Part shown: one piece after another, positions 1-4,541 of the stretch
Layout of the letters: each line of letters opens with the position of its first letter
Position numbering within the stretch: the stretch's first letter is position 1
Virus record (IMG/VR): IMGVR_UViG_2671180432_000007
Length of the DNA stretch: 4,541 nucleotides
Source of the DNA: a virus
Taxonomy: Duplodnaviria; Heunggongvirae; Uroviricota; Caudoviricetes
Strand: one strand, 5' to 3'
The notes under the pieces: generated by a model
The model's database searches: none
What the model saw: only the letters and a program-made list of their open reading frames with translations
What the model was told of the DNA's origin: nothing
Translations under genes and position numbers: made by a program

Positions 1-83
1 GGAAGTCGCTGTCGTTCTCAAAATCGGTGGAGCTGCATGACAAAGTCATCGGGCATTATCTGAACATAAAACACTATCAATAA
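1..83 (+). CDS. insB: IS1 transposase insB, 3' end only (26 C-terminal codons plus TAA at 81-83)
   Basis: Translation of 3-80 gives KSLSFSKSVELHDKVIGHYLNIKHYQ followed by TAA, matching the recalled C-terminus of IS1 InsB. The gene is 5'-partial at the window edge. Confidence 0.88.
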   Translation, partial: KSLSFSKSVELHDKVIGHYLNIKHYQ

Positions 84-98
84 GTTGGAGTCATTACC
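1..98 (+). mobile_element. IS1 right-end fragment (terminal 98 bp, IRR at 76-98); the rest of the element lies outside the window to the left
   Basis: Reverse complement of 76-98 is GGTAATGACTCCAACTTATTGAT, which I recognise as the IS1 right terminal inverted repeat. Plus-strand frame 3 encodes the InsB C-terminus. The gp47-like reading frame is broken exactly at 98/99. Identification is from memory of the IS1 sequence, not a database search. Confidence 0.9.
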
Positions 99-692
99 TG
101 CGCCCCCCTGTGGAATGTAGTAATAACGTTCCATAACGCGGGCACGCCATATTTCCAGATTTTCAATATCTTCACCGTCTGTAATGGTGTCAGCGTACCC
201 TGTGGACGGCAGACCACTGACGGGTGTTCCCAGTTGCATGGCAATACCATCATCCGTATTCCCCGCCGATCCCGGTTCGTCTGCCACAACAGGCACCCGG
301 AGAAGACCATCGGCTGCGGTCACCGTCGCCGTCGTGGTAAAGGTCACCTGATTATCACGCTGGATCTGCGTTCCCGCTGGCAATACCGGCGTCCCCTCTA
401 CGCCATCCCAGCGCACAAATCCCCGGGCTGCCACCGCTTCTTTTCGCGGGCAGCGTTTGATTCTGGCGTGCCGGTACAGCCAGTCTTCATCACACACGTC
501 CGGTAACAGATTTCTGGCAAGATAATCGATATACCCGTACAACGTGTGTACGGCTGCAGCCTGTACACGGGCATACACTTCCGCATCCATACGACGAAGC
601 AGCGTATCCTGCTCAAAGCGGGTTAATAAATCGCTCCGGATCATAGAAATAAGTTGCGGGAGGCCGGGGCGATAAAACTGACTGTCAGCCAT
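18..692 (-). pseudogene. Mu gp47/W-like baseplate J-family protein, 3'-truncated by IS1 insertion at 98/99
   Basis: 224-aa ORF with ATG at 692-690 and a GGAG Shine-Dalgarno 8 nt upstream. It sits last in the N-P-Q-gp46-gp47 order. Only about 198 codons (99-692) are phage-derived; the last 26 residues (GNDSNLLIVFYVQIMPDDFVMQLHRF) and the stop come from IS1 read antisense. Baseplate J proteins of Mu-like phages are about 350-380 aa (recalled, not checked). Confidence 0.78.
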
Positions 693-1095
693 TCAGTTCA
701 CTCCAGATATCATCAAAAATAATGTTGTGAATATTGCCGTCACGCTGGTAAATGGTAATGGCAAGTGCCAGCGAGTCTGTCCCGGTCCGGACAGCGTTAA
801 TATCAAGACGGGAAGCAACACCATCCTCCACCATCCACGCCAGCGCCTCACGGACATAATCTCTGGCAAGCTGCGGGGTTTTATTTGTCAGCTTGCTGCG
901 TCGCAACAGATACAAACGCGACCCCGTGCGATCATTCTGAACCGCAGGCCAGGTATCCCCCCACCATCCAAATATCCGTGGTGCATCATCACGCCCGGCA
1001 CGCCGCCATGTAAAAAGCGAAATAATCACAGCACGCGTCAGAAGGTCGATCGAAGCCCCGGTCGACACGGGTCGCCCGTTAACATTAATCATCAT
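685..1095 (-). CDS. Mu gp46/V-like small baseplate protein (GP46 family)
   Basis: 136-aa ORF between the Q-like and W-like genes. Its stop overlaps the W start by 8 nt (ATGGCTGA). Size and position match Mu gp46. Confidence 0.78.
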   Translation of the reverse strand: MMINVNGRPVSTGASIDLLTRAVIISLFTWRRAGRDDAPRIFGWWGDTWPAVQNDRTGSRLYLLRRSKLTNKTPQLARDYVREALAWMVEDGVASRLDINAVRTGTDSLALAITIYQRDGNIHNIIFDDIWSELNG

Positions 1096-1100
1096 GATTT

Positions 1101-1634
1101 TCAGCCCATCGGTTGATCCGGCGTGTCAGTGATCCCGCCACCATCACCATTTTCGGTATGTTTGTGGGCATTGTAGGCCTGCCGCATTTGCTGCATGCTG
1201 AGTCCGCCACTGTCGCAATTGTCAGTAATATCGGCGGTGGATTCGACTGGCATTTCAAAGCGCGCTTTAGGCGCGTTTTTAAAAATTATGGCCTTCCCGG
1301 CCCCGTCCACCACAATACCGGAACGGGTCAGGACAACGGACTGTCCCAGATCGTCATAAAGCGCCACTTCCCCACGTTTCAGTCCTTTCAGCCGGTAACG
1401 TCTGTCAGCCACGACCACAACCACACCATGAGAACGATCGCCCGCCGGAAATAAAGCAACGCCCTCAGCACCGTTCTGTGCGGCAGATGTAAAACCATAA
1501 GGTTCAAGGTGCTCAACGTGTTGTTTCTGATCTCCGGCTATCATTTTCAACCCTACAGACTGACACTTTCTGGCGGAATCCACCGCCGTGATGACAGCCC
1601 GGGAAATCAGATTACGAAGAGAAAACCCGTTCAT
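1101..1634 (-). CDS. Mu gp45/Q-like baseplate assembly protein V / central spike
   Basis: 177-aa ORF with ATG at 1634-1632 preceded by GAGGAGG 7 nt upstream. It overlaps the 3' end of the P-like gene by 23 nt. Size and synteny match Mu gp45 / P2 gpV. Confidence 0.8.
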   Translation of the reverse strand: MNGFSLRNLISRAVITAVDSARKCQSVGLKMIAGDQKQHVEHLEPYGFTSAAQNGAEGVALFPAGDRSHGVVVVVADRRYRLKGLKRGEVALYDDLGQSVVLTRSGIVVDGAGKAIIFKNAPKARFEMPVESTADITDNCDSGGLSMQQMRQAYNAHKHTENGDGGGITDTPDQPMG

Positions 1635-2694
1635 CAGAAATCCTCCTCAACATTTTTTTCTTCCTGGCGGTAACAGGCTCGGGGAGATAAGCATCTGCCG
1701 GGCCAACCCGTAATTCAGTCGTCGTGCCCCGGTCGTCCTGGTTATAGGTAACTTCTGCGATCACCAGTTCATCATTATCAAAATTATTCAGCGGGTCGAA
1801 AACGATGACAGATAACCCCGGACGCCATAACGCGCCACTGCCCTGCCGCCAGCCCTGAACCGTATATGTTGTCTCACGGGTAAGCGCAGCCCGTTGGCGC
1901 GCTTCAAATTCACAACGGGCCTTACAGGTTGCTGTCGTTGCTGTGCCTGACTGCTGAATCAACAAAGGGCGATAACGGGTCACGCCACTGTCCTGAATGG
2001 TCTGACGTATTGCGGCAATGGTGGCCTCACCAAAATCATCGTCGTTGCCCGGGCGCTGCCCACTGACCTGATATTCAGAAAACCGCTCTCTGATGCTTCT
2101 TTCCGTGTCACAGGAAAGAATATTCTCTCCCAGCACCAGCACCAGCGCCGTCGCCGCTTTACCTGTTCCGGGTTTTCCCAGAACCAGTCGCCCGCATTCA
2201 TCGTCATAAGCCAGCGTCTGAACCTGCCCCAGTAACCGGTTAAGACAATCGGCAACGGTTTCGCCGTGTTCCGGCTGGGCATCAATCACCGCTGTCTGCG
2301 GCACGCCAGCATCAACAACGGTGATGCCAAATGGCGCAGCCAGTTCACTGACTATTCTGAGCAGGTTTTTTCCGCTCTGCTGGAGTGGCAAAGCAGAGCA
2401 GTCAACCAGATCGGCTGTTTTGCTTCGCCCGACAATTCCCATGCTGACGCTGCTGGCGTCATAACGAAGCGGTAGTGCCTCCACATATCCGGTGAGCACA
2501 GGCTCATCCCCGATAAGCACTTCAACCAGCTCACCATTTTTTATCCGGGGTTGATAATCCCGGCTTCCGGGCCAGCGGGTGGTAATGGCAACATTAAAAT
2601 CCCGGGCAATACGGTTAATGCCCGCACTGATACGGACGGATGTCCAGCCGCCCCATTCGCGACCGGAAACCCGAAGTAAAACGGTATCATTCAT
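1612..2694 (-). CDS. Mu gp44/P-like tail protein (GPD / late control D family, baseplate hub)
   Basis: 360-aa ORF. Its ATG overlaps the N stop as ATGA (2691-2694), suggesting translational coupling. N-terminal and central motifs resemble Mu P / P2 gpD proteins as recalled. Position immediately downstream of the N-like gene. Confidence 0.83.
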   Translation of the reverse strand: MNDTVLLRVSGREWGGWTSVRISAGINRIARDFNVAITTRWPGSRDYQPRIKNGELVEVLIGDEPVLTGYVEALPLRYDASSVSMGIVGRSKTADLVDCSALPLQQSGKNLLRIVSELAAPFGITVVDAGVPQTAVIDAQPEHGETVADCLNRLLGQVQTLAYDDECGRLVLGKPGTGKAATALVLVLGENILSCDTERSIRERFSEYQVSGQRPGNDDDFGEATIAAIRQTIQDSGVTRYRPLLIQQSGTATTATCKARCEFEARQRAALTRETTYTVQGWRQGSGALWRPGLSVIVFDPLNNFDNDELVIAEVTYNQDDRGTTTELRVGPADAYLPEPVTARKKKMLRRISDERVFSS

Positions 2695-4015
2695 CTGACG
2701 GGTACCCTTAATGCCCTGACCGGAACAAAGCCCGGATGAGAGATGGCATTTCGATCCAGGATATCAGTTTCACGGGACGCATCGTCGTACCATGACGCAG
2801 CCAGAACAAGCGCAGGCAGAACTTCCGCTGGCGTTCGCTCTGCGGTTTCCTCCGTCTGAACCAGACGCGCCTGAATATCCCGGTTCAGTTCTGTACGTAA
2901 TGACGTCAGCTGAAAAAACAGCCTGTCATCCGCCGTACGCCTGAGCTCCTGTTCAATCGCCGCGTTCAGCGATTTGCGTATGATGGTGAGATTTTCCCGC
3001 GTGGGTGGTTGCGCTCTCTCATCCTGTCCTGTGCTGGCTGCCACGCTGTCAAGTGCCGGATGAGAAACGTGAATAATATCGGACTGACGTTCAGTGGAAC
3101 CACCAACAGCCACAACCGCCTGCTGATTTTTCACCAGGCTTCCGGGTTGTGGCAGTGAAGTGACCGCCCTTGTGGCTTCGCTGATTGCCGTCGTCCGGAT
3201 GACAGCAGCCACAAGGTTTGTCTGCTGTTTTTGCCTGATAACCGATGCGGAATCTGTGGGCCACACCGCACGCGGTGCCAGTCCTGGGTCCAGCGTAATG
3301 CCGGACATTGTCGTTATGGACTGCACCAGATCCTGTGTGTTATCCACCAGCCGGGTTCCGGCCCGCCAGGTATCCTGCAACGTATGCACAAAATCACTGG
3401 CAACCGACGGCGGCATCAGAATGACGGATAAATCGCCCTGCAGTAGTCTCGCTCCGGCAGAAACAGCCGAATTAACCATTTTGAAAGCTGTCTGAACGGT
3501 TCCCAGCATATCGGTCGTCCGGGCAATAACATCGTTCTGAATAAAGTCCGGTATTCCCGCGAGATCAAAATCGCCGAACATGTCTTCAATCAACTCATCC
3601 AGGAATACGGACGACTCCTCCAGTTTTCTGGCGGTTGCAGCTCCGGCGACCGGAAATGACAGTTCCNNNNNNNNNNNNNNNNNNNNNNNNNNNNNNNNNN
3701 NNNNNNNNNNNNNNNNNNNNNNNNNNNNNNNNNNNNNNNNNNNNNNNNNNNNNNNNNNNNNNNNNNNNNNNNNNNNNNNNNNNNNNNNNNNNNNNNNNNN
3801 NNNNNNNNNNNNNNNNNNNNNNNNNNNNNNNNNNNNNNNNNNNNNNNNNNNNNTGGGTATTCATGGACCTGAACGCGGCGTCCGAACGAACCCTCGTCGC
3901 TCTCCACCGAAAACGGAACGCCACGAAATGAAGCGTCGTAAAGATTATCGCGCCAATTGATACCTGAAGATGCAGAAAAGAGTGAAGAAAGAGAAGGTAA
4001 AGAAGGTAAGTCCAT
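2691..4015 (-). CDS. Mu gp43/N-like DNA circulation protein, interrupted by a scaffold gap (3667-3853)
   Basis: The 5' part (4015 to 3854) encodes MDLPSLPSLSSLFSASSGINWRDNLYDASFRGVPFSVESDEGSFGRRVQVHEYP, a typical DNA_circ_N signature, with ATG at 4015-4013 and GGAG 5 nt upstream. The frame ending at 2691 is open all the way from the gap edge (3665), so the 300-aa track ORF is the 3' part of the same gene. Frame continuity across the gap cannot be judged because the N-run length is arbitrary. Confidence 0.75.
3667..3853. other. Assembly/scaffold gap (187 Ns)
   Basis: Uninterrupted run of n characters. Confidence 1.
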
Positions 4016-4029
4016 ACTGTCTCCACTAT

Positions 4030-4053
4030 AAAAAAACCGCCAATTTCTGGCGG
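4030..4053 (-). terminator. Putative rho-independent terminator downstream of the low-GC ORF and immediately upstream of the N start
   Basis: On the minus strand: stem CCGCCA (4053-4048), loop of 5 nt, stem TGGCGG (4042-4037), then 7 consecutive T (4036-4030). It begins 8 nt after the ORF stop (4064-4062). The stem is short (6 bp, 5 of them GC). Confidence 0.55.
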
Positions 4054-4061
4054 CTTATATA

Positions 4062-4457
4062 TTAATCATCATTAATATCTTTCATATTCAATTTGCAATT
4101 TTCGTAGGTCACTCCCGACTCGCCATTAACATTAACTCCAGCTCTGATATTCCCGTTTTCTTTTACATCTACAAAAAACTGGCCTCTTGGCATCTTGAAC
4201 GCAAATGTAAAACCAACAGTATCTGAATCAAAATCATCATCTTTATATATTGGGATCAAAAATGTCATCGTCGCTGGTGATGCATTGTTTGCAAAATCAA
4301 ATACACCTATACTTTTGCCGAATTCATAAGAAGCTTTTCTCAATATAATCGCACCGCTGGCAGAAGGGGATGGGCACGATATCCTCAGTTGTCTGAATCC
4401 ATCTGTATCCAAGTCAACGTCATTATCTGCAGATGTTTTAACGGGTAATGACTCCAA
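4062..4457 (-). CDS. Hypothetical protein in a low-GC island; function unknown; possibly 5'-truncated or pseudogenised at the IS1 junction
   Basis: 131-codon ORF in a region of about 38% GC. The apparent start is a TTG at 4457-4455 inside the IS1 end, with no Shine-Dalgarno and an in-frame stop further upstream in IS1. Only 4062-4443 is non-IS sequence. The first internal ATG (codon 64) also lacks a clear Shine-Dalgarno. I recognise no family. Confidence 0.4.
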   Translation of the reverse strand: MESLPVKTSADNDVDLDTDGFRQLRISCPSPSASGAIILRKASYEFGKSIGVFDFANNASPATMTFLIPIYKDDDFDSDTVGFTFAFKMPRGQFFVDVKENGNIRAGVNVNGESGVTYENCKLNMKDINDD

Positions 4458-4541
4458 CTTATTGATAGTGTTTTATGTTCAGATAATGCCCGATGACTTT
4501 GTCATGCAGCTCCACCGATTTTGAGAACGACAGCGACTTCC
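4444..4541 (-). mobile_element. IS1 right-end fragment (terminal 98 bp, IRR at 4444-4466), inverted relative to the left copy; the rest of the element lies outside the window to the right
   Basis: 4444-4541 is the exact reverse complement of 1-98 (98/98). The plus strand at 4444-4466 reads GGTAATGACTCCAACTTATTGAT. Identity breaks at the next base inward (position 99 versus 4443). Confidence 0.9.
4459..4541 (-). CDS. insB: IS1 transposase insB, 3' end only (second, inverted copy)
   Basis: Mirror image of feature 1-83: the minus strand encodes KSLSFSKSVELHDKVIGHYLNIKHYQ followed by a stop. Confidence 0.88.
   Translation of the reverse strand, partial: KSLSFSKSVELHDKVIGHYLNIKHYQ

Follow-up and report, generated by a model that had tools for sequence, protein, structure and literature searches.

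Background

Pairs of IS1 elements that bracket a few kilobases of passenger DNA are known from composite transposons such as Tn9 and Tn1681, the latter of which has inverted IS1 copies. In Tn9 the two copies are direct (PMC12065110). A simple insertion of a single IS1 creates an 8-9 bp direct target duplication (PMC12065110). IS1 is the commonest insertion sequence in Shigella sonnei (PMC7373316), and IS1 expansion, with the pseudogenes and broken prophages that result from it, is well documented in Shigella (PMC7373316). On the phage side, a close known counterpart of the DNA studied here is the Stx2e phage phiP27 (NC_003356 / AJ298298), an intact phage without IS1 insertions.

The window, by which we mean the whole analysed stretch of 4,541 nucleotides, is a short-read assembly contig of S. 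sonnei and a piece of the tail/baseplate module of a defective phiP27-like prophage. It shares 96.8% nucleotide identity with phiP27 over positions 99-3666, with the same gene order; unlike phiP27, however, the prophage copy in S. sonnei is only a remnant, truncated by an IS3-family element upstream of the sheath gene. The prophage locus adjoins ssrA/smpB in S. sonnei, and the arrangement of a segment between two IS1 copies is documented in at least lineages II (53G) and III (Ss046) of this species. Using sequence comparisons with long S. sonnei contigs, E. coli prophages and plasmids, we conclude, with a probability of about 95%, that two independent simple IS1 insertions into this ssrA-adjacent phiP27-like prophage produced the arrangement, and that the short-read contig ends within the two IS1 copies.

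Results and discussion

Gene content of the bracketed segment

The preliminary description, made from the letters of the window alone, had recognized phage baseplate genes between the two ends, and Pfam matches bear this out for five genes of a Mu-type baseplate module. These genes, namely DNA_circ (gp43), gp44, gp45, gp46 and gp47, lie in this order on the minus strand, and all five score above the Pfam curated cut-offs. The DNA circularisation (Mu gp43-like) gene (2691-4015, minus strand; phrog_184) is broken by a run of N in the window, and its intact counterpart in the long S. sonnei contig L002 (6611-8002) encodes a protein of 463 aa that matches DNA_circ_N (E = 3e-36). It is followed by a Mu gp44/GpP-like baseplate hub protein of 360 aa (1612-2694, minus strand; four GpP/gp44 Pfam domains, phrog_177), a Mu gp45-like baseplate assembly protein V, the spike, of 177 aa (1101-1634, minus strand; Phage_Mu_Gp45, E = 2.1e-26) and a gp46 family baseplate protein of 136 aa (685-1095, minus strand; GP46, E = 4.5e-33). 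Within the gp44-like gene there is a CCAGCA hexamer repeat (2130-2147), the copy number of which differs among strains.

The last gene of the series, encoding the gp47/baseplate J protein, is cut by the left IS1, such that only its 5' part remains in the segment (99-692, minus strand; 198 of 360 codons; Baseplate_J, E = 1.2e-24), with the C-terminal part (Baseplate_J_C) lying beyond the left IS1 in the ten long S. sonnei contigs L002-L011. The gp47 frame continues into IS1 up to a stop codon at 18-20, giving a fusion ORF of 224 aa (18-692, minus strand). This ORF, which spans the gp47::IS1 junction, occurs on 230 contigs, is listed in 226 blocks of the collection and is named as S. sonnei. Its product is identical to an Ss046 entry (UniProt Q3YYR0_SHISS, annotated as 'head assembly protein') and is also found in 53G (HE616528.1).

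Neither IS1 junction was found in 5426 complete E. coli genomes, where the matching records cover IS1 or the phage part alone; no record spans a junction, and the junctions are thus not found in E. coli proper. Likewise, the left junction has no match in a collection of species-representative genomes.

Identity of the terminal inverted repeat

Self-comparison of the window, when rechecked, recovered two arms of 98 nt at 1-98 and 4444-4541 that are 100% complementary and 4345 nt apart, exactly as first reported. A match of 98 nt within 4.5 kb cannot have arisen by chance. The ends are 100% identical to annotated IS1A/IS1B in at least 5000 plasmid records, and alignment of 1-98 to an IS1 reference, on which the earlier identification had been staked, gives a match over all 98 bases. 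They make up the final 98 bases of the full 768-bp element, which begins with GGTGATGCTGCC... and ends with ...GAGTCATTACC. Since each arm consists of the last 98 bases of IS1, both IRR termini point inward, as had been proposed. The left arm (1-98, plus strand), which is 100% identical to annotated IS1, comprises the 3' end of insB' and the IRR, and its transposase reads toward the segment; the right arm (4444-4541, minus strand) is the IRR end of a copy that is inverted relative to the left one. Both copies are truncated at the contig ends.

As the window carries no more than 98 bp from the end of each IS1, the features of full copies were read in L002-L011, which represent at least 21 places and include 53G as L005. 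In all ten contigs both copies are 768 bp long and in inverted orientation (in L002, the left copy lies at 10595-11362 and the right one at 5415-6182), in keeping with the earlier expectation that the repeat would extend outward to full IS1 elements. In both copies of every contig the ends GGTGATGCTGCCAACTTACTGAT and GGTAATGACTCCAACTTATTGAT form imperfect terminal inverted repeats of about 23 bp. The IS1 of L002 has an intact, open insA, an AAAAAAC frameshift motif at position 307 and an insB' frame that is open up to a stop codon before the IRR; the called IS1 genes match Zn_ribbon_InsA, HTH_Tnp_IS1 and DDE_Tnp_IS1 in Pfam. It resembles the IS1 of plasmid R100 in its length of 768 bp, its terminal inverted repeats, its insA and insB' genes and its A6C frameshift site. 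Compared with the R100 copy next to catA1, it is identical at 759 of 768 positions (98.8%); nothing of substance differs, and the 9 mismatches fit the resident chromosomal IS1 variant, which has multiplied in S. sonnei (PMC7373316).

Assembly origin of the contig ends

The preliminary description had attributed the length of 98 bp to the window or the assembly, and both the full 768-bp copies and similar contigs in draft genomes support this view. In other S. sonnei drafts the equivalent contig measures 4500-4662 bases and carries partial versions of the fusion protein, and 186 of the 226 blocks have a longest fusion-protein contig of 2-5 kb. In contrast to the window, the locus in Ss046 and 53G is not cut 98 bases into IS1 and has no N run, and 53G is otherwise nearly the same as the window (99.8% identity over 1-3666 and 100% over 3854-4541). 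The copies of IS1 are near-identical and IS1 far outnumbers every other IS in S. sonnei, so the assembler was blocked at each of them; being unable to pass IS1, it ended the contig 98 bases into the element on both sides, thus generating a perfect 98-bp terminal inverted repeat. The size of the repeat is therefore an assembly effect, and we infer that the exact value of 98 was set by the k-mer setting of the assembler.

Origin of the two IS1 copies

The preliminary description had left three scenarios standing, namely two independent insertions, a duplicative inversion and a composite element, and had pointed to a comparison of the 9-mers inside and outside each IS1. The inner 9-mers that it quoted are exact in the window: TGCGCCCCC at 99-107 for the left IS1 and GTTTTAACG at 4435-4443 for the right IS1. 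When the comparison was run on complete S. sonnei genomes, each copy proved to have a direct duplication, as is typical of simple insertions. Both 9-mers are repeated directly outside IS1 in L002-L011, giving, in the orientation of the locus, CGTTAAAAC-IS1-CGTTAAAAC and GGGGGCGCA-IS1-GGGGGCGCA, and both outer junctions were found in 10 of the 10 loci. In the uninterrupted E. coli prophage L001, each 9-mer is present as a single copy at the empty site, next to the same outer sequence. Although the outer flanks are taken from other S. sonnei genomes, L002 and the window are 100% identical at every base outside the N run, and for the window's own isolate the flanks beside the IRL ends of IS1 are expected to be ...AGGGTCTGCGCCCCC and GTTTTAACGTTACTA....

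The gene order points the same way. In S. sonnei it runs from the tape measure gene through the first IS1 to the remnant of a gene of unknown function, DNA_circ, gp44, gp45, gp46 and the N-terminal part of gp47, followed by the other IS1; beyond this left IS1 come the C-terminal part of gp47, gp48 and the tail fibre gene, in an order matching L001. The segment together with both outer flanks is collinear with the gene order of L001, and the segment itself with phiP27. Given a separate direct 9-bp duplication around each copy, together with the single 9-mers and collinear gene order of L001, the two copies represent independent simple insertions. One IS1 entered and split the gene for baseplate J (gp47), and the other did so in the small AT-rich gene between the tape-measure and DNA circularisation genes, with each insertion creating its own 9-bp duplication; the opposite orientation of the copies is mere happenstance. 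The insertions probably inactivate the tail module and reflect the neutral decay of a prophage remnant.

The other two scenarios do not survive these observations. An inverted IS1 pair is the expected product of a duplicative (replicative) inversion, in which one IS1 transposes intramolecularly to leave a second, inverted copy and a flipped segment, and the two copies are indeed identical or 1 nt apart in the five loci compared. However, the orientation of the segment relative to both outer flanks is the same as in L001, and the 9-mers form a direct 9-bp repeat around each copy instead of being divided, in reverse complement, between the two. The collinear gene order and the target duplications of the ten long contigs thus refute this origin, which we regard as highly improbable. 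Much the same evidence bears on the import of the baseplate segment as a single unit by an IS1 composite transposon akin to Tn9 or Tn1681. Like these elements, the locus has two IS1 copies around a passenger, here of 4.3 kb, and inverted IS1 pairs are able to mobilise the DNA between them (PMC12065110). Yet the passenger is in its native context, with both flanking genes resuming past the IS1 copies. The outer 9-mers are unlike each other (TGCGCCCCC versus GTTTTAACG), and hence there is no duplication around the whole unit; a composite would show a single duplication around the unit with none per IS, whereas here each IS has its own. Nor was a second copy of the unit or more than one genomic context seen, the sole context being the ssrA-adjacent prophage of S. 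sonnei. A search for the segment on plasmids gave only weak matches with 2-7% coverage to unrelated phage-like genes, and in E. coli and phiP27 it occurs solely as part of a prophage. With the per-copy duplications and the collinearity refuting it, a composite origin has a very slim probability.

A site-specific switch comparable to the Mu G segment with Gin, based on a short repeat unrelated to IS1, might also be considered, as Mu-like phages carry invertible tail-fibre segments and the tail module here is of the Mu type. Against this, the repeat is IS1 across all 98 bases and extends to 768 bp, the segment comprises baseplate genes with no alternative tail-fibre tips, and the window and its 10-kb flanks have no recombinase other than IS transposases. 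An invertible segment of the Gin/Cin/Hin type is accordingly refuted by the IS1 nature of the repeats and the lack of an adjacent serine invertase gene, and its probability is vanishingly small.

Orientation of the segment

Two independent insertions in opposite orientation could still have furnished an invertible element, in which RecA-dependent recombination between the 768-bp inverted IS1 copies would allow both orientations to coexist. Near-perfect inverted homology of 768 bp at a distance of 4.3 kb would suffice for such recombination; inversions brought about by IS elements occur often in experimental evolution (PMC12065110) and in Shigella (PMC8072062). Against this, the orientation is native in 10 of 10 long contigs, which represent at least 21 places; none of these ten shows the inverted form, where assemblies report the majority orientation only. 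Hence, the earlier statement that the orientation is not fixed holds in principle, as flipping is feasible, but not for the long contigs, all of which are native and collinear; we consider coexisting orientations very unlikely. There is a similarly small chance that the baseplate segment is latently invertible or mobilisable, through homologous recombination or IS1 composite transposition, in a minor fraction of S. sonnei cells that consensus assemblies would not show. As the genes concerned are already broken, flipping would give no phenotype.

The arrangement is ordinary Shigella genome decay, already known and not novel: annotation of the gp47::IS1 fusion ORF goes back to the genome record of Ss046, and the locus has been public since then. 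Its biological importance is very little. It offers a worked example: when the two ends of a short contig form a perfect inverted repeat, this may just mark two collapsed IS copies, and 9-bp target duplications, read against a closed genome, tell a simple insertion apart from an inversion or the transposition of a composite.

The N run and the small gene at the right IS1

A run of 187 N (3667-3853) inside the DNA circularisation gene had gone unmentioned in the preliminary description. In complete S. sonnei genomes this position is occupied by 254 bases of unremarkable coding sequence (6773-7026 in L002), corresponding to codons 55-139 of the DNA circularisation gene. An assembly-breaking repeat under the N run was considered and rejected, as the 254 bases are single-copy in carrier E. 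coli genomes, coding and of 57% GC. The run falls 67 bases short of this coding sequence, which explains neither the gap nor its size.

The gene at the right IS1 (4062-4443, minus strand) retains its 3' 382 bases and belongs to phrog_5586 (E = 9.7e-89), a PHROGs class of unknown function; a Pfam search gave no match. The complete gene, encoding 160 aa, is present in L001 (10030-10512), and the right IS1 has removed its first 101 bases. It is located between the tape-measure and DNA circularisation genes and is AT-rich, lying in a stretch with a GC content of 0.34-0.39 versus about 0.55 in the rest of the window. Just downstream of it lies a terminator-like hairpin followed by a T run (4034-4056, minus strand).

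Inverted IS1 copies around the baseplate segment

The two ends of the window, 1-98 and 4444-4541, form a perfect inverted repeat with 4345 nt between its arms, as a script recheck confirmed, and no second repeat near 98 bp in size was found within the window. Both ends show a 100% match to annotated IS1A/IS1B in at least 5000 plasmid records and correspond to the final 98 bases of a 768-bp IS1, where the insB' frame ends (...SVELHDKVIGHYLNIKHYQ, then stop) and the terminal repeat IRR follows; hence, both IRR termini point at the intervening segment. This bears out the preliminary description, which had recognized perfect inverted IS1 ends with inward-facing IRRs and anticipated full-length elements beyond the window: both copies are 768 bp long in ten Shigella sonnei loci from long contigs. 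Within a locus the two copies are identical or 1 nt apart (five loci compared), and the copy examined in L002, one of the ten loci, differs from the R100 IS1 at 9 positions; its insA is intact and it retains the A6C frameshift site. IS1 is the commonest insertion sequence in S. sonnei (PMC7373316).

The observation is thus real and its interpretation as inverted IS1 ends right, with the simplest of the three scenarios considered for their origin holding. The arrangement is not novel: it has been annotated before and belongs to the IS1-driven decay of the S. sonnei genome, which is well described.

At the left junction the truncated gp47 frame continues into IS1 up to a stop at 18-20, giving a 224-aa ORF (18-692, minus strand) that is specific to this junction and draws its last 26 residues from IS1 antisense sequence. 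An exact look-up of this fusion protein in an assembly collection gave 226 blocks, with ten 20.7-kb loci returned from long contigs, and it occurs on 230 contigs; the source databases assign it to Shigella sonnei, including Ss046 (UniProt Q3YYR0_SHISS). Among the ten loci is HE616528.1 of the lineage II strain 53G, while L002 agrees with the window at every non-N base (100% identity). Neither IS1 junction was present in the complete E. coli genomes searched. In Ss046 and other records the ORF is wrongly labelled 'head assembly protein'; its product is a baseplate J protein that has been truncated.

The 98-bp length is set by assembly: short reads cannot span a 768-bp IS1, and assemblers therefore stop the contig inside it, after a stretch that probably equals one k-mer. 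In other S. sonnei drafts, partial versions of the fusion protein lie on contigs of 4500, 4508, 4544, 4552, 4553 and 4662 bases, which are the same 4345-bp segment with differing amounts of IS1 at each end; the longest contig bearing the protein measures 2-5 kb in 186 of the 226 blocks.

Two independent insertions into a prophage remnant

In all ten loci, an IS3-family element, the tail sheath, tube, assembly chaperone and tape measure genes precede a full IS1; then come a remnant of a gene of unknown function, DNA_circ, gp44, gp45, gp46 and the N-terminal part of gp47, a full IS1 in inverted orientation, and finally the C-terminal part of gp47 (Baseplate_J_C), gp48, tail fibre genes, the tmRNA gene and smpB. 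The segment and both its outer flanks are collinear with an uninterrupted E. coli prophage (L001, FDAARGOS_944).

IS1 typically generates 8-9 bp duplications (PMC12065110). In window orientation, the right-hand copy has GTTTTAACG on both sides and the left-hand copy TGCGCCCCC on both sides, the outer junctions with these two 9-mers being found in 10/10 loci. The E. coli prophage reads ...cagggtcTGCGCCCCCctgtgg... and ...gcagatGTTTTAACGttacta..., each 9-mer occurring once, and these are two classical empty sites. The comparison of inner and outer flanks proposed in the preliminary description thus yields direct 9-mers around each copy, which indicates simple insertion. Of its three scenarios, two independent insertions stands, while duplicative inversion and a composite element fall on the 9-mers and the collinearity. 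A duplicative inversion would flip the segment and leave the 9-mers split and reverse-complemented between the copies, whereas the segment is collinear and the 9-mers direct. Arrival as a composite transposon is excluded by a passenger in its native context, by outer 9-mers unlike each other and by a search for the segment on plasmids that did not find it there. Likewise, a site-specific invertase switch is rejected, as the repeat belongs to IS1 and there is no recombinase. We conclude that two independent, simple IS1 insertions occurred in a prophage remnant, their opposite orientation being due to chance. Recombination between the two 768-bp copies could in principle flip the segment, but no flipped form is seen among the long contigs, and flipping would be without consequence since the genes concerned are already inactivated.

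In S. sonnei the prophage survives as a remnant. In L002 the IS3-family element (1-953) lies immediately upstream of the tail sheath gene, and the other prophage end adjoins the tmRNA gene (ssrA) and smpB (16090-17149), a region where phages commonly integrate. In the E. coli prophage, a frameshifted ipaH effector gene (L001 1-1137) lies immediately past the tail fibre genes.

Gene content and sequence variation of the segment

All segment genes are on the minus strand. Rightmost is the gene of unknown function (160 aa; phrog_5586, no Pfam match), of which the 3' 382 bases are left in the stretch 4020-4443; the full gene occupies L001 10030-10512. The GC fraction of this stretch is about 0.34-0.39 versus about 0.55 elsewhere, and a terminator-like hairpin (4056-4034) lies 3' of the gene. 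With its own gene and hairpin, the low-GC stretch looks like a moron. It sits between the tape-measure and DNA circularisation genes, and many E. coli prophage relatives match only to window 4019, without it. Leftward follow the Mu gp43-like DNA circularisation gene, the gp44/GpP baseplate hub gene, gp45, gp46 and baseplate J/gp47, truncated to its 5' 198 codons. The segment is 97-99% identical to prophages of 43 complete E. coli genomes, and its portion 99-3666 is 96.8% identical to Enterobacteria phage phiP27.

The DNA circularisation gene is broken by a run of 187 N (3667-3853), which the preliminary description did not mention. In all S. sonnei loci and the E. coli prophage, 254 bases take its place; they encode residues 55-139 of the protein, have 57% GC, are single-copy in the genomes carrying them and are ordinary coding sequence. 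As the run is 67 bases short, the reading frame is broken in the window. The run may reflect a scaffold gap whose size was estimated, masking that did not preserve length, or a genuine deletion.

A CCAGCA hexanucleotide repeat in the gp44 gene (2130-2147, minus strand) differs in copy number among S. sonnei genomes: two copies in 53G and L007, three in the window and L002, and four in seven other loci. The changes add or remove Val-Leu units, giving gp44-like proteins of 358, 360 or 362 aa; this is a small in-frame VNTR inside a dead prophage. Finally, L003 (GCA_040189005.1) has single-base deletions aligned to window positions 951, 957 and 1653, in short homopolymers and, at one position, elsewhere. 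They split gp46 and shorten gp44; unique to that assembly, they appear to be errors of a long-read consensus and not genuine mutations.

Follow-up and report, generated by a model that had tools for sequence, protein, structure and literature searches.

Among the described systems closest to the locus considered here is the tail of phage Mu, in which gp47 (gene W; baseplate wedge protein 2; Pfam PF04865) is the counterpart of P2 gpJ and T4 gp6, and in which the genes gp43-gp44-gp45-gp46-gp47-gp48 follow one another in the order that is also found in this locus. The Mu baseplate has six wedges, each containing a single gp46 and a single gp48 together with two conformers of gp47; a three-helix core bundle is built from N-terminal parts of gp47 and gp48, and adjacent wedges touch mainly through a gp47-gp47 'handshake' (PMC11915804). 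Among phage proteins, L52 (P27p52) of Enterobacteria phage phiP27, an Stx2e phage, is the closest, with 97.5% amino acid identity over all 360 residues, and the order of tail and baseplate genes in phiP27 is identical; unlike the transposable Mu-like phages, the element that houses the locus is phiP27-like, with an HK97-type head. A third point of comparison is the Salmonella prophage ST64B, whose homologue (77% protein identity) is the same gene broken near its middle into two ORFs, sb21 and sb22. With this frameshift in SB21, ST64B is reported to be unable to form infectious virions, according to PMC3853940 and PMC7067206, which cite Figueroa-Bossi and Bossi (2004). Apart from this lesion, which is a revertible frameshift and involves no IS, ST64B is a complete prophage. 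Insertions of the kind described below are familiar from Shigella sonnei, in which no other IS has expanded as far as IS1, a major source of the pseudogenes of the species (Hawkey et al. 2020, PMC7373316).

The DNA analysed here, referred to throughout as the window, is a stretch of 4,541 bases, the first 98 of which are the exact reverse complement of the last 98 (4444-4541). Both ends are the IRR (right) end of IS1, pointing inwards, with the left copy on the + strand and the right copy on the - strand. The window thus consists of 4,345 bp of a phiP27-like S. sonnei prophage remnant with a Mu-type tail, together with 98 nt of each IS1, and the phage segment sits between two independently inserted IS1 copies of opposite orientation. 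It looks like a whole repeat-bounded contig, i.e. unique DNA between two copies of a high-copy repeat, since its shape is that of short-read assembler output, and the many contigs of 2-5 kb that carry the same chimeric protein are consistent with this. The features of the window are as follows.

1-98, + strand: right end (IRR) of IS1, its last 98 nt, with the body of the element beyond the left edge (translation of the InsB C-terminus; inverted copy of 4444-4541).
3-83, + strand: C-terminal codons of InsB including the stop, with the translation KSLSFSKSVELHDKVIGHYLNIKHYQ*.
99-107, no strand: one copy of a 9-bp target-site duplication, TGCGCCCCC on the + strand and GGGGGCGCA in gene orientation (the same nine bases flank IS1 in S. 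sonnei 53G).
18-692, - strand: chimeric ORF of 224 codons, made up of gp47 codons 1-198 and 26 IS1-antisense codons, with its stop at 18-20 (ORF list and codon bookkeeping).
99-692, - strand: phage-derived part of the chimera, the N-terminal 198 codons (55%) of a 360-aa Baseplate_J / Mu gp47 homologue, baseplate wedge protein 2 (PF04865).
685-1095, - strand: homologue of Mu gp46 (baseplate wedge protein 1), 136 aa and apparently intact (Pfam GP46, 113.6 bits).
1101-1634, - strand: homologue of Mu gp45 (baseplate spike / assembly protein V), 177 aa (Pfam Phage_Mu_Gp45 and synteny with intact prophages).
1612-2694, - strand: homologue of Mu gp44 (baseplate hub) (Pfam GpP-like and Gp44-like domains; protein and DNA alignments).
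2691-4015, - strand: homologue of Mu gp43 (DNA circularisation / tube initiator protein), broken by 187 N at 3667-3853 (Pfam DNA_circ_N on the N-terminal piece).
4034-4056, - strand: terminator-like hairpin followed by a T run, just 3' of the low-GC gene (inspection of the sequence).
4062-4443, - strand: 3' part (about 126 codons) of a 160-aa low-GC gene, phrog_5586 (100% DNA match to FDAARGOS_944).
4435-4443, no strand: one copy of the target duplication of the second IS1, 9 bp, GTTTTAACG on the + strand and CGTTAAAAC in gene orientation (both copies flank IS1 in the 53G locus).
4444-4541, - strand: last 98 nt (IRR end) of the second IS1, inverted with respect to the first, with its body beyond the right edge (inverted copy of 1-98; 53G locus).

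The ORF at 18-692 starts with ATG. Its codon 198 (GCA, Ala) occupies 99-101 and codon 199 (GGT, Gly) 96-98, and its final 26 residues, GNDSNLLIVFYVQIMPDDFVMQLHRF, are encoded by 21-98, which is IS1 read in antisense. Phage-like similarity starts at base 98 and positions 1-98 match thousands of places in E. coli genomes; as base 98 fits both the IS1 and the phage sequence, the junction lies at 98/99, give or take one base. The initial annotation had described an ORF of 224 codons that leaves phage sequence at 98/99 and carries a 26-residue IS-derived tail ending at 18-20; the ORF list, the codon positions and the start of the E. coli similarity all bear out the former, and codon bookkeeping showed the latter to be exact. 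The match of the ORF to Pfam Baseplate_J (PF04865) scores 87.5 bits against a cut-off of 21.1, and so lies above the gathering score, but it covers only profile positions 2-137 of 255, so that neither a complete domain nor a length of about 350-400 aa is present. Residues 1-198 match the intact protein of FDAARGOS_944 with E = 2e-149 (BLASTP), far beyond chance, the 199 identities counted over 201 positions including two chance matches in the IS1-derived tail. NCBIfam has no model for either the chimeric protein or the intact gp47 homologue. The ORF is a truncated member of the Baseplate_J / Mu gp47 family, a pseudogene fragment.

Uninterrupted copies of the gene are found in about 49 E. coli prophages, where it is 1,083 nt long and encodes 360 aa. 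The intact homologue scores 185.3 bits with PF04865 and covers profile positions 2-255, and its residues 37-351 align with Mu gp47 (PDB 9ki1_H, also 360 aa) with E = 4e-36; other structurally defined baseplate J or wedge relatives of the intact homologue are 350-396 aa long. It had been supposed that the full-length family is about 350-380 aa, and the 360 aa of phiP27 L52, of the E. coli prophage proteins and of Mu gp47 agree with this, none of these homologues being about 200 aa. The phage-derived stretch at 99-692 had been taken for the N-terminal rather than the C-terminal part of the protein, and its alignment to residues 1-198 of the intact homologue upholds that view and places the breakpoint. 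Unlike Mu gp47, the copy in the window ends at residue 198 and continues with 26 IS1-derived residues. A C-terminal part is indeed missing from ORF 18-692, as the initial annotation had proposed, but the share is 162 of 360 residues (45%) and not a third. The position of the gene also fits the family, with the gp46 homologue at 685-1095 (the same length as in RMDEC465) on one side and, in the S. sonnei loci, a gp48 homologue (PF10076) on the other side, beyond IS1.

Within the assembly collection, 226 blocks contain the exact 224-aa chimera, corresponding to about 230 contigs of S. sonnei, those of strains 53G and Ss046 among them. The longest carrying contig was 2-5 kb in 186 of the 226 blocks and above 1 Mb in 20, and near-identical versions at contig ends bear the RefSeq name 'baseplate J/gp47 family protein, partial'. 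The insertion is fixed in many S. sonnei genomes. Neither IS1 junction was present in any of 5,426 complete E. coli genomes, and a degenerate 30-mer for both junctions and the intact gene, a pattern that matches the window, gave no matches in one-genome-per-species contigs. All ten of the long loci examined had the same gene order, namely sheath, tube, chaperone, tape measure, IS1, gp43, gp44, gp45, gp46, gp47 5' fragment, IS1 (inverted), gp47 3' fragment, gp48 and tail fibres, the downstream gp47 fragment being called as 131-137 aa (Baseplate_J_C) in these ten loci. The IS1 ORFs in the S. sonnei loci match PF03811 (Zn_ribbon_InsA), PF12759 and PF03400 (DDE_Tnp_IS1). One locus, L007 (accession HE616528.1, which we take to be S. 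sonnei 53G), was read base by base. Here the IS1 within gp47 is 768 bp long (10595-11362), its imperfect terminal inverted repeats GGTGATGCTGCCAACTTA... and GGTAATGACTCCAACTTA... are readable at both ends, and GGGGGCGCA stands on both sides of it. The frame that resumes at the second copy of the duplication encodes residues 196-360, of which 164 of 165 are identical to the intact protein. The portion that the initial annotation had proposed should be sought beyond the left IS1 is thus present in complete S. sonnei genomes, where it immediately follows this 768-bp IS1.

These loci bear directly on the possibility that the C-terminal 45% of the gene was removed, or moved elsewhere, by an IS1-mediated deletion or rearrangement. 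Such an event could be entertained from the window, which ends inside IS1 and leaves the far side out of view; pairs of inverted IS1 can invert or delete DNA by recombination, and Shigella genomes are described as highly rearranged (PMC8072062). However, the ten long loci with the identical chimera are all colinear with the intact prophage, and in 53G both the duplication and the adjacent 99%-identical 3' fragment can be read directly, which refutes this explanation for the complete genomes sampled and leaves it highly improbable overall. In the genomes sampled the missing 3' part is neither lost nor displaced elsewhere, and a simple IS1 transposition took place in which no phage sequence was lost. 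As the window extends 98 nt into each IS1, we infer the presence of the 3' fragment in the source isolate from the other genomes with the identical chimera; in that isolate, an IS1 IRL linked to GGGGGCGCAGACCCTGATTATG would exclude a deletion or rearrangement.

Taken as a whole, the locus is very probably explained by the left IS1 having split a gp47-type gene in place, within a prophage remnant that would be tail-incompetent, neutral debris. On this reading, the left IS1 transposed into codons 196-198 of the wedge gene and generated a target duplication of 9 bp, as is customary for the element. The reading frame of the 5' fragment leaves phage sequence after Ala198 and passes through 26 IS1-antisense codons up to the first stop, and the 3' fragment (codons 196-360) remains across the IS1 with neither a start nor a ribosome-binding context of its own. 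The junction expected of such a simple insertion would read IS1-IRL...GGCAGCATCACC, then GGGGGCGCA, then GACCCTGATTATG.

The consequences for the tail are a matter of prediction. A 198-residue fragment lacking the C-terminal half of the wedge protein would be expected to yield no closed baseplate. Polarity on downstream genes is a classical property of IS1 and the insertion should accordingly be polar on gp48 and the tail-fibre genes. The claim in the initial annotation that no functional tails could be made is a reasonable inference, for which ST64B sb21/sb22 provides a precedent, but the break in gp47, whilst sufficient, would not be the only reason, given the second IS1, the frameshift in the gp44 homologue and an element of the IS3 family adjoining the sheath gene. 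The remnant would thus be unable to make tails and would represent neutral debris of the S. sonnei IS1 expansion. A quite different role can be imagined in which the 198-residue fragment is an exapted remnant acting as a dominant-negative 'poison subunit' against superinfecting SfV-, SfII- or phiP27-type phages, an idea suggested by a fragment that is fixed across S. sonnei and that keeps the helix entering the wedge core bundle without the rest of the protein. S. sonnei is so clonal that no selection can be read from the conservation of the chimera; such a role is considered highly improbable.

If the left IS1 split the gp47 gene in place, the element at the other end of the window did much the same to a neighbour. 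The second IS1 (L007 5423-6190) is flanked by its own 9-bp duplication, CGTTAAAAC, and removes the first 34 codons, including a lipoprotein-like signal, MIKPFLMTVAILTSCC, from the 160-aa gene of which the remainder lies at 4062-4443 on the - strand. In FDAARGOS_944 the gene is 483 nt long, and the part in the window matches it at 100% of DNA positions. It is situated between the tape-measure and DNA-circularisation genes, has its own terminator-like hairpin (4056-4034), has a GC content of 37% compared with 54% in the baseplate block and occurs in only some related prophages. In phiP27 it is absent from between the tape-measure and DNA-circularisation genes, and the stretch matching the window carries no IS1 either. 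The only match of the gene is to phrog_5586 (unknown function), there being none in Pfam, NCBIfam or PADLOC, and it looks like a moron.

The presence of two identical, inverted IS1 ends bracketing the segment raises the question of whether the 4.3-kb baseplate segment was inserted as a unit together with both IS1 copies, in the manner of Tn9 or Tn1681. An inverted IS1 pair around a segment is the architecture of an IS1 composite transposon. Yet the two elements have separate 9-bp duplications, GGGGGCGCA and CGTTAAAAC, rather than one that is shared, the segment runs colinear with uninterrupted prophages, as do both outer flanks, and no copy of the IS1-segment-IS1 unit was seen in another context, so that this origin is extremely improbable. 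As regards classification, both the shared outer duplication and the foreign cargo of a Tn9/Tn1681-type element are absent. Equally improbable is the proposal that the 224-codon ORF is no lesion, being either one half of a natural two-gene wedge protein, as the separate PHROGs families for the N half (phrog_2103) and C half (phrog_1608) might suggest, or an artefact of the kind to which short repeat-bounded contigs are prone, because in the closest relatives one gene specifies all 360 aa, the only split homologue considered here (ST64B sb21/sb22) is a frameshift mutant reported as defective in the papers cited above, and independent assemblies repeatedly contain the junction, with more than 20 contigs of over 1 Mb carrying it.

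The two PHROGs families comprise 162 positions (phrog_2103) and 192 positions (phrog_1608) and may have arisen from split copies, of which ST64B sb21/sb22 is an example. The IS1-antisense tail also matches a family of its own, phrog_27209, which suggests that libraries of phage protein families have taken in fragments of pseudogenes and ORFs antisense to IS elements. The product name given in Ss046, 'putative head assembly protein' (UniProt Q3YYR0), is a misnomer for a protein that is a baseplate wedge component, and the record of ST64B Sb21 uses this label too, in its note. A more apt name would be 'baseplate J/gp47 family protein, interrupted by IS1'.

A number of other differences from the intact prophages were observed in the remnant. 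The gp44 homologue lacks one base of an A8 run (T7 at 1653-1659 on the + strand), a deletion that replaces its last 6 residues (NVEEDF) with 13 others (MLRRISDERVFSS) and produces a 23-nt overlap with the gp45 homologue. The deletion is common to the window and S. sonnei 53G and absent from FDAARGOS_944 and from phiP27, the gp44 homologue of which, unlike that of the window, has an unshifted C-terminus. An in-frame repeat in the same gene, (GCTGGT)n at about 2139-2156, varies among S. sonnei assemblies: taking 53G and the intact E. coli copies as basal, the window and a second S. sonnei locus (L004) have one extra unit (LV) and another (L006) has two, which accounts for gp44 gene calls of 358, 360 and 362 aa. 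In alignments with 53G and FDAARGOS_944, both of these have 254 nt where the window has the 187 N at 3667-3853, and the mask is therefore not length-preserving, so that the frame of the gp43 homologue cannot be assessed in the window. Further away, in 53G (L007 1-1022), an IS3-family transposase pair ends 62 bp upstream of the sheath gene, at the site where intact relatives carry the tail-terminator and head genes, and the other end of the remnant (L007 16090-16452) abuts the tmRNA gene (ssrA) and smpB. In two EIEC-like E. coli relatives (L001 and L002) the effector gene ipaHe was found beside the tail-fibre end.

The IS1-split gp47 gene is an ordinary occurrence and one that was already known, the ORF being on record under the Ss046 reference genome. 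Compared with the IS1 insertional pseudogenes described from Shigella (PMC7373316), it has the same 768-bp IS1, the same 9-bp duplication and a gene split in place; it does not differ from them in kind and is one instance among hundreds per genome. Its existence does explain the recurrent IS1-bounded contig of about 4.5 kb in short-read assemblies of S. sonnei. The two fixed IS1 junctions are possible lineage or typing markers and the (GCTGGT)n repeat in the gp44 homologue is a possible VNTR typing locus. Beyond the correct annotation of the gene the insertion matters little, but it illustrates the erosion of a prophage by the expansion of IS1 in S. sonnei.

Follow-up and report, generated by a model that had tools for sequence, protein, structure and literature searches.

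A probable moron remnant disrupted by IS1 in an SfV-like enterobacterial prophage

The AT-rich island near the right end of the window analysed here (the whole stretch of 4541 nt, in which all long open reading frames (ORFs) between the two ends lie on the minus strand) is, with a probability of roughly 85%, the promoter-distal three quarters of a moron that was broken by IS1 in an SfV-like prophage. Morons are defined as extra DNA between adjacent genes that has a deviant base composition, carries its own promoter and terminator and is expressed from the repressed prophage (PMC3594210). Inserted DNA, a deviant composition and a terminator of its own are all found at the present locus. As an element, the IS1-disrupted moron is of an already well-known kind, and the family of its gene is catalogued yet uncharacterised. 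The host of the prophage is most likely Shigella sonnei; the exact ORF resulting from the fusion with IS1 has the entry CST24788.1 ('Uncharacterised protein [Shigella sonnei]'), found on 16 short contigs of approximately 4.4–5 kb, and the window itself is presumably an S. sonnei draft contig with an IS1 repeat at either end.

Anatomy of the island and of the IS1 insertions

Between its two ends, the window carries a series of Mu-type tail genes on the minus strand. From left to right, these are the first 198 codons of a baseplate J/gp47 gene (99–692; Pfam Baseplate_J, E 3.5e-24), whose 3' part is cut off by the left IS1 at position 99 and which relatives carry as a full 360-aa gene; a Mu gp46-type baseplate gene (685–1095; Pfam GP46, E 4.5e-33); a Mu gp45-type gene for a baseplate assembly protein V or spike (1101–1634; Pfam Phage_Mu_Gp45, E 2.1e-26); a Mu gp44/P-type baseplate hub gene with Pfam GpP-like domains (1612–2694); and a Mu gp43/N-type 'DNA circularization' tail gene (2691–4015), recognised by Pfam DNA_circ_N on the residues encoded at 3854–4015 and annotated in relatives as a 463-aa protein. 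Within the last of these, the N gene, a run of 187 N (3667–3853) replaces 254 nt, the true length of the gap being taken from L015, an IMG/VR contig that contains the locus of the window together with its flanks and is 99.97–100% identical to it, including the IS1 ends. Alignment with intact relatives revealed a -1 frameshift in a homopolymer of the gp44/P gene (seven T at 1653–1659 compared with eight in the relatives), which rewrites the last 6 residues of the protein and adds 9.

A GC scan of the window confirmed the abrupt low-GC island that the original prediction had described next to these genes. The GC content is 0.375 at 4020–4443, 0.378 at 4016–4457 and 0.383 at 4081–4380, compared with 0.545 for the phage genes at 99–3666. 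Sliding windows of the same size across the latter have a mean of 0.545, a standard deviation of 0.018 and a minimum of 0.502, from which the island (4020–4443) deviates with z of about -9.6. The value of 58% initially given for the baseplate genes is slightly high (53–56% as measured here), and the contrast itself stands. The GC3 of the moron ORF is likewise low (0.31 versus 0.52–0.55 in five neighbouring genes), and no part of the 21.6-kb structural region of an intact relative is lower in GC than the island.

The island holds a single minus-strand ORF (4062–4457), as had been stated; the claim that the plus strand is free of ORFs is correct apart from a trivial 44-codon ORF with a TTG start at 4195–4329, the only one on this strand. 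Because the TTG of the minus-strand ORF (4455–4457) is spurious, lying inside the IS1 end and belonging to IS1, this chimeric frame of 131 codons has no genuine start, and the earlier doubt about its start codon was justified. What remains of the moron gene itself is its 3' part (4062–4443), comprising the stop codon (4062–4064), codons 35–160 (4065–4442) and the last base of codon 34 (4443). The conjecture that IS1 had interrupted a longer gene, leaving its C-terminal part, proved right, with 126 of 160 codons kept; the length of 127 residues assigned to this part has to be corrected to 126 residues plus the stop codon. The gene is followed by its own intrinsic terminator on the minus strand (4056–4034), also foreseen, which consists of AAGCCGCCAGAAATTGGCGGTTT and a T-run, i.e. 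a 10-bp stem with 5 G-C pairs and then TTTTTTT, and which ends approximately 15 nt before the ribosome-binding site and start codon of N. Three terminator-like sites were found, compared with 0.3 expected. A search against Rfam gave sub-threshold matches only, caused by the terminator hairpin.

The two ends of the window (1–98 and 4444–4541) are 100% complementary to each other and are thus perfect inverted copies, in line with the IS1 end that had been called on the right. The left one is a GGTAATGACTCC... end that points inward, the rest of the copy running leftwards beyond the window; both ends read as the GGTAATGACTCC... terminus of IS1, which L015 confirmed. There, both IS1 copies are complete (768 bp) and mutually opposite in orientation. 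One lies in the moron gene (L015 5232–5999), flanked by the 9-bp sequence CGTTAAAAC, the other in gp47 (L015 10412–11179), flanked by the 9-bp sequence GGGGGCGCA. One copy of each target duplication falls within the window, namely TGCGCCCCC at 99–107 for the left IS1, where junction and duplication are seen in L015, and GTTTTAACG at 4435–4443 for the right IS1 (CGTTAAAAC on the gene strand), the same 9 nt that flank the complete IS1 in L015. The right copy, whose terminal 98 nt (4444–4541) are identical to the L015 copy, interrupts the moron gene at 4443/4444, after codon 34. On the far side of this IS1, L015 continues with codons 1–34, the leader and then directly the tape-measure gene; the latter, which had been expected at the place of the island, is therefore present immediately beyond the IS1 and the 5' fragment of the moron gene.

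Both copies share with IS1 simple insertions the length of 768 bp, the canonical GGTGATGCTGCC... and ...GGAGTCATTACC ends and the 9-bp duplication, and no notable difference was observed, the copies being mutually inverted yet unrecombined. Since each has its own 9-bp duplication and the interrupted genes resume beyond it, we conclude that two independent simple insertions occurred in a colinear prophage. Nothing is deleted or inverted between the IS1 copies, and the window is simply the stretch between two independent insertions. A reading of the pair as a composite transposon or as the product of an inversion was rejected because each copy keeps its own target duplication. As the start codon, the signal peptide and the leader with any promoter have been split off by IS1, the moron copy of the window is a pseudogene, and the second IS1 in gp47 together with the frameshift in gp44 indicates that the prophage as a whole is decaying.

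The intact gene, its slot and its family

The proposed check of IS1-free relatives recovered the complete 160-codon gene and its neighbours. The stretch 3854–4443 was found in 11 of 5426 complete E. coli genomes with 97.6–100% identity, and the remnant matches, with 100% identity, the intact gene carried by E. coli FDAARGOS_944, an ipaH-bearing, Shigella-like strain. The intact gene (483 nt) is annotated as 'hypothetical protein' (WP_000594909.1 in FDAARGOS_944 and WP_032083313.1 in STEC316) and is located in both strains between 'phage tail tape measure protein' and 'DNA circularization protein'. The surrounding prophage combines a Mu-type contractile tail with a P27-type small terminase and with a protease and capsid of the HK97 family. 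Given its HK97-type head and lambdoid regulation, with a tail module that alone is of Mu type, we regard the prophage as SfV-like and not as the Mu-like genome initially assumed.

The classification as a moron, one of the origins originally considered, is borne out by comparison with near-identical prophages. In the moron-less E. coli prophages L004 and L005, 15 nt separate the tape-measure stop from the N start. A blastn comparison of L005 with the moron-bearing L001 delimits the insert to L001 12167–12767, where 601 nt stand in place of approximately 21 nt. In the window, the insert starts at 4020, and 424 of the approximately 601 nt are retained as its AT-rich part (4020–4443, minus strand), while the remaining 177 nt (5' leader and codons 1–34) lie beyond the right IS1. 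Between L005 and the moron-bearing prophage, N is 96% and P 99% identical; as this near-identical module exists without the cassette, the latter is dispensable for the tail module. A structural gene of the Mu-type tail would be present in all functional relatives, and L004 and L005 do not have this one though their neighbouring genes are otherwise intact. As to a promoter, a strict sigma-70 consensus scan upstream of the gene detected none in L001 or L003, and in a lenient scored scan, one of seven lineages (L017; TTGGCT-16-TATAAT, p 0.03) exceeded shuffled controls. With no above-chance promoter in the other six, expression in the lysogen may be independent, or the gene may be produced from the late operon only.

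Contrary to the view that the ORF has no recognisable family, the protein matches PHROG 5586 with an E value of about 1e-88 (9.7e-89 for the full-length protein, residues 1–160 on profile positions 1–161). The whole profile is covered, the homologue of phage vB_EcoM-720R4 matching with E 3e-85, whereas the copy of the window comprises residues 35–160 only. The family carries no functional annotation; because the entry is without function, membership says nothing about mechanism. The suggested homology search thus led to PHROG 5586 and to no characterised protein: Pfam, NCBIfam, PADLOC and PDB sequence searches with the protein gave no match, and no anti-phage defence model of PADLOC-DB 2.0 was found at E ≤ 1.

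Word-indexed searches of 5.8 billion proteins returned 9 clusters with the single protein, 16 with an alignment (A3) and 57 with an alignment of the sister subgroup (A4), and a profile search run exhaustively over 1.84 billion representatives yielded 18. All named members belong to the Enterobacterales (Shigella, Escherichia, Yersinia, Citrobacter, Leclercia, Klebsiella, Salmonella, Serratia, Erwinia, Pantoea and Kluyvera). No functional name was encountered among the family members found, all of which are 'hypothetical'; the source names 'DUF2850' and 'opacity protein-like' attached to two homologues were unsupported by Pfam and were set aside. One of 50,697 deposited phage genomes has a family match (vB_EcoM-720R4), and the Shigella subtype occurs in 2 of 185,579 species-representative genomes; no locus was confirmed when such genomes were scanned with alignment A6. 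The literature contains no mention of WP_000594909, of URC09681 (the 720R4 allele), of phrog_5586 or of vB_EcoM-720R4.

The slot between the tape-measure gene (PhageMin_Tail) and DNA_circ_N is the same in all tail-module loci examined, i.e. those of the Shigella type and the 720R4 type, of Yersinia, of a multispecies Enterobacterales allele (P0038), of the E. coli P0011 type, of Erwinia and Serratia and of a prophage carried by an APEC plasmid. The tape-measure gene itself is uncalled or disrupted in two of them, those of Yersinia and Erwinia. Across seven lineages, the gene has a GC content of 0.34–0.43 and a GC3 of 0.26–0.41, compared with 0.47–0.59 in the flanks. This AT-richness of the cassette persists across lineages despite saturated synonymous sites. 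In all seven, a G+C-rich hairpin with a T-run is located between the gene and N, just before the ribosome-binding site of N. The protein identity between lineages is 36–74% for the moron and 52–71% for the N protein, that of the moron being similar to or somewhat lower than that of N, and dN/dS values of 0.09–0.33 for diverged pairs indicate purifying selection. A distant branch of the family (23–30% identity) is found in plasmid-like prophage elements, near RepA, ParA, a CI-like repressor and toxin-antitoxin pairs, where the gene stands alone, followed by a terminator of its own and preceded by a shared AT-rich palindrome, without being AT-rich itself. The existence of diverged alleles, the purifying selection and the co-divergence with N lead us to consider the cassette an old resident of its slot that is occasionally lost, and not a recent import. 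The suggestions that the island is recent host DNA or a piece of another element fail on the same ground, as diverged alleles hold this slot in several genera and roughly co-diverge with N.

The predicted protein

Signal-peptide features, namely a basic n-region, a hydrophobic core and small residues at positions -3 and -1, are present in 33 of 35 members as judged by explicit scoring of these features in place of a dedicated predictor; the two exceptions are N-terminally truncated records. In the Shigella allele, the signal is MIKPFLMTVAILTSCCAQA, followed by K, corresponding to a Sec signal peptide of 19 residues and a mature protein of approximately 141 residues. In the copy of the window, the signal segment is absent, lying beyond IS1. 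The signals of the Shigella and Yersinia subtypes include a lipobox-like LTSC/LISC, and judging from this motif, these subtypes could be lipoproteins. Given the lipobox-like motif and the feature-based signal call, the exact location in the envelope is uncertain.

Three residues are invariant in the family (C57, G80 and C150), and the motifs CPxxSASG, GQFFV and AGVNxNGxSG are nearly invariant. An AlphaFold2 model based on 12 diverse sequences (pLDDT 84.9, pTM 0.77) shows a helix at residues 24–41, followed by eight strands between residues 52 and 152 that are predicted to form an up-and-down beta-barrel; a first run with a 6-sequence alignment (pLDDT 41.8) was discarded. In the predicted model, C57 ends strand 1 and C150 is located in strand 8. 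As strands 1 and 8 are neighbours in a closed barrel, a barrel-closing C57-C150 disulfide is likely, and from the topology of the model it probably staples the barrel. Foldseek searches of PDB and BFVD gave no match with an E value below 0.01. A Calx-beta lead (3e9u_A) with a profile E value of 0.1 went to E 0.68 with the 35-member profile and was treated as noise. The matches to the large repeat proteins P0017, P0019 and P0020 (cadherin-like/Big_9 or T9SS surface proteins) were read as generic beta-strand similarity, and a relationship to MliC at the sequence level was dismissed after hhalign against E. coli MliC yielded a probability of 6% that came from the signal peptide only.

Possible role in the cell envelope

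The closest parallel to the layout of the cassette is provided by the gp15 moron of phage HK97, which is located beside the tape-measure gene and encodes a prophage-expressed superinfection exclusion protein acting at the envelope (Juhala et al. 2000 and Cumby et al. 2012, as summarised in PMC3594210). In both cases, an extra cassette of deviant composition and with its own terminator adjoins the tape-measure gene in the late tail operon, is absent from related phages and encodes a product bound, here by its predicted signal, for the cell envelope. However, gene 15 adjoins the tape-measure gene from the opposite side and belongs to a siphovirus, and gp15 is a small YebO-like inner-membrane protein as opposed to the exported beta-barrel predicted here, without any sequence or fold relationship to the present family. 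Moreover, exclusion and prophage expression are experimental findings for gp15, whereas both are predictions for the present family. The likeness is one of position and cellular destination, without homology.

Lambda Bor and Lom, T5 Llp and P1 Sim are further exported phage conversion or exclusion proteins encoded by morons or accessory genes. Together with phi80/N15 Cor and T4 Sp, they resemble the present family in being small proteins with export signals, whose genes often lie within or close to tail genes and which function in the envelope of infected or lysogenic cells, a site of action that may apply here as well, but they have no detectable homology to it. Among them, Cor and Llp are lipoproteins blocking FhuA, and Lom is an outer-membrane barrel. 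Exported or envelope proteins with roles in phage conversion or exclusion also include T4 Imm and P22 SieA, besides Cor and Sp (PMC11436027). None of the known exclusion proteins gave a sequence match or a significant fold match to the present family.

We suggest a working scheme in which (i) the intact cassette would be transcribed on its own in the lysogen; (ii) the terminator of the moron would keep this transcription out of the tail genes; (iii) Q-antiterminated late transcription would pass the terminator during lytic growth, a Q antiterminator being encoded by the cassette carrier 720R4; (iv) the exported protein would act in the periplasm or envelope; and (v) it would exclude superinfecting phages, most likely by binding either a component of the envelope or a tail or ejection protein as it arrives. 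We infer expression in the lysogen because a terminator directly before N is mainly useful against transcription that has begun without antitermination, and action in the periplasm or envelope would fit a small barrel that is exported and stapled by a disulfide. Superinfection exclusion as the specific role draws on the predicted localisation and on the analogy with gp15 of HK97, with Cor and Llp and with Sp of T4; we consider it the likeliest single role, though a doubtful one. With similar reserve, we put forward the broader hypothesis that PHROG 5586 may be a new family of Sec-exported, disulfide-stapled barrels that work from the periplasm to keep out superinfecting phages or to protect the envelope in some other way, with a fixed slot, co-divergence with the ejection proteins that they would recognise and an AT-richness under selection. 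If this is true, the selected AT-richness could reflect H-NS-type control of a lysogen-expressed gene.

The protein could instead serve the phage's own lytic cycle, being produced from the late operon only and exported shortly before lysis for the masking of receptors or debris or for the modulation of lysis, not for lysogen conversion. No convincing independent promoter was found, in all tail-module loci the gene has the orientation of the late tail operon that contains it, and its divergence tracks that of the neighbouring N protein, all of which suits such a role. We nevertheless judge it rather unlikely: the strong terminator before N in seven lineages fits mainly Q-independent transcription, the distant members stand alone with their own terminator in the maintenance and immunity region of plasmid-like prophages, and near-identical tail modules lack the gene. 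Improbable, in our view, is a periplasmic inhibitor of peptidoglycan hydrolases, similar to PliC/MliC/PhiA or to T6SS immunity proteins, which would guard the lysogen from host lysozyme, amidase effectors or the tail lysozyme of incoming phages. No Pfam match to PliC/MliC (PF09864) was obtained at E ≤ 10, and in contrast to PliC/MliC/PhiA, the present family has an extra N-terminal helix, is approximately 40 residues longer and fits other barrels better.

There is very little to be said for the product being an unannotated part of the Mu-type tail, whether structural or needed for assembly. Such a part could be expected to keep one place between two tail genes, as the ORF does in many prophages and in the isolated phage 720R4, but the conserved predicted Sec signal leads away from the cytoplasm, the site of tail assembly; one prophage, whose N and P are 96% and 99% identical, manages with 15 nt from tape-measure gene to N; 720R4 is the only one among 50,697 deposited phage genomes with a family match; and the composition is anomalous, with a terminator belonging to the gene alone. 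Recent foreign or host DNA, or cargo of an IS1-borne composite transposon, as might be guessed from the abrupt GC fall adjoining an IS1 end and from the 4.3-kb segment bracketed by inverted IS1 copies, is already refuted by the matching 9-bp duplications of each IS1, the continuation of the interrupted genes beyond them, the same island at the same place in IS1-free relatives and the 38–74% identical alleles that hold this slot in other genera.

For the window itself, the identification of the island as an IS1-broken moron is of little consequence, since it concerns a dead gene in a decaying prophage of a kind common in Shigella genomes. The family is modestly notable: it is exported according to its signal features, has a well-folded model, is under purifying selection, occupies one slot across at least six enterobacterial genera and is dispensable for the tail. 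Such a profile is typical of prophage genes that alter the host envelope, be it for phage exclusion or for host interaction. Of modest interest are the slot that is fixed across genera, the persistent AT-richness and the confident barrel model without a close structural relative. Phage vB_EcoM-720R4 and the intact Shigella and E. coli alleles make the family readily accessible to direct study, and it is reasonable to regard the intact alleles as candidates for a new envelope-level prophage function.

The IS1-bracketed segment and its decay

Two complete IS1 copies that are inverted relative to each other, represented by the window ends 1-98 and 4444-4541 and located at 5232-5999 and 10412-11179 of L015, an IMG/VR contig that carries the same locus with its flanks, enclose 4345 bp of tail genes. 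Such an inverted arrangement would permit inversion of the bracketed segment. However, each IS1 copy retains its own matching 9-bp duplication, which indicates that recombination between the two copies has not inverted it. At the junction with the interrupted moron gene (a PHROG 5586 gene lying between the tape-measure gene and gene N), a chimeric ORF at 4062-4457 on the minus strand starts from a TTG within the IS1 end. This ORF is recorded as a protein in public S. sonnei assemblies (CST24788.1; also WP_252861237.1, partial), an annotation that is an artefact of the IS1 junction.

Inside gene N, which encodes the Mu gp43-type 'DNA circularization' protein, the window contains a run of 187 N (3667-3853). 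The run is a gap or mask and does not represent a deletion; L015 has 254 nt there (6590-6843) that restore the full 1392-nt gene. The minus-strand baseplate hub gene gp44/P has a homopolymer of 7 at 1653-1659, compared with 8 in the intact copies of L001, L002 and L005, and carries a -1 frameshift that replaces its last six residues, NVEEDF, with MLRRISDERVFSS and extends the ORF 22 nt into the spike gene gp45. The same frameshift is present in L015; either the prophage has decayed at this site as well, or both assemblies carry one and the same sequencing error in the homopolymer.

Moron-bearing loci in other genomes

In L001, the prophage of E. coli FDAARGOS_944 (NZ_CP065613.1), the moron gene is intact despite two ISEc60 insertions (16620-17810 and 22333-23523) that interrupt the sheath and portal genes. 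A frameshifted ipaH gene (1675-3316) adjoins this prophage in a record labelled 'E. coli', and FDAARGOS_944 appears to be a genome of Shigella or EIEC type in which the same prophage has decayed in a different way. A tape-measure gene of about 1.9 kb would be expected between the tail tube gene and the moron gene on the Yersinia enterocolitica contig L009, but the 1.5 kb there (6491-8001) contains no called gene; the tape-measure gene may be cut short or have gone unannotated in this contig. For the Yersinia moron gene, P0002, the start as called probably makes the gene too short, as starting at an in-frame ATG 27 nt further upstream yields MKKPIYLCF... and a normal signal peptide.

Signal peptides, upstream sequences and AT-richness

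The signal peptides of the Shigella and Yersinia alleles (L001 12209-12691; L009 about 7974-8459) include a lipobox-like LTSC/LISC that is absent from the other subtypes, and on this basis their products might be lipoproteins. Distant family members reside in the plasmid-like prophage elements L006 and L007, next to RepA, ParA, a CI-like repressor and toxin-antitoxin genes; no close relative of these elements was found in PLSDB. Both share an AT-rich near-palindrome, TTATTT(T)AAATAAATATTTAAT, which precedes the family gene by 20-50 nt (L006 about 690-735; L007 about 2870-2915) and could be a promoter or operator.

The GC3 of the moron gene is low (0.26-0.41) in all seven lineages compared (L001, L003, L009, L017, L020, L022 and L024), although its synonymous sites are saturated between lineages. 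This argues that the AT-richness is kept up and is not the fading trace of a recent transfer. Regulation, such as xenogeneic silencing, may be the cause.
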